A program made the translations under genes and the position numbers. A stretch of 64,000 bases of DNA from Alphaproteobacteria bacterium (lineage in GTDB: Bacteria; Pseudomonadota; Alphaproteobacteria; UBA828): NCBI GenBank assembly GCA_965220745.1, contig CBDCQT010000012.1, forward strand, positions 160,001-224,000, read 5' to 3'. Shown in pieces: positions 1 to 64,000 of this stretch. The notes beneath the pieces were generated by a model. That model saw nothing but the letters and a program-made list of their open reading frames with translations, searched no databases and was not told the DNA's origin. The number at the start of each line of letters is the position of its first letter. Position 1 is the first letter of the stretch.

Positions 1-588
1 CTTCCACTGCCCCGTATCACGCAGCCAGGAAATGAACTGGATGTAGCCGAGACCGTACCAGTACTCTGCCGGGTCGGTCTGGAAGCAACTGTAATAGCGC
101 TCCGGATCGCTCATCACTGTGTCGTGGTGATGCAGGAGCGTGTTGTGGTGCAGGTAGAGGACTCCCGCATCCGCAACCGGCTCGTACTCGGCGTTGTTGG
201 GGCCAATGTTGTAGCCGTTGATAATGGCGTGGACTTCCTTGCTGTCGATCAGCCGGTTGAAGGCGGTGACCACTTCGTCCGCCGACTGGTTCTTGGTGTC
301 CTCCCAGTGCATCTCGATGGGACGGCCGAGCACGCCGCCGAGCGCGTTGATCTCTTCGACGGCCATCTCGATGCCATTTCTGAACTCAATCGCGTCGTGA
401 GCGCCCCATCCGGTGAAGGGCAGCGCGCTGCCGACGGGGATCGGATCGCCCTCGGCCTTGCCCTCGTTGAGCTCGGCCAGCGTTGCGCTCGAGGCGACGA
501 TCGCGCCGGCGCCGCCAATGGCAGCACCCTTAAGAATATCGCGACGGCTGAGGCCCTTCTTGGCGAGCTCCTCGACCGGCGTGTTCAT
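1..588 (-). CDS. Tat-exported ABC transporter substrate-binding protein (Leu/amide-binding family), partial; runs off the window edge
   Basis: Not in the ORF track. Manual translation from ATG 588: MNTPVEELAKKGLSRRDILKGAAIGG... (twin-arginine signal), then PIPVGSALPFTG...GIEMAVEEINALGGVLGRPIE. Frame is open to position 1. Confidence 0.85.
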   Translation of the reverse strand, partial: MNTPVEELAKKGLSRRDILKGAAIGGAGAIVASSATLAELNEGKAEGDPIPVGSALPFTGWGAHDAIEFRNGIEMAVEEINALGGVLGRPIEMHWEDTKNQSADEVVTAFNRLIDSKEVHAIINGYNIGPNNAEYEPVADAGVLYLHHNTLLHHHDTVMSDPERYYSCFQTDPAEYWYGLGYIQFISWLRDTGQWK

Positions 589-862
589 AAGCTGCTTCTC
601 TTTTGGTGTGCGGTACTTCGCCCACACGTAGTTCGACATTCCGGGGAATAGCTTCATCGGGTGACCTCCCTGTTACGAGTTCGTCTCTCCGCGACCGATC
701 ATCAGCCGCCGCACCAACGCACGCGCCCACTCATCCACCGTGGGTGGGTGCGCATTACGCCACTTCACCAACGACCAAGCAACTCCCGCCCTCTCGGACG
801 GAAGATGCGGACGCTGTACACCTGCGCCCGCGTACCGCGCCGGCATGGCCCGGACAATGCGT

Positions 863-3208
863 CTACTCCGCCGCCTCCGCTGCAGTCGTAGAGCTCTGGA
901 CCCTCCAGCTGTAGCAATCCCTCATAGCGGGCGCCGGTTTCTTCTCGACCGGGAAGGGCGTAGGATCGAGGAACCGGTCGAGCACGTTTTTGGTCAGACG
1001 CGACACGTTGTTGTCGAAATCGTTGCTGGGCAGACTTCCGACCCACGCCATCGACGACGCCGAGAAGACGGCACCACCGTTGGGCGTCTCAAAGAAGCAG
1101 AGATCGCCCCGCACGAATTCGTTCTCCTGCCCGCCGCATCCAGGAAGATTGAAGAGGATATCCTCGACCACCACGAGGTACGTGTCGGTATGATTTTCAG
1201 ACGACGCGACGCAAAGCGCGTGGGGCGGCGTTCCGAACCCGCGCTCGACCCGGTCGACCTCGAGCCCGGCGGCACCGCCACCGATCAAACCGAAGTCACC
1301 GATCAGCTCGTCGCTGCCGATACCCTCGAACATGAACTTGACGCGCTCGTCGAAGCTGTCGGGATTACGTCGGTAGTAAGTCGAGATATCGAAGCCTTCA
1401 GCCGAGAATCCGACGCCTGCCATGACGTTCGGGCCGAAGCGACCTTGCCGGCGCCATAGGCCGCTATATTCGCAGGTAAAACCGGTGTAGTACTCGCCGC
1501 TCTTGGGCGCCCACGCCCGACTTCCTCCCTCGGACCGCCGAATCTCGATCACGCCTGGCGCGCTGTTGTGGTAAGAGACACGCCAATAGAAGCCGTTACC
1601 GCCAAGATACATGAGCCGCCCACCCTGATGGGTGTAGTCGAAAACGGCGTCGAACATACTCTTCGAATAGTATTCCGGATGCGAGCCGGTCAGCACGGCG
1701 CTGTAGGGCGCGAGCACATCGGTTCCACCGTAGTGAACGTCCTCGTCCGTGATCACGTCAAAGTCGTAGCCCAATTTCTCGAGCCACACGGTCAGGTGTG
1801 TGTCGGCGTTGAACTGCCAGAGCTGCGAGCCGTCACCGCCGAGCATGGTTTGCGCCTTGGGCCGCATGTTGAGCACCGGACGCAGGCGCGAGGAAATGTG
1901 CACGCCGCTGCCATCGGAGTGACGGTCGTAGAGCGAGTGCCCGTACTCGCGATGCTCGTTCAGGAAGATATGGTGCTTATCGAGCTCGACCGCGCGATGG
2001 GTCATGATCTCCGCAGGCCACGGGTCGGTCGCGAAATGCTCATTCGCGTAGGCCTTGTAGCTGGTAATCGGGAACAGGAAGCAGACTTTCTTTTCCTTGC
2101 CTTGTGCCGGCCTGACCACGAAGGGGATGTACTCCTCGTCATCCCGAGCCTCGCCCGCAATCAGGTGCGCCGCGTAGATCCCGCTCTTCATCGAATCGGG
2201 AATGGTCAACTCGAAATCGACATCCCACCCCGAATCGTAGACGTCGTCATCGTGAAACTTGATCGCGCCATACTGATCCGGCGCGTGCTTCCAGCGCAAT
2301 TCCTCGCCGGTCCAGTTGTAGCCGGTGACGCCACGGGTCGGCATATGCACGATTTTCCCGTGAAGCCGGTGGCTGGAGGCATCGGTGATCGTGGTCTCCG
2401 AGATGTCGAGTGAGAAATCCCAGCTCCCGATTACACGTTGCGCGAGTGTCGTCGGTGCATTGCCGGCCAATATCTGCGCACTCTCCCCCGGGCTTAGCAC
2501 GCCCGAAACGATTGACGGGCTGTCGAGCTTGCCGTTGAAGTGGCACTTGCCGATTGCCGCGTCACCGCGCGGAGTGTCGCCGCCGTAACACGCGGCCATC
2601 ATGAGTGGCGCCTTGTTCCGCGCAGGTCTGACAGAGACGGCCTGCTCCGCCGCACCGGCGTCATCGATGGTCGGGTACTCGACCTGCGGCTCTTGCCGCA
2701 CGGTGATCGTGCCGGAGTCGGCATCGAAAGTCGCGGCGGCGAGATACCACTCGTACTCCACCATCGGCTTGCCGATCGAGACCGAGGCGACGCCACCGTC
2801 GCCGTCCCCCACCATGAGGGCCACGCCGCCCGATTCGTCGATCACTAGGGCGAAACCGCTGCTGTCCGCAGTCGACCATTTCGAGACCAGCGCCTGAAGC
2901 CCTTTGCGGGGCGTCGTCGGCCACACCATGACCTGGACCGAGAAGCTTCCCAGAGTCTCAAGTGGAGCCGAACTCGGGACCATCGCATAGGAGCCGGCGT
3001 AAATCTCCTGCTTGCGCCCCGGATAGGTGCCGTTCGCCGGGGTGTCAATGACCTCTTCTATGACCCCGGGCCCCTCCGGATTCAGATCACCCGACACCAC
3101 GCGAACGATCTTGGCTTGGTATTGCGGATGCTCGCAGTTCACCATGAACTTGATCGAGTCCCCCGGCGCGACACTGATCTGATCGCTATAGCCAGTGATC
3201 TTGAGCAT
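863..3208 (-). CDS. dmfA2: N,N-dimethylformamidase large (beta) subunit family protein
   Basis: Starts MLKITGYSDQISVAPGD; LamG-like domain; motifs YKAYANEH, SLYDRHSDGSG, GSHPEYYS, YLGGNGFYW, GAAGLEVD. Start set at ATG 3208 with a GGGAG RBS. Confidence 0.9.
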   Translation of the reverse strand: MLKITGYSDQISVAPGDSIKFMVNCEHPQYQAKIVRVVSGDLNPEGPGVIEEVIDTPANGTYPGRKQEIYAGSYAMVPSSAPLETLGSFSVQVMVWPTTPRKGLQALVSKWSTADSSGFALVIDESGGVALMVGDGDGGVASVSIGKPMVEYEWYLAAATFDADSGTITVRQEPQVEYPTIDDAGAAEQAVSVRPARNKAPLMMAACYGGDTPRGDAAIGKCHFNGKLDSPSIVSGVLSPGESAQILAGNAPTTLAQRVIGSWDFSLDISETTITDASSHRLHGKIVHMPTRGVTGYNWTGEELRWKHAPDQYGAIKFHDDDVYDSGWDVDFELTIPDSMKSGIYAAHLIAGEARDDEEYIPFVVRPAQGKEKKVCFLFPITSYKAYANEHFATDPWPAEIMTHRAVELDKHHIFLNEHREYGHSLYDRHSDGSGVHISSRLRPVLNMRPKAQTMLGGDGSQLWQFNADTHLTVWLEKLGYDFDVITDEDVHYGGTDVLAPYSAVLTGSHPEYYSKSMFDAVFDYTHQGGRLMYLGGNGFYWRVSYHNSAPGVIEIRRSEGGSRAWAPKSGEYYTGFTCEYSGLWRRQGRFGPNVMAGVGFSAEGFDISTYYRRNPDSFDERVKFMFEGIGSDELIGDFGLIGGGAAGLEVDRVERGFGTPPHALCVASSENHTDTYLVVVEDILFNLPGCGGQENEFVRGDLCFFETPNGGAVFSASSMAWVGSLPSNDFDNNVSRLTKNVLDRFLDPTPFPVEKKPAPAMRDCYSWRVQSSTTAAEAAE

Positions 3209-3324
3209 TGCGTCTTTACTCCCTGGTGTGTCCTCTTGGAATCTCAATCGAACCGGTCACCCACCCACGCCGGCGAAGGCCAGGGCGGCTGCCGTGCGGT
3301 AGCGCTCTACCCTGCGCTGAGATG

Positions 3325-3624
3325 CTAGTCCAAGGTTTCTCCGGTGTGACGGTGCCAGCGGAGCTTAAAGATCTCCCACTCGCCCTCTTCCCTGCTCGAT
3401 ACCCGTATGTTGTGGTACTTGAGCGGTTTGCCTCGGCCTTGCATCTCCGCCACAACCCATTCCTGGTGAGGTCGATCGATCACAAGGCAATACTTCCCCT
3501 CAATGGCCTCACCACGCATCCTGTTCAGCAGGCGGATGACTTCCGGCGGCTGAATTCCCACCGGCTGATTCCTGATGTGGTCGATCCACTTCCGATCCTG
3601 TTCGCCAATTTGATATCGCGTCAT
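3325..3624 (-). CDS. dmfA1: N,N-dimethylformamidase small (alpha) subunit-like protein
   Basis: About 99 aa directly upstream of the large subunit; RLLNRMRG...GKYCLV...PHQEW...EWEIFKLRW pattern. Confidence 0.7.
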   Translation of the reverse strand: MTRYQIGEQDRKWIDHIRNQPVGIQPPEVIRLLNRMRGEAIEGKYCLVIDRPHQEWVVAEMQGRGKPLKYHNIRVSSREEGEWEIFKLRWHRHTGETLD

Positions 3625-4049
3625 GGTGGTCACGGCGGAGGTCTCCCTGGGTTCCACTCACCTAGAGCACGCAGGAAATGTATCATGGACGCGCGGCGCA
3701 GGTCACCAGCATCATTGGTGCTGCGCCGGGTCTTGGTAGGGAGCGATTGCACCAAGCGCGTTTGCAGTTGAAGACGCCGCACGCCGCGCATTCAGTGGCC
3801 ATCTATCGAACGGCTGGCGGGCCAAACGGAATAAATGTATTGTCGGCTGCGATAGGCATGGCGGTTTCGGTACGAGGGAAGAATCGCGCTTCGATAAGAA
3901 GTTTTGTCTCTGCGTCAGCGGATTGCGCTATGCCTGCCGTACCACATTTGGGCCTGCTGCGAGGGCTCCAAACGAAGGAGATACGCTCGGCGCTCCGAAA
4001 GCAGCGGGACTAAACGGGAGCCCTACCAACCAATCATGAGAGATGCGCC

Positions 4050-4496
4050 ATGAAGCAAATCAGCTACGTAATCCAATTTCGCGGCACTGCAGGCCCCAAA
4101 GAAGGGGAGGAAGGGGTACTCCGGGCAAGAACCACCGGGGCGTCCGCCTCTATCACGACGAACATCAACGACAGCGGCGTCGACGCCGCGATCGAATCCA
4201 TCGCGGGCAACGATGCGTCCTTCGAGTCGGATGTCTTCCCGAATGAGGACGGTTCCTTCACGGAGTCGGGGGTCATCAACTTTGGAGGCGGCAACGGCTT
4301 CACCTTCAGCACACGCGGCAAGGGCGCGATGGGGCCGAGCGCAGACGAGAACTTGACCCACGGCGGAATCTGCTGGCAGGTCGATGCCGGCACCGGCATC
4401 TTCAATGGCGCCACCGGGATCATCACCTCGAATTTTACGGTGAGCGGCGCCGGCGAAGTCGTCGACAATCAGTGGGGCGTTATCTTCCTGAAGTAG
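4050..4496 (+). CDS. hypothetical beta-rich protein, possibly a dirigent/allene-oxide-cyclase-like barrel
   Basis: 148 aa with coding-like codon use; WQVDAGTGIFNGATGII resembles the GGTG-x-F-x-GA-x-G motif. Confidence 0.6.
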   Translation: MKQISYVIQFRGTAGPKEGEEGVLRARTTGASASITTNINDSGVDAAIESIAGNDASFESDVFPNEDGSFTESGVINFGGGNGFTFSTRGKGAMGPSADENLTHGGICWQVDAGTGIFNGATGIITSNFTVSGAGEVVDNQWGVIFLK

Positions 4497-4678
4497 TGCC
4501 TGAAACGGAGTGGGTGGCGGCTCTGTTGTGCGACTCGCCGAAGCGAGATTGAAGCACTAGTCGCCCTCACCCCCGCCCTTGCCGTGACCGCGGAAATCAA
4601 CTGAATCGGCCGCCAGGATAGGACAGGGTCTGTTTGCTCTCCATGACCAGACTGAGGACGCGGCAATGCAATTCTTCG

Positions 4679-6766
4679 CTAGCCGCTCGGGATAATCAAG
4701 GCATCGAGCGCGAGAGCGCCTTGGCCCTTCGGCAGGACGAGAAACGGATTGATGTCGATACTCTCGATCCGGTCGGCATATTCATGAGCGAATGCCGATA
4801 GTCGCGAGAGCGCTTCGGCGAGTGCATCGACATCTGACGGCTCCGCGCCGTGAGCGCCATCAAGCAGCGGGAAGCCCTTGACCTCGCGTAGCATCTCATG
4901 CGCCTCCTCGACGCCGAACGGCGCCAGACGTTGAGTCACATCGCCCAATAATTCAACGAATATGCCACCGAGCCCGAAGAGGACGACTGGCCCAAACACC
5001 GGGTCGCGCTTAACTCCAAGGATGGTTTCGACGCCGCCCGATATCATTGGCGCCACGACGACTCCATCGACTTTGGCGTCCGGTCGCGCCATCTTCGCGA
5101 GCTCAATCAGGGTGTCGTAGGCCTCCCGCGCCGCAGCTTCATCAGGGACATCGAGAAGCACGCCCCCGATTTCCGATCTGTGCGGAATGTTGGCAGAGGC
5201 GAGTTTCATCGCGACCGGAAAGCCGATTTCGGCTGCCCAAATCCCGGCCTCACCTGCCGACGTAGCCAAACATTCGTCAACCACGGGAATACCGGCCCCA
5301 GCAAGGATATGCATTGCCTCGACTTCGTTCGGCATCTCAGCCGGAAGATCGACTGGTACAGGGAGCGATGATGGCGCCGGCTGGTCCGCCTTCGCATACC
5401 TCTGCCCGAATTGAATTAAGGCCGCGGCCGCCCTGACGGCACGTGTCGGCTCTGGAATGACGAGATAGTTCAGGCCGTCAAATACCTGCCATGCTTCTTC
5501 GTCCATGGTAACCGAAATGATGATCGCTGCCGCCGGATACCTTTCGCGTATTCGGATCAGCCCCGTTCTGCGCAGGAATTCGATCGACGTCATGCCAGCG
5601 AAATACACGATGATCACATCATACTCGCCCTCTTCGATCATGACGTTGAGGCAGTGCTCAACAATTTCAGGCTGATTCACGGCTTGGCCGGTGATATCTA
5701 CCGGATTGCGAGTCCCCGCAAACGGAATGACGTCCTTGATTTTCGCTTGTGCTGCCACCGACAGACGGGCGACGTCGAGGCCAAGACTAACCGCATGATC
5801 GGACATAAGAATACCAACACCGCCCGAGATCGTGACAAAACCAATACGGTTTCCGGCCGGGAACAGACCGCCGGTGCAGGCATAACCGATGTCGAAAAAC
5901 TCATCCATCGTGTGGGCACGGTAGGCGTTGAATTTCTTGAGGACGGTATCGACCACGCTATCCGAACCGGCGAGTGAATCGGTGTGCGATAAGGCGGCTT
6001 CGGCGCCAACATCAGAACTGCCGACTTTCATCGCAACAACAGGTTTTTGCGCCTTCTTCGCTGCTTCCAAGCCCGCCATGAGTTTCGCGCCATCGCGGCT
6101 TGCCTCGAAATACATCAAGATCACTCTGGTTTCGGAATCACCGACATAGTAGTCTAGGCAGTCAGCGACGTTCACATCCGACTCGTTTCCCGTGGTCGCC
6201 CAAAGCCTGACGCCAAGGTGTCGTTGGCGTGCCTCCGCGTAGGTGACGCTGCCATAAGCCCCACTTTGACTGACAACGCTGACAGGCCCCAACTTCGGCG
6301 GCAGATTCATCATCGATACGCCAAAGGTGATGATCATATTGTGATCGAAGGCGGCGATGCCCATGCAGTTCGGGCCGACGATCCGCATTCCCGCATCGTC
6401 TGCAATCCGCCGCATATCGCTCTGCGTCTTGCGACCTTCATCGCCGGTTTCGGCAAACCCTGAACTGAATATGACGACTGCCTTGACGCCTTTTTCTGCG
6501 CATTCGCAGATCGCCGGCAACACGGCAGTTGCGGGCAGGACAATTAACGCCAAATCTACTTCGTTCTCGACGTCGAGGATCGACTTGTAGGCCCTCAAAC
6601 CTTGAACTTCTAAACGGTTCGGATTGATCGGATAAATGGGGCCATCAAACTCATAGTGTTTGAGGTATCTGAGTGGTCGACCCCCGATCTTGTTCTCGTC
6701 TGAGGAAGCTCCCAAGATCGCCACCGATCTCGGCCGAAACACCGCCTCCAAGGAAGCCCGGCTCAC
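4679..6766 (-). CDS. acetate--CoA ligase family (ADP-forming acyl-CoA synthetase), fused alpha/beta
   Basis: FRPRSVAILGAS, VGPNCMG, SQSGA, phospho-His site ALSHTDSLAG, ATP-grasp IPHRSEIGGV, IDINPF. Probable GTG start 6766. Confidence 0.9.
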   Translation of the reverse strand: MSRASLEAVFRPRSVAILGASSDENKIGGRPLRYLKHYEFDGPIYPINPNRLEVQGLRAYKSILDVENEVDLALIVLPATAVLPAICECAEKGVKAVVIFSSGFAETGDEGRKTQSDMRRIADDAGMRIVGPNCMGIAAFDHNMIITFGVSMMNLPPKLGPVSVVSQSGAYGSVTYAEARQRHLGVRLWATTGNESDVNVADCLDYYVGDSETRVILMYFEASRDGAKLMAGLEAAKKAQKPVVAMKVGSSDVGAEAALSHTDSLAGSDSVVDTVLKKFNAYRAHTMDEFFDIGYACTGGLFPAGNRIGFVTISGGVGILMSDHAVSLGLDVARLSVAAQAKIKDVIPFAGTRNPVDITGQAVNQPEIVEHCLNVMIEEGEYDVIIVYFAGMTSIEFLRRTGLIRIRERYPAAAIIISVTMDEEAWQVFDGLNYLVIPEPTRAVRAAAALIQFGQRYAKADQPAPSSLPVPVDLPAEMPNEVEAMHILAGAGIPVVDECLATSAGEAGIWAAEIGFPVAMKLASANIPHRSEIGGVLLDVPDEAAAREAYDTLIELAKMARPDAKVDGVVVAPMISGGVETILGVKRDPVFGPVVLFGLGGIFVELLGDVTQRLAPFGVEEAHEMLREVKGFPLLDGAHGAEPSDVDALAEALSRLSAFAHEYADRIESIDINPFLVLPKGQGALALDALIIPSG

Positions 6767-6886
6767 TGCCCACCCCGCGCATAGAGCCAACCTCCACACA
6801 AGGGTCGGCGCCCACCATTTGCTGCGACACCCTCTTTTCGTACGACGAGCATTCGCGCCATTCGTGTTTGATCTCGACGATCCACT

Positions 6887-8431
6887 TTAAGGACGCACCG
6901 GGAAACTCGTTGGGCCCTTCAGGTGCGGGAGCAGCGGCTGAACGCGGGCGATCCAGTCGCAGAGCACCGGGCGGGTTTCGCGCGGATCGATGAGGTCGTG
7001 GAAGGAAAAACTCTCCGCGCGAGGCACCGGCGACTGCCGCGCCAGCATCTCCTCTTCAAGCCGTTCGCGCTCGGCAATGGGGTCGTCAGCCTTGGCGATC
7101 TGACGGCCGAAGGCAACCGCCACGCCGCCCTCGACCGGGATTGCGCCAATTTTGGCTGAGGGCCAGGCGACGACGAAGCCGTCCGGGCCGAAATGCGCGG
7201 CCTCGGCAACGCCATGCGCCGTGCGCACGATCACCGACGCCCAGGGCACCACCGAGCTCGCCGCCGCGAGCACGGCGGCCGTGCCGAAACGGATCGTGCC
7301 GGCCTTTTCTGCTTCTGTGCCGATCATGAAGCCGGGCTCGTCGACCAGGCTTACGATGGGCAGGTGGAAGGTGTCGCAGAGCTCGATGAAGCGGCGCGTC
7401 TTCTGGGAGCCCGCCGCGGTCATGGCCCCGGCCAGGTGCCAGCAGTCGTTGGCGAGCACGCCGACCGGCTGGCCCGCGAGCCGGGCGAGGCCGGTGATCG
7501 TGCCTTGCCCGTAGAGGCGCCCGATCTCGAAGAACGAGCCCTCGTCCAGCACCAGCGCGATCACGCGCCGCATGTCATAGAGTTTGCGCCGGTTGCGCGG
7601 CACGATTTCGATCAGCTCCTCGGCGCGGCGAGCCGCTGGATCGTCGGCCGCCGTGCAGGGCGGGAGCTCCCAGACGTTCGGCGGCAAATAGCTGAGAAAG
7701 CGACGGATCTCGGCGAAGGCCGCGGGCTCGTCGGCGACCAGATTATCGACGACGCCGTTCCTAGCGTGCACCTCCGCGCCGCCGAGCGCCTCCTTGCTCG
7801 GGCGCCGGCCGAGCGCGCGCTCAACCACGGCGGGGCCCGCGACCAGAACCTGCGACGCCTCGGTCATCACCGAGAAGTGCGAGGCCACCAGGCGCGCCGC
7901 TGGCAGGCCCGCGACCGCGCCGAGCGCGGCCGAGGCGACAGGCACCGTGGCCATCGCCCTGGCCACGGAGGCGAAGCGCGGCGCGGCGTTGACCGGCGTG
8001 CCCACCGTCTTCGAGCCGGAGCCCGCGACGCTGCCGCCTGCGCCCTGATGCAGCCGCACCAGGGGCACGCGGTAGGTGCAGGCGAGCTCCTCCGCATAGA
8101 CACTCTTGCGCAGGCCGGCCTCGTTGGGCGAGCCGCCCCGGAGCGTGAAGTCCTCGCCGCCGATGACGCAGCGGCGCCCGTCCACCGTGCCGAAGCCGAG
8201 CACGAAGTTGGCCGGCGAGAAGTCTGTGAGCCGCCCTTCCTCGTCGCGGGTGGCATCGCCTGAGGCGCCGCCAAGCTCCTGAAACGAGCCACCGCCGAGC
8301 ATGGCGTCGATCCGCTCGCGGATCGTGAGCAGACCCTTGGCGTGCTGACGGGCGACGCCCTCCTCCCCGCCCTGGGCTTGCGCGAGCGCCCGCTTGCGCG
8401 CGAGCTCGTCGACCTCCCTCTCCCAGCTCAT
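6887..8431 (-). CDS. acyl-CoA carboxylase carboxyltransferase subunit
   Basis: QHAKGLLTIRERID, EDFTLRGGS, AGPAVV, GGAEVHARNGVVD, VDEPGFMIG, IDPRETR. Confidence 0.9.
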   Translation of the reverse strand: MSWEREVDELARKRALAQAQGGEEGVARQHAKGLLTIRERIDAMLGGGSFQELGGASGDATRDEEGRLTDFSPANFVLGFGTVDGRRCVIGGEDFTLRGGSPNEAGLRKSVYAEELACTYRVPLVRLHQGAGGSVAGSGSKTVGTPVNAAPRFASVARAMATVPVASAALGAVAGLPAARLVASHFSVMTEASQVLVAGPAVVERALGRRPSKEALGGAEVHARNGVVDNLVADEPAAFAEIRRFLSYLPPNVWELPPCTAADDPAARRAEELIEIVPRNRRKLYDMRRVIALVLDEGSFFEIGRLYGQGTITGLARLAGQPVGVLANDCWHLAGAMTAAGSQKTRRFIELCDTFHLPIVSLVDEPGFMIGTEAEKAGTIRFGTAAVLAAASSVVPWASVIVRTAHGVAEAAHFGPDGFVVAWPSAKIGAIPVEGGVAVAFGRQIAKADDPIAERERLEEEMLARQSPVPRAESFSFHDLIDPRETRPVLCDWIARVQPLLPHLKGPTSFPVRP

Positions 8432-8783
8432 GCGGGGCTTACGAGGGCCTCACCCGACGACGCTGTTTGTCGTCGTCGGGTGTTAACGGCACTCGTCCTC
8501 TCCTCGTTGTGCCGTATTGTGGGTGTCCGTGGGCTCCCTGAAGCGATCCTGACACACGACGAACGCGTGCGTCTTTGTCGGTGCCTCGCCCAGCGGCAAG
8601 CGATCGCCGGGATCACTCAGCTGCATTCACTCCCCCTGCGTAACCGCTAGTGTCATTGGCGAACAAGCTGCAGAGGCTGCGCCCACCACTTATCCTTGCC
8701 AGGTACTCAAACGGCGGCACGCAGTCATGAATGTCTCAAAGGCTGAACAGACGCGGTGCTGCCCGAAATACCTTGCCTCAGGC

Positions 8784-9257
8784 TCAGCCCGAAGGGCCTT
8801 TTCCTTCCATAACGGGGCCCCGGTTGAAGGGTTCGCTGCCGTCGTGCATCCAGCCGTGATACCGGGGTAGTTCGTCTACAGTATCGAACCACTCGATCCG
8901 CTCGTCCGTCCAAATGTGAAATTGCGGAACCAAGGCGTCGGGGTCGTCCGTCGTGCTGATGAAAACCTCGATCAGGTCCCCGCCGAGTTCCTCTACGTAC
9001 CCCTCCCACGTGAGCGGAGTCCCACACTTGCCGCAAAAGCCACGCCTGATACCCGGCGATGACTCATAGATATTCCGCTCTTCGCCCGTCCAGGTGATCT
9101 CGCTCTTGAGATAACCTACGAGCGCAGCCACCACGGCGCCTGTGTGGCTCCTGCATGACTTGCAGTGGCAATAGACGACGGCGTGCGCTTCAGGGGCTTC
9201 ATAGCGAACCGCGCCGCACATGCAGCCTCCGGTAACCTTGTCAGGACCACTCCCCAT
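8784..9257 (-). CDS. GFA family (glutathione-dependent formaldehyde-activating enzyme-like) protein
   Basis: GGCMCGAVRY, CHCKSCR, RGFCGKCGTPL Zn-binding motifs; ATG 9257 with an AGGAGG RBS. Confidence 0.88.
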   Translation of the reverse strand: MGSGPDKVTGGCMCGAVRYEAPEAHAVVYCHCKSCRSHTGAVVAALVGYLKSEITWTGEERNIYESSPGIRRGFCGKCGTPLTWEGYVEELGGDLIEVFISTTDDPDALVPQFHIWTDERIEWFDTVDELPRYHGWMHDGSEPFNRGPVMEGKGPSG

Positions 9258-9399
9258 AGCAACCTCCTCCTGTGGGCTTGAAGGTTCCGAATTGGCCTTG
9301 AGAAGCCTCCAAGTGCAACTTATCGACCCGGTGGCCCGCAGCTTACCAAACACAACCGTTGATGTCGTCGCTGTCATTCGAATGAGCTTGCCTCCCGCA

Positions 9400-10437
9400 G
9401 GATTCCTCTGCGAAATTAGTTCGGCAGGGTGTTGGGGAAGGTTTTCGGCTTGTGCGGTGTTGATGGAGCCGATTTTGCCGCTGCCGTCGGGCGATCTTGT
9501 GTCTGAAACGGCGGTTTGCGGGCGCACTGGTCGGTCAACAGCCCGCAATCAGGCTGGCGCGGCGCAGGTTGTAGGCGGTGGCAGCGGCGTAGAGGCGGGC
9601 GGTGTTCCTCTCGAGCACGCAACTCCTGGCCCGCCTCAGCCCGTAGAGGCGCTTCAGCGCCGAAAAGACGGCCTCCACCGGCGCCCGGCGCCTGGCAATG
9701 AGATCGTTGCGCCGCTGCTGCCAGGGCGGCAGCGAGGCCATGTGCTTGTTGCGCCGGTGCATGATGCGGTCCTTGATGCCGGCGGCCTTGAGCCTTGCCC
9801 GTCTCGGCTTGCCCTCGTAGGCGCGATCGCCATAGACCGCCCCCTCGTCGCCGCAGATCAACCGATCGGCAACCTCGCTTCGTAGGTCTTGGCCGAGCTC
9901 AGCGCCACGCGACGGATCAGCCCGGAGCCCTGGTCGACACCCACATGCGCCTTGTAGCCGAAGAAGCCACGGCCCTTCTTCCGCGTCCAATCCGCACCGG
10001 GCTCGCGCGGGTGCCCGGCACCCGCGCCCGCCTTGTACGGCGGAGGCCGCGAGGCCGAGGCCACCAGCGTCGCGTCCATCAGCGTGCCCTTGCGCAGGAT
10101 CAGCCCGGCGGCATCCAGCTGGCGGTTGATCTCCTCGAACGCCGCCTCCAGAACAGCGCCCGCGTCCGCGCGAAAGCGGCAGATCGTGGTCTCGTCCGGC
10201 ATGCCCCCATCCAGCGCAAAGCCGCAGAAACGCCGGAACGACAGCCGTTCCAGCAGCGTCTCCTCCAGACCGGGGTCCGAAAGGTCGTAAAGCGCCTGAA
10301 GATAGAGCGCCTTCAGCATCGACAGCGGCGCATAGGGCGGGCGCCCCCGCCGTCCTCCGCGCACGCCCGAAGCCAGACGCTCGAGAGGAGCCCAGTCGAT
10401 CAATCCATCCAGCCGTTCCAGCTTCCGGTTCGTACCC
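9400..10437 (-). mobile_element. IS5-family element; transposase 5'-truncated and frameshifted
   Basis: IDWAPLE, GRPPYAP, PDETTICRFR, GTLMDATLV, FGYKAHVGVD (ORF 9858-10403). Continues in another frame as GDRAYEG...RAPVEAVF...AYNLRR to the stop at 9535, with a 1-bp loss near 9880. Probable terminal IR GGATTCCTCTGCGAAA at 9400 (tentative). Confidence 0.82.
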
Positions 10438-10565
10438 AGAGCGCATCCGTTTTAGACGGAACCATATCCGACGTTTCGGATGTAGTTATTGCATTCGCTG
10501 GGCTCGATGGTGTCGATGAGGTGCCCGAGGTGGCGCCAAGTGTCCTCGAAGTCGCGCTTCTTGGT
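10438..10565 (-). mobile_element. IS630-family remnant (transposase C-terminus and right end)
   Basis: Manual translation KKRDFEDTWRHLGHLIDTIEPSECNNYIRNVGYGSV* (stop 10451-10453), typical of IS630 C-termini. End sequence AGAGCGCATCCG. Confidence 0.72.
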
Positions 10566-10725
10566 TCTCCGAGTGACCCATGTAGTGCCACGTCTTGAAG
10601 AAGATCGCTTCCTTTTCCCGCTCGAATATGGCGGGGTCGTGATACCAGGATGCCGGGAGCGTGTAAGAGAGCTCGGGGTTCAGGCTGAAGGTCCTCTTGA
10701 GTTCGAGTGCCGACACGTCGTTCAT
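10566..10725 (-). pseudogene. 5' fragment of a second Rieske oxygenase alpha subunit
   Basis: SYTLPASWYHDPAIFEREKEAIFFKTWHYMGH is paralogous to the upstream gene's N-terminus. It breaks into IS630 sequence. Confidence 0.8.
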
Positions 10726-10780
10726 CGGGGACCTTCCTTGACGTTTCTGCAGCAGGGCGCGGCTTCTGCCCCCCTTGCAG

Positions 10781-11935
10781 CTAGTCCGGGTCGTTGAGAG
10801 CCTTCCACACCATGTGCTCGAAGTGGTGCACGCCGTGCTCGCTGCGCCAGCTGTCGAAGTCGTCCACCACGAAACGGCCCTGCTTGTAGCCGCGCGACTT
10901 CACGCCGCGCTGCACCGCGCGGATGATGGCGATGTCCTGCTCGTTGACCACGTCGCTGTGGTACTTGATTACCTCTTCCTCCTTCTCGGAGGGCGGGTTC
11001 GAGCGGAAATAGTAGTCGAGCGACTCGAAGGTCTGCTCCGGCCCGGTGGGATGGACCTGGAAGACTATGAAGTTGCTCGACGGCGGCCAGGCCATGAAGA
11101 GCGTGTTGGGCCAGAGCGCCCAGATGTAGCCGTCCACCATGTCGGCCTGGCATGGATTGAAGCCGTAGGCCCGGTTCTCCGGCCGCGCCTTGTAGACGAT
11201 GTGGCTCGAATAGTAGGGCCGCACCATGTTCTTCCAACGCTCGGTCTCGAAGAGAGACGTCGCCGAGCCCATGAACTCCGGGTGGGCGTAGGGGCAGTGA
11301 TAGCACTCGGCGAAATTGCCGATCGCGATCTTCCAGTTGACGTCGAGATCGAAGGGGTCCTTGCGACAGAGAAGGAGGTCGTCGTAGTCGGGAACCGCGT
11401 CGCGGAACTCGTCGACGATCGAGCCGGCCATGCTCTCGAGCGAGGGCGCGTCCGGATCCATGTTGATGAACACCATGTGGGTGCCGAATTCCTCGACCTG
11501 CATCTCCGGCAGGCAGAAGTCTGCTGGATCGAAGTTCATCATCAGCTCCGCGCCATTCGCGTTCTTCAGCGAGCCATCGGTGTTGAAAGTCCAGTTGTGA
11601 TAGGGGCAGACCAGCGTCTTGCGGTTGCCGACGCCGTTGTCCATCAGGCTCGCGCCGCGGTGGGGGCAGACGTTGTAGAAGGCGCGCAGCACGCCGTCCA
11701 TGCCGCGCACCACGATGATGTCCTGATCGATCACCGTCGTCGCGACAAAGCTGCCTGGCTCCGCGACCTCCGATGCATGGGCCGCGAACAGCCAGTTCTG
11801 ATAGAATATCTTCTCCTTCTCCTGCGCGAGAATCGCCGGGTCGTAATAGTAATGGCCCGGCAGGGTGCAGCTGTCGCGGGCGTCCCTATTGAACGGCACT
11901 GCCGGCTGAAGAACGGGCGCGGGTCCGATGGGCAT
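10781..11935 (-). CDS. Rieske non-heme iron oxygenase alpha subunit (choline/carnitine/betaine monooxygenase-like)
   Basis: Rieske motif CPHRG...CPYHNW; iron motif NFAECYHCPYAHP; EQDIAI; EHGVHHF. ATG 11935 with a GAAGGAG RBS. Confidence 0.9.
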   Translation of the reverse strand: MPIGPAPVLQPAVPFNRDARDSCTLPGHYYYDPAILAQEKEKIFYQNWLFAAHASEVAEPGSFVATTVIDQDIIVVRGMDGVLRAFYNVCPHRGASLMDNGVGNRKTLVCPYHNWTFNTDGSLKNANGAELMMNFDPADFCLPEMQVEEFGTHMVFINMDPDAPSLESMAGSIVDEFRDAVPDYDDLLLCRKDPFDLDVNWKIAIGNFAECYHCPYAHPEFMGSATSLFETERWKNMVRPYYSSHIVYKARPENRAYGFNPCQADMVDGYIWALWPNTLFMAWPPSSNFIVFQVHPTGPEQTFESLDYYFRSNPPSEKEEEVIKYHSDVVNEQDIAIIRAVQRGVKSRGYKQGRFVVDDFDSWRSEHGVHHFEHMVWKALNDPD

Positions 11936-12065
11936 GACACTCTCCTTCAATCGCTTTCGCCAGTCGCTCACGCTGAGGGGTGGCACAGGCGAGGGGCCGG
12001 GGCCTCGGCACCCGGTGGCGCTCGGTGCCGGTGGCCCCGTCCCGCTCTCGCGTTACTCGCCGGTT

Positions 12066-13166
12066 TCAGTTCCCGTAGCGGCTCCAGTCCTCTTCGAAGC
12101 CCTCCGCGTAAAGGTCGCCGATGATCGTGCAGTCGATGCCGCGCTCTGGCGGGACCGCCTGTTCCATGTAACCGAACTTCACCCACCATTCGTTCACGAC
12201 ATTCCACTGCGTCGAGAAATACCCGTTCTCCTGCTCGAAGGGCGGGTCACCGGGCGCCACGCCGCAGAAGGCGGCGGCTTCGGCAAGGGTATAGGGGTAG
12301 ATCTTGTTGTCCGCGAGGGTTCCGGTCTTCCCGATGACGACCTCGACGTCCTCCATCTCGAACTGCAGCGACTTGGCGATGATCTCGTTGCCCTCTTCGG
12401 GATTGTCCTTCCACCACTGCACCGCGTCGTAATAGAGACGCATGACCTGCTTCGCGAGACTGCGCTTCTCTCGGATGAAGTCGGCGTTCATGAACATCGC
12501 ATCGCCCAGCACAGCCAGCTTAAGCCAATAGGGGTCGACCGAGTTGGCGACTTCCTGGGCTCCAGGCAGGTCGCGCAATACGTTGCGCGCCCAAGGTTGC
12601 CAGAACTCGCCGCCGGCGATCTCGCCGCCGACCATCGCGGCCGCCGCCTCGTTCATGATGAGATTAACCCATTGGACCTCGTCGATGCCGACGCCGTTCT
12701 GCTCGAGCCAGGTCGCCATGTAGATCTGCGCGAGACCGCCTTCGAGCACGGCAACCTGCTTGCCCCTGAGCTCCTCGGGGCTCTTGATGTCGGGATGCAG
12801 GATGATCATGTCGACGCCATAGGACACGGTGGAGAGCGCGATCAACTTGACCGGGAGGCCCTGCGCGGCGGTGATCGGCCCCATCTCGACGGTGCTGTTG
12901 ATCACGTCGAGCTCGCCGGTTGCCATCAGCGTGAAGAGCTGATTGGGATCGTCGATAATCGTGTGCTCGAATTCGATGTCGGGCGCCCAACCCAGCTCGT
13001 TCACCATGTAGAAGAAAGTTTGCGCCGGCCAATGGGTATGGCCCACACGCACCACGTCTTTGGCGGAGGCCAAGTTCGAGGCGTCGGCTATGGCGACGAC
13101 GGCGAGCGCCGCGCCAGCCACTACGAGACCAAGTCTCCGTGCAAGGCACTTTATTCCCATTTTCAT
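12066..13166 (-). CDS. ABC transporter substrate-binding protein (SsuA/THI5/NMT1-like)
   Basis: Signal peptide; HWPAQ; IKSPEELRGKQVAV; FWQPW. Confidence 0.85.
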   Translation of the reverse strand: MKMGIKCLARRLGLVVAGAALAVVAIADASNLASAKDVVRVGHTHWPAQTFFYMVNELGWAPDIEFEHTIIDDPNQLFTLMATGELDVINSTVEMGPITAAQGLPVKLIALSTVSYGVDMIILHPDIKSPEELRGKQVAVLEGGLAQIYMATWLEQNGVGIDEVQWVNLIMNEAAAAMVGGEIAGGEFWQPWARNVLRDLPGAQEVANSVDPYWLKLAVLGDAMFMNADFIREKRSLAKQVMRLYYDAVQWWKDNPEEGNEIIAKSLQFEMEDVEVVIGKTGTLADNKIYPYTLAEAAAFCGVAPGDPPFEQENGYFSTQWNVVNEWWVKFGYMEQAVPPERGIDCTIIGDLYAEGFEEDWSRYGN

Positions 13167-13346
13167 GCTCAGCCTCCCGTTTTAGGTTCAATTCTTTGCG
13201 TTTGATGGCAAAAACCATATCGTGGGGATTCTTCGGAAGCAAGCACACTCCGCGCAAGACGGGCGCAGATGCACGCGAAGGCGGGAGATCGAGAACCGCG
13301 ATAGGCGCTCATCGGATGCTGCGGTGAGGGCAGGCGGGAGAGGACC

Positions 13347-13877
13347 ATGACACCCGACGAATACAAGCAGACTGACCTTCTCAACAGCTTCCTCGACGGC
13401 ACGGTGCAGATCTGTGTCGTGACCCACGATCTCGATAAGGCTGTGCGAGCCTATGCCGATCGGCTCGGGATCGGGCCCTGGTGGATCCAGGACGCCGAGC
13501 CGCCGGAGATGATCGAGACGCGGATCCGCGGCGTCGAGACGCCGTTCAGCATGCGCCTCGCCCTCGCCTGGACTGGAGATATGATGTGGGAGATCATCCA
13601 GCCGCTGACGGGGCCGACCGTCTACCAGGAGCACCTTGAGAAGCACGGCGAGGGGGTTCAGCACGCCGCGTTCTCGTTCACGCGCGTCGGCTTCGACGCA
13701 GCGGTCGAGAGTTTCAAAGCACGCGGCTTCGAGCCGATCCAGGAATGCAACTGGAATGGCGTCCGGGTGAAGTATTTCGACACGGTGGGCGCAGCCCACA
13801 CGACCTTTGAAATCTACGACTGGCCCGAAGACAAGGCCCTGCCGGAGCCGCAATACTGGTATCCCGCTCCGCCGTGA
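13347..13877 (+). CDS. VOC/glyoxalase family protein (methylmalonyl-CoA epimerase-like)
   Basis: QICVVTHDLDKAV, LGIGPW, EIIQPLTGPTVYQEHLEKHGEGVQH. Confidence 0.85.
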   Translation: MTPDEYKQTDLLNSFLDGTVQICVVTHDLDKAVRAYADRLGIGPWWIQDAEPPEMIETRIRGVETPFSMRLALAWTGDMMWEIIQPLTGPTVYQEHLEKHGEGVQHAAFSFTRVGFDAAVESFKARGFEPIQECNWNGVRVKYFDTVGAAHTTFEIYDWPEDKALPEPQYWYPAPP

Positions 13878-13901
13878 GCCGGACGCGGGCTGCAGGCGCG
13901 G

Positions 13902-14750
13902 TCAGCTGATCTTGCCCTGGATCTCCTCGCGCATCATGGCGAAGAGGACCTGCTCCGTCTCGATATAACCGGGATGACGTAGTAGTTCTTCTTTCTGCTC
14001 GTATCGGCGCCCTTCTTTGAAGTCCATTTGGAGGTCTGCTTTGATCCGTCCAGGCTGGCGCGTGTAAAAGAGAATACGATCAGCGAGATAGATTGCCTCC
14101 TGGATGTCGTGGGTCACCACGATCACCGTCTTGTTCTCGCGTTCGATGATCTCGATGATCATCTCCTCCATTTCCCAGCGGACCTGTGCATCGAGGGCGC
14201 CGAACGGCTCGTCGAGCAAGAGGAGCCTTGGGTTCTGCGCAAGAGTGCGGGCGATCGCGACACGCTGCTTCATGCCCCCCGAAAGTTCTTCGGGATAGGC
14301 GCCACGGAATTTGTCGAGATGCACGACGTCGAGGAAGTGGCGTGCGCGCTCGCGCCGCTCGGCCTTCGGAATCCCCTGCACCTTCATCCCGTATTCGACG
14401 TTCTCCAGCACCGTGAGCCAACGGAATGAGGTGTAAGCCTGGAACACCATGCCGCGGTCGGGGCCAGGGCCCAGCACTGGGTGCCCGTCGACAACGACAC
14501 GACCGCTGGTCGGCAGGTCGAGCCCGGCGATGAGCCTCAGCATGGTGGTCTTGCCGCAGCCGGACGGGCCGATCATGGCCGTGACGCGGCTCTCCTCCAG
14601 GCTGAACGAGATGTCGTCGATCGCCGTGATCGTCCCGCCGAGGAACTCCTTCGTCACCCGCTCGCTCTCGACGATCGCGGACGAATCTCTCGCCTCGACG
14701 GCAAGCCCGTTCTCTCCGTTGCCGCCGCCCCTGTTGCGCTTCCACAGCAT
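13902..14750 (-). CDS. ABC transporter ATP-binding protein (NitT/TauT family)
   Basis: GPSGCGKTT, LSGGMKQR, LLLDEPFGALD, VTHD. Confidence 0.93.
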   Translation of the reverse strand: MLWKRNRGGGNGENGLAVEARDSSAIVESERVTKEFLGGTITAIDDISFSLEESRVTAMIGPSGCGKTTMLRLIAGLDLPTSGRVVVDGHPVLGPGPDRGMVFQAYTSFRWLTVLENVEYGMKVQGIPKAERRERARHFLDVVHLDKFRGAYPEELSGGMKQRVAIARTLAQNPRLLLLDEPFGALDAQVRWEMEEMIIEIIERENKTVIVVTHDIQEAIYLADRILFYTRQPGRIKADLQMDFKEGRRYEQKEELLRHPGYIETEQVLFAMMREEIQGKIS

Positions 14751-14758
14751 CCCGTCGC

Positions 14759-15658
14759 TTAGCCCCGCCGGCGGAAGTTGTACGGAAACATGAGGCGGCT
14801 CGCGAGCCGAAACGCGATGTCGGTGAGGATGCCGAGGACGCCAATGGTCAGGATGCCGGCCATGATCACGTCGACGTGGAGGAAGCGCCCGGCCCGCATC
14901 ATTACGGCGCCGATGCCGTCGGTGGCGGCGACGATCTCGGCAACCACGAGATAGGTCCAGCCGATTGCCGCGAGGCTCCGAAGCGAGTCCATGATGGTGG
15001 GCGCCGAGTACTTCCAGACGACATCGAATACGACCCGCCAGCGCCCGGCGCCCATGGTGAGCGATGATTCGACCAGCTCATCGGGCACAGAGAGCACGTT
15101 GTCCAGGATGACCACCATGAGGAACCAGAAGCACCCGAGGAACAGGAGCGCCATCTTCGCCGAGTCGCCGGCACCGAACCAGATGAGCAGCAGCGGCACG
15201 AATGCAACCGCCGGCAGGTAGCGCCAGCCGGCCACGGTCGGGCCGATCAGCGCCCGCAGGCGGGCGAAGCAGCCCATCAATACGCCGATCGGAACGGCGA
15301 TCAGGCAGGCCAGAAAGTAGCTCACGTAGATTCGGAAGATGCTCTTGCCGATATCACCGATGAATCCCTTCTCGGCCAGCAGCTCGTAGAGCGTGACGAT
15401 CACCGTGCCCGGAGAGGGCAAGAAGCGCTGCTGCGCCGCGGGCGTCGTCAGGTGGCCGATCTCCCATATCACGAAGAAGATGACGACGCCGACGATGCCG
15501 TAGAGGATCGCCTTCTTCTGCGAGAGGCGCGAGCGCAACTCCAGAAACCGTTCTCGGGGCTTCGGGAGCTTCGGGACTTCCGCCTCGGCCGCGCTCGGAG
15601 TGCTCCCGCCGGCCAGGGTCGTCGGTCGTTCGCGCGCTGCCGACGCTCTTTCGTCCAT
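14759..15658 (-). CDS. ABC transporter permease (NitT/TauT family)
   Basis: FLPSPGTV, RYLPAVAFVPLLLIWFG, EAA-like loop ESSLTMGA, WTYLVVAE. Confidence 0.92.
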   Translation of the reverse strand: MDERASAARERPTTLAGGSTPSAAEAEVPKLPKPRERFLELRSRLSQKKAILYGIVGVVIFFVIWEIGHLTTPAAQQRFLPSPGTVIVTLYELLAEKGFIGDIGKSIFRIYVSYFLACLIAVPIGVLMGCFARLRALIGPTVAGWRYLPAVAFVPLLLIWFGAGDSAKMALLFLGCFWFLMVVILDNVLSVPDELVESSLTMGAGRWRVVFDVVWKYSAPTIMDSLRSLAAIGWTYLVVAEIVAATDGIGAVMMRAGRFLHVDVIMAGILTIGVLGILTDIAFRLASRLMFPYNFRRRG

Positions 15659-15686
15659 GATCGCTAAGGCGCTGAATTCATCGCAT

Positions 15687-15709
15687 TATTGATTGTTCGT
15701 AAATCAGTA
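15687..15709. promoter_or_regulatory. palindromic operator candidate (TetR/BetI-like)
   Basis: TATTGATT-N7-AATCAGTA (7/8 inverted repeat), AT-rich, about 30 bp upstream of the permease start. Confidence 0.5.
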
Positions 15710-15735
15710 TATCATGCGCAGACCCGCGGTCGAGA

Positions 15736-16629
15736 TCACGGCGGGCGAGCGGCCCGGCGGTTCCGATACAGTTGGTAGGCGGAATGACCGGCGAGCGTGG
15801 CCAGAACCACAATACCGCCGACAACGGTGAGCAGCGGTGGCTCCTCGCTCAGCACAAGCCAGACCCAGAGCGTGCCGAGCACGGTCTCGAGCAGCATGAG
15901 CAGGCCTACCTCGGGCGCTGGCAGATAGCGCGGCCCGAGCGTGATAAGCGCGAACGAGACGGGCAGGACGAAGAGCCCCATGGCGGCGATGTAGCCCGCG
16001 CTGCCCCAGGCGGCATCGAGCGGCGCGGCAACACCGAGGACAGCGAGACCTGAGCTCAGGCTGCCGAGCGCCGTCGCAGGGATCAGGTTAACCTCCCGCG
16101 CCGCGCGCAGGACCACGAACATGCCCGCAAGCGTGATCGAGACGAACACCGCTGCGATGTCGCCGAGGAGCGTTCCGCGGCCGACGCCGTCCCACACGAC
16201 GATGGCGATGCCAGCAAAGGCGAGGAAGATGACGATCCAGAGCTCGAGGCTCACCCGCTCTCGCAGGAAGATCCAGCTGAGCAGCGCCGCGATGACCGGC
16301 GCGGTCGCGTAGATCACGAGGGTGTTCGCGACTCCCGTGTTCGAGATGGCGACCACGAAGAGAATGCCGTTGGCGCCAAACAGCAGTGCCACAGCGAGCC
16401 CGGCCCAGCCGATGCCGAGGAACGCGCGAATCGTCGCACGCCGGTAAACGATCGCGATGCCGAGCATGAGAGCGAGGCCCATTGCCAAGCCGCGCCAGAA
16501 GGTAGCCGTCCAGACGTCGAGGTCGGCGAGGCGCAGCAGGAGCGTGTCGGGTGTCAGCACCAGCACGCCGGTTCCGGTCATCAGGAGACCGCGCGTGTGG
16601 GTCGGCAAACCGGTTGAGCGGTTTTTCAC
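15736..16629 (-). CDS. DMT/EamA family transporter
   Basis: About 10 hydrophobic segments; LSWIFLRERVS, PRYLPAPEVGLLMLLETVLG. Confidence 0.9.
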   Translation of the reverse strand: MKNRSTGLPTHTRGLLMTGTGVLVLTPDTLLLRLADLDVWTATFWRGLAMGLALMLGIAIVYRRATIRAFLGIGWAGLAVALLFGANGILFVVAISNTGVANTLVIYATAPVIAALLSWIFLRERVSLELWIVIFLAFAGIAIVVWDGVGRGTLLGDIAAVFVSITLAGMFVVLRAAREVNLIPATALGSLSSGLAVLGVAAPLDAAWGSAGYIAAMGLFVLPVSFALITLGPRYLPAPEVGLLMLLETVLGTLWVWLVLSEEPPLLTVVGGIVVLATLAGHSAYQLYRNRRAARPP

Positions 16630-16716
16630 TGTCGATGTCGCCGCGCCGAGACCGGTCGCTCCCTTGCTGTTGCCGCGCTCCCCCCGCGATCGCGCCGTCT
16701 GGCCCGCATCGCCTCC

Positions 16717-16836
16717 CTAGACCAGGCCGTCCTCACCGACGGCGGCGACGGCGACCTTGCGAAGCGGCGGGTCCAATTCCCGCCCGCCCTCGCTGAACGT
16801 GCTCTCCCGGAATGTCAGGATGCTCCTTACCTTCAT
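16717..16836 (-). pseudogene. 5' fragment of an amino-acid-synthesis family (DUF1185-like) gene
   Basis: MKVRSILTFRESTFSEGGRELDPPLRKVAVAAV, followed by a premature end. Confidence 0.6.
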
Positions 16837-16870
16837 GCCAGGCAGTCTCCCTCGCGCGTCCGGCTCGCCG

Positions 16871-17445
16871 CTATCTGGCGGTCGCGGGGGAGGTTCCTTT
16901 CGCCTCCGCGGCGGCCGAAACGGTGTCGTTGCCCTCGAGAAAGGCATTCGGGATGCACTCGGCGCCGTCCCAGTCGTAGGTCCGGAAGTTGTGCCCTCTC
17001 GTGATGAACTGGGCACCGTTATAGAACATTCGTACTGGGTGTGCCGGCTCGCGAACTCCGATCCGACCGCGTCCCACGCCAGCTTGAGGAATTTCATCCG
17101 GTCGTAGGCGTCCTCGCCCTCCCGCGCCGAGACCAGCGCGGTGTCGAACAGCGCGACCAGCTCGGGATCGGCGAGATCGGCGGTCGACGAGGGCAGCATG
17201 ATCAGCCTAACACCCGCGAGCTCCCGGATCTCGGTGATGAACGTCGGGTAGAACTCCTGCGTAGAGGACGTGGCGGCGTAGAGGAGCCTCCGGTTCGGCA
17301 CGAAATACTTGCCGCGCCGGATTCCGGCCGCCTTCATCCCGTGGAGAAGGCCCTCCGCCACGCCGATCTGCGACGCCATCTGGCCCAGCCTCTCGTGCAC
17401 GGCGGGCATCCTGATGGTGCCCACGGTCTCCGTGATCCGCATTGA
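16871..17445 (-). pseudogene. 3' fragment of a 4-hydroxyphenylacetate 3-hydroxylase (HpaB) family monooxygenase, frameshifted
   Basis: IRELAGVRLIMLPSS, DRMKFLKLAWDAVGSEFASRHTQYE|MFYNGA. One base is lost near 17030, and the N-terminal part is missing. Confidence 0.82.
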
Positions 17446-17448
17446 GCC

Positions 17449-17712
17449 TTGGGAAAAAAGAACCGAGCGAAGCAGGATAATGCCTACCTCGTAACTGAGA
17501 TGGTTTCTATACTGTACGAGCAACAAGGGCCAGCAACCATTGTCCTTATGACTGGTGATGCAGATTATGCGCCTCCTCTGGAAAAGGCCTTGATGATGGG
17601 ATGGAGAACAGAAGTTGCATTTATCGACCGAGGAATCTCACAGGCGCTGGAGCCCATCTCTCATGAAATTCGTGAAATTAGACCGAACGAAATAGAGCTG
17701 ATGCAGTTTTGA
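17449..17712 (+). pseudogene. NYN/LabA (PIN-like) domain protein, C-terminal fragment
   Basis: AKQDNAYL...IVLMTGDADYAPPLEKALMMGWRTEV; low-GC patch; the 5' part is missing. Confidence 0.65.
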
Positions 17713-18687
17713 GTTTCGCCATCAACGAATCCTGTCCAAGCTACCATACCGCCAGCGCGACGTGAGCGGCTCGCAGGTCCACCCGTTTGGCGAGCGGCGC
17801 AAGGCGAGAAAAACGCGGTCTTTAACTTAGACCGCGGCCGTGCCCTTGCCACCGTGGACCGATGGTTCCGCGCACCATTGGTGGCGCAACAGGGCCAGCG
17901 GCTCGAGCACCTCTTCCGAAATACTCAGCAAGTCGATCAGGACGGCGCGGTCGAGCGCCTGCCGGGTTTCGTCCTGCCACGCTTCGTTAGCCGGCAATAG
18001 CTCTTGTTCCCGAAACTCCGCGAAGATGTCGTCGGCACGGTCCAACTGCGGCGGAGTGAGGCTAGTCGGGTTGAGCACGGTGAGGGCCGGCAACTTCGAG
18101 ATCGTGAGCATGGCCCGACCCTGTTGCTGACGGGTACCGATCCACCAGAATAAAATACAACCGAGGGTCGTGTTGGCCCAAAGAACGAGCGGCACTTCCC
18201 AGCGCCGATCTGCGCACAGGAAGTTTGGCCAAGCCCTGCCTCCAATCGTTGGTTCGGGTGTAAGGCACGCTGCCAGCGGTTGGGAGTTGATGCGGAAATC
18301 GCGATTGAAATGCAGCCGTGAAGCTGTCCGTTGCCATGCTTCGTTGGCGCGGTGATCGCATTCCGGCCGAACCTCCCCGGCACTGTCCGGAAGGACGATC
18401 ATCCGTGTTTCGCGGATAGCATCGTGAGACCACAGGGCGGGCCACGTGGGAACGTGCCCAGGCTGCAAGTCAATAATGTCAAATGGTCCGCGAGGAAAGC
18501 CGGAGCTATTGCGTTCAATACCCGAAATGTCCATGTGGTAGAGCCCGCGATTTCCCAGATCGGCAAGAGTGGCGACTCGTACAGGTATCGCATTACCCAA
18601 CCTGGGCAGTCGAAGCTCGCCTTGCGCCAGCCCCCTAGCGGCCTGCACCACGCTTGCATCGCGAAGGCCCGCGCAGCCGGTGTCTAA

Positions 18688-20303
18688 CCCGACTTATTCA
18701 TGGAGAACCTTGCGGTTGAGGCTCGGTTATCGGGTCGCGTCGGGACCTGACGCGGTTTGGCGCCGGGATCTGAGGATGATGGTCGTTATTGGGTTGAGGG
18801 TTGAACGAGCCTGGGTGATTGGGGCACGCCGCCCCGTCGCTCAGGGGCCTGCTGCGGCGAGACGGCCTGCGAGCAGGCGGAAGAGAGCGGCGTCCGGGCA
18901 GGCCGAGGCGAAGTGGATGCGGACGCGGGTGGCCTTCTCGATGACGCGGGCGCCGATCTTGAGGAGGCGCAGCCTCAGGGTTGCGAACTCTGCACGGGCG
19001 AGCGGCGCCGTGCGGGGAATGGCATCGCGGAGCGCGAGCATCAGCCAGTAGGCTGCAGTGTGCAGGACCAGCCTGAGCTGGTTGGCGCGCGGGCTCTGGC
19101 AGGAGGTTCGGTCCGAGGCGAGCTGGCCCTTGTGCATCTTGATCAGGTTCTCGGCCTGGCCTCGGGCGCAGTAGATGTCTTCGTAGAGATGGCGGGGCTC
19201 GCCCTTGAGCGAGGTGACGATATAGCGCGCGTCGAAGCCGCGCGTCGTCGCCTCCAGCCGAGCCACGACCCGGCGTTCGCGGCCCCAGGAGCCGGCGGCG
19301 TAGTCGAAGGCGGCGACGCTGCGCATCCTGTCCGCGCCGGCCTTGGCGCGGCGCACCCGGACGTCGTCGGCCACGTCGTATGCAAGCGCGTGCAGCGCCC
19401 GATTGCCGGCGAGGCCGAAGATGTAGTCGACGCCGTTCTGCTCGCACCAGGCCATGGCTTGCGGGCGGCCGTAGTGCGCATCTCCCCGGAAGACGATCCG
19501 GGTGTGCGGCCAGTGGCGGCGGATGCGGCGGACCAGGTGCTTGATGAGAGTGCGGACCTCGGGCCCCGACGGCGTCTTGCCCGGGCGCAGGAGGACCGCC
19601 ACCGGCTTGCCGCTTTCCACATGGTAGACGTGGACGGGCAGGAAGCAGCGGGTGTCGTAATGAGCGTTGAACAGCGACAGCTGCTGGTGCCCGTGCACGG
19701 CATCGCAGGTGTCGTCGATATCGAGCGTGATGGCGGCAGGTGGGGCTGAGAAGGAGCGGCAGAAGAGATCGACCAGGGCGGCCGTCATGCGCGCCACCTC
19801 GATGCGAGACGGCGCGTTCTCCAGGCGGCTCATGGTGGGCTGGGAACAGAGGTCGCCCCCGCTCTCCGGCGCCCGGCCTGAGGCCAGCTTGAACAGCGGG
19901 TCCGCGCGCAGCGCGTCGCAGTCGTCGGCATCCTCGTAACCGCAGGCGATGGCCAGCATGCGAAAGCGCAGCATGGCCGAGAGCGAGTGGACCACCTGCG
20001 CCTGATTGCGCCGGTCGCGGATACAGCCCGCCAGGGTCTCGGCGAGACGCAAGCGGCGTTCCGCCTCGCGCAACAGGACCAGGCCGCCGTCAGACGAGAT
20101 CAGGCCGCCGTCGAAGGCGGCGCTCACCCTCTTGCGTTGGACGCTTGGCAGATCGAAGGGGAGAAGGCTATCGTCGGTCATGGCGGGCGTGGCTTTTTCG
20201 TTGTTCGGAGAGGAAGACGCCTCGACAACGAATTCCTACCCGATGGCAACGGCTTACGCTACGTCCGCCACCCCAAAATCAGACCCGCCACGAATAATCC
20301 GGG
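18688..20303 (-). mobile_element. IS1380-family insertion sequence (1616 bp)
   Basis: Terminal IRs CCCGACTTATTCATGG / CCCGGATTATTCGTGG (13/16); CTAA duplication at 18684-18687 and 20304-20307. Confidence 0.93.
18841..20181 (-). CDS. IS1380-family transposase
   Basis: FDGGLISSDGG, GYEDADD, SQPTMSRLEN, LDIDDT, RGDAHY, YCARGQAENLIK; intact. Confidence 0.95.
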   Translation of the reverse strand: MTDDSLLPFDLPSVQRKRVSAAFDGGLISSDGGLVLLREAERRLRLAETLAGCIRDRRNQAQVVHSLSAMLRFRMLAIACGYEDADDCDALRADPLFKLASGRAPESGGDLCSQPTMSRLENAPSRIEVARMTAALVDLFCRSFSAPPAAITLDIDDTCDAVHGHQQLSLFNAHYDTRCFLPVHVYHVESGKPVAVLLRPGKTPSGPEVRTLIKHLVRRIRRHWPHTRIVFRGDAHYGRPQAMAWCEQNGVDYIFGLAGNRALHALAYDVADDVRVRRAKAGADRMRSVAAFDYAAGSWGRERRVVARLEATTRGFDARYIVTSLKGEPRHLYEDIYCARGQAENLIKMHKGQLASDRTSCQSPRANQLRLVLHTAAYWLMLALRDAIPRTAPLARAEFATLRLRLLKIGARVIEKATRVRIHFASACPDAALFRLLAGRLAAAGP

Positions 20304-22670
20304 CTAACAACGTTCCTCGAATACTGCATCCGATCCTGTCGCCGGTACCAATTGTAATCGCGCCAACAACGTGATCGGCGGGCAGCCCCCGGACGGCCCG
20401 CGCCATCGTCGCTGCTTCCAAGATGGTCTGTGGGCGGTGCTGGAGATTCACGAAGAGCGTCGCACCGTCAGTCTCCTCGTCGTCGTTCTTTCTGGTCGCA
20501 ACCACTAGCACCTCGGCCATGCCCGTGTCGGCCGAGAAGGCGCAATTGGTCGGGCCGGTGGCAGCAATGCTGACGATAACGATATCCCTGTAATGCTCGT
20601 CGAGCAGACGCCGCGCGGCGGCCCAGGATTCACCCTGGAGGAAGGATGCCGGGAGAACGAGGGCCAGCACTCCGTCGGGGCTCTTTACCTTGGCATGGGC
20701 AAGATCGATGAAGTATGACGCGAGGCCGGCATTGCCGTGACCGACCTTAGGCTCTCTGCGAATCTTCCCGAGGCGACGTGACATGTGCCTCATTTCTTCG
20801 TCGCTCGTCGCAAACCCGGCGAATGCAGGAGCTGGTACTCCGATCTTCTCGGCCTCATGGCCGGTCGAGCGCGTGAAGGGCGGATTCATGATGACGAGAT
20901 CGAATCTGCCGTGAGGCAGGGCAACATGCCCGTCGTCGCTTTCGCCTATACCGCGCAGTCGCTGTTGCCCTGTGCCATACAGCGGAAGGATGTCTTGGGC
21001 TGCGATCAGGTCGAGGGCCCCGATCGCAATCGGCCGGTCGGTGGGTTCAGTTTGTTCACCGTAGGGCAGAGTGAAGATCGAAGTATTCTCGAAGGTCACG
21101 CTCGGGTGCGTGCTCGACAACACCGATGCGGTGAGATGCGTGGCCGCCGGCATGATGTCCGCGCCGACAATCGCGCGCTCCATCATCTCGGGGTGGATGA
21201 GCCGGTCGTCTCCCCCGCTTCGCCTGTAGCGGGACAGTGCGGCCTCGTATGCCGCGTTCAACAACGCCCCGGTGCCGCAGGCGAAATCGCCGATCCTAAG
21301 TGCGGCAACCGCGTCGCGGTCCCACCAGTCCACGTCAAGACGCGATACGGCAAGCTCAGCCAGCAAAGCAGCCGAGCTCGGCAAGGTGTAGAAGGTCGCC
21401 AGGAACTTTCGGTCCGTGATCAGGCGCTGAAACATCCGCCCGCAAAGATCGTGCTGGCTGGTTGCGCCGAGCGAAACCAGCTCCGTCGAGACCTCGAATA
21501 GCCGCTCCAGAATGTCTTGGGCCGTGCCGTTGCGGATGGGGCTAAGGATGTCCGAAGCGATCTTGAAGATGGGCCAGTAATTGATGTTGGTGAGAATGTG
21601 ACTCCATACCTTCAGGACTTTGCCTTTGGAGGGGCGCCCGTTGACGCCGCGCATTTGGTCGAGGGTGTCAATTCCGTGGCCGCCCGCGATGGAAGACTGG
21701 AAGGTAAGCGCGTTGGCAAGAATGGCCATTGCCATTCGCGAGGTCTGTTCGCCGTCCTTCTGGTGCAGCTCCTGGGCGATGGCCTCCAGCGTATCCGGCG
21801 CATCGGCGCAGGCGTCGCGCAACTTGCCGGCGGCCTGATGAATTCCCATCTCTAGAACCTGCATGCCGAGAGCGATGCGGTTCTCGGAATGCGCGGCGAG
21901 CTCGATGGACGAGGCGAGATCGTCGACGGTGCCGTCCAGCCATCCGGTCTCCGGCCAGCGCTCAGGGGATTCGGGATCACTCGAGAGAAAACAGAACTCC
22001 AGCCGCGCACTCTCGATTTCCACTTGGAGATCGTTCTGGCGCACGCTGGCCAAGGCAAGCGGAATGCGAACGGCAAGGGCCTGCTCAATGGGATCGCCCG
22101 TGGTCTCCAGGCGCTTGCCGAGGCGTTGCCGGGCGTCTTCCTCGACCTCACTGGCCGGGGTGTATTCGGTCTCGACCACGACCGGGAGACCGCCCGGATG
22201 ACGGACTATGATGTCGGGCTGGAGCCCTGGAACTCCGCTGAATACGCGGGTCTGCTCTACCCCGATTTGGCCCGGCCAGCGTGGATGTTTCCGGCGCAGC
22301 ACCTGCGCCAGTTCCGTGTTGAAGGCGGTCTCAGTAGTCCTCGGCATGATCCCTGTTTCTCGACCGACCGGGGCGGCGGTCAAGCTGTGAGCTTTATAGC
22401 TCGCCAGTCGGGAATTCAAGGCGGGCAGAAAATAGAGCGGCCACTGGGGTCAAACGTGTCTCACGACCCGTCGAACAGGGGGCGTTTCGACGACAGGCCG
22501 CGTCGCAAGGCTTCAGTTGGTTCGGCTTCGGAGAGGGTAGAAACGAGAAGCGCAGTTGTTTCCGGCAGAGCGACGTGAGCAGCGCGGCACTCACCCGTTG
22601 TCGATCAGCAGCTCGGCGGCGCGCTTGACCGTCTTGGCATTTATGCAATGTGCCGCCGACACGTCCTCGA

Positions 22671-23834
22671 TCACGAAGCCCACGATTCGCCGGTTTCCAT
22701 TGCGGCCTCGACGGCCATTCCTATGCGCTCTGCGGCGGCTTGCAGGTCGCGGTCGCCGACGTGGGCGTATCGCAGGGTCATCACGGGGTCGGCGTGCCCG
22801 AGCATGCGCGCGACGGTGGACAGGGGAACGCCCCGGGCGACCGCCTGGCTGGCAACGGTATGCCTGAGATCGTGCAGGCGGACGTCGTCAAGCCCGGCTT
22901 CCTTCCGCGCCCGGCGCCAGAGGCACAGGGAATGTGAAAGCGGTTTGTCCGGATGCCTCGGGGAGGGGAACACGTAAGGGCTTGTGGTACGCGGCTGGCG
23001 GGCGAGGATGGCCTGCGCGGCCTGGCTCAGCCAGACCCTCCGCGGCCCGGTCTTGGAGTCCGCGAGGTTGAGACGGTCGCCGTCGACCTCCGACCATCGG
23101 AGCTTCAGGACCTCGCCCGCTCGGCAGCCGGTGAGCAGGAGCAACCGGATGACGTCGGCCTGCTGCCGGCGGGAGGGCCGCTCCCCGACCAGCCGGTCGA
23201 GGACGCGGTGAAGCCTCTCGATCTCTTCGGTGGAGAGGAACCGGGTGAGTTTCGGGCGAGGGTTCTTCGTGATGCCCTTGACGGGAGCGGTTCCGGCATG
23301 GCCGGCGGCGAGGGCGGCGTTCATGATCTGGCCGAGGATCTCGAGCGCTTTGTTGGCTCCGCCCGGCGCGGTGCGGCTGTAGGCGTCGAACCACCGCTCG
23401 ACGTCGATCCGCCGGATGACGTCCAGCGGGATGCGGCCGAAGGCGGGGATAAGCTGCCGCTCAAGCACACGATTGGCGAATTGGCAGGACGACGGGGCAC
23501 AGCGGCGGCGGTACGCCGGCAACCACTCATCGAGGACGAAGTCGCGAAACAGGGGAGCGCCGGAACGGCCTTCCGCCGGACACGGAGCGATTCCCAGGCG
23601 GAGCGCTAGGGCTCGCTTCCGGGCGTTCCCGACGGTCATGAGCGCGGCCGGGCCGACGGTCGCCCTGACCGGCTCTCCCTGGACGCGCCCGTGCCAGACG
23701 AAGCTGCGATGCCCGGACGGGCGCACCCGCACGCCGAGGCCGGGTACTTCGGTGTCCCACACCACGTATTCCGTGGTGTGCGGCTTCAACTTGCCGACGC
23801 CCGCGTCGGTCAGCCGGACCCTCCGCCCCTTCAC
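22671..23834 (-). CDS. tyrosine integrase with N-terminal Arm DNA-binding domain (second of tandem pair)
   Basis: GTG start overlaps the upstream TGA; VWDTEVPGLGVRVRPSG; catalytic TGCRAGE, DSKTG, HDLRH, LGH, TLRY. Confidence 0.88.
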   Translation of the reverse strand: MKGRRVRLTDAGVGKLKPHTTEYVVWDTEVPGLGVRVRPSGHRSFVWHGRVQGEPVRATVGPAALMTVGNARKRALALRLGIAPCPAEGRSGAPLFRDFVLDEWLPAYRRRCAPSSCQFANRVLERQLIPAFGRIPLDVIRRIDVERWFDAYSRTAPGGANKALEILGQIMNAALAAGHAGTAPVKGITKNPRPKLTRFLSTEEIERLHRVLDRLVGERPSRRQQADVIRLLLLTGCRAGEVLKLRWSEVDGDRLNLADSKTGPRRVWLSQAAQAILARQPRTTSPYVFPSPRHPDKPLSHSLCLWRRARKEAGLDDVRLHDLRHTVASQAVARGVPLSTVARMLGHADPVMTLRYAHVGDRDLQAAAERIGMAVEAAMETGESWAS

Positions 23835-24958
23835 GCCTGCCTCCCCGACAGGACGGGAGACAGGGTCTCGACCGCTTCGCGAACCGTGGCGTCGGACAGG
23901 TGGGCGTATTTCAGGGTGGTCGACGCGCTCTCGTGACCGAGCAGGCGGCCGACGGTGCGCACGCTCTCGCCGCAGAGCAGCGCCATGCTGGCGTAGGAAT
24001 GTCTCGTGTCGTGCAGGCGGACATCCTGCAGCCCGGCTTCCTCCCTCACGCCGCGCCAGAAGTGATCCAGCCACATCCATGGAGTGCGCCGACCGGCAAC
24101 CGGGAAGACGAATCCGGACGACCGGGGCAGACTGTCGAGGACATCGCGTGCCGCCTCGCACAGCCAGACCGTGCGCGGGCCGACTTTGCTGTCGGGCAGA
24201 TAAAGCCGCCCCTCCCGGTAGGAGCGCCATTGGAGGGTCAGGATCTCCGACTTGCGGCACCCGGTGAGCAGCAGCAGGCGCACGGCGGCTACGTGCAGGG
24301 GGCGGCTGGCCTCGTACCGGCCCAGCACTGCGGCGAGGCGGCGATACTCCTCGGGGGTCAGGAAGCGCTCTGACCGCCCCTGCCGGTAGCGGCGGATGCC
24401 GGCGCAGGGGTTGCTGTTCTCCGGGCGGTATCCCCAGGCCTCGGCCTGCTGCATGATGACCGAGAGGACCGGCGCCGAGCGGTTCGCGGCGGCGGGCGTT
24501 GCGTGGAGCCCGCGGAACCAGGCCCGCACCTCCTGCCGGGTTATCTCTCCGATGGGCCTGCCCGCGAAGAAGGGCAGGATCTGCCGGCGGAGGTAGGCCC
24601 GGTTCACTTCCAGGGTGCGCGGCTTCCAGCGGCGCCCGTAGCGGTCGAAGACCTCCTCGGCGACCGTCTCGAAGAGGGTGCCGCCGGGGTCCGCCGCATC
24701 GGGCTCCCGACCGTCGCGTAGCGCGGCCAGCATTAATCTGGCCCTGGCCCGCGCCTCGGGCTCGGCGATCGTGGCCGCGTCGCCTATGATCTTCCAGACC
24801 CGTTTGCCCCTGTGCTGGCTGTGGATGAAGTAGCGCGTAGAACCGGAGGGCATGACCCGGACGCCGTACCCCTTGAGTTCGGCGTCCCGGACATCGCGCA
24901 CCTTGCGGCGGGGCCGAAGGGCGTCGACCCTGCGTTGGGTGAGTCGGATGATTGGCAT
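23831..24958 (-). CDS. tyrosine integrase with N-terminal Arm DNA-binding domain (first of tandem pair)
   Basis: [10 protein letters not shown]...[16 protein letters not shown]; TGCRKSE, DSKVG, HDTRH, LGH, TLKY. Confidence 0.9.
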
Positions 24959-25077
24959 GATTGCGTGTCTCCGATCTGTTGCAGCGGGGTGCGGAATCGG
25001 CTTGAATTCCGCGCCCAGTGGCAATAGAAACGGAAGACCATTGCAATCGAATCAGTTACTTAGCACCGAAGGTGCGT

Positions 25078-25098
25078 GTTTCCGTGTGAAACGGAAAC
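25078..25098. repeat. perfect 8-5-8 inverted repeat; candidate integrase binding site or element end
   Basis: GTTTCCGT-GTGAA-ACGGAAAC; related motifs at 25025-25036, 22538-22550 and 22557-22564. Confidence 0.45.
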
Positions 25099-25175
25099 GC
25101 TCTCGCAGGCGGCCATTCCCGCGAAGACAGGACCAGATGGCGACTACTCTCTGGAGCCTCGCACGCCAATCCGGT

Positions 25176-26444
25176 TCAAAAGCCGTAGTCCAGGTTCACT
25201 CCGATGTAGCTGTCGCGCCGCACGTCATACACGACATCGTCCTCGTCGATCCCCACATAGGCGGAGGCCTCCACATGCAAGAACCAGTTCTCCGAAAGGC
25301 GGCGCTTGAATTCAGTGCTTAGAACGCGACTGTTGCCGCTCAGGGATTCCAGAACGCTGACCGTGAATTCGGTACTCTGTTCGTCGTTCAGCCCGAGGCG
25401 CGCGACTAGCAGTATGTCGTTCTCGAACGCGTTGGTCGCCCATCGGCCGCGCCCGTCGCGCGTCCATTCGCCGATCAGGCTCAGATCAGCGTCCGAGTCC
25501 CACACGGCATAGATCGTGTATTCGCCGCCCGCGACGAACGCCGCGTAGTCTTCTTCTTCGTATTTCAGATACTGGTCGAGCCGCCGGTTCTGCAAGCCGG
25601 CGCGGTGTATGGCTTCCAGCTTGAGAAGCCACGGGCCGGTTGTGAGCTGGGTATCCAGGCCGAATTGGGTGATCTGCTCGTAGTATGGCGCCAGAACGAA
25701 TTCGGAGCCGGCCAGCGTCGGCAAGAGAGTGGGCTCGCGGCTGGTACCATCGAACACGCTGAGCCCGACGTCGACCGGCCCGAAGCTGCCGCTGTACCGG
25801 GCCGCGAGATCAAGATGCCACTCTTCCGCTCCGGACTCGTACGAGGTCAAGCCGTGATCCACGACAAGCCCGGGACGCAGGCGACCGCGCTGCCCTGGGA
25901 AGGTGCGCTCGCGGTGCCAGGTCAGCCCGAACAACTCCAGCGCCCCCCAGTCCCCCGACCAGGTGAAATGAACCATAGGCTGGCCCAGTTTGGTCTTCTC
26001 GTCCGGGTGTTCCACCAAGTCGGTCTGATTGACGATATCGACCAGGGACCGCGATTCGACGACACCCCAGAAGACTCGATCGACGCCCAGACGCAGCTCC
26101 CATTCATCCTCGCCAATATCGCCGTACAATAGAACAAAGGCCTCGCGAAGGTCGGCGTGGGTGCGGTCCGGATCCCCGGCGTCGTATCTGTAGAACGGCG
26201 TTACAGTAATGCTTCTGCCTTCGTCGTCCTCCATATAGGCCGTTGCCTCTACGGCGAGGCCGCTCGCATGCGAGCGCTGGCCGGGATGCGTGGAACTCTT
26301 GGGGTACAACCGGGTTTCCATGGAAAGACGCCCGGAAAGCTCGATCTGATCGGTGATCCCGTTGTCGGCGTGCGCTCCAGCCCCGAGCACTGAGAGCAGC
26401 ATCCACAGCGACGCCGCGAGAAGGACGGGGAAGCGCGCAATCAT
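25176..26444 (-). CDS. putative outer-membrane beta-barrel protein associated with MMPL/RND exporters
   Basis: Signal peptide; RTHADLREA, VFWGVVESRSLVDIVNQTD, KLGQPM; C-terminal F. Confidence 0.75.
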   Translation of the reverse strand: MIARFPVLLAASLWMLLSVLGAGAHADNGITDQIELSGRLSMETRLYPKSSTHPGQRSHASGLAVEATAYMEDDEGRSITVTPFYRYDAGDPDRTHADLREAFVLLYGDIGEDEWELRLGVDRVFWGVVESRSLVDIVNQTDLVEHPDEKTKLGQPMVHFTWSGDWGALELFGLTWHRERTFPGQRGRLRPGLVVDHGLTSYESGAEEWHLDLAARYSGSFGPVDVGLSVFDGTSREPTLLPTLAGSEFVLAPYYEQITQFGLDTQLTTGPWLLKLEAIHRAGLQNRRLDQYLKYEEEDYAAFVAGGEYTIYAVWDSDADLSLIGEWTRDGRGRWATNAFENDILLVARLGLNDEQSTEFTVSVLESLSGNSRVLSTEFKRRLSENWFLHVEASAYVGIDEDDVVYDVRRDSYIGVNLDYGF

Positions 26445-26530
26445 CGCGGCCCGGTCGGCTCCGGCAGGCGGGGACGATGCGTTCTGGCCGGCCGGCTATG
26501 GATCGAGAGAGTCATGTTGGGCAGACCGGT

Positions 26531-28870
26531 TCAAGCGCTCTCCTCAGGCGCAGTCTTGCTCCTGCGCCACTTCTTTCCCAACCCGTCGAGAAAGATCAGC
26601 AGCGGCGGGAGGAGCAGGAAATCCGCCAGCAGGGCGATGATGACCGTCGTTCCTGCCAGCAGACCGAGCGCCTGGTTGTTGGCCATCCCCGACGCGCCGA
26701 ACACCATGAATCCCAGCGCAAAGAGGACGGTCGTCGCCAACAGGGCCTTGCCCACGGAGCCGAAGGCGGAGCGGACGGACTCCGGCGGCGGCTCTCCGCT
26801 CTTTCGCGCTCTCAGGTACTTGGTCATGAAGTGGATCGTGTCGTCCACAATGATGCCGAAGGCGATGGCGGTAACGACCGAGGCCGAGACTCCGAGCTCT
26901 CCGACCGCGTACCCCCAAAGTCCCATCGCCATGGCGGCAGGAACAAAGTTCGGTATCAGGCTGATCAGGCCGAAGCGCACGCTTCTGAAGATGAAGATCA
27001 GCAGCAACGACACGATAGCCATCGCGATGATGGTGCCGATCAGCATCTTTTCGATGTTTCTCTGAATCGAATGAGCGCCCACGATGGCGATGCCGGTGGC
27101 CGAGGTTTCCAGGCTGGGCGCATTCTGCCCGAGCCAGTCGCGCGCGCGCTCGTCGAGCGCCAGCTTCTCACGGGTGGACAGGGCCTTCAGCACCACCGTG
27201 ACGCGCGTTGCCGAGCGTTCGATATCGATGAGATTGTTCAGATCGAGGCCCACCGGCAGCGAAAATTCGTAAAGCAACAGGTACTGGGCGGCCAGATCGG
27301 AGTCGTCCGGAATGCTGTAGAACGCGGGGTCGTCGCTGTTCAGGTTCTTGTTCAGGCGCTTCATGATGTCGGCGATGCTGAAGACGTGGGCAACCTCCGG
27401 CTGCGTCCGATACCACTCCGCAAACGCGTCGACCTGCTTCAGATACTCCACATCCGTGATGCTGTTCTCCTGCCCGGTGCCGAGCGAGTACTCGAAGGGC
27501 TCCAGGCCCGTGAAATTATCGCTTATGAAATCCGTCGATCGTCGGAACTCGTAGCTTTCGCTAAGAAGCTCGAGGTGATTGTCGTTGAGCTCTATGCGCG
27601 AGATACCGGCCATGAGCGCGACAACGACAACGGCGAACGAGCAAAATACGACCAGGCGCCGGGAAACAACAAAACGCCCGAAACGCTCGATGAAGCGATC
27701 GAAAAGGTCCGTCTTTCCTACGCGCTCGGGCCGGACACGCATGGGCATGAGCGAGAGAAACGCGGGCAGGAGCGTCACCGAGTAGACGAAGGCAATCAGC
27801 GAGCCGAAGGCCACGATGTTGCCCATAACCCGAAACGGCGGCATGTCCGAAAAGTTCAGGCTTAGGAAGCCGATCGCGGTCGTGATCGAGGTGAGAAAGA
27901 CGGGCCAGACGTTGAGTCGCAGGGAATGAATCGCAGCTTCCCTGCGGTCCATCCCCTGGCGCATGCCCGCGAGCATTGCCTCGATTATATGCACGCAATG
28001 GGCGACCGTGATCGCCATCAAGACGAACAGTGCCGCGCCGCTCTCGCCGTAGAGCTTGAGGCCGGCCCAGCCGGCAAAGCCCAGTGCCGACAGGAGAACG
28101 GCAATGATCATCAGGACGATCGTGACCGTTCCCCAGATCGAGCGGAGCATGAGAAAGGCGACGATCAGCATGACGCCGAGCGCGATGGGGCCGAGGATGC
28201 CCATGTCCTCGTCCAACGCGTCGCGCACGGCACGATTGAGGAAAAGCGCGCCGGTCAGGTAATAGCCGGTGGTCGAATACGTTGCGCGCGCTGCGGCGAC
28301 GGTCTCGTTGAGATAGTCGACGACGTCGACCTTGGCCTGCTGTCGGTCCTCGCCGGGAAGCGAAACGCTGATGTGCAGTCCGGCAACGCGACCGTCCCGG
28401 GCAACCAGGCGCCCGGCGACTTCCTCGGTGCCGAGCGCGATCGTCTGAATTCGTTCTATGTCGGCATCGCTCAGGGAAGCGGCGTCGTCGATGAGCGGCT
28501 CGACGATCAGCTCGTCTTCGAGGCCTTCGCTATGCGAGTAGTTGGTGATCGAATCGATGCGGGTGACATAGGGGGTTCGCCAGAGCAGCTCGGTCATCTC
28601 TTCCAGGGCGACCAGCGTTTCCCGCGTGAAAATGGTGCCGTCCTGCGGCGCGACGGCAAGCAGCACGGTGTCGGAGAACGCGTAGGTGTCCTCCATTTCG
28701 TCAAGCGCGACGAGGTTGGGGTCGTCCTTGCTGAAATGATTGCGAAAGTCGACGTCGACATTGACGATGTACTGGGCGCCCGCGACGAGTGCCAGTATGA
28801 CAAGCAGGGAGAGTAAAAGGGTCAGCCATCGCCGACCCATAATGCGCGCTATGCAGGCTTCCAGATTCAT
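26531..28870 (-). CDS. MMPL/RND-family efflux transporter permease
   Basis: Two repeats of periplasmic plus transmembrane modules; LTSITTAIGFLSL, FGIIVDDTIHF. Confidence 0.9.
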   Translation of the reverse strand: MNLEACIARIMGRRWLTLLLSLLVILALVAGAQYIVNVDVDFRNHFSKDDPNLVALDEMEDTYAFSDTVLLAVAPQDGTIFTRETLVALEEMTELLWRTPYVTRIDSITNYSHSEGLEDELIVEPLIDDAASLSDADIERIQTIALGTEEVAGRLVARDGRVAGLHISVSLPGEDRQQAKVDVVDYLNETVAAARATYSTTGYYLTGALFLNRAVRDALDEDMGILGPIALGVMLIVAFLMLRSIWGTVTIVLMIIAVLLSALGFAGWAGLKLYGESGAALFVLMAITVAHCVHIIEAMLAGMRQGMDRREAAIHSLRLNVWPVFLTSITTAIGFLSLNFSDMPPFRVMGNIVAFGSLIAFVYSVTLLPAFLSLMPMRVRPERVGKTDLFDRFIERFGRFVVSRRLVVFCSFAVVVVALMAGISRIELNDNHLELLSESYEFRRSTDFISDNFTGLEPFEYSLGTGQENSITDVEYLKQVDAFAEWYRTQPEVAHVFSIADIMKRLNKNLNSDDPAFYSIPDDSDLAAQYLLLYEFSLPVGLDLNNLIDIERSATRVTVVLKALSTREKLALDERARDWLGQNAPSLETSATGIAIVGAHSIQRNIEKMLIGTIIAMAIVSLLLIFIFRSVRFGLISLIPNFVPAAMAMGLWGYAVGELGVSASVVTAIAFGIIVDDTIHFMTKYLRARKSGEPPPESVRSAFGSVGKALLATTVLFALGFMVFGASGMANNQALGLLAGTTVIIALLADFLLLPPLLIFLDGLGKKWRRSKTAPEESA

Positions 28871-29477
28871 GTCGGCATGACGTCTCGCGGGCGGAATTCC
28901 GGTGGCGAATCGCGACTCCAGAGGCACTTCCGCGTTCAGTATCTCAATCCGCGGCCCCCGCGTCCATCATTCTTGCCGTGAAAGGGTCCCGGGGCTGGCA
29001 CGAACGTCTACCCGCCAAGCCCATGTTGCAGGATCGGTCGCGGCACCAGGTCCGGGTCGACGGTACGACCGGTGGACTTCCCCGACGTGGGCCCGAAGAG
29101 TCGTTCCGTCTGGCCGGGCGGCGCGAGGGGTGGGCGGTCAGGCCGCCCCGAGCGACAGCAGAGTGCTGCCCAATCAGGATCCGGCGCTGCCGGCTCTACG
29201 AGCGCACCTCCCGAATCGGTTGAGGCGGCACGTGGGAAGGTGTGCGAAGCCCGAACGGGCAAATGCAGGTCAGCCACACGCTGCCGGGCTGTTGCGATCC
29301 CCAACGCAGGAGCGCGAGTGGAGTGGAAGCGTGACTTCACTAGTGAAATGCAAAGCGCCTTAGAGGTGAGACATATGGTGTCCGCTATTGGCGATACGGT
29401 AAACCTTCGATCCCAGTGGAAGAGAGGCTGGCAGAAAATGCGTTGGCGGTTGGCGGACATCTCAGGAGTGCGCCAAA

Positions 29478-29725
29478 TCAGCCGCGGTTACTGGCCTCAC
29501 CTCCGAGCAATGCCTGCGCAATAACCACGCCGATACGTTCAGCTGCTGCCTCGGTCTCGCGGTCACCAACATGGGCGTACCGCAGTGTCATGCTCGGTCG
29601 CTTGTGGCCAAGCAGGCGCGAGACGACCGGCAACGGAACGCCTTGCAGAATGGCGTGGCTCGCAAACGTATGACGAAGGTCATGAAGGCGCACGTCTTCG
29701 ATCCCGGCTTCCTTGCTTGCCAAGC
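29478..29725 (-). pseudogene. tyrosine integrase C-terminal fragment
   Basis: KEAGIEDVRLHDLRHTFASHAILQGVPLPVVSRLLGHKRPSMTLRYAHVGD. Confidence 0.85.
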
Positions 29726-29727
29726 GC

Positions 29728-29937
29728 CAGGGGGGCCTCGTGTTCCTCGGCGGCGGGGCGCCCAACCTCTATACCTTCGACAAGGCGACGTGCGCTGAGA
29801 TCTGGCGCGGCGCGACGCCGTTTCGAACCCAGGCGAACCCGATGACCTATCGCGCGCGGTCAGACCGGCAGTTCATCGTCATCGCGACTGGCGTCGGAGC
29901 GGCCGCCGCGCTCGTCGCATTCGCGCGACCCAAGTAG
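29728..29937 (+). pseudogene. PQQ-dependent dehydrogenase C-terminal fragment
   Basis: GGLVFLGGG..LYTFDKAT..EIW...ANPMTY...RQFIVIATG...LVAF. Confidence 0.75.
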
Positions 29938-29942
29938 CCGTC

Positions 29943-30300
29943 TCCGACGAGGTCGCGACGGACCCCTACGCGGCCTATTGCCGGCTGAAGGATAGGGATC
30001 CGGTCCATCGCTTGAGGCTGATCGATGCCTGGGTGCTGACCCGCTACGAGGACGCGGACGCCATGCAGCGGGACCACGAACGCTTCAGCGCCGAGGATCG
30101 CCGGTTCCACGATACCGGGCTGACCACCATGCTGGACATCGACCCGCCGGACCACACGCGGCTGCGCTCGCTGGTCTCCCGGGCGTTCGCGCCGCGCTCT
30201 GTGTCGCACTGGGAGGGCCGCGTGCAGGAGATCGCCGATCGGCTTCTGGGACGCGGTCTCCGGCCACGATCGCATCGACCTGATCGCCGTACTCGGCTAT
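29943..30300 (+). pseudogene. cytochrome P450 N-terminal fragment
   Basis: DPYAAYCRLKDRDPVH, WVLTRYED, MLDIDPPDHTRLRSLVSRAFAPR; frameshift near 30248; no heme Cys region. Confidence 0.82.
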
Positions 30301-30695
30301 CTGGCGCGGTCCTCCTTGCGCCGTTTCCGGTTGAGGTAGGTTCGGGCGTTTCCATGGAGTGTGCCGTTGATCTGCATGTGCCGCCTCCCGCTGGCCTGTG
30401 AGTGGAAGCGGCGGGGACGCCCTCTCGCCGGACGCGCTCCGCCGCGCCCTGATTCAGGTCGAACTCTCCCTCGCGTCGGCGCGCGGCTGCGGCGGACGGG
30501 GCAACAGTCCCGGCCTCGGACTACGAGGGACTGCAGCGGTCAGGAGTGGTCTGGGGTTTTCTTCGCGGTGGTTACTGGGTGGTTATTTTCCTCGACTGGG
30601 CGTCGGGCACAGACTCGCATCTTCTTCCAACCCATTGACATGACGCGGTTATAGGAAACGGCGGGCGCTACCGTGTTGGTGGTGAGAAATGCGGG

Positions 30696-31771
<1,076 letters not shown>

Positions 31772-31775
<4 letters not shown>

Positions 31776-32200
31776 GACACTACACCCAGATATACGAGCT
31801 CGACCGCGATGAAGAGAGCCACACCCCAAAATCGGACTTCGCCGGGGGTCAGCCAGCGTCGCCGCGTGTTCCACACCCCGATCAAAAGTATGAACGGCAC
31901 GCAGACCGCAGCGACGGCAACGTGTTCCAACACCGCCTAGTCTCGCGTCGGCGGGCCGGCGGATCTGAACCAGATCATGAAGGGCAGGCTTGCCAGCAGG
32001 GGGAACACGAAGAGCCCAACGGGCACCACCACGAAGTACGAAATCTCTTGCTCGATCATCGCTCCGCACCCGACGACGATCAGCAGGCAATAGAGAATCG
32101 CCCACAGGCAGGCGCGAAGGTTTGAGCGGTCGATCAAGACGGATATCCCGAACCCCGTGGCCAACGCATTCAATCGGCAGCCATCTGGCCGGTCAAGCAT
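31772..32200 (-). pseudogene. small membrane protein (about 4 TM) with an in-frame internal TAG
   Basis: After the TAG at 31937-31939 the frame continues AVLEHVAVAAVCVPFILLIGVWN...FWGVALFIAVELVYLGVVS to a TGA overlapping the ATPase ATG. Start uncertain. Confidence 0.55.
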
Positions 32201-32337
32201 GCGGGCGGCAGCGGCTCACGGTCGGAGATCACGGCTATCAGGCCCGCGCGTTCGTCTGCCGTGACCTGCCGTGATAGGGTTTCTGCGGTCCATCGGGCGC
32301 ACGTGCCGCCGGTCTCGGGGCAGGGAGGGGATGGCTC

Positions 32338-33687
32338 ATGGAGGGACTGGAGCGCTACCTCAAGCTCGATGAAGGGCTGATCAGCCGCAAGATCTTCTTC
32401 GACCCGGAGATCTACCAGCTAGAGCTCGAGCGCATCTTCGCGCGCTGCTGGCTGTTCCTTGGGCACGAGTCCCACATTCCCGAGCCCGGCGACTACATGA
32501 CGTCCTACATGGGCGAGGATCCCGTCCTCATCTGCCGGGGCGACGACGGGGCGATTCGCGCGTTCCTCAATTCATGCCGCCACCGGGGCATGCGGGTCTG
32601 CCGGGCGGACCGCGGCAACGCGCGCCAGTTCACCTGCAGCTTTCACGGCTGGACCTACGCCAACACGGGCAGGCTCAAGGGCGTGCCGCTGGAACGGGAT
32701 GCCTATGGCGACCGCCTCGACCGGGACCGCTGGGGCCTGCTCGAGGTGCCCAAGCTGGCGGTCTATGGCGGCATGATCTTCGGCAACTGGGACGCCGGCG
32801 CCGACAGCCTCGATGACTTTCTCGGCGATCTTCGCTGGTATCTGGATGTGATGATCGAGCGCCACGTCGGCGGGATCGAGTTCGTTCCCGGCGTTCAGCG
32901 CTACTCCCTCAACGCCAACTGGAAGATCGCGAGCGAGAACTTCACGGGCGACACCTACCATCTGCCCTACTCGCACGGGTCGATGTACAAGCTCGACATC
33001 CCGCAAATCAATCCGGCCAACCCGAGCTTCCGCGGCAAGGAGGACGAGTACTTCAACATCGGCCTCGACAACGGCCACGGCATGACGGGGATCGTCTTCG
33101 GCGGCGAGCGCTACGACGTCGACCGCAAGCTCGCCGAGTCCTACGGGCCGGAGGTGGTCGAGTACGTCGAGGAGTGCCAGCAGCGGCTCGTCAAGGCGTT
33201 TCCCAAGCACCAGGCCGGCCTCTACGCGCTCTCGTTCAGCAACATGTTCCCCAATCTCTCGTTCAACGACTTCAGCGCGCTGCGGCCGATCGGGTTCTAC
33301 CTCTGGATCCCCAAGGGGCCAGACCGTTTGGAAGCCTGGAACTGGTGCGCGGTGGATCGCGATGCGCCACGAGTGATCAAGGAGCAAGCGCGGGTCGACT
33401 TCACCCGCATCCAGGCGGTCAGCGGGATCGCCGCGCAGGACGATACAGAGAACTTCGAGCAGGTGACCGAGGCCACCCGCGGCGTGGTGGGTCAGCGGCT
33501 GGACTTCAACTATCAGATGAATGTGGGCCAGCCGTTGCTGGATGGACCCGAGGGCTGCCCCGGGCGCTTCTCGCCCTACATCTCGGAGACCAATCAACTG
33601 AACTTCTACCAGCACTGGGCGGCGCTGCTTGATGCGCCGTGGTCCGGGCGGTCTCGTGGTCGACGCCGCGCTGCAGCACCGCGTTGA
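32338..33687 (+). CDS. aromatic ring-hydroxylating dioxygenase alpha subunit
   Basis: CRHRG...CSFHGW; [20 protein letters not shown]; QDDTEN. Confidence 0.93.
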
Positions 33688-34153
33688 GCAGTTCCTTTAC
33701 CGCGAGGTTCGCCTGCTGAGCGAGCTTCGCCTCGAGGAATGGCTCGAGCTCTTCACCGACGACGCCCGCTACTGGATGCCCGCGCGCGAGACGGTGGACG
33801 GGCAATCCGACGCCGTGGCCGCCGATGGCGAAATGGCCTTCTTCGACGACGACAAGGCCTTTCTCGCCGCCCGGATCGAGCGCCTGCGCTCCTCGCTGGC
33901 CCATGCGGAACAGCCGCCTTCTCGGATGCGCTATTTCGTCTCGAACGTGGAGATCGAGGAGGCGGACGATGACGAGCTCGACGTGCGCTGCAACCTGCTC
34001 GTCTACCAGTCGCGCCTGGAGCGCACGGAAGTGCTGTATGTCGGGCGCCGCGAGGACCGTCTTCGCCCTGACGGCGGCTCGTGGCGCATCGCGCAGCGCA
34101 AGGTTATCCTCGACCAGACGCTGATCCCTCGGACCATGTCGACGTTTTTCTGA
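33656..34153 (+). CDS. aromatic ring-hydroxylating dioxygenase beta subunit
   Basis: [45 protein letters not shown]; probable GTG start. Confidence 0.92.
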
Positions 34154-34194
34154 TGTCCAGCTCATAGCGCCGCAGTGCCTTAGTGGAGTAGCTC

Positions 34195-36261
34195 ATGCCC
34201 CGCGATCCCCGTTTCGACGTTCTTTTCGAGCCCGTCCAACTCGGCCCCGTAACGGCGCGCAACCGCTTCTTCCAAGTGCCGCACTGCAGCGGCATGGGCC
34301 ACCTGCTGCCGCGCTCCGATGCTGCCATGCGAAGCATGAAGGCCGAGGGCGGATGGGCCGTGGTCTGCACCGAGCAGTGCTCGTTCCACCCCCATGCCGA
34401 GGCAGCCCCCTATCCCGAGACGAAGCTTTGGGACCAAGACGACGTCATCCGCATGCGGCATTGGACCGATACGATCCACGCCCACGGCGCGCTCGCCGGC
34501 ACCGAAATCGTCAGCAATGCCTCTGCGCTCGCCAACTACTACAGCCGCGAGATCCCGCTCGGGCCGTCGCACACGCCGGTGACCTACAGCCCCGATCCGG
34601 TGCAGGCGCGCGCCATGGACCTGGACGACATCCGCGAGTTTCGCCGCTGGCACCGCGACGGGATGTTGCGGGCCAGGGATGCGGGCTTCGATCTGGTCTA
34701 CGTCTATTGCGCCCATGACATCGCCATGCCGATGGATTTCCTCTCCCGGCGCCGCAACCGGCGGACGGACGAGTACGGCGGCCCTTTGGAGAACCGTGTG
34801 CGGCTCCTGCGCGAGCTGCTTGAAGACACCGTGGAAGCCGTGGGCGGCAGCATGGCGATCGGGCTCCGGTTCGCCACCGACGAGCTCCTGGGCAAGGACG
34901 GTATCACCTGGGAGGACGAGGGCTGCAAGGTGGTCGAGATGCTCGCCGACCTGCCCGATTTCTGGGATGTGAACGTCAGCGACTGGACCCACGATTCCGC
35001 GAGCTCGCGCTTCACCTCGGAGGGCTATCAGGAGCCTTACATCGCGTTCGTGAAGGGCATTGTGAAGAAGCCCGTCATCACCGTCGGTCGCTACACCTCG
35101 CCCGAGACCATGCTTTCGCTGATCACGCGGGGGATTGCCGACTTCGTCGGCTGCGCCCGTCCGTCGATCGCCGATCCCTTCATCCCCCGCAAGATCGAGG
35201 AAGGGCGGCTCGACGACATCCGCGAATGCATTGGCTGCAATATCTGCGTGACCGGGCAACACATGAAGACCCCCATGCGTTGCACGCAGAACCCGACCGT
35301 GGGCGAGGAGTGGCGCCGCGGCTGGCATCCGGAGAAGATCAAACCCAAGGGCTCCGACTCATCGGTGCTCGTGGTGGGCGCCGGGCCGGCGGGCCTGGAA
35401 TGCGCGCTCGCGCTGGGGCAACGCGGTTACCAGGTCGGGCTCGCCGAGGCCTCGCGCGAGCTGGGCGGGCGTGTCACCCACGAAGCCGCTTTGCCCGGCC
35501 TCTCCGAATGGGCGCGCGTGCGCGACTACCGCACCTATCAGATCGAGAAGCTGCACGAGTTAGTCGAGGTCTTCCGCGAGAGCGAGATGACGGCCGAGAC
35601 GGTGCTCGAAGCCGGCTACCGGCACGTCGCCGTCGCCACCGGTGCCCGCTGGCGCCAGGACGGCATCGGCCGCACGCATACGGCAGCATCGATTCCGGGC
35701 AGCGATGCCGCGCATGTGCTCACACCCGACGACCTCTTCGCCGGCGCCGCGCCGGCGTCCCCGGTCGTGGTGTTCGATGACGATTGCCACTACATGGGTG
35801 GCTCGATCGCGGAGAAACTGGCCAATGACGGCCTCGCAGTCATTCTCGTGACACCCTCGCCGGTGGTCTCCGCCTGGGCCGAGGAGGCCCTCGAGCAGCA
35901 CGGAATTCAGACCAACCTGGTCAAGATCGGCGTGCAGATCGTCACCAGCCAAAGCCTGACACGGATCGACGCGGGTGGCGTGCAGGTGGAGGGAGTCTAC
36001 GGCGAGGGCGCGCGGACCATCGAGTGCGCCTCCGTCGTGATGGTGACATCGAGGCTGCCGAACGATGCCCTCTACTACGCGCTCAAGGATTCGCCGGAGC
36101 GCCTCGCGGATGCCGGCATCCAATCGGTCAAGCGGATCGGCGATGCCCTCGGCCCCGGACTGATTGCCGCCGCCGTGTGGAGCGGCCACCGCTTCGCCCG
36201 CGAGCTCGACGCGCCGCCGCCCGGCGACGTTCCGTTCAAGCGCGAGCTGGTGGTTGTGTAG
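34195..36261 (+). CDS. trimethylamine/histamine dehydrogenase-family flavoprotein (paralog 1)
   Basis: NRFFQVPHC (covalent-FMN Cys), KAEGGW, ARPSIADP, 4Fe-4S motif ECIGCNIC...CTQN, GAGPAG. Confidence 0.92.
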   Translation: MPRDPRFDVLFEPVQLGPVTARNRFFQVPHCSGMGHLLPRSDAAMRSMKAEGGWAVVCTEQCSFHPHAEAAPYPETKLWDQDDVIRMRHWTDTIHAHGALAGTEIVSNASALANYYSREIPLGPSHTPVTYSPDPVQARAMDLDDIREFRRWHRDGMLRARDAGFDLVYVYCAHDIAMPMDFLSRRRNRRTDEYGGPLENRVRLLRELLEDTVEAVGGSMAIGLRFATDELLGKDGITWEDEGCKVVEMLADLPDFWDVNVSDWTHDSASSRFTSEGYQEPYIAFVKGIVKKPVITVGRYTSPETMLSLITRGIADFVGCARPSIADPFIPRKIEEGRLDDIRECIGCNICVTGQHMKTPMRCTQNPTVGEEWRRGWHPEKIKPKGSDSSVLVVGAGPAGLECALALGQRGYQVGLAEASRELGGRVTHEAALPGLSEWARVRDYRTYQIEKLHELVEVFRESEMTAETVLEAGYRHVAVATGARWRQDGIGRTHTAASIPGSDAAHVLTPDDLFAGAAPASPVVVFDDDCHYMGGSIAEKLANDGLAVILVTPSPVVSAWAEEALEQHGIQTNLVKIGVQIVTSQSLTRIDAGGVQVEGVYGEGARTIECASVVMVTSRLPNDALYYALKDSPERLADAGIQSVKRIGDALGPGLIAAAVWSGHRFARELDAPPPGDVPFKRELVVV

Positions 36262-36403
36262 TGCAGATGAGCCGTGCCGGCCGTGCCCAGCGGGCGCAGT
36301 CGTGGCAACATGAACCTGAAACTTGTGGAACCCGCATCGCGTCCAGGCCGCGCTGCGGGGTAGCGCCATGGGAACGGTCTGGATGCAAAATGGGGAGATT
36401 TCG

Positions 36404-37801
36404 ATGATGAACAGGCCGATACATCAACGCGTAAAGGCGCTGGCTCTTGCTGGTGCCCTGGTGGTGGGCGCCGCCGGGGGCTTAGCGTCGACGGAGGCGT
36501 CGGCGTGGTCGCTGGAGGAAGCCGCCAAGCCTTACGCCGGCACCGAGGTCCGGGGTATCTGCGACGGCTATTCCCCCTGCCTCGCCTACACCGAAATGGC
36601 CAAGAAGTTCGAGGAGCTGACGGGAATCAAGGTGCTCCTGGAAGTCGCCGATCTCGAAGCGGTCTGGCGCCAGGTGCTGGCCGATCAGCTGACGGGCGGG
36701 GAGTACTACGACATCTTTCCCGCCGCCAACAACCAGACCGTGGCCTTCGCCGCACCGGGCTTCACCAGCGACCTCAACCAATTCATGAACGATCCTGCGC
36801 TGCGCGATCCCGCCGTCAAGGTCGAGGACTTCGTTCAGGCCCACTTCGAGATCTCGGGCTACTACAACGACGCGCTCGTCTCCGTGCCCTACCACTACCT
36901 GCCGCCATATGCGGCGTATCGGACGAGCCTCGCCAACGACCCTACCGAGCAGGCCAATTTCGAGGCGGCCTACGGCTACGCCATGCCGCTGCCGCCCACG
37001 ACCTGGGAGGAGTTCCGCGACCTTGCCGAGTTCTTTACTCGGGAGAAGGGCGAGACGCTGGCGGGCGAGACCCTCGAATCCAACTTCTACGGCACGATCG
37101 CGGCGTTCAAGCGTCACCTCACGGTCTACTACGACTATGAGCGCATCCTGCTTGCGATGGGCGGCGAGTATGTGGATGCGGACCTGAACGTTGCCATCGA
37201 CAGGGACGACACCGCCGTCAGGGCGCTGCAACTCATGCTCGACCTGCGCCAGTTCGCGCCGCCCGGCCATACCGAGGCGACGTGGGACACCGAGTATTCC
37301 GAGATGTGCAGCGGCAACGTGTTCATGATCTTCACCTGGGGAGACACGACGCCCTATCTCGAGATTCCCGGCGACTGCCCCGCGTCGGCGGGCGACATGA
37401 CCTATTTCGTCCACCCGGGGAATCACGTGACGGCGGCCTACGGGCAGTCGTGGATGATCCCCAAGAGCGCACAGAACAAGGAAGCGGCCTGGCTCTTCGT
37501 TCAATGGCTGCTGACGAAGGAAATCCAGAACGAATGTCTGCCGCTCGGTTGCCTCGCCGTCCGCAGCGACGTTCTTGCCGACCCGCGTTGGGAAGACGAG
37601 GCCTGGGAGAACCGCCAGCGCGAGGCTATCCACATCTGGCTGGACGAGAACGGCCTGCTCTACGAGCTGCCCAACACGCCGAACTGGTTCGTGTGGCAGG
37701 ACATCATCATTGAGGAGCTGAGCGCAGCCGGTGCCGACCAGAAAGACGCGGCATCGACCATCGCCGACATCGCCTCACGCATGCGCGAGGCGGTCGAATA
37801 A
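36404..37801 (+). CDS. extracellular solute-binding protein (family 1, carbohydrate-ABC type)
   Basis: Signal peptide; WSLEEAAKPY, FEELTGIKV, PPTTWEEFRDLAEFF, KEAAWLFVQW. Confidence 0.88.
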   Translation: MMNRPIHQRVKALALAGALVVGAAGGLASTEASAWSLEEAAKPYAGTEVRGICDGYSPCLAYTEMAKKFEELTGIKVLLEVADLEAVWRQVLADQLTGGEYYDIFPAANNQTVAFAAPGFTSDLNQFMNDPALRDPAVKVEDFVQAHFEISGYYNDALVSVPYHYLPPYAAYRTSLANDPTEQANFEAAYGYAMPLPPTTWEEFRDLAEFFTREKGETLAGETLESNFYGTIAAFKRHLTVYYDYERILLAMGGEYVDADLNVAIDRDDTAVRALQLMLDLRQFAPPGHTEATWDTEYSEMCSGNVFMIFTWGDTTPYLEIPGDCPASAGDMTYFVHPGNHVTAAYGQSWMIPKSAQNKEAAWLFVQWLLTKEIQNECLPLGCLAVRSDVLADPRWEDEAWENRQREAIHIWLDENGLLYELPNTPNWFVWQDIIIEELSAAGADQKDAASTIADIASRMREAVE

Positions 37802-37810
37802 CAAGCCTGC

Positions 37811-37851
37811 GAGAGCGATGGCCCCGCCACGGGTGCGGGGCCATCGTTCTC
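37811..37851. terminator. stem-loop between convergent genes (probable bidirectional terminator)
   Basis: GAGAGCGATGGCCCCGC-N7-GCGGGGCCATCGTTCTC. Confidence 0.7.
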
Positions 37852-37882
37852 AGTTTACCGTGGTCCCGGTGAGAATTGCGGG

Positions 37883-38785
37883 TCAGTGCCGGCTCGACTC
37901 GCCAAGTACCGCCGTCTTGAAGAGCGTGCTGTCGTCAACATACTCGCCGCCCTCTGACACTGCCGGCATGACGTCGCGGTAGCGATCCTCCAGCACGATG
38001 TGAGGATCGTGCCCCTCGACCCATCCCAGGAATATGTCGTGCAGGTGGTAGCCAATCAGGTGCTGCACGTCTTCGCGCAGGTCTTTTGCCACGGCCGGAG
38101 GGACGGCGAGGTACTGGTTCTCCTCCTGACGCAACCATCCCAGGCTGTAGCCGGTAATCGCGCCGGTGCGCCACTCGTCCTCGGTATTGTTCCGGCCACC
38201 GCCGTGATAGACCGAGCCCAGATAGATCAGGCACGAGCCGCGCGGCATGGCGGCATAGGCTCTCGGGGTGTCGTCGTCGGGATAGGTGTCGTCGTCCCAG
38301 ACATGGCTTCCCAGAACCACGTTGGTGGCGCCGTTCTCGTATGTGAAGTCGGTGAGCGCCCACATCGTGTTGCACAGGCATTGCGGCCCAGGATGGCGGA
38401 AGGGCATCAGTGCGTCGTCGCGGTGGATGATCTGCAGTCCCTGACCGGGGCCGATCCGCACCGCCTGGGTGACGTGAAGCTGGTAGCGTTCGCAGCGCGG
38501 CAGCAGAAGGCGGTCCATCACGCCAAGGATCTGCGGGCACGTGGCAAGCTCTTCGCCGTAGCTCTTGGACTTCGCGACCAGGGAGCTGACCCGCTTCGTC
38601 TTGTTCCCCCAGAACTCGCCCTCACCGTAGTAGGCGCGTGACAGGAAGGGCTCGAGCTCGGTATTGACTCTGTCGATCGCCTCGTCATCGACGACCTGGC
38701 GGTAGATGACGGCACCATCCTCTTCGAGGATCGCCATCGCCTCGTCGGCCGACGCATGCCGGTCGATGGAACGCACTGTGTCCAT
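37883..38785 (-). CDS. phytanoyl-CoA dioxygenase (PhyH)-family Fe(II)/2OG oxygenase
   Basis: QIIHRDD, WALTDFTYENGAT, YHGGGRN, GWLRQEENQYL. Confidence 0.9.
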   Translation of the reverse strand: MDTVRSIDRHASADEAMAILEEDGAVIYRQVVDDEAIDRVNTELEPFLSRAYYGEGEFWGNKTKRVSSLVAKSKSYGEELATCPQILGVMDRLLLPRCERYQLHVTQAVRIGPGQGLQIIHRDDALMPFRHPGPQCLCNTMWALTDFTYENGATNVVLGSHVWDDDTYPDDDTPRAYAAMPRGSCLIYLGSVYHGGGRNNTEDEWRTGAITGYSLGWLRQEENQYLAVPPAVAKDLREDVQHLIGYHLHDIFLGWVEGHDPHIVLEDRYRDVMPAVSEGGEYVDDSTLFKTAVLGESSRH

Positions 38786-38829
38786 GGTTGCCTCTCTCTG
38801 CTCGGTTGGACGATTCTAGCCCGGAACAT

Positions 38830-38965
38830 TTGCCACGGTCACGGCCTGCTGGACCGGCGCTCGAGGGCGCGCGGCGGCTTCAGGCAGTTGGGCTACGGCA
38901 AGGACGAGGCGCACCACGCGCCGGAGAAGTTCAGCGAATACAAGAAAACACCTGGATCAAGCCAT
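38830..38965 (+). pseudogene. aldehyde dehydrogenase C-terminal remnant
   Basis: GGFRQLGYGKDEAHHAPEKFSEYK, then TWIK in a shifted frame; matches the ALDH tail pattern GGxKQSGxGxD...K...K-T-WI. Confidence 0.5.
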
Positions 38966-38998
38966 CGGGCGGACCGCGCCAGCAAATTCCCCTCTCGA

Positions 38999-41077
38999 TC
39001 AAGCGACCGCGCTTTCGAGACGAACGTACTCCACCTTGTAGGGCACGTCGGCGATGGCGCCTGCATCGAGCTCACGGGCGAACCGGTGACCCTCGTAGAC
39101 CGCGTGCTGGATCGTGCCGGCCGCCACGCAGTCGCCGACGCGGGCGAGCGTGGTAATCCCGGCCTTCTCCAGCTTGTCCGGTTCCGCCGCAAGCTCCCGG
39201 TAGAGCGTGTCGTTCGGCAGGCGCGAGGTGGCGAGAACGAGAGACTGATAGCCGAGATGCTGTCGCTTCTCCTCGTGATAGACGTTGTAGATCTCGATGC
39301 TGTTGTCGCCGATGTGGGCGATGTTTTGATCGGTGATCAGCTCGATCCCCATGGAGAGGACCTGGCTCATGATCTTCTCCATCTCCAGGGTGTACTCCGA
39401 CCAGCGCGAGAGCTCCATCAGTGGGGTGACGATGGTCACCTCGTGACCTGCGGCCCGGAGCTTCTCGGCAATGACGCCGCCCATGTAGTAGTGATCGTCG
39501 TCGAACACGACGATGGGACCCTCCAGCGCCTTCCCGTCCATCACGTCATCGGGGGTGAAGACCTTCTTGCCGTCGCTCCCCGGGATCGCATGCGTGTTGG
39601 TGTAGGCGGCGCCGTCGCCGCGCCAGTGCGAGCCGGTCGCGATGACCACGGTCTCGGCGCCGTAGTCGAGCACGTCCTGCATCGATAGGCGCGAGCCCGT
39701 GTGCACCTCGACATTCTTCATCTTCGCGATCTGGCCGACGCGGTAATCGCGCACGCGGCCCCATGCGGCGAGGCCCGGCAGCGCGCTCTCGCGCGACACG
39801 CGTCCGCCCATGTCGGCCTCCGCCTCGACGAGGTGAACCGTGTAGCCCCGCTCTCCGAGCGCGCGTGCACATTCCAACCCGGCCGGGCCGGCGCCGACGA
39901 TGAGTACGCCGTTGTCGGACCCCTTCGCCTCGATCGTCTCCGGGTGCCAGCCACGCCGCCACTCCTCGCCTGCGGTCGGGTTCTGCGTGCAGCGGAACAG
40001 GCTCCCCGTGTTCTCCGAGGCCACGCACATGTTGCAGCCGATACACTCGCGGATGTCGTCGTTCCGTCCCTCTTCGATCTTCTTCGGCAGGAAGGGATCG
40101 GCGATCGAGGGGCGCGCCGCGCCGATGAAGTCCGTGATCCCGCGACCGATCTGGGAGATCATCGTATCCGGCGAGGTGTAGCGCCCGACCGTCACGACCG
40201 GCTTGTCCGTCTTCTGCTTGACGAAGGCGACGTAGGGCTCCTGGAAGGCCTCGTCGGTGAACCGCGACGTGGCGGAATCGTAGGCCCAGTCGCTGATGTT
40301 CACGTCCCAGAGATCGGGCAGGTCGGAGAACATCTCGACCACGGCCTGGCCTTCCTCCTGCCAGGTGATGCCGTGCTCGCCCCGGTTCTCGTCGACCGCG
40401 AATCTCAATGCGACCGCCGCCCGGTCGCCGACGGCCTCCTTGGTGTCCTCCAGAAGCTCGCCGATCAGGCGGGCGCGGTTCTCGACGCTGCCGCCGTACT
40501 CGTCGGTGCGGTGATTGGTGTGGGGCGAGAGAAAGTGCTGCGGCAGAGCGATATCGTGGCCCGCATAGATGTAGACGATGTCGTAGCCCACGTTGACCGC
40601 GCGTTTCGCGGCTTCGACTTGCCAGCGCCGGAACTCGCGAATGTCGGCCTTGTCCATCTCGCGGCCCATGATGGGATCCCAGTTGTAGTGCACCATGTTG
40701 GGCGAGGGACCCAACGGGAACTCCTTCGTCTTGCGGTTGGAGAAGCCGAGCCCGTTATGGACCAGCTCCACGGCGGCGAGCGCACCGTACTCGTGCATGG
40801 TGTCCACCCAGCCGCGAAGCTGCTCCGCGTACTCGTCGTTCCAGAGCCGGCGTTCGCCGTAAGGGGCGGCGCAGGAGCTTGGATGGATGCTGCATTGCTC
40901 CGTGCAAATGACGGCCCAGCCGCCTTCGGCCTTCATGCGCCGATGCGCGACATCGCCGTGGTGCTCGCCGTACCCCATCGCATTGCAGTGGGGCACTTGA
41001 TAGAAGCGGTTCTTGGCGATCTTCGGGCCGATCTTGATCGGCGTGAACAGGATGTCGTAACGGGGATCGCGGGCCAT
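38999..41077 (-). CDS. trimethylamine/histamine dehydrogenase-family flavoprotein (paralog 2)
   Basis: MARDPRYDILF, NRFYQVPHC, KAEGGW, ECIGCNMC...CTQN, GWHPE. Confidence 0.92.
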   Translation of the reverse strand: MARDPRYDILFTPIKIGPKIAKNRFYQVPHCNAMGYGEHHGDVAHRRMKAEGGWAVICTEQCSIHPSSCAAPYGERRLWNDEYAEQLRGWVDTMHEYGALAAVELVHNGLGFSNRKTKEFPLGPSPNMVHYNWDPIMGREMDKADIREFRRWQVEAAKRAVNVGYDIVYIYAGHDIALPQHFLSPHTNHRTDEYGGSVENRARLIGELLEDTKEAVGDRAAVALRFAVDENRGEHGITWQEEGQAVVEMFSDLPDLWDVNISDWAYDSATSRFTDEAFQEPYVAFVKQKTDKPVVTVGRYTSPDTMISQIGRGITDFIGAARPSIADPFLPKKIEEGRNDDIRECIGCNMCVASENTGSLFRCTQNPTAGEEWRRGWHPETIEAKGSDNGVLIVGAGPAGLECARALGERGYTVHLVEAEADMGGRVSRESALPGLAAWGRVRDYRVGQIAKMKNVEVHTGSRLSMQDVLDYGAETVVIATGSHWRGDGAAYTNTHAIPGSDGKKVFTPDDVMDGKALEGPIVVFDDDHYYMGGVIAEKLRAAGHEVTIVTPLMELSRWSEYTLEMEKIMSQVLSMGIELITDQNIAHIGDNSIEIYNVYHEEKRQHLGYQSLVLATSRLPNDTLYRELAAEPDKLEKAGITTLARVGDCVAAGTIQHAVYEGHRFARELDAGAIADVPYKVEYVRLESAVA

Positions 41078-41211
41078 TGTTGCCTCCCTGCACCGTATTT
41101 GGGCAGCGCCTCGGCGGCGCGCCCTCATGCATGCACCGAACGACCAGCCAACAGCGAGCGCGCCACGCGCGTGAGCGCACGGCGCAGCGCCGCCGGGATG
41201 TGAGAGCCCGC

Positions 41212-41592
41212 CTAGGCGGCGAGCTGCTCGGACTCGGGATCGTGAATGAAGAAAACCTTGCGGACGGTCTCCTCGATCACCCAGGTCACCTTCTCGCCTT
41301 TGTTCGTGTAGAAGATGTCACCGGCGGTATAGGTGTGGGTGGTGCCGTCCTGTTCGGTCACGTGGATTTTGCCCTTGAGCAGGGTGCAGATCTCGTCGCC
41401 CGGATAGGTGTATTCGAAACTGCCCGGCGTGCACTGCCAGACACCTGCCATCGTGCGCATGCCGAAGCCGCCCAGATCGAAACGCCCCTCGTGCACCGGG
41501 TTCCCGTCGAGAACGTTCACGAACGGCAGCTCCTCCAGCGGCGGCCACGGCTCGAGCCCGCCCTCGTCCTTCAGCGTCACATAGTCGAGCAT
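41212..41592 (-). CDS. cupin domain protein (DUF861/EutQ-like)
   Basis: AGVWQCTPG...DEICTLLKG...AGD...TWVIEETVRKVF; AGGGAGAGG RBS. Confidence 0.85.
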   Translation of the reverse strand: MLDYVTLKDEGGLEPWPPLEELPFVNVLDGNPVHEGRFDLGGFGMRTMAGVWQCTPGSFEYTYPGDEICTLLKGKIHVTEQDGTTHTYTAGDIFYTNKGEKVTWVIEETVRKVFFIHDPESEQLAA

Positions 41593-41684
41593 CCTCGTTC
41601 TCCTCTCCCTTATCGGCCAGTGAGTTGAGCCATTGTTGACATCGCAGAAGCCTGTCGGCGCGATACTAGGACATTCTTCACCGA

Positions 41685-43862
41685 TCAGGCGACCCGCTTG
41701 GGAAACGTCTCGTGACCCCAGACCTGGCGTTCGCGGATCCATGGCAGCGGCTGTTGCGGATCGTCGGATTCGAACTCGCGCGCGAGCCTGTGGCCGTCGA
41801 AGATGGCGTTAGCGACGATGCGCGGGGCGTGGCAGTCGCCGACCCGATAGACCGCCTGGATGCCTTGGCCGGCCCACTCCGCGCTGCGCGCCTTGACCTC
41901 GCGAAACACCCTGTCGTCGCTCACCCGTGCCGTGCACAGGACGACACTGTCGCACTCCAGCTCAGTCACCTCGGTGCCGGCACGGCGCGAATACTCGCCC
42001 TTCTTTGGCGTCAACGTCCGAACATAGCCGTCCCGATAGAGGTAGAAAATCGCCAGCTTAACTGCATTGCCTATCTCCAATTTTTCCGCCCAATGCAGCG
42101 TATGTTGCTCGATGTTCTTCTCGTGCATCATGCGGCGAATATCGTGAATCTCCTCGGTATAGATGCAGTGAGACGCGACGTTATCGAAGTTGGTGACGAT
42201 GCTGACGTCTTTGCCTTGATCGGCAAGCAGCTCCGCCATGCTCACGCCGGTGTAATAGCCCTCGTAGTCGAGCACGACGACGCGCTCTCCGGTCTCCTTG
42301 CCGGCCATGATCTGCTCGGGAGTGCAGATTTCCGGTAGCGACGCATCTGCGCCGCTGAGCGGGGCCTGGGTCACGCCGCCGAGACCGTTCGTCGACCAAC
42401 GCGCTCCGGTGGCGAAGACCACCTTGTCGGCGCCGTATTCCAGAACGCTGTCGGCGCTCATCTCGCCGACCCCGGTGTGCACCTCGACGTTCTTGAGCTT
42501 GTCCAGCTGGCCCTGCCTGTAGCTGATGACGCGGCCCCATTCGGCGAGATGGGGATAGCGCATGATGTCCTTCATGCAGCCGCCGGTCTCGTCCAACGCC
42601 TCGCGCAGGTGGACGTCGTAGCCCCGCTCTCCCAGGACACGCGCGCACTCCATCCCTGCAGGGCCGGCGCCGACGACGAGAACTGAGCACGGATCCTCCG
42701 CGCGCTCGAACTTCTCAGGATGCCAGCCGCGCCGGTATTCCTCCATCGACGTGGCGTTCTGCGTGCAGATCAGGGGCGTCGTCTGCCACCACTTCGAGAG
42801 ACACATGTTGCAGCCGATGCATTCGCGGATGTCGTCGGTCCGGCCTTCGTCGATTTTGTTGGGGAGGAAGGGATCGGCGATGGAGGGACGCGCGGCGCCG
42901 ATCAGGTCGGCCTGCCCGGACTTGATGATCTGCACCATCTCATCGGGGCTGGTGACACGGCCGGCGCTGACCACCGGAACACTACAGGCCTTCTTGGCTT
43001 CCCTGATCCAGGGCGCCATGTAGTTGGAGGCCGTGGAGCGCGAGGCGGCGATTTCCAGCGCGAGCTCGGAGTAGCGGCCGACCTTCATGTCCCAGACGTC
43101 GCACAGGCCTTCCCTCTCGTGAAGCTCGATGAAGCGAATGCCGTCCTCCCAGACCTCGAGCCCGTCCGGGCCGTCCATGGTATCGACCGAATAGCGATAG
43201 CCGACCGCGCACTCATCGCCGACGGCCTTTTTGGTCGCCTCCGAGACTTCGAGGGCAAAGCGAGCGCGGTTCTCCATCGAGCCGCCGTACTTGTCCGTCC
43301 TCTTGTTGTAGTAGGGCTGAAGGAACTGGTTCATGATCATCGAGTCCGAAACCAGGTTCTCGATGATGTCGAAGCCTGCATCCCGCGCCCGCTTCGCCGC
43401 ATCGACGTGCATCTGGATGACGGCGCGGATGTCGTCGTCGTCCATCTCGCAGGTGCTCGCCAGGGGAATCGCCTCCGACGGCGCTTGACTGGGCGCACGG
43501 CTGATCGCGCGGGATTCACCGCTCTGAGAGTGCAAACCGGCGTAGTAGAGCTCGACGCCGGCCAGCGCGCCGTGCGTGTGAATGCTGTCTGTCACGTGCC
43601 GCAGGCTGATCACGTCGCCTTCGTCCCAGAGACGCGCGGACCAATGCGGTGAATCGTCTGATTCCGGGTGGATCGCGGTGTACTCGATGAAGACGGTCCC
43701 CCAACCGCCTTCGGCTTTCATGCCGCGGAACGCGGCCTGGGTGCCGGGGCGATCCGAGCCCGCGCTGTTGCAATGGGGCGTCTGCCAGAACCGATTCTTC
43801 GTTGCTTTTGGGCCGACATTGACCGACTCAAACAAAACGTCGTGTTCTGGATTTCGCGCCAT
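41685..43862 (-). CDS. trimethylamine/dimethylamine dehydrogenase-like flavoprotein (paralog 3)
   Basis: TPHCNSAGSDRPG, IEYTAIHPESD, ARLWDEGDV, ECIGCNMC...CTQNAT, GWHPEKF. Confidence 0.92.
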   Translation of the reverse strand: MARNPEHDVLFESVNVGPKATKNRFWQTPHCNSAGSDRPGTQAAFRGMKAEGGWGTVFIEYTAIHPESDDSPHWSARLWDEGDVISLRHVTDSIHTHGALAGVELYYAGLHSQSGESRAISRAPSQAPSEAIPLASTCEMDDDDIRAVIQMHVDAAKRARDAGFDIIENLVSDSMIMNQFLQPYYNKRTDKYGGSMENRARFALEVSEATKKAVGDECAVGYRYSVDTMDGPDGLEVWEDGIRFIELHEREGLCDVWDMKVGRYSELALEIAASRSTASNYMAPWIREAKKACSVPVVSAGRVTSPDEMVQIIKSGQADLIGAARPSIADPFLPNKIDEGRTDDIRECIGCNMCLSKWWQTTPLICTQNATSMEEYRRGWHPEKFERAEDPCSVLVVGAGPAGMECARVLGERGYDVHLREALDETGGCMKDIMRYPHLAEWGRVISYRQGQLDKLKNVEVHTGVGEMSADSVLEYGADKVVFATGARWSTNGLGGVTQAPLSGADASLPEICTPEQIMAGKETGERVVVLDYEGYYTGVSMAELLADQGKDVSIVTNFDNVASHCIYTEEIHDIRRMMHEKNIEQHTLHWAEKLEIGNAVKLAIFYLYRDGYVRTLTPKKGEYSRRAGTEVTELECDSVVLCTARVSDDRVFREVKARSAEWAGQGIQAVYRVGDCHAPRIVANAIFDGHRLAREFESDDPQQPLPWIRERQVWGHETFPKRVA

Positions 43863-43977
43863 TGTTTAGTTCCCCCTGTTTGCACAATTGCACCCAAACT
43901 ATGACGTCGCATTGTCGCTTATTCGAGCATAGCCGATAGAGGCTCCGGTGCAAGTTTCATCTCTGGCTGCGCGACTG

Positions 43978-44020
43978 TCGACCGGTCGATTCAACACTGT
44001 CATGCGGTCCGACCGGTCGA
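43978..44020. promoter_or_regulatory. paired palindromic operator candidates in a divergent intergenic region
   Basis: TCGACCGGTCGA (43978-43989) and CGACCGGTCG (44010-44019), with centres 31 bp apart. Confidence 0.45.
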
Positions 44021-44106
44021 ACGCAGCCGGAGGCGGCGCCCTTGCCCGAGCGGGGCCACCGGTTGCAAGCTGGGTATCCAATGCCCGCAGGGAGGAGGAC
44101 GGCGCC

Positions 44107-45627
44107 ATGGCGGACTCACAATACGACGCGATCATCGTCGGCGCCGGCCACAACGGGCTGGTCGCTGCCTTCTATCTGGCGCGTGCCGGGCGCAAGGTGC
44201 TGCTCTGCGAGCGAAGGCCGTTCGTCGGCGGTGCGTGCGCGACCGAAGAGCTTTTCGAGGGCTACCGCGTCTCGTCCTGCTCCTACGTCATGTGGAAACT
44301 GGAGCAGAAGGTGCGCGACGACATGGGGCTCGACGCGCGCGGGTTGACCATGCACCTGATCGACCCGCCCGTGTTCCTGCCTTACGAAGACGGCTCGCAC
44401 GCATTCCTTCACTACGACATGGAGCGCACGATCGATTCGATCGCGCGGCTGAACGCGCGCGATGCCGAGCGCTTTCCCGAGTGGGTGGACCTGTGGAGCC
44501 GGGCGACCGGGCTGGTGCAGCCCTACATGCTGACCGACCCGCCGACGCTCTCCGACGTTTGGGAGCGTGCCAGGGAAAACGGCGACGAGGCCGTGCTGGA
44601 GCGCTTTCTGACCACCTCCCTCGTCGACCTCGCGGCTGACTATTTCGAGGACGAGCGCGTGCGCGCGATGATGCTCTACGTGCAGGATATGGCCGACCCC
44701 TACGCCAATGGCAGCGCCTGGGCAGAGGTTTTCTTCCAGTTCGGCGCCGCCGGCGGACACGGCTTCTACGTCGTGGAAGGCGGCATGGGCTCCATCACCC
44801 GCTATATGGCCGAGGCGGTCGAAGAGCAGGGCGGCGAGATCCGCTGTGACGCCCCGGTCGCGCAGGTGCTGGTGGAGGACGGCGCGGCCACCGGCGTGCG
44901 CCTCGGCTCGGGCGAAGAGATCCGCGCGCAGATCGTGCTCTCGAATGCCGATCCCAAGCGCACCTACCGCACTCTCTTCGCGCCAGAAGACCTGCCGGGC
45001 GATCTCCTGGACCGCGTGGAACGGCTCAAGACCGAAACCGGCTACTTCAAGTTTCATTGCGTGATGGATGAGCCCCCGGACGTTTCAGGCTATCTCAACG
45101 GCTACGATGGCCCGCCGATCTCTTACATCCTGATAGCGCCGAGCCTGGATCACTACGCCCTGGCGGGTGCGGAAATGCGCGCAGGCGAGCCCTGCGGCGA
45201 GCCGATCTGCCACCTTCAGGTGCCGACCCTCTACGACGACACCCTGACCGATCGGGACGGGCACATCTGCTCGATCTGGGGTCTCTACGCGCCTCCCCGT
45301 CTCGCCACAGGCACCTGGGAGGAGCGCCGCGAAGAGGTGGGCGAAGGAGTAATCGACTACGTGACGCAGTTCGTTCCCAACTTCCGCTCCGCCATCCGGG
45401 AATGGATGTTCATGAGCCCCTGGGACATCGAGCAGCGAACGGGGATCACCGACGGCGCCATCCGCCATCTCGACGTCGTGCCGAGCCAGTTCCTGAACGG
45501 GCGGCTCAGCTACGATACCGAAATCCGCAACTTCTACCTCTGCGGCGGCGGCACGCACCCGGCCGGCGAGGTCACCGGCGCTCCCGGTCACAACGCGGCC
45601 CACCACATTCTGCGCGCCAACGCCTGA
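44107..45627 (+). CDS. NAD(P)/FAD-dependent oxidoreductase, phytoene-dehydrogenase-like (PYROXD2-type)
   Basis: YDAIIVGAGHNGLVAA, VGGACATE, GGMGSI, YLCGGGTHPAGEVTGAPGHNAA. Confidence 0.9.
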   Translation: MADSQYDAIIVGAGHNGLVAAFYLARAGRKVLLCERRPFVGGACATEELFEGYRVSSCSYVMWKLEQKVRDDMGLDARGLTMHLIDPPVFLPYEDGSHAFLHYDMERTIDSIARLNARDAERFPEWVDLWSRATGLVQPYMLTDPPTLSDVWERARENGDEAVLERFLTTSLVDLAADYFEDERVRAMMLYVQDMADPYANGSAWAEVFFQFGAAGGHGFYVVEGGMGSITRYMAEAVEEQGGEIRCDAPVAQVLVEDGAATGVRLGSGEEIRAQIVLSNADPKRTYRTLFAPEDLPGDLLDRVERLKTETGYFKFHCVMDEPPDVSGYLNGYDGPPISYILIAPSLDHYALAGAEMRAGEPCGEPICHLQVPTLYDDTLTDRDGHICSIWGLYAPPRLATGTWEERREEVGEGVIDYVTQFVPNFRSAIREWMFMSPWDIEQRTGITDGAIRHLDVVPSQFLNGRLSYDTEIRNFYLCGGGTHPAGEVTGAPGHNAAHHILRANA

Positions 45628-45709
45628 CACCCCGGCCTCGCTTCGTGATCCCGACACCCCGCTGGTACACTCGCGCGCGCCAAGCACTGAGCCAAAGAGA
45701 CGGCAGCGG

Positions 45710-48157
45710 ATGACCCAGGGGTTTACCGACCAGGCGCGCGTCGTGATTATCGGCGGCGGGGCGATCGGCTGTGCCACCGCGTACCATCTGGCCAAACACG
45801 GCCGCGACGATGTCGTCCTGGTCGAGAAGGCCAAGCTCACGTCGGGCTCGACCTGGCACGCCGCCGGCGCTTTTGCGCAGTTCCGCACCGATCCCAATGC
45901 CGGCCGGCTCATGGCCTACGGTGCCGACCTCTACGCGTCGCTGGAGGAGGAGACCGGCCAGGCCACCGGCTGGCACCGGACGGGCGGCATGCGGGTCGCC
46001 TCCAATCGCGACCGTCGGCGCGAGTACGAGCGGGCGATCACGACGGCGCGCTCCTTCGGCGTCGAGATGGAGCTGATTTCCGCCAAGGAAGCGCAGGCAC
46101 TATTTCCCTTCATGACCATCGATCACGTGGATTGCGCGCTCTACATCCCCACCGACGGCGCCTTGAGCCCGTCGGATACGTGCATGGCGCTCGCCAAGGG
46201 GGCACGCCAGTACGGCGCCCGGCTCTTCGAGGACACGGCGGTTACCGGCTTCGAGATCGAGCAGGGCCGCGTCGCCGCCGTCGTTACGGAGCGCGGCACG
46301 ATCCGCTGCGAGATCGCGGTGATCTGCTGCGGCATCTGGTCGCGCGAGATTGGGCGGCTCGCGGGTGTGAACGTCCCGATCCAGCCCTCGCATCACTGCT
46401 ACTTCATCACCGAGCCGATCGAGGGCGTGACTCGCGACCTGCCGACGACGCGGGACCCGGACCTCTGGCACTACATCCGGGAGGAGGTCGGCGGGCTGCT
46501 CGTCGGCCAGTACGATCCCGATCCCATCCCGTTCACGGATCCGATCCCCAAGGACCATGAGTTCAAGCTCATGCCCGAGAACCTCGACCACTTCATGCCG
46601 CGGCTCGAGGGCTTGCTCGACTGGATTCCCGTGCTCAAGACCGCCGGCATCAAGAGCTGGTTCAACGGCCTGGAAGCCTTCACCGAGGATCAGAATCCGG
46701 TGATGGGCGAGGCGCCGGAGGTGCGCAACATCTTCGTGAGCGCGGGCTTCAACGCTTACGGGCTCACCGGCTGTGGCGGCGCCGGCATGGCGCTCGGCGA
46801 GTGGATTCTGAACGGCGAGCCGCCCTACGACATCTGGAGCTTCGACATCCGCCGCTTCGCCGGCTACCACCGCGCCGACAGCCAGGTTCTGGTGCGCTCT
46901 CTGGAGGGCCAGGGTCACCACTACACCATCGTCTGGCCCCGTGAGGAGATGAAGGCCGGGCGGCCGCTCAGGCGCAGCGCGATCTATGATCGCCTCAGGG
47001 ACAATCGCGCCTGCTTCGGCGCCAAGTTTGGTTGGGAGCGGCCCAACTGGTTCGCGCCCGAGGGTGTCGAGCCGGTGGAGATCGACAGCTTCACGCGCCC
47101 TCGCTGGCACGCGCACGTGGCCGTCGAGCACGCGGCTTGCAGGGACACGGCCGCGCTCTTCGACCAGTCGTCCTTCGCCAAGTTCGCGCTGGTCGGCCGC
47201 GACGCGGAGGCCTGCCTGCAGCGTATCTGTGCCGCCGATGTCGGCAAGCCACCGGGGCGGATCACCTACACACAAATGCTCAACCGGAACGGCGGGATCG
47301 AATGCGACCTGACCGTCGCGCGGATCGCAGAGGACTCCTTCTACATCGTTACCGGCACGGGCTTCGCGACCCACGACTTCGACCACATCAGCCGGAACAT
47401 CGACCCGGATGCCCACGCCTCGCTGGTCGACATCACCTCGGCCTACGGGGTGCTCGCGCTGATGGGGCCGCGCGCCCGCGAAATCCTCGCGTCCGTGGCG
47501 GAGGGCGAGCTGGGAGCGGAGGCATTCCCATTCGGTGCGGTGAGAGAAATCTACGTGGCGGGCGCGCCCGTTCGCGCCATGCGCATCACCTTCGTGGGCG
47601 AGCTGGGCTGGGAGCTTCACGTCGCCACCGAGTACATGCTCACGGTCTATGACGCGCTGAAGGCGGCAGGAGCCGCGCACGGTCTGCTTGACGCGGGCTA
47701 CTGGGCGATCAACAGCCTGCGGCTGGAGAAGGGCTACCGCGTCTGGGCGGCGGATATCGGCCCGGACTTCAACCCGCTGGAGGCGGGCCTCGGCTTCGCG
47801 GTCGCGTTCGACAAGCCCACGGCGTTCATCGGGCAGGACGCCGTGCGCAAGCAGCGGGAACAGCCGCTGACCCGCCGGCTCGCGACCTTCACCATCGACG
47901 ATGATCCGGAGGTGCAGCTCTGGGGCCGCGAGACGATCATCCGAAACGGCGAGCGCGTCGGCTGGCTCGCCTCCGGCGGCTTCGGCCATACCGTCGGCCG
48001 GAGCATCGGCATGGGCTATGTGCGGAACCCGGCGGGTGTCAGCGACGATTACCTGGCCAGCGGCACGTACTCGCTGGAAGTCGCGACCCGCGAGGTGCCG
48101 GCCGAGCTCCACCTGCGGCCGCTCTACGACCCCGGCAATGACCGGGTCAGGGCATGA
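45710..48157 (+). CDS. dimethylglycine/sarcosine dehydrogenase-like protein (FAD oxidoreductase + GcvT folate domain)
   Basis: IGGGAIG, SGSTWHAAG, GWERPNWF, DQSSFAK, VGELGWEL, SLRLEKGYR. Confidence 0.92.
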   Translation: MTQGFTDQARVVIIGGGAIGCATAYHLAKHGRDDVVLVEKAKLTSGSTWHAAGAFAQFRTDPNAGRLMAYGADLYASLEEETGQATGWHRTGGMRVASNRDRRREYERAITTARSFGVEMELISAKEAQALFPFMTIDHVDCALYIPTDGALSPSDTCMALAKGARQYGARLFEDTAVTGFEIEQGRVAAVVTERGTIRCEIAVICCGIWSREIGRLAGVNVPIQPSHHCYFITEPIEGVTRDLPTTRDPDLWHYIREEVGGLLVGQYDPDPIPFTDPIPKDHEFKLMPENLDHFMPRLEGLLDWIPVLKTAGIKSWFNGLEAFTEDQNPVMGEAPEVRNIFVSAGFNAYGLTGCGGAGMALGEWILNGEPPYDIWSFDIRRFAGYHRADSQVLVRSLEGQGHHYTIVWPREEMKAGRPLRRSAIYDRLRDNRACFGAKFGWERPNWFAPEGVEPVEIDSFTRPRWHAHVAVEHAACRDTAALFDQSSFAKFALVGRDAEACLQRICAADVGKPPGRITYTQMLNRNGGIECDLTVARIAEDSFYIVTGTGFATHDFDHISRNIDPDAHASLVDITSAYGVLALMGPRAREILASVAEGELGAEAFPFGAVREIYVAGAPVRAMRITFVGELGWELHVATEYMLTVYDALKAAGAAHGLLDAGYWAINSLRLEKGYRVWAADIGPDFNPLEAGLGFAVAFDKPTAFIGQDAVRKQREQPLTRRLATFTIDDDPEVQLWGRETIIRNGERVGWLASGGFGHTVGRSIGMGYVRNPAGVSDDYLASGTYSLEVATREVPAELHLRPLYDPGNDRVRA

Positions 48158-49131
48158 CGAAGACTCCCACCTCCGACGACGATGTCTACGATCTGATCGG
48201 CGGCGCCCGAGGCATGGAGGCGCGCAGCGGTGCGGCGGTCGAACGCGCCCGCGCGCTGCCGATCTGGAGCGGCCCGGTCGAGCCCGTCCTGCTGAGCGGG
48301 GGCTTGAGCAACATCAACCTCACCGCAGACGACGCTGGCGAGCGCTACGTGATCCGTGTTGGCGAGGACGAGCCCTTCTTCGGCGTCTCCCGCGAGAACG
48401 AGCTCCAGGCCTTCCGTGCCGCCCACGCGGCGGGCGTCGCGCCGGAGGTGGTCTACGCCGAGCCCGGCCTGATGGTGATCCGCTTCATCGAAGGCCGCTC
48501 GCTCCTGCCTGCCGACGTGCACGAACCCGCATGTCTCGCCAAGGTGGCCCGTCTCTTTCGTCAGCTCCATCGCGAGGCCCACAAGCACCTGGACTCGACG
48601 GGCTTCATGTTCTGGCCGTTCCAGCATCATCGCGCGTATATCCGGCTGCTGCAGGAGCGCTCCGACCGGCTCTACGGGCGATGGCGCGACATGCTGCCGG
48701 GCCTCGCCGCCGCGAACGAGGCGCTGGAGCGCACGATGGGGCCGGCGACCATCGTCTTCGGCCACAACGACCTCAACCCGCAGAACATCATGGACGACGG
48801 CGAGCGGGTCTGGTTCGTGGACTGGGAGTTCGGCGGGTTCACGGTGGATCTGTTCGACCTCGGCGTGCTCGCCATGAACATCGAGATCAGGCCGGACGAG
48901 ATCGACCCTTATCTCGAGCCCTATTTCGAGACGCCGGCCACCGATGAGCTGCGCCACCGCTTCGCCGCCGCGACGGTCGTCGCCGCCATCCGCGAGACGA
49001 CCTGGAGCTTCGTCTCCGAGGTGATGGACAAGCCCATCGACTTCGACTTTCGCATCTACTCCACGATGAATGCGGAGCGCTACGAGCGCATGTACGCCGA
49101 GTACCGCGACACCTACGGCGCCTCGGGGTAG
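48154..49131 (+). CDS. choline/ethanolamine kinase family phosphotransferase
   Basis: LSGGLSNIN, FGHNDLNPQNI, VDWEFGG; ATGA overlap with the upstream gene. Confidence 0.88.
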   Translation: MTKTPTSDDDVYDLIGGARGMEARSGAAVERARALPIWSGPVEPVLLSGGLSNINLTADDAGERYVIRVGEDEPFFGVSRENELQAFRAAHAAGVAPEVVYAEPGLMVIRFIEGRSLLPADVHEPACLAKVARLFRQLHREAHKHLDSTGFMFWPFQHHRAYIRLLQERSDRLYGRWRDMLPGLAAANEALERTMGPATIVFGHNDLNPQNIMDDGERVWFVDWEFGGFTVDLFDLGVLAMNIEIRPDEIDPYLEPYFETPATDELRHRFAAATVVAAIRETTWSFVSEVMDKPIDFDFRIYSTMNAERYERMYAEYRDTYGASG

Positions 49132-49146
49132 CGAGGAGAACGATCG

Positions 49147-50034
49147 ATGAGCGAAGAGAGACAGCCCGACGAGACCTGCCGTGTCGCCGTGGAGGGCGGC
49201 GAGGTGGCGGTCTACAGCTTCGGCACCGGCGAGCGCGTGCTTCTCTGTCTGCACGGCGGCCCCGGCCTGCCCTGCGACTACGTGCGAGACAGCCACTCGG
49301 TGTTGGCGGATCACGGCTATCGCGTGGTGGCCTACGACCAGCTCGGCTGCGGCCAGTCCGACAGGCCGGACGATACCTCGCTCTACAACGTCCCCCGCTA
49401 CGTTGACGAGGTCGAAGCGGTGCGGACCGCACTCGGGCTCGGCCGCGTCCACCTGCTCGGTCAGTCGTGGGGAACCTGGCTGGGCACCGATTACTGCCTG
49501 AAATATCAGGAGAACGTTGCGTCCTACGTGATCGCGAACGGTTCAGGCTGCGTGCCGCACACGGTCACCGAGATGAAGCGCCTCCGCGCCGCCCTCGGGC
49601 CCGAGACGGTGGCCATGATGCAGCGCCACGAGGCCCAGGGAACCACCGACCACCCTACGTATGAGGCCGCCATCACGATCCTGTACCACCGGCACCTGTG
49701 CCGGCTCGACGCGTGGCCCGCGTCCCTGCAACGCTCGCTCGACGGCATCAACATGGATGTCTACGGCACCATGTGGGGCCCCAACGAGTTCTGCTGCGTC
49801 GGTACGCTCAAGGACTGGGACCGGCTCGCTGAGATGGGGCGCATCAAGGTGCCCTGCCTGATCTTGAGCGGCCTCCACGACGAGCTCACGCCCGAAGGCG
49901 CCATGCTCATGCAGGACGTGCTGCCGAACGCGACGAGCGTGGTCTTTCCCAACAGCTCGCACACGCCGTTCTTCGAGGAGCCCGAGGCCTACTTCGCGGC
50001 GCTGCGCGACTTCCTCGATCGCCAGAGCGGGTGA
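49147..50034 (+). CDS. proline iminopeptidase-family alpha/beta hydrolase
   Basis: LHGGPG, YDQLGCGQSD, GQSWG, MWGPNEF, NSSH. Confidence 0.9.
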   Translation: MSEERQPDETCRVAVEGGEVAVYSFGTGERVLLCLHGGPGLPCDYVRDSHSVLADHGYRVVAYDQLGCGQSDRPDDTSLYNVPRYVDEVEAVRTALGLGRVHLLGQSWGTWLGTDYCLKYQENVASYVIANGSGCVPHTVTEMKRLRAALGPETVAMMQRHEAQGTTDHPTYEAAITILYHRHLCRLDAWPASLQRSLDGINMDVYGTMWGPNEFCCVGTLKDWDRLAEMGRIKVPCLILSGLHDELTPEGAMLMQDVLPNATSVVFPNSSHTPFFEEPEAYFAALRDFLDRQSG

Positions 50035-50048
50035 GCCCTCCAGCCGCG

Positions 50049-50834
50049 TTAGTGGATGCTGAGTCCTGCGCAGACGTTGATCGCCTGGCCGGTGACGTAG
50101 CGGCCGGGTTCGCCGGCGAGGTAGACGGCCATCTCGGCGATCGCAGTCGGCGGGATCAGGGCGCTCAGCATGTTGGTGCGCATGCTCTCGTCATAGACCT
50201 TCTCGTAGGGCTCGCCGAGATCGCGCGCCATGTCTTCATGCAGCGCCACCGCCATCTTGGTCTCGATCCAGCCGGGACAGATGGCGTTGACCCGGATGTT
50301 GTGCTCTCCCACCTCGGCGGCAAGACAGCGCACGAAGCCGACCAGGCCGTGCTTGGTCGTGTTGTAGGCGGTCCACTCCGCATCCGCCGTCTTGGCGTTG
50401 GTGGACGCGTTGAAGAGCTGCACACCGCCCGCGCCCTGCTCGATCATCGTTGGCAGCGTGTGCTTGGAGACCAGGTACGGCGCCTTCAGGTTGACGGCCA
50501 TGATCCAGTCCCACATGGCCTCGTCCATGTCGACGACCTTCTTGACGTCGGCGACCCCGGCGTTGTTCACGACCACGTCGATGCCGCCGAGCCGCTCGAT
50601 GGCGGCCTTGCACATCCCCTCGATGGCCGCGGCGTCGGTCAGATCGGCCGGTGCAGCGAAGGCCTTGCCGCCGGCATCGGCGATGGCGTCGAGTGTCTCC
50701 GCCGCCCGCGCTTCGCTCCGTGCGTGAACCGCGACCGTCGCCCCTTCTCGCGCGTAGGCCTCGGCGATGGCGCGCCCGATGCCGCTCGCGGCTCCCGTAA
50801 CCAGTGTCCGCTTGCCCTCCAGACCGACTCTCAT
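50049..50834 (-). CDS. SDR family oxidoreductase
   Basis: TGAASGIG, NNAG, YNTTK, NAICPG. Confidence 0.92.
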   Translation of the reverse strand: MRVGLEGKRTLVTGAASGIGRAIAEAYAREGATVAVHARSEARAAETLDAIADAGGKAFAAPADLTDAAAIEGMCKAAIERLGGIDVVVNNAGVADVKKVVDMDEAMWDWIMAVNLKAPYLVSKHTLPTMIEQGAGGVQLFNASTNAKTADAEWTAYNTTKHGLVGFVRCLAAEVGEHNIRVNAICPGWIETKMAVALHEDMARDLGEPYEKVYDESMRTNMLSALIPPTAIAEMAVYLAGEPGRYVTGQAINVCAGLSIH

Positions 50835-50875
50835 GGCTTTCTCCCCAAGGCTGTCGGCATCGCGACCAGCTTAGC

Positions 50876-51586
50876 CTAAGCAACGCCGAGATAGGTGTGC
50901 TGCACCTTGTCGTTCTCGCGCAGGTCGGCCGCCGGGCCCTCGAGAACGATCCGTCCCGTCTCCATCACGTAGCCTTTCTGGGCAAGCGCCAAGGCAAGAC
51001 GGGCGTTCTGCTCGACCAGCACGATCGTCCGCTTCTCGCTATGCAACGCACGGATGATGCGCGCGATTTCGCGGCACATGATGGGCGAGAGTCCGAGTGA
51101 CGGCTCGTCCATCAGAATCACGTTCGGCTTCGACATCAGCGCGCGTCCCATGGCGAGCATTTGCTGCTCGCCGCCGCTGAGCGTACCGGCGAGTTGGTTG
51201 GCGCGCTCCAGCAACCGGGGGAAGCGCCTGAACACGTCGTCGAAATCCGCGCGCAGGCCGTCGGCATCCTTGCGCAGGTAGGCGCCCATCTCCAAATTCT
51301 CGCGCACCGTCATCATGGGGAAGACGCGCCGTCCTTCGGGCACGTGGGCGATGCCAAGCCCGGCGATCTTCTCCGGCGAGGCGCCGTCGATGCGCTTGCC
51401 CTCAAGGCGGATTTCGCCGCCGCTCAGCCGTTCCAGGCCCGAGATCGCCCGCAATGTGGTGGACTTGCCCGCGCCGTTGGCACCGATCAGGGTGACGATC
51501 TCACCCTCCTCGACGCCGATGGTAATTCCCTTTACGGCCTCGATCTTGCGATAGCGGACCGATACGTCCTCGAGCTCAAGCAGCAA
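50876..51586 (-). CDS. livF: branched-chain amino acid-type ABC ATP-binding protein (LivF-like)
   Basis: GANGAGKST, VPEGRRVF, LSGGEQQML, DEPSLGL. Confidence 0.9.
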   Translation of the reverse strand: MLLELEDVSVRYRKIEAVKGITIGVEEGEIVTLIGANGAGKSTTLRAISGLERLSGGEIRLEGKRIDGASPEKIAGLGIAHVPEGRRVFPMMTVRENLEMGAYLRKDADGLRADFDDVFRRFPRLLERANQLAGTLSGGEQQMLAMGRALMSKPNVILMDEPSLGLSPIMCREIARIIRALHSEKRTIVLVEQNARLALALAQKGYVMETGRIVLEGPAADLRENDKVQHTYLGVA

Positions 51587-52361
51587 AGTCGTCGTCTCCC
51601 AAGATGTCCTCGGAGCCGAGATAGGCCTCGATCACCTCCGGGTTCGAAACGATCTCCGCCGGCGCACCCTCTGCAAGCTTCTTTCCGAAGTTCAGGACCG
51701 TGATGTACTCGCAGAGCCCCATCACGGTCTTCATGTCATGCTCGACCAGAATGATCGTGATGTTCCACTCGTCCCGCAGCTTGCGAATGATGCCGGTCAT
51801 TCGTTCCGTCTCGGCAGGGTTCATGCCGGCGACCGGCTCGTCCAGCATGAGGATATGCGGCTCGGTGGCGAGCGCCATTGCGACGCCGAGCGCTCTCTGA
51901 TGGCCGTGAGAGAGGTTGGGCGCGAGTTCGTCCCTGAATGCGCTCAAGCCGATGAATTCGAGGATTTCCAGTGCCCGCGCCTCATTGGCCTTCTCCATGC
52001 TGCGCGCGGTGCCGACGATCGCGCCGAACAGGCTCTCGCGCGCATGCAGGTGCCGCGCGATCGACACGTTCTGCAACACGGTGAAATCGCTGAACATGGC
52101 GGAGCGCTGAAAGGTGCGCACCCCGCCCTTGCCGGCAATGCGGCTCGGGCGCAAGCCGGTGAGCTTGTCGCCGTTGAGAAAGACGTCGCCCGAGGTCGGC
52201 TTGTACGTGCCCGAGATGACGTTGAAGAGCGTGGTCTTGCCCGCACCGTTGGGTCCGATGATCCCGCGGATTTCGCCTTCCTCGACTGTCATGTCGAGAT
52301 CGGCAATGGCGAGCAGGCCGCCGAAGCGCTTGCTCAGTTTCCTGACTTCGAGGAGCGACAC
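51576..52361 (-). CDS. livG: branched-chain amino acid-type ABC ATP-binding protein (LivG-like)
   Basis: GPNGAGKTT, LDEPVAGMN, VEHDM, VIEAYLG; probable GTG start 52361. Confidence 0.9.
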   Translation of the reverse strand: MSLLEVRKLSKRFGGLLAIADLDMTVEEGEIRGIIGPNGAGKTTLFNVISGTYKPTSGDVFLNGDKLTGLRPSRIAGKGGVRTFQRSAMFSDFTVLQNVSIARHLHARESLFGAIVGTARSMEKANEARALEILEFIGLSAFRDELAPNLSHGHQRALGVAMALATEPHILMLDEPVAGMNPAETERMTGIIRKLRDEWNITIILVEHDMKTVMGLCEYITVLNFGKKLAEGAPAEIVSNPEVIEAYLGSEDILGDDDFAA

Positions 52362-52372
52362 GAGACCGGCCC

Positions 52373-53419
52373 CTACGTTCGCGATGCGAAGGTCGTGAAC
52401 CAGGTGCGCAGACGCTGGAATTGCTGCCCCGGCGGCGTGCGCAGTGCACTGCCGACCTTGGGAAAGAGGCTCTCCAGCCCGCCCGGCAGGAAGATGAGGA
52501 AGAAGATCAGAACGGCGCCGAACATCAGAGGGCGCCATTCCAGCAGCGGCCGGCTCCATTCGAAGGCGATGGTCACCACGACCAGTCCCACGATCGGCCC
52601 CCAGAAGGTCGCCGTTCCGCCGACCACCACCCAGATGATCAGATAGATCATCGTGGTCAGGTCGAAGTTTCGCGGATCGATCGAGCCCATTCTGTAGGCC
52701 AGCAGAGCGCCGGCAATACCGGCAAAGAACGCGCCTGTGATAAAGGCGAGGCTGCGGTACCGCGCAACGTCGATGCCGACGCACTCGGCGAGAAGATCGT
52801 CGCTGTGGATCGACTTCCAGGCGTTGCCGATCCGCGATTTGTCGAGCCTCCACATGATGAAGACGGCGGCGAGCATGACGATGAAGCAGGTGAAGTAGAA
52901 CGGCACCGGCGGCGAGAGCCTGAGCCCCACGATCTCCGGCGACGGAATATTGATGATCCCTCGCGTGCCGCCGAACGGAAACTGCACCTTTACCCAGATG
53001 AGCCGCACCAGCTCACCCATGGCGAAGGAGGCGATAAAGAAGCCGAAGCCTGCCGTTCGCAGCAGCGGGATGATGAAGGCCGCGCCCACGATCGCGGCGG
53101 TGATCCCGGCCATCGGCACGACGACCCCGAAGGGCAGGCCGGCATGCTTTGCAATCAGCGCCGCGCCATAGGAGCCCGCGCCCATCAGCACGACATGGGC
53201 GAAGCTCCAGTCCCCGGTCGTGGTGATGAGCCGATAGCTCGTCACCATGATGACGTTGATGAAGAAAACGATCGCGAGCTCGCGGTGGTAGGGCTTCAGC
53301 TCGAAGCCGAGGACGCACAGAACGGCGAGCACCGCGGCGAGGAGGAGCAACGGCGCGATCCGCCGCAGCGCGGTCGCGGACGTGAGGCCCGTGCTGGCTA
53401 CCTCGTCAGGCGCGCTCAC
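52373..53419 (-). CDS. livM: branched-chain amino acid-type ABC permease (LivM-like)
   Basis: SFAHVVLMGAGSY, VVVGGTATFWGPIVG. Confidence 0.88.
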   Translation of the reverse strand: MSAPDEVASTGLTSATALRRIAPLLLLAAVLAVLCVLGFELKPYHRELAIVFFINVIMVTSYRLITTTGDWSFAHVVLMGAGSYGAALIAKHAGLPFGVVVPMAGITAAIVGAAFIIPLLRTAGFGFFIASFAMGELVRLIWVKVQFPFGGTRGIINIPSPEIVGLRLSPPVPFYFTCFIVMLAAVFIMWRLDKSRIGNAWKSIHSDDLLAECVGIDVARYRSLAFITGAFFAGIAGALLAYRMGSIDPRNFDLTTMIYLIIWVVVGGTATFWGPIVGLVVVTIAFEWSRPLLEWRPLMFGAVLIFFLIFLPGGLESLFPKVGSALRTPPGQQFQRLRTWFTTFASRT

Positions 53420-54275
53420 GGCCGAGCAGCCCCTGCGGGCGAACGATCAGAGTGAGCGCCATGAAGCCGACGCCAACCATCGTCGCGATCAGGTTGTCGG
53501 TCACCGTCGTGACGAAGGTGTGGATGAAGCCGAGGATGACGGCCGCCAGGATCGCGCCTTCGATGCTGGCCATGCCGCCCACGATCACGACCACGAAGGC
53601 GATCAGGATGACCCCGTGGCCCATGTAGGGCGTGACGGAATGGATCGGCGCCATCAGCGCGCCGGCGAGCCCCGCCGAGGCGCCGGCGAGCGCCATCGCC
53701 AGCGCCGTCATGCGGTTGGTGCGGATGCCCTGCAGTGCGGCGATTTCGGGATCCTGCGCGCAGGCGCGCAGCGCCTTGCCCAGCTTGACGCGATAGAGGA
53801 AGAAGCGCAGCGCGAGCAGCATCGCGAACGCGCAGGGGATGACGATGAGACGCTGCCAGCCGATCGTGGCGTCGCCCACGTCGGCAGCGCCCATGTAGGG
53901 TGTTGGAATGCTCTTGGCGATGCCGACGCCCCAGATCTGTCCCGCCAGCACTTGCAGGATGAACGCAAGCCCAGCGGTGGCCATGAAACCGGCCAGGATG
54001 TTCTTTCGCGTCGGCCGGAAGATCAGGCGCTCCGCCACCAACCCGAACAGTGCCACGATCGGGATCGCAAGGATGACTGCGAGCGGGAACGGCAGGCCGA
54101 CGAGCGCGTAGAGAACGTAGACGCAGTAGGCGCCGACCATGAAGAACTCGCCATGGGCGAAGTTCGCCATCTTCATGACGCCGAACGCGAGCGCCAGTCC
54201 GACCGCCACGAGCGCATAGATCGACGACGCCACAACGGAGTTCAGCAGCGTCTGGATCAGGGTAACGGTGTCCAT
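53406..54275 (-). CDS. livH: branched-chain amino acid-type ABC permease (LivH-like)
   Basis: NFAHGEF, GKALRA, VIVGGMAS, RPQGLLG. Confidence 0.9.
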   Translation of the reverse strand: MDTVTLIQTLLNSVVASSIYALVAVGLALAFGVMKMANFAHGEFFMVGAYCVYVLYALVGLPFPLAVILAIPIVALFGLVAERLIFRPTRKNILAGFMATAGLAFILQVLAGQIWGVGIAKSIPTPYMGAADVGDATIGWQRLIVIPCAFAMLLALRFFLYRVKLGKALRACAQDPEIAALQGIRTNRMTALAMALAGASAGLAGALMAPIHSVTPYMGHGVILIAFVVVIVGGMASIEGAILAAVILGFIHTFVTTVTDNLIATMVGVGFMALTLIVRPQGLLGRERA

Positions 54276-54291
54276 ACGACCGGACTCTGAG

Positions 54292-54322
54292 CAGCGGTCC
54301 CCGGACTATCCGGGGACCGCTG
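54292..54322. terminator. strong hairpin between the binding-protein and permease genes (attenuating or stabilising)
   Basis: CAGCGGTCCCCGGA-CTA-TCCGGGGACCGCTG; perfect 14-bp stem. Confidence 0.6.
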
Positions 54323-54400
54323 GACCGTACACTATCGTGTCCGCTACGGAAAAGCAGGGCGAGCGTTCATGTCGTTGATTTGCCCGCCCCTTTCACACGC

Positions 54401-55711
54401 TTACTGGCGCTGATCCCACATCTGACCGCGATCCCGCACGTGGGCGATGATCGACTCCTTGTGGGCGTCGAACCAGGGCTCGAAACGCATCATGGAGACG
54501 ATGCGCTTGCAGTTGCAGTCGGCGTCGAAGACGTTGGTCGGGATCGGATGCGACATCATATTCTTGATGCCCCACATGTCCTCGCCCGAGATCAACGCCG
54601 GCCCCTCGATCGTCATGATCGCTTTCTCGGCGCGGATGGCCTCCAGCACCGCATCGGGATCGAAGCTGCCGGCCTTCTCCAAACCGTGCAGATAGACCTG
54701 AACGATCGGCATGTAGAGCCAATCGATGCCGGTCATCGGCGCGTTCACGTCTTCCGGCGCACCGTCGCCGAAGCGGGCCTGCCAATCGTCAACGAACTGG
54801 CTCTGCATCGAGGGGTTGCCCCACCAGGGGTCGTCCATAGTGGGATAGCTGTCGTAGCCGCCAACCTTCGCGGCCCACTCCGGCGGCACCTTCTGCAGCA
54901 CCGATTCCCATTCGATGTAGTTCGCGTTGATGGGCCCTTCAAAGCCCTGCAGATAGAGCTGCTCCAGCACCAGCGGAATGAAATCGGGCCAGGTGATGTT
55001 GAGCGCCACCGCGTCCGGCTTGGCCGCAAGTAGTGCGGTTACGACGGGCGCGAAATCTGTGGTCTCGGGCGAGAAGTGCTCGTCGTAGACGATCTCCCAA
55101 CCCGCCGCCTTTGCCGCGCCAACCTCCCAGGCCTGCCCGACGAATGTCACCGCATCTTCCTGCGCGATGACCCCGTAGGTCTTCAGCTCGGGATAGACGT
55201 TCTTGATGTAGAGCGGGCGCATCATTTCGCCGCGAGGGAACGAGTCCTCGCCGGCGATCACGTAGGGGCGGTTGGGGTTGATGTCGGTGGACGCAAGCGG
55301 CGCATAGAATACGCCGTTGTCCATCAGGAACGGGATCTGGGAGTCCCCGGTCGTGCCGCCGACACCCAGCACCATCTTGACCTCGTTCTCGAAGACAAGC
55401 TGCTTCGCGCCCTGTAGTGCCTTGCTCGGTACATACTCGTTATCGAACTGGTGGATCTCGATCATATGGCGCGTGTCACCGACCAGGAGCCCGCCTTCCG
55501 AGTTGATCCAGTCGGCCAGGATCTTCAGGCCGGTGAGCCCAGGCAGACCCCAGCCCGCGACCGGGCCGGACAGCGGTGCATTGAAGCCGATGCCGATGGG
55601 ATCGCCGACATTCTCCTCGGCGTTTGCTTGAGAGAACGTGCCGAGCGCGAGAACACCGGAAACTGCAAGTATTCCGACGCAGCGGAGCACTGTTTTTCCT
55701 AGCGACTTCAT
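54401..55711 (-). CDS. ABC transporter substrate-binding protein (Leu-binding family)
   Basis: Signal peptide; APLSGPVAGWG, INSEGG, TTDFAPVVT. Confidence 0.88.
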   Translation of the reverse strand: MKSLGKTVLRCVGILAVSGVLALGTFSQANAEENVGDPIGIGFNAPLSGPVAGWGLPGLTGLKILADWINSEGGLLVGDTRHMIEIHQFDNEYVPSKALQGAKQLVFENEVKMVLGVGGTTGDSQIPFLMDNGVFYAPLASTDINPNRPYVIAGEDSFPRGEMMRPLYIKNVYPELKTYGVIAQEDAVTFVGQAWEVGAAKAAGWEIVYDEHFSPETTDFAPVVTALLAAKPDAVALNITWPDFIPLVLEQLYLQGFEGPINANYIEWESVLQKVPPEWAAKVGGYDSYPTMDDPWWGNPSMQSQFVDDWQARFGDGAPEDVNAPMTGIDWLYMPIVQVYLHGLEKAGSFDPDAVLEAIRAEKAIMTIEGPALISGEDMWGIKNMMSHPIPTNVFDADCNCKRIVSMMRFEPWFDAHKESIIAHVRDRGQMWDQRQ

Positions 55712-57815
55712 GTTGTCTCCCTTTCCCTCGTTGGGTCTTCGCATCAACCAGAGATCCACCCCCAGCGCGGAGCATAGCCGCGCCAAAACGGGCGTTCAAG
55801 CCGACCACGCCCGCCGCCAAGTGCCGACACGCCCCGTGAAGGAAGATGTCCGCGGCCGGACGTTCTCGGGAAAGCAACCGCCGCGCGCCGTTGCATAAAG
55901 CTGCACGCTCCGACAACCTGACGTTCGAGAATGCCTCGGCCTTGCTGTTGACAACCCGAATACGAGTGCCTCGAGTCAGGTGTTTGAACCGATCGCACTA
56001 CCATCCAAGATTAGGTTCCATACTGCACCTCAATACTCCGCTGGTCGGCAAGATCGGGGAACGTCCCTGTTCCGGGCTTCGTCCTGGTTGGTATGGTTGG
56101 CGGTGGATCGGGGATTTGGAACAGGTGTTCGGGTCTGTCGTTGTAGGCGTGTGCGCGCAGCAGCCCGGCCCTGTGCCATCTGTGTACCGTGTCGTCGGAC
56201 CCTCCGAGCCGGTCAGCGGCTTCCAAGGCCGTCAACAGCCCGCGTTCGCGCAGCCGGTCACGGCGGGTCTTGAGAGCGTAGTTGACCCGGACCACCTTCA
56301 CCGATATCGGGTCGAAGGCGTGGCCGTGTCCGGTTCGGTACCCGCGCCGGTTGAGGATCGCTGCGATCTCGCCCTCGGTGTGATCGTTCAACAGCCTGTC
56401 GACCTCGGCGACGACCTCGTCGCTGGTCTTGGTGAGCTGGGAAGGGTGAGGGTCCGGCGTCCAGGTGATCTGTCGGGTCGCGCCGCCGCGCAGGCGCACC
56501 CCGAGGCTCCGCGTGGCCTTGGTCAGGGTCACGTCCTCGATCAGCAGCCGCGCCATCCGCTTGCGCTCGCGGTGCGGCGTCGCCGGATCGTTCCACAGGC
56601 GCGGGAAGTCGCTGGCCAGGGCGAGGATTCGCTCGCGTTGCGCGTCGTCCAACCCCTGGCCCGGTTCGGCGCGGCTGCGCTCGCGCTGGGCCTCGTCGAG
56701 TGCGCGAAGCTTCGCGTTCCACTCCGCCTCCAGCACGTCGGCCACCATCCGGTTGTCGGGATGGGTCTGCATGAACCGCTGGCGGGCCAGGTCGGCTTCC
56801 TCGCGGGCGCGCTGCACCCGCTGGGCGCGCCACAGATCCGCCTCTCCGGCGCGCGCGGCGAGTTCGTCCTGCACCTGCAACGCGACGTCCAGCGTGAGCG
56901 GTGTCATCAGCTCGACCAGCAGCGCGCCGACCGCCCGGTCGATGGCGCCGCCGGATATGCTCTGGCAATTCTCCGCGCTCGCCGTCTCGACCCTTTCGCG
57001 ATTACACAGGTACTGGGGGCTTTGTTGCCCTTTTACGGTTCGGTAGCGCACCGTCATGTTCCTGCCGCACACGCTGCAGATCGCCAGGCCCTGCAGCAGC
57101 GCGGACCCTTCGCGCGGGGCGCCGCGTCGCTCCGCCGCGGCGTGCGCATGGGCATTGTCCCGGAGCTGGCGCTGGTTCTGCTCGAAGCGCTCCCAGGTGA
57201 TGTAGCCCGGGTGGGCATCGCGCAGCAGCACCGTCCATTCCTCTCGCGGAACGCTTCTGGTCTCGACACCGCCGCCGGGACGGCGCCGGCTGCGGCTGCG
57301 CCCGTACGCGAAAGCGCCGGCGTATCGCGGGTTGTGCAGAAGCCCGCACACGCGCGAGAACCTCAGGGGTTTCCAATGCAGTTCACCGCTGTGGAGCCCG
57401 CCTTGAGGACGGTACGGAAACAGCAGCTTCTCGTTGTTGAAATGCCTGACCGTGGCGCTGGCCGAGCCGGTCCGCGTGAAGGTGTCGAATATCAGGCGCA
57501 GACTGTGCTGCACCTGCTCGTCGGGGTCGAGCGCCACGTTGCCGAGCGGGTCGTAGACCAGCCCCACCGGCAGCGACACCTTCAACTCCCCGCGCCTGGC
57601 CTTGGCCAGCACTCCGCCACGCAGCCGGATGCGCATCATGTGCAGCTCCGCTTCCGACATGGTCCCTTTGAGCCCATATGTAGGACAGCCCGCTATGTCG
57701 GGCAGCATGCGCAACCTACTGTCAACACGAGCTTTTTCTCCAAGCTGTCTGACATAATTTTCTCGGTGCGATTCGTCTGACATGACGTCATCTCCACGAG
57801 TACTGGAGGTGAATC

Positions 57816-59060
57816 ATGTTCGAAACTCTCTACAAGGACCCCGCCACCATCGACAGATATCGGCTTGCGCCCCTGTTGGAGGATCGCGAACGGTATCTGT
57901 GCGCCGTGCTCGCCTCGGGTGCGGTCGTTGAGGTCGCACGCCGGGTCGCGCGTGCTCAGCTCGCCCTCATCGATCTGCTGAACCTGCCCGATGCCGACGT
58001 TCCGGTCGATTTTGCGGCGGTAGAGGCGGCTGTTCAGGAGTGGTGTCGGAACGTTCCCGCAGTTTCGGCCGCGAATTTCCGGCGCCATGCCTTTCGCTGG
58101 CTGCGTTTCCTCGGCTGGCTGGAAGAGCCGGTTGGGAATGCCCATCCGCACGCCCGGCAGGTGGAGGCTTTCGCCGCCTGGATGCGGGACGACCGGGGGC
58201 TGTCCGAAGCGACCATCGGCAACTGCTGCTACGAGAGCGACCGTCTCTTTGCCTGGGCAGCAGGCAGGAACCTGATGCTCGCCGACATGACGATCGGCGA
58301 CGTCGACGAGTTCCTTGCCGCGCGGATTGCCGACGGAGGTCTTCGTCGAACGTCCGCGCGCGCCGCGGCCGGGTGTCTGCGCAGCTTTTTCCGTTTCGCC
58401 GAAACGCGGAACTGGTGCCGGTCGGGCATCGCCGGGTGCATCATGCCGCCGCTGGCCTATCCCGACCGACCGGTTCCCAAGGGGTTCGATCACGACGAAG
58501 TCGAGAGGCTGCTCGCCACGACGGAGGGTTCGACCCCGGCAGACGTTGGCGACCGTGCGGTGCTGACGATCCTTGCAACCTGCGGGCTCAGGGCCGGCGA
58601 AGTTGGCGCTCTGCGCGTCGAGGACATCGACTGGGAGCGGGACAAGCTGCGCGTGTTCCGTCCCAAGACCGGCCGAACCGACACCTTCCCGCTCACCCCC
58701 TCCGTCGGCAACGCGTTGATGGACTATCTCCTCAAGGTGCGCCCGGAGGCGGGACGGGAGCGGGCCTTGTTCCTGACGTTGCAGGCTCCGTTCAGGCCGC
58801 TGACGAGCAGCGCCATAGGGATGATCGTCCGCAGCCGCGCGAACCGCCTTGGCATCACCGGCAAGCGCCTGGGCGCCCATGCGCTTCGCCATGCGGCGGC
58901 ACAGCGGCTGGTCGACGAGGGGTGCGGACTCAAGACCGTCGGCGACTTCCTCGGCCATTCCAGCCCGAGCGCGACGGCCGCATACGCAAAGATCGATCTC
59001 GCCTCGCTTCGCCCGGTCGCCGACATCTGCCTGAAGGAGCTGCTCGATGACGCTGCGTGA
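57816..59060 (+). CDS. RIT tyrosine recombinase A
   Basis: GLRAGEV, RPKTGR, HALRH, LGH, TAAYAK. Confidence 0.9.
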   Translation: MFETLYKDPATIDRYRLAPLLEDRERYLCAVLASGAVVEVARRVARAQLALIDLLNLPDADVPVDFAAVEAAVQEWCRNVPAVSAANFRRHAFRWLRFLGWLEEPVGNAHPHARQVEAFAAWMRDDRGLSEATIGNCCYESDRLFAWAAGRNLMLADMTIGDVDEFLAARIADGGLRRTSARAAAGCLRSFFRFAETRNWCRSGIAGCIMPPLAYPDRPVPKGFDHDEVERLLATTEGSTPADVGDRAVLTILATCGLRAGEVGALRVEDIDWERDKLRVFRPKTGRTDTFPLTPSVGNALMDYLLKVRPEAGRERALFLTLQAPFRPLTSSAIGMIVRSRANRLGITGKRLGAHALRHAAAQRLVDEGCGLKTVGDFLGHSSPSATAAYAKIDLASLRPVADICLKELLDDAA

Positions 59061-60036
59061 GGCCGTTGACCGCTATGTTGCGTGGCAGCGCGACCACGGC
59101 GCCAAGTTCCGCTCAAGCGCCGAGACCCTCGATACCTTCTGTCGCCGGATCGGAGAGGACAGGGACTGTGACACGGTGGGCGAGGATGAAGTCCGCCGCT
59201 TCCTTGCCGGCAAGGGGACGCTCACGAGAACACGCGCCGTAAAATACGGAACGCTTGCCGGGTTCTACGGCTTCGCGCTGAGCCGGAGCCATGTGAGTTG
59301 CATGCCCATGCCGCCGCGGGAGGCGGAACCGCGGCCGCCCGAGGTCGCGCCGCCCTTCATCTTCACTCATGAGGAATTGCGGCGCCTGTTCAAGTCGGCA
59401 GGCGGGGGCCGCAGGCGTTGCCTCAAGCTCGATATCGAGACCTTCCGGACATTCCTGCTCCTGCTCTACGGCGCCGGACTGCGCTCCGGAGAAGCGCGGC
59501 GACTGAGCGTGGCGGACGTGGACCTGGACTCCGCGGTGCTCGCGGTGAACGACACGAAGTTCTACAAGAGCCGTCTCGTGCCGGTCGGCGCCGACCTCGC
59601 CGGCATGCTTCGCCGATACGCCGCCATCCGGACACAGCGCCCCCTCCCCGAGGGATCGGCATCCACCTTCCTCGCCTGCCGCGACGGGACGCCGCTGAAA
59701 AAGGCCATCGTACGTCACGCCTTCCATAAGACGCTTCGGGCGGCCGGAATCGAGAACAGAAAACCCGGATGCCGGGCGCCCTGCCTGCATTCGCTGCGCC
59801 ATAGCTTTGCCACCCATCGCCTGACCTCCTGGCATCGCGAGGGGGCCGACGTTCAACGGCTCCTGCCGGCGCTTTCGACCTACCTCGGCCACGGCAGCGT
59901 GGCAGCGACGCAGGTCTACATATCGATGACCCCGGACTTGCTCGACGAGGCCAGCCGCCGGTTCGAGCGCTACGTTGAGCACAACCCAGGCCCGGATGCC
60001 GGGCAGCATCGGAAAGGGGGTACAAGCCATGCCTGA
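59047..60036 (+). CDS. RIT tyrosine recombinase B
   Basis: GLRSGE, TKFYKSRLVP, HSLRHSFA, LSTYLGH, TQVY. Confidence 0.92.
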   Translation: MTLREAVDRYVAWQRDHGAKFRSSAETLDTFCRRIGEDRDCDTVGEDEVRRFLAGKGTLTRTRAVKYGTLAGFYGFALSRSHVSCMPMPPREAEPRPPEVAPPFIFTHEELRRLFKSAGGGRRRCLKLDIETFRTFLLLLYGAGLRSGEARRLSVADVDLDSAVLAVNDTKFYKSRLVPVGADLAGMLRRYAAIRTQRPLPEGSASTFLACRDGTPLKKAIVRHAFHKTLRAAGIENRKPGCRAPCLHSLRHSFATHRLTSWHREGADVQRLLPALSTYLGHGSVAATQVYISMTPDLLDEASRRFERYVEHNPGPDAGQHRKGGTSHA

Positions 60037-61030
60037 ACGCAGCTCCGCTCTCGGCACATGGATCAAGCGCTTCCTCTTGGAGTATCTCCCGACCGAGCGC
60101 AATCTGGCGGTCAATACCTTGAAGAGTTATCGCGACGGCCTGACGCTGCTGTTGCCCTTCGTGGCCGAGCGCTGCGGCAAGGCAGTGGAGCGGCTCGCGG
60201 TCGAAGATCTGTCCGCCGACCGCGTGACGGCCTTTCTCGGCCACCTGGAACGGGAACGGGGCTGCTCGGCGCAGACCCGCAACCTGCGCCTTACAGCGAT
60301 CCGCTCCTTCGCCCGCTACGTCGCGGTGCGCGACGCCGCACTTGTCGAATGGGCCGGCAGCATCCGCGCCATTCCGCTCAAGAAAACGGTGCGGCCCCGG
60401 ATCGTCTGGCTGTCGGCGGAGAACATGGACGCCATGATCGCCGGGCCGGACAGGCGCACCGTAGCAGGGCGGGTCGAGCACGCCCTTCTCCTGTTCCTCT
60501 ACAACACCGGGGCGAGAGCCTCCGAGGCGGCGGGACTGCAGGTGGAGGATCTGCATCTCCCGGAACGCACGGGCGAAAACGCGCGTGCAACGATCCATGG
60601 CAAGGGAGGAAAGGTCCGCGTCACGCCGATCTGGACGAGCACCGCCAAGGCCCTCGCCGCTCTCTCCAGGGACCGCCCACCCGGCTGCGGGAGCATCTTC
60701 TGGAGCCGGCATCGCAAGCCCTACACCCGGCATGGAATCATCGAACTCGTGGAGCGTGCCGCCGCTCGCGTGCCGGAACTCAAGGGGCAGAAGATCACGC
60801 CGCACGTGCTGCGGCACAGCTGCGCCTGTCACCTGCTTCGCTCCGGCATCGACATCAACACCATTCGTGCCTGGCTCGGTCACGTCTCCCTCGCGACCAC
60901 CAACATCTACGCCGAGGTCGATCTCAAGGCGAAGGAAGAGGCGATGAAATCCACCTGCCCCGGCGATCCCGGGGACAAGCCGCGATGGAAGGCACGAGGT
61001 GGCCTGCTCGAACAGCTGAAGGCAATCTGA
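60029..61030 (+). CDS. RIT tyrosine recombinase C
   Basis: NTLKSYRD, TRNLRLTAIRSF, YNTGARASE, HGKGGK, PHVLRHS, WLGHVSLATTNIY. Confidence 0.92.
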   Translation: MPERSSALGTWIKRFLLEYLPTERNLAVNTLKSYRDGLTLLLPFVAERCGKAVERLAVEDLSADRVTAFLGHLERERGCSAQTRNLRLTAIRSFARYVAVRDAALVEWAGSIRAIPLKKTVRPRIVWLSAENMDAMIAGPDRRTVAGRVEHALLLFLYNTGARASEAAGLQVEDLHLPERTGENARATIHGKGGKVRVTPIWTSTAKALAALSRDRPPGCGSIFWSRHRKPYTRHGIIELVERAAARVPELKGQKITPHVLRHSCACHLLRSGIDINTIRAWLGHVSLATTNIYAEVDLKAKEEAMKSTCPGDPGDKPRWKARGGLLEQLKAI

Positions 61031-61561
61031 ACGACAAATATTATGTCGGGCAGTCCGGCGAATAATCTCGTGTTGACAGTGGGTTGCGCATGCTGCCCGA
61101 CATAGCGGGCTGTACTACATATGGGCTCTTATGTGGGCCATGACATAAGAGCCCGAGCAGTAGCCGATCATTGAAGTCGCCGGGGTCGTAGACGCCGTCC
61201 TCGTCGAGGATCAGCGTCTCGCTCAGGGCGCAGATCTCAAGCAGGCGGTGCCACTCGGTAGAGTTGCGCGCGAGGCGGCTGACCTCGAGCCCGAGCACGA
61301 TCCCGGCCCGGCCCATGCCGACCTCGGCGACCAGGCGCTGGAATCCCTCGCGGTCCCTGTCGGCGCCGGAGAGACCGAGATCGCTGTCGATCACGACGAT
61401 GCTCTCGCTCGGCCAGCCCAGCGCCACCGCCCGCTCCCGCAGCGCGTACTGGCGGCGCGTGCTCTCGCCATGCTCGAACACCTGACGCGGGGTGGACTGA
61501 CGCACGTACAGGTAGGCATCGCGGCTCAGGTGGTTCGCGGCCACCTTCTGGTGAGCGGGGT

Positions 61562-61870
61562 TCATGCGGCTTCCCTCCCCATATGGCCCCTGAGCATCGC
61601 GAGCAGAATGTCGATCACCGGCCTTTCGACGTCGGCGGGCAGCGGCTCCGGGGAAGCGCCGCCGCAAACGGCAGCCGGCGGGGCGGGCAGTTCGGCGAAG
61701 GCATGCAGCCAGGCCGCGACGCCGCGCAGCGCCACCACGGCGAGCCCGTGGCGACCGTGGCCGGCGCCGGGCTCGACGGCATGACGGCGCATCCGCTCGT
61801 AACCGTGCCCGTAGGCGGAATGCTCCGCCGCGGGGAGCGCGGCGCATGGCGGCGGGCTGTGCATCGTCAT
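61562..61870 (-). CDS. hypothetical protein of the serine-recombinase element
   Basis: 102 aa; YERMRR...GLAVVALRGVAAW; ATGA overlaps on both sides. Confidence 0.7.
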   Translation of the reverse strand: MTMHSPPPCAALPAAEHSAYGHGYERMRRHAVEPGAGHGRHGLAVVALRGVAAWLHAFAELPAPPAAVCGGASPEPLPADVERPVIDILLAMLRGHMGREAA

Positions 61871-62325
61871 CGTTTTTTTCCCCGCGCGAGGGCGCGATCG
61901 ATGCTGCTGCGATGGATCGAGATGCCGAAGCGTTCGCGCACGAACTCGACCAGCGCGGCGGCGGTCAACTCCGGCTGTTCGCTCTTCGCCGCCTGCAACG
62001 CCTCGACCACCTCGTCGCTGAGCTTGTGCGGCCGGCGCGGACCCGGCCGATCCGGTAGCAGCCCCGGCAGCCCGCCGGCGTCGTAGGCGCGCTGCGCCTG
62101 ATACCAGGTGGGCCGCGAGACGCCGAAGCTGGCGGCGGCGTGGCTCACCGTCACGCCGTCCTCGCGCACCCGGCGCAGCATCTCGTACCTGACCTGGAGC
62201 AGGTCGCGCGGGTCGAAGAACTCGTTCGACAGGAACAGCTCGTCGCGCACCGACTCCGCGCGCGGGTTCAGGCAGCCGTGCTCCTTGAGGGAGCGGGACT
62301 TGGCATCGGCGGGGCGTCTGGCCAT
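61867..62325 (-). CDS. helix-turn-helix domain protein of the serine-recombinase element
   Basis: FFDPRDLLQVRYEMLR, AAASFGVSRPTWY, GLPGLLPDRPGPR, IHRSSIDRAL. Confidence 0.85.
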   Translation of the reverse strand: MARRPADAKSRSLKEHGCLNPRAESVRDELFLSNEFFDPRDLLQVRYEMLRRVREDGVTVSHAAASFGVSRPTWYQAQRAYDAGGLPGLLPDRPGPRRPHKLSDEVVEALQAAKSEQPELTAAALVEFVRERFGISIHRSSIDRALARGKKR

Positions 62326-62506
62326 TGCACGGGCTCCATCGGAAAGGGAATGTAAATATATTTATACAACTTCCCAGAGCCCAATCAATCCCCCTCTCCC
62401 TGCCTGTCGCCGAAAACGTACAGAACTTCCCCATGTATGCGCCACTCCTTGCCGTCTCCCGGCCGCCGTGACGCCATGTCCCCGCCATTCATGCGCAACA
62501 ATATCA

Positions 62507-62812
62507 TTACACATGCGGCAAAATCTCCTTGGCAGTCTCCGCCCCGTCGTCGCTCTCCCGCATAGTGCGGGCGTCCCCGTCCAGGCTGTCCAGCAATGCC
62601 GCCAGCGCAAGCAGGTCCGAGACGCGGAACGCCGACCGGCCCGCCGCTACCCTCACAAACGGATCCGCCGCCGCGGCGCTCGTAAACGCCTGCCGAATCG
62701 TCCGCAGCGCTCCATCGTCAGCCGTGTAATGAACCAGCCCCACCCCCAGCACCGACGTGGTCTCGATCAGTTCGAACTCACGTCCGTGAAGCGGATGAAA
62801 CGGGTGCGTCAC
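62507..62812 (-). CDS. DUF5372 (Y4bD/Y4pK-like) family protein
   Basis: THPFHPLHGREFEL...DPFV...GRSAFRVSDLLAL. Confidence 0.7.
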   Translation of the reverse strand: MTHPFHPLHGREFELIETTSVLGVGLVHYTADDGALRTIRQAFTSAAAADPFVRVAAGRSAFRVSDLLALAALLDSLDGDARTMRESDDGAETAKEILPHV

Positions 62813-62857
62813 CCGGACGAGCTGCCGCTCGACGCATCCGAGGGGTGCACTTGAATG

Positions 62858-63395
62858 CCCAGTCCCAGTGCCCGCACAATGGTTGCACCTATGCGCTCTG
62901 CCGCTGCCTCGATCTCACGGTCGCCGACATGGGCGTAGCGCAGCGTCATGCTCGGCCGCTTGTGGCCAAGCAGGCGCGAGACGACCGGGAGCGGGATGCC
63001 CTGCAGCACGGCGTGGCTCGCGAATGTGTGGCGCAGGTCGTGCAGGCGCACGTCCTCGATCCCGGCTTCCTTGCGCACCGAGTACCAGAGCGGCAAGTCG
63101 GAGCACAGTGGCCGGTCCGGATTGAGCGACGAGGGAAAGACGAAGGCGCTGCCCGACCGCGGCTGCCGCTCCAAGATGGCGCGGGCCGGCGCATTCAGCA
63201 GCACCTGTCTCGGTCCGGTCTTGGCGTCGACCAGATTGAGCGCATCTCCATCGACGTCCTGCCAGCGCAGGGTCACGATCTCGCTCTTGCGGCAGCCAGT
63301 CAGCAGCAGCAGGCGGATGATGTCGGCCTGTTGCGCGCGCGAGATCCGGTCTCCGGCATGGCGGTCCAGCTCGCGGTGAAGGCGGCGGATCTGCG
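62858..63395 (-). pseudogene. tyrosine integrase C-terminal half (family of the 22671-23834 gene)
   Basis: QIRRLHRELD...[18 protein letters not shown]...HDLRHTFASH...LGH...LRYAH. The N-terminus is missing and the last codons abut the serine-recombinase element. Confidence 0.85.
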
Positions 63396-64000
63396 CGGCA
63401 CGGTCGACGGCCTTCTCGCCAGGGACGAACGCTGGGCGTTCAACCGGAATCGGGTCGAGGCATTCCTCGTGCGGGCCGCGGAGGCCGAGCGTGCGCGGAA
63501 CGCTCTGACGCAGATGGACGTCACGACTTCGTCGTTCGAGGAGCGTCTGCAGGCCCGGCAGGACCATATCATTCTCGCCTCAACAATGCCTTAGCCTGTC
63601 CAACCGCCCCAAAGGGAGCATTGATTCCATTGGGGAAAATCGTGCGATGTCCAACCCAAATCCGGGGCGGGCCGATGAGCGTGCGCGCGATGGCCTGGGC
63701 CTTCGGGTGTCGAGCCAGCGCTCGATTTCGGCTGCAGTGGCCTCCTTGTCGCCAGTATAGATGCCGTTCAGCCGGGGTGCGGTGCCGGAGGCCTGCCCAC
63801 CGATCTGATCGGCGGCGCAGGCCCGCAACGAAAAGCTGAGTTTCTGGTGATTGAAAACTCCAGCGAGTCTCGAAGACCGACAAAAATGCTCTAGGATACG
63901 CACCTGCCAAGCGGCGAGGCCCGTCGTGCCCGCCGCGACATGACCGGTGAGCAACCTTCGCAGGAGAGGGAGAGAAAACCATGCGACTGCTCAAGATATG

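Follow-up and report, generated by a model that had tools for sequence, protein, structure and literature searches.

The window, the whole 64-kb stretch of alphaproteobacterial DNA that was analyzed, contains a large serine recombinase gene split in two by three tyrosine recombinase genes on the forward strand. The first of these, ritA (57816..59060), encodes a 414-amino-acid protein with Phage_integrase and SAM_1 domains and the motifs HALRH and LGH..Y. It is overlapped by 14 bp by ritB (59047..60036), whose 329-amino-acid product has a Phage_integrase domain with HSLRH and LGH..Y. ritC (60029..61030), which overlaps ritB by 8 bp, encodes 333 amino acids from the ATG at 60029 (the open reading frame is listed from a TTG at 59975), with Phage_integrase and SAM_1/SAM_4 matches and the motifs HVLRH and LGH..Y. 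By motif reading, the R..HxxR..Y catalytic signature is intact in all three proteins. All fall below the XerC/XerD equivalog profiles (best score, 161.8 bits against a cut-off of 335) and below the NCBIfam GmtY profile (27 to 29 bits against 340). RitA has about 116 extra residues N-terminal to SAM_1, and RitC about 35 residues beyond the catalytic tyrosine, as read from the sequences; the accessible text of Smyshlyaev 2021 describes RitA with a second core-binding domain and RitC with an extra C-terminal helix (PMC8138268). RitA is 47% identical to its counterpart in a Mesorhizobium plasmid trio that adjoins an IS66 transposase fragment, the comparisons being with unannotated trios only.

Three adjacent, same-strand, Xer-like tyrosine recombinase genes in about 3.5 kb, bounded by terminal inverted repeats (IRs) with no fourth gene between them, identify the element from its sequence as a RIT. 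The overlapping A-B-C trio, the length, the terminal IRs, and the use of a mobile-element gene as the target are all shared with published RITs (Van Houdt 2009/2012; Ricker 2013). The window holds a new but ordinary member of this family, present as a single copy in its genome.

Read 5' to 3', the left junction passes from cccttt through the hexamer GAGCCC (57670-57675) of the simple end, here called S, into ATATGT (57676-57681). The right end reads ACATAT (61117-61122), GGGCTC (61123-61128, hexamer I), TTATGT (61129-61134), GGGCCATG (61135-61142), ACATAA (61143-61148), and GAGCCC (61149-61154, hexamer O, the module-to-flank junction), followed by gagcag. S is thus a direct repeat of O and inverted relative to I. 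A repeat search of the window found a perfect 12-8-12 repeat, with 100% complementary arms at 61123-61134 and 61143-61154, and a 92-nt terminal inverted repeat, 57670-57761 against 61037-61128, that is 88% complementary and has hexamers S and I as its outermost six bases. Inside the hexamers, the left terminal IR (57676..57761, forward strand) carries a tip box, ATATGTAGGACAG, at 57676, a second box, CTATGTCGGGCAG, at 57693, offset by 17 bp, and an inverted box-like sequence, CTGTCTGACATAA, read by eye at 57745-57757. Its partner on the right (61037..61122, reverse strand) has a tip box ending at 61122 (ACATAT), a second box at 61093-61105, and an inverted box, TTATGTCGGGCAG, at 61041. Between I and O lies a 20-bp module, TTATGT-GGGCCATG-ACATAA (61129..61148), which can be read as two back-to-back recombinase boxes; among the ends compared, the box consensus is TTATGTGGTG in the module and TTATGTGGCG at the tip. 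The mobile unit is 57676-61154 or, equivalently, 57670-61148, a length of 3,479 bp that counts one hexamer and includes the module and the inner hexamer. A preliminary description of this DNA had reported the junctions and the 12-8-12 site, and every one of its coordinates was correct on rereading. Its three hexamer sites are also there, each abutted by recombinase-box sequence, (A/T)TATGT, and the inner one forms the spacer of a complete box-6 bp-box core, ACATAT-GGGCTC-TTATGT. To call these three crossover sites is reasonable.

What did the element interrupt? Both parts of the split serine recombinase gene lie on the reverse strand, the C-terminal part at 56011..57669 (Pfam Recombinase and Zn_ribbon_recom) and the N-terminal part at 61155..61847 (Pfam Resolvase, and homologues). 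The frame of the former continues from 61155 across one hexamer, and in silico excision of 57676-61154 restores it. The gene is multicopy in same-genus relatives, with three to four copies per genome in several. All six uninterrupted homologues from same-genus genomes have exactly one hexamer between the flanks, and none has the module. Their hexamers (GGCCTC twice, GGACTT, GGGCTT, GGGCTC, and GGGCTG) encode the Gly-Leu of DFNDRLLLGLKGTMSEAE. The empty target previously inferred, cccttt-GAGCCC-gagcag, is absent from the 64-kb window even with up to two mismatches allowed in the 18-mer, and it exists in a relative: empty site L236 is CTGCTC-GGGCTC-AAAGGG, its exact reverse complement. Because the frame is restored by excision, the empty sites lack the module, and an identical module sits in five different flanks in another genome (G045, described below), the module is part of the element and not of the target.

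The end module in other RITs

Is this arrangement peculiar to one element? When genome contigs were scanned with RitA as the seed, 43 loci were obtained, 13 of them at 83 to 89% RitA identity, in several proteobacterial MAGs and a Ruegeria isolate. Homologues were checked for the 20-bp module, and 12 of the 13 close loci carry it. Their module ends read flank-O-(T/C)TATGT-N8-ACATA(A/G)-I-(A/T)TATGT-IR and their other ends, where visible, flank-S-(A/T)TATGT-IR; the inner spacer is 7 bp at L036, and at L033 the simple end alone was seen, a search for its partner having found none. More distant same-genus or MAG RITs (35 to 57% protein identity) have the module in five of five cases, some with different arms (AGATGT, ATATGT), and it is likewise present in the distant loci L227 and L230. 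Four loci from cultured strains made up a plasmid set. In Sagittula p4 the module is present and the three hexamers are equal; in P. phytofirmans pOLGA1 it is present as a variant whose arms are TTATGG/CCATAA. Both ends of the Mesorhizobium locus are simple, with no module, and its hexamers are inverted and identical; at the Haematobacter locus the end-finding routine found no terminal repeat.

The signature YTATGT-N8-ACATAR-N6-WTATGTNG, of which the WTATGTNG tip box is a part, was searched more widely. Metagenome contigs contained at least 120 matching stretches and, among the matches listed, at least 86 module ends on at least 80 loci. These counts overstate independence, in that the loci were selected for having the module and many of them are relatives of one another. 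At 87 of the 96 ends among the matches listed, a second box, not called for by the pattern, lies 17 bp inward. Against 401 genomes of the window's own class, the pattern matched once, in its own genome, with none in the other 400 and none for a reversed-pattern control. Covariation by family between the extensions of the module box and the tip box is marginal (1.99 to 2.02 matches of 4; permutations averaged 1.77 and reached at most 2.0). The end layout first noticed in the window is conserved across RIT clades, in close, distant, plasmid, and metagenome elements, and in the sets examined the module is a general, conserved feature of RIT ends.

Could the palindrome nevertheless be incidental, that is, a terminator, a piece of the target, or an assembly artifact? 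There are indeed further perfect palindromes of this kind in the window: with 12-nt arms and spacers of 0 to 20, they occur at four distinct places (six hits). Block shuffles of the window contained none in 18 of 20 cases and one in the other 2, so that the palindrome is nonrandom, though not the sole one; its significance comes from its conservation in other elements. It is missing from empty sites and has moved with the element into a variety of flanks. Among the matches listed, 98 ends with RIT boxes carry it, and the 400 other genomes of the class gave no match. Assembly error, an earlier worry, is countered by a separately assembled contig from run X18, perhaps from the same sample as the window, that bridges 61082-61223 with 0 differences. 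An incidental palindrome is refuted.

Hexamers, flanks, and module side

The perfect 12-8-12 of the window is what results when the three hexamers coincide, which is the common special case. Among the matches listed there are 98 unique module ends, and I agrees with the reverse complement of O at 6 of 6 positions in 45 of them, 5 in 26, 4 in 9, and 3 or fewer in 18. Over the same ends the mean agreement is 4.86 of 6, against a mean of 1.72 and a maximum of 2.12 in 2000 permutations, and the mismatches concentrate at central positions 3 and 4 (26 of 44, among the matches listed). The covariation between the internal and flanking hexamers that the preliminary description had put forward as a check is therefore present, but identity is not universal. 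Single-module elements account for 22 of the 29 complete elements among the matches listed. In those 22, O, I, and S are all equal in 9 (the window included); O equals S with I different in 2, O matches I in reverse complement with S different in 4, I in reverse complement equals S with O different in 1, and all three differ in 6.

Are these hexamers simply decaying copies of one another? Mismatches between I and S number 18 in 132 positions, compared with 3 in 264 for the 12-nt IR tips next to them (Fisher p = 5e-7, among the matches listed). Being 12-fold more mismatched than the repeat tips, the hexamers behave like exchangeable overlap sequences, not slowly decaying copies. Elements differ in the junction at which their own hexamer is retained: among the matches listed, O is closer to I in seven (four from one genome) and S in three, with one tie.

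Five near-identical copies in genome G045 allow a closer view. Copies a, b, and c measure 3,447 bp from tip to tip, and d and e measure 5,585 bp owing to a 2.1-kb insertion; a and c are identical at 3447/3447 positions, as are d and e at 5585/5585. Copies a, b, and d have the module next to ritA, and c and e have it next to ritC. The module itself has the same sequence in all five copies, which lie in five different flanks. O is GGACTG in 5/5 copies despite the differing flanks, and S varies with the flank (CAGCCC, GAACAC, CAGCCC, CAAACC, and CAGTCC in a to e). I is CATTCC, CAGCCC, CAGTCC, CAGTCC, and CAGTCC in the same order, and that of copy b equals S of copies a and c. The preliminary description had offered two origins for the inner hexamer, both of which are too simple. 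If it were copied from each target, I would match O throughout, as it does in only 45 of the 98 ends, and the three hexamers would not differ in 6 of 22 elements (both among the matches listed); a fixed, built-in address does not fit three different inner hexamers in the five G045 copies. G035 was considered as a second multicopy test and was rejected, its copies being degenerate trios that lack RIT tips and are flanked by inverted repeats (about 1.05 kb) carrying toprim gene ends.

A close relative of the window's element in G029, a genome of the same genus, has GGCATG as O. Because this encodes Gly-Met where six of six empty sites encode Gly-Leu, this hexamer arrived with the element. The same hexamer, GGCATG, is I at L037.

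The module is not confined to one side of the genes. A gene could be assigned at 58 of 99 ends among the matches listed, with the module on the ritA side in 31, scored "B" in 3, and on the ritC side in 22. Its placement relative to the target is more regular. Every insertion of this lineage at the motif DRLLLG(L/I) that was read by eye (the window, L032, L034-L039, L041, L043, L044, and G029) has its module against the N-terminal flank, and this rule holds whichever rit gene adjoins the module. Such constancy is expected if the hexamers of both cores have one polarity with respect to the module and if the element is aligned with its target by hexamer homology. In copy d of G045, the flanking arms look canonical in one orientation and the hexamer fits (4/6) only in the other; the insertion follows the hexamer. 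Because the hexamers stay target-like and their polarity predicts orientation, they do contribute to the choice of site and orientation.

How does the module come to lie beside either gene? One idea, which builds on the preliminary description, is an in situ switch: the third site would serve mainly to invert the cassette between S and I (57670/61123), and transposition would involve O and S only. In its favor, I and S lie 3.4 kb from each other as inverted cores, full or half, and copies that are 100% identical differ in module side. In a toprim-targeting family, moreover, L104, L176, and L227 (module on the ritA side) and L109 (ritC side) share the N8 GCAGTTGA when read from outside to inside, as inversion predicts. 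However, alternate use of the crossover sites fits the side difference equally well, and no one locus was seen in two orientations; wherever copies differ in module side, they occupy different genomic sites. The switch also leaves unexplained why I differs among identical copies and why I of copy b is S of other copies, and, the cassette being symmetrical with respect to its repeats, inversion would have no obvious effect on expression. That inversion is the main work of the third site is quite unlikely.

N8 orientation was tried as a discriminator between in situ inversion and alternate core use and was given up, since it follows no consistent rule with respect to module side and cannot separate the two; along the gene strand, N8 reads GGGCCATG in the window and CATGCCCC in L034. 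Being unlinked to module side, it also gave no evidence that the 20-bp module flips on its own, as had been suggested, and two sites 8 bp apart would be poorly placed for mutual synapsis.

Candidate routes of movement

In the best explanation that the sequences suggest, the 20-bp center TTATGT-N8-ACATAA would be two outward-facing boxes of the same kind as those repeated at both IR tips, and each hexamer would be the 6-bp overlap spacer of a tyrosine recombinase core site. In the integrated state, I would be the 6-bp spacer of a complete core, between an IR-tip box and a module box, and O and S would be half-sites joined to target DNA. A crossover between the directly repeated O and S would release the element and restore one hexamer in the target. 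The joined ends would then form a long palindrome, IR-hexamer-module-hexamer-IR, containing a pair of inverted complete cores separated by 8 bp. Either core could cross with a target of similar hexamer. The core that is used would split into a new O and a new S, one with the element's hexamer and the other with the target's, and the unused core would be kept intact as I, a carried-over record of an earlier joint. Several observations would follow from alternate core use. (i) The module could lie beside ritA or ritC. (ii) The hexamers would be similar but often nonidentical. (iii) I would serve as a memory. (iv) The polarity rule would hold. To the anatomy, conservation, empty sites, hexamer variability, and side switching seen directly, this account would add an excised form, the cleavage positions, and a pairing of Rit proteins with sites. 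The chances are about even that it is right in its three parts, namely, a module of two back-to-back boxes, hexamers as crossover spacers, and an excised form with two inverted full cores, either of them usable.

What would the intermediate look like, and is it seen? No excised, joined, or inverted form is among the joints listed, which come from assembled contigs only and have no bearing on its existence. Two candidates were rejected. One, a joint of 57669 to 61149, differs at 9 of 75 bases, has about 14-fold-higher depth, and is a diverged, paralogous empty copy of the target gene. The other is at the start of contig L137, where ACATAT-hexamer-module-hexamer-ATATGT forms a perfect palindrome of 44 nt that resembles the predicted joint; only 10 bases precede it, and it has no partner repeat on the contig. 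Against the simplest version of the excised-form model is the finding that N8 lacks one constant orientation relative to the genes, so in situ inversion or other events must also occur. Inversion between S and I probably takes place as well and may be the main route of side switching.

Other forms would call for a further process. Seven elements among the matches listed (L034, L107, L111, L116, L118, L129, and L146) have modules at both ends, and there is also a module-less element, L241. The outer flanks of L034, L116, L118, and L129 are inverted homologues of each other, in L034 over 927 bp at 99.4% identity, and where N8 is asymmetric (L034, L107, and L118), it has the same reading on one strand at both ends. 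Double-module and module-less elements are the products that would be expected from recombination between inverted copies with modules on opposite sides. In addition, there are mini elements of 429 to 465 bp (L114, L159, and L146) with RIT-type ends and no genes.

Could the active form instead be single stranded? As in the CTX phage or integron attC sites, one strand of the element would be released, and its terminal repeats and module would fold into a long hairpin with N8 as the loop. The stem would recreate one duplex core, with hexamer J paired with hexamer I; a single strand exchange with a double-stranded target would follow, and replication would complete the process, with the same end products as in the two-core model. 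The predicted fold has a 13-bp stem and an 8-nt loop (-14.3 kcal/mol, z = -2.69, equaled by 2 of 200 shuffles), a statistic that is modest. N8 is loop sized and fast evolving, being a perfect palindrome at 38 of 96 ends and self-complementary at 6 or more of 8 positions at 69 of 96 (among the matches listed). I is close to the reverse complement of O, as stem pairing would favor. From the accessible text of Nielsen 2017, exonuclease-protected RIT DNA was obtained with no detectable circle junctions, and hairpin-structured intermediates were proposed (PMC5737581); the related SE elements are described as strand biased in the part of a 2023 comparison available to us (PMC10214605). On the other hand, the 18 of 98 ends (among the matches listed) whose hexamers match at 3 or fewer of 6 positions would give a badly mismatched stem core. 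Folding of a single strand in this way is unlikely to be how RITs move, and it is a serious variant of the main model.

The same hairpin-structured, exonuclease-resistant intermediates of Nielsen 2017, again as far as its accessible text goes (PMC5737581), together with a palindromic site, could also suggest a telomere resolvase-style process, in which the palindrome is cut and sealed into covalently closed hairpin ends of a linear intermediate. The details of the ends point elsewhere. The variable spacers lie 10 to 16 bp from the symmetry axis and do not straddle it, the boxes point outward to the hexamers and not to N8, and the palindrome is usually at one end, given that 22 of 29 complete elements among the matches listed have a single module. 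Hairpin-ended linear DNA is thus a very improbable intermediate. Returning to the two-core model in its general form, it is tentatively proposed, as an idea that may well prove wrong, that RITs move via a palindromic joint, perhaps as a single-strand hairpin, in which two inverted complete cores share one double-box module and either core can be used.

Relation to known systems and implications

The RIT literature drawn on here comprises PMC10214605, PMC5737581, PMC3414803, PMC8138268, PMC2864759, and PMC10322971, each in its accessible part. There, the ends of RITs are described in three ways, namely, a 28-9 bp inverted repeat overlapped by a palindrome, terminal repeats of 34 bp, and imperfect palindromes of 47 to 51 bp, and the reported targets are radC, IS66 tnpA, and the Tn6049 transposase gene (PMC2864759, PMC3414803). 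In the 2023 comparison, as accessible, target specificity and mode of movement of RITs are listed as "not tested" (PMC10214605). The three-hexamer module, side switching, double-module and module-less forms, and the serine recombinase target motif were not found in these accessible parts, and full-text literature searches turned up no account of a three-hexamer module; Ricker 2013 or the supplements to these papers may hold an earlier description.

Which known elements come closest? Tn554 and SE/GInt use several tyrosine recombinases (TnpA, TnpB, and TnpC in the former, and four proteins, including Tfp/GinC and Srap/GinD, in the latter), carry 6 bp of donor flank to the new site, and have junction hexamers that need not match, according to the accessible text of the same comparison (PMC10214605). 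RITs resemble both as transposons with multiple tyrosine recombinases and nonmatching junction hexamers. They are unlike Tn554 in having three Xer-like recombinases, no fourth gene, and long terminal inverted repeats, and unlike SE/GInt (gamma-mobile-trio) in having three genes only, with GmtY scores of 27 to 29 bits against 340. To our knowledge, neither Tn554 nor SE/GInt has long terminal inverted repeats or a second inverted core site. In CTX phage attP(+) and integron attC, inverted half or core sequences fold into a hairpin that recreates the recombinase site, and Xer-like "simple" tyrosine recombinases act on it; these systems differ from RITs in using host XerCD or IntI and in having no terminal repeats that flank recombinase genes. 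The coupling sequences of Tn916 and CTnDOT show that nonidentical overlaps of 6 to 7 bp are tolerated, with one junction derived from the element and one from the target. Here the difference is in the single integrase with Xis, the arm-type sites, and the lack of a back-to-back double core.

If the palindromic-joint model is true, the module would hop between the ritA and ritC ends, and the joint before the current one would be preserved in the unused core. The most recent target sites could then be read from the three hexamers as from a logbook, and both the choice of target and the orientation would be steered by the hexamer sequence. No tyrosine recombinase transposon has been described as moving by such a logic, which would also explain the homing of RITs to conserved motifs in the serine recombinase, toprim, and IS66 transposase genes of other mobile elements. 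In practical terms, the signature YTATGT-N8-ACATAR-N6-WTATGTNG picks out RIT ends, gave no hits by chance in about 400 genomes, and reveals nonautonomous mini-RITs and RIT-linked inversions now missed by annotation. RITs are widespread, and the architecture of their ends turns the question of how they move into concrete experiments; the value of the finding is a testable mechanism.

Palindrome at the edge of contig L137

What would a RIT with its ends joined look like? The predicted form is inverted repeat, hexamer, module, hexamer, inverted repeat, and the start of one compared contig, L137, resembles it. Within its first 48 bases, L137 opens with a 44-nt perfect palindrome, ACATAT-TTGAGG-TTATGT-GGTGCACC-ACATAA-CCTCAA-ATATGT, in which both hexamers bear tip-like arms, but the contig breaks off after 10 bases.

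Interrupted genes and flanking elements

The large serine recombinase gene split by the RIT lies in two parts, at 56011-57669 and 61155-61847 of the window. The gene is probably part of a further mobile element, since same-genus genomes carry 3-4 near-identical copies and, in the public sequencing run X18, the depth of its contig is ~14-fold that of the RIT. The C terminus of the encoded protein has a MerR-like match that is weak and falls short of the cut-off. At L041, the target gene is broken a second time, just outside the simple end of the RIT (the end lacking the module), by a hairpin-like repeat, GAGCTAATGGAGCGCACTCCATTAGCTC, that may mark the terminus of some other small element.

DUF7146-Toprim_3 genes serve as the insertion targets of one RIT subfamily (loci L244, L224, L223, L176, L109, L104, and L242, with L224 and L223 both in genome G035), and the flank at its insertions is conserved (..GGTCGCCATGCTCGCCGG..|TCGGTC). 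Its elements have two perfect terminal repeats of ~1.05-1.14 kb (at L244, Sagittula p4, 3253-4391 and 7725-8863), each enclosing a full toprim gene, and the resulting layout is a five-gene unit: toprim, ritABC, toprim.

Gene-less copies and rearrangements

MITE-like mini-RITs of 429 bp (L114), 436 bp (L159), and 465 bp (L146) retain the repeat tips, the module, and matching hexamers. Recombinase genes are absent, so these elements are presumably mobilized in trans. Two of the five copies in genome G045, d and e (L040 and L043), share an identical 2,138-bp insertion between repeat and ritA, roughly 116-125 bp in from the tip on the ritA side, and carry their modules on opposite sides.

Seven RITs have a module at both ends (L034, L107, L111, L116, L118, L129, and L146), and the sequences on either side of them are often homologous and in inverted orientation, over 927 bp at 99.4% identity for L034. 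Another, on a Mesorhizobium plasmid (L241), has no module, and its hexamers are identical and inverted. Together, these elements suggest RIT-mediated inversions between copies. The chromosome of the metagenome-assembled genome G044 carries unpaired RIT tips at 869117 (minus strand), 888118 (plus), and 2284077 (minus; a simple end adjoining a ritC remnant). They are spaced 19 kb and 1.4 Mb apart, and the whole arrangement is consistent with large rearrangements between RIT copies.
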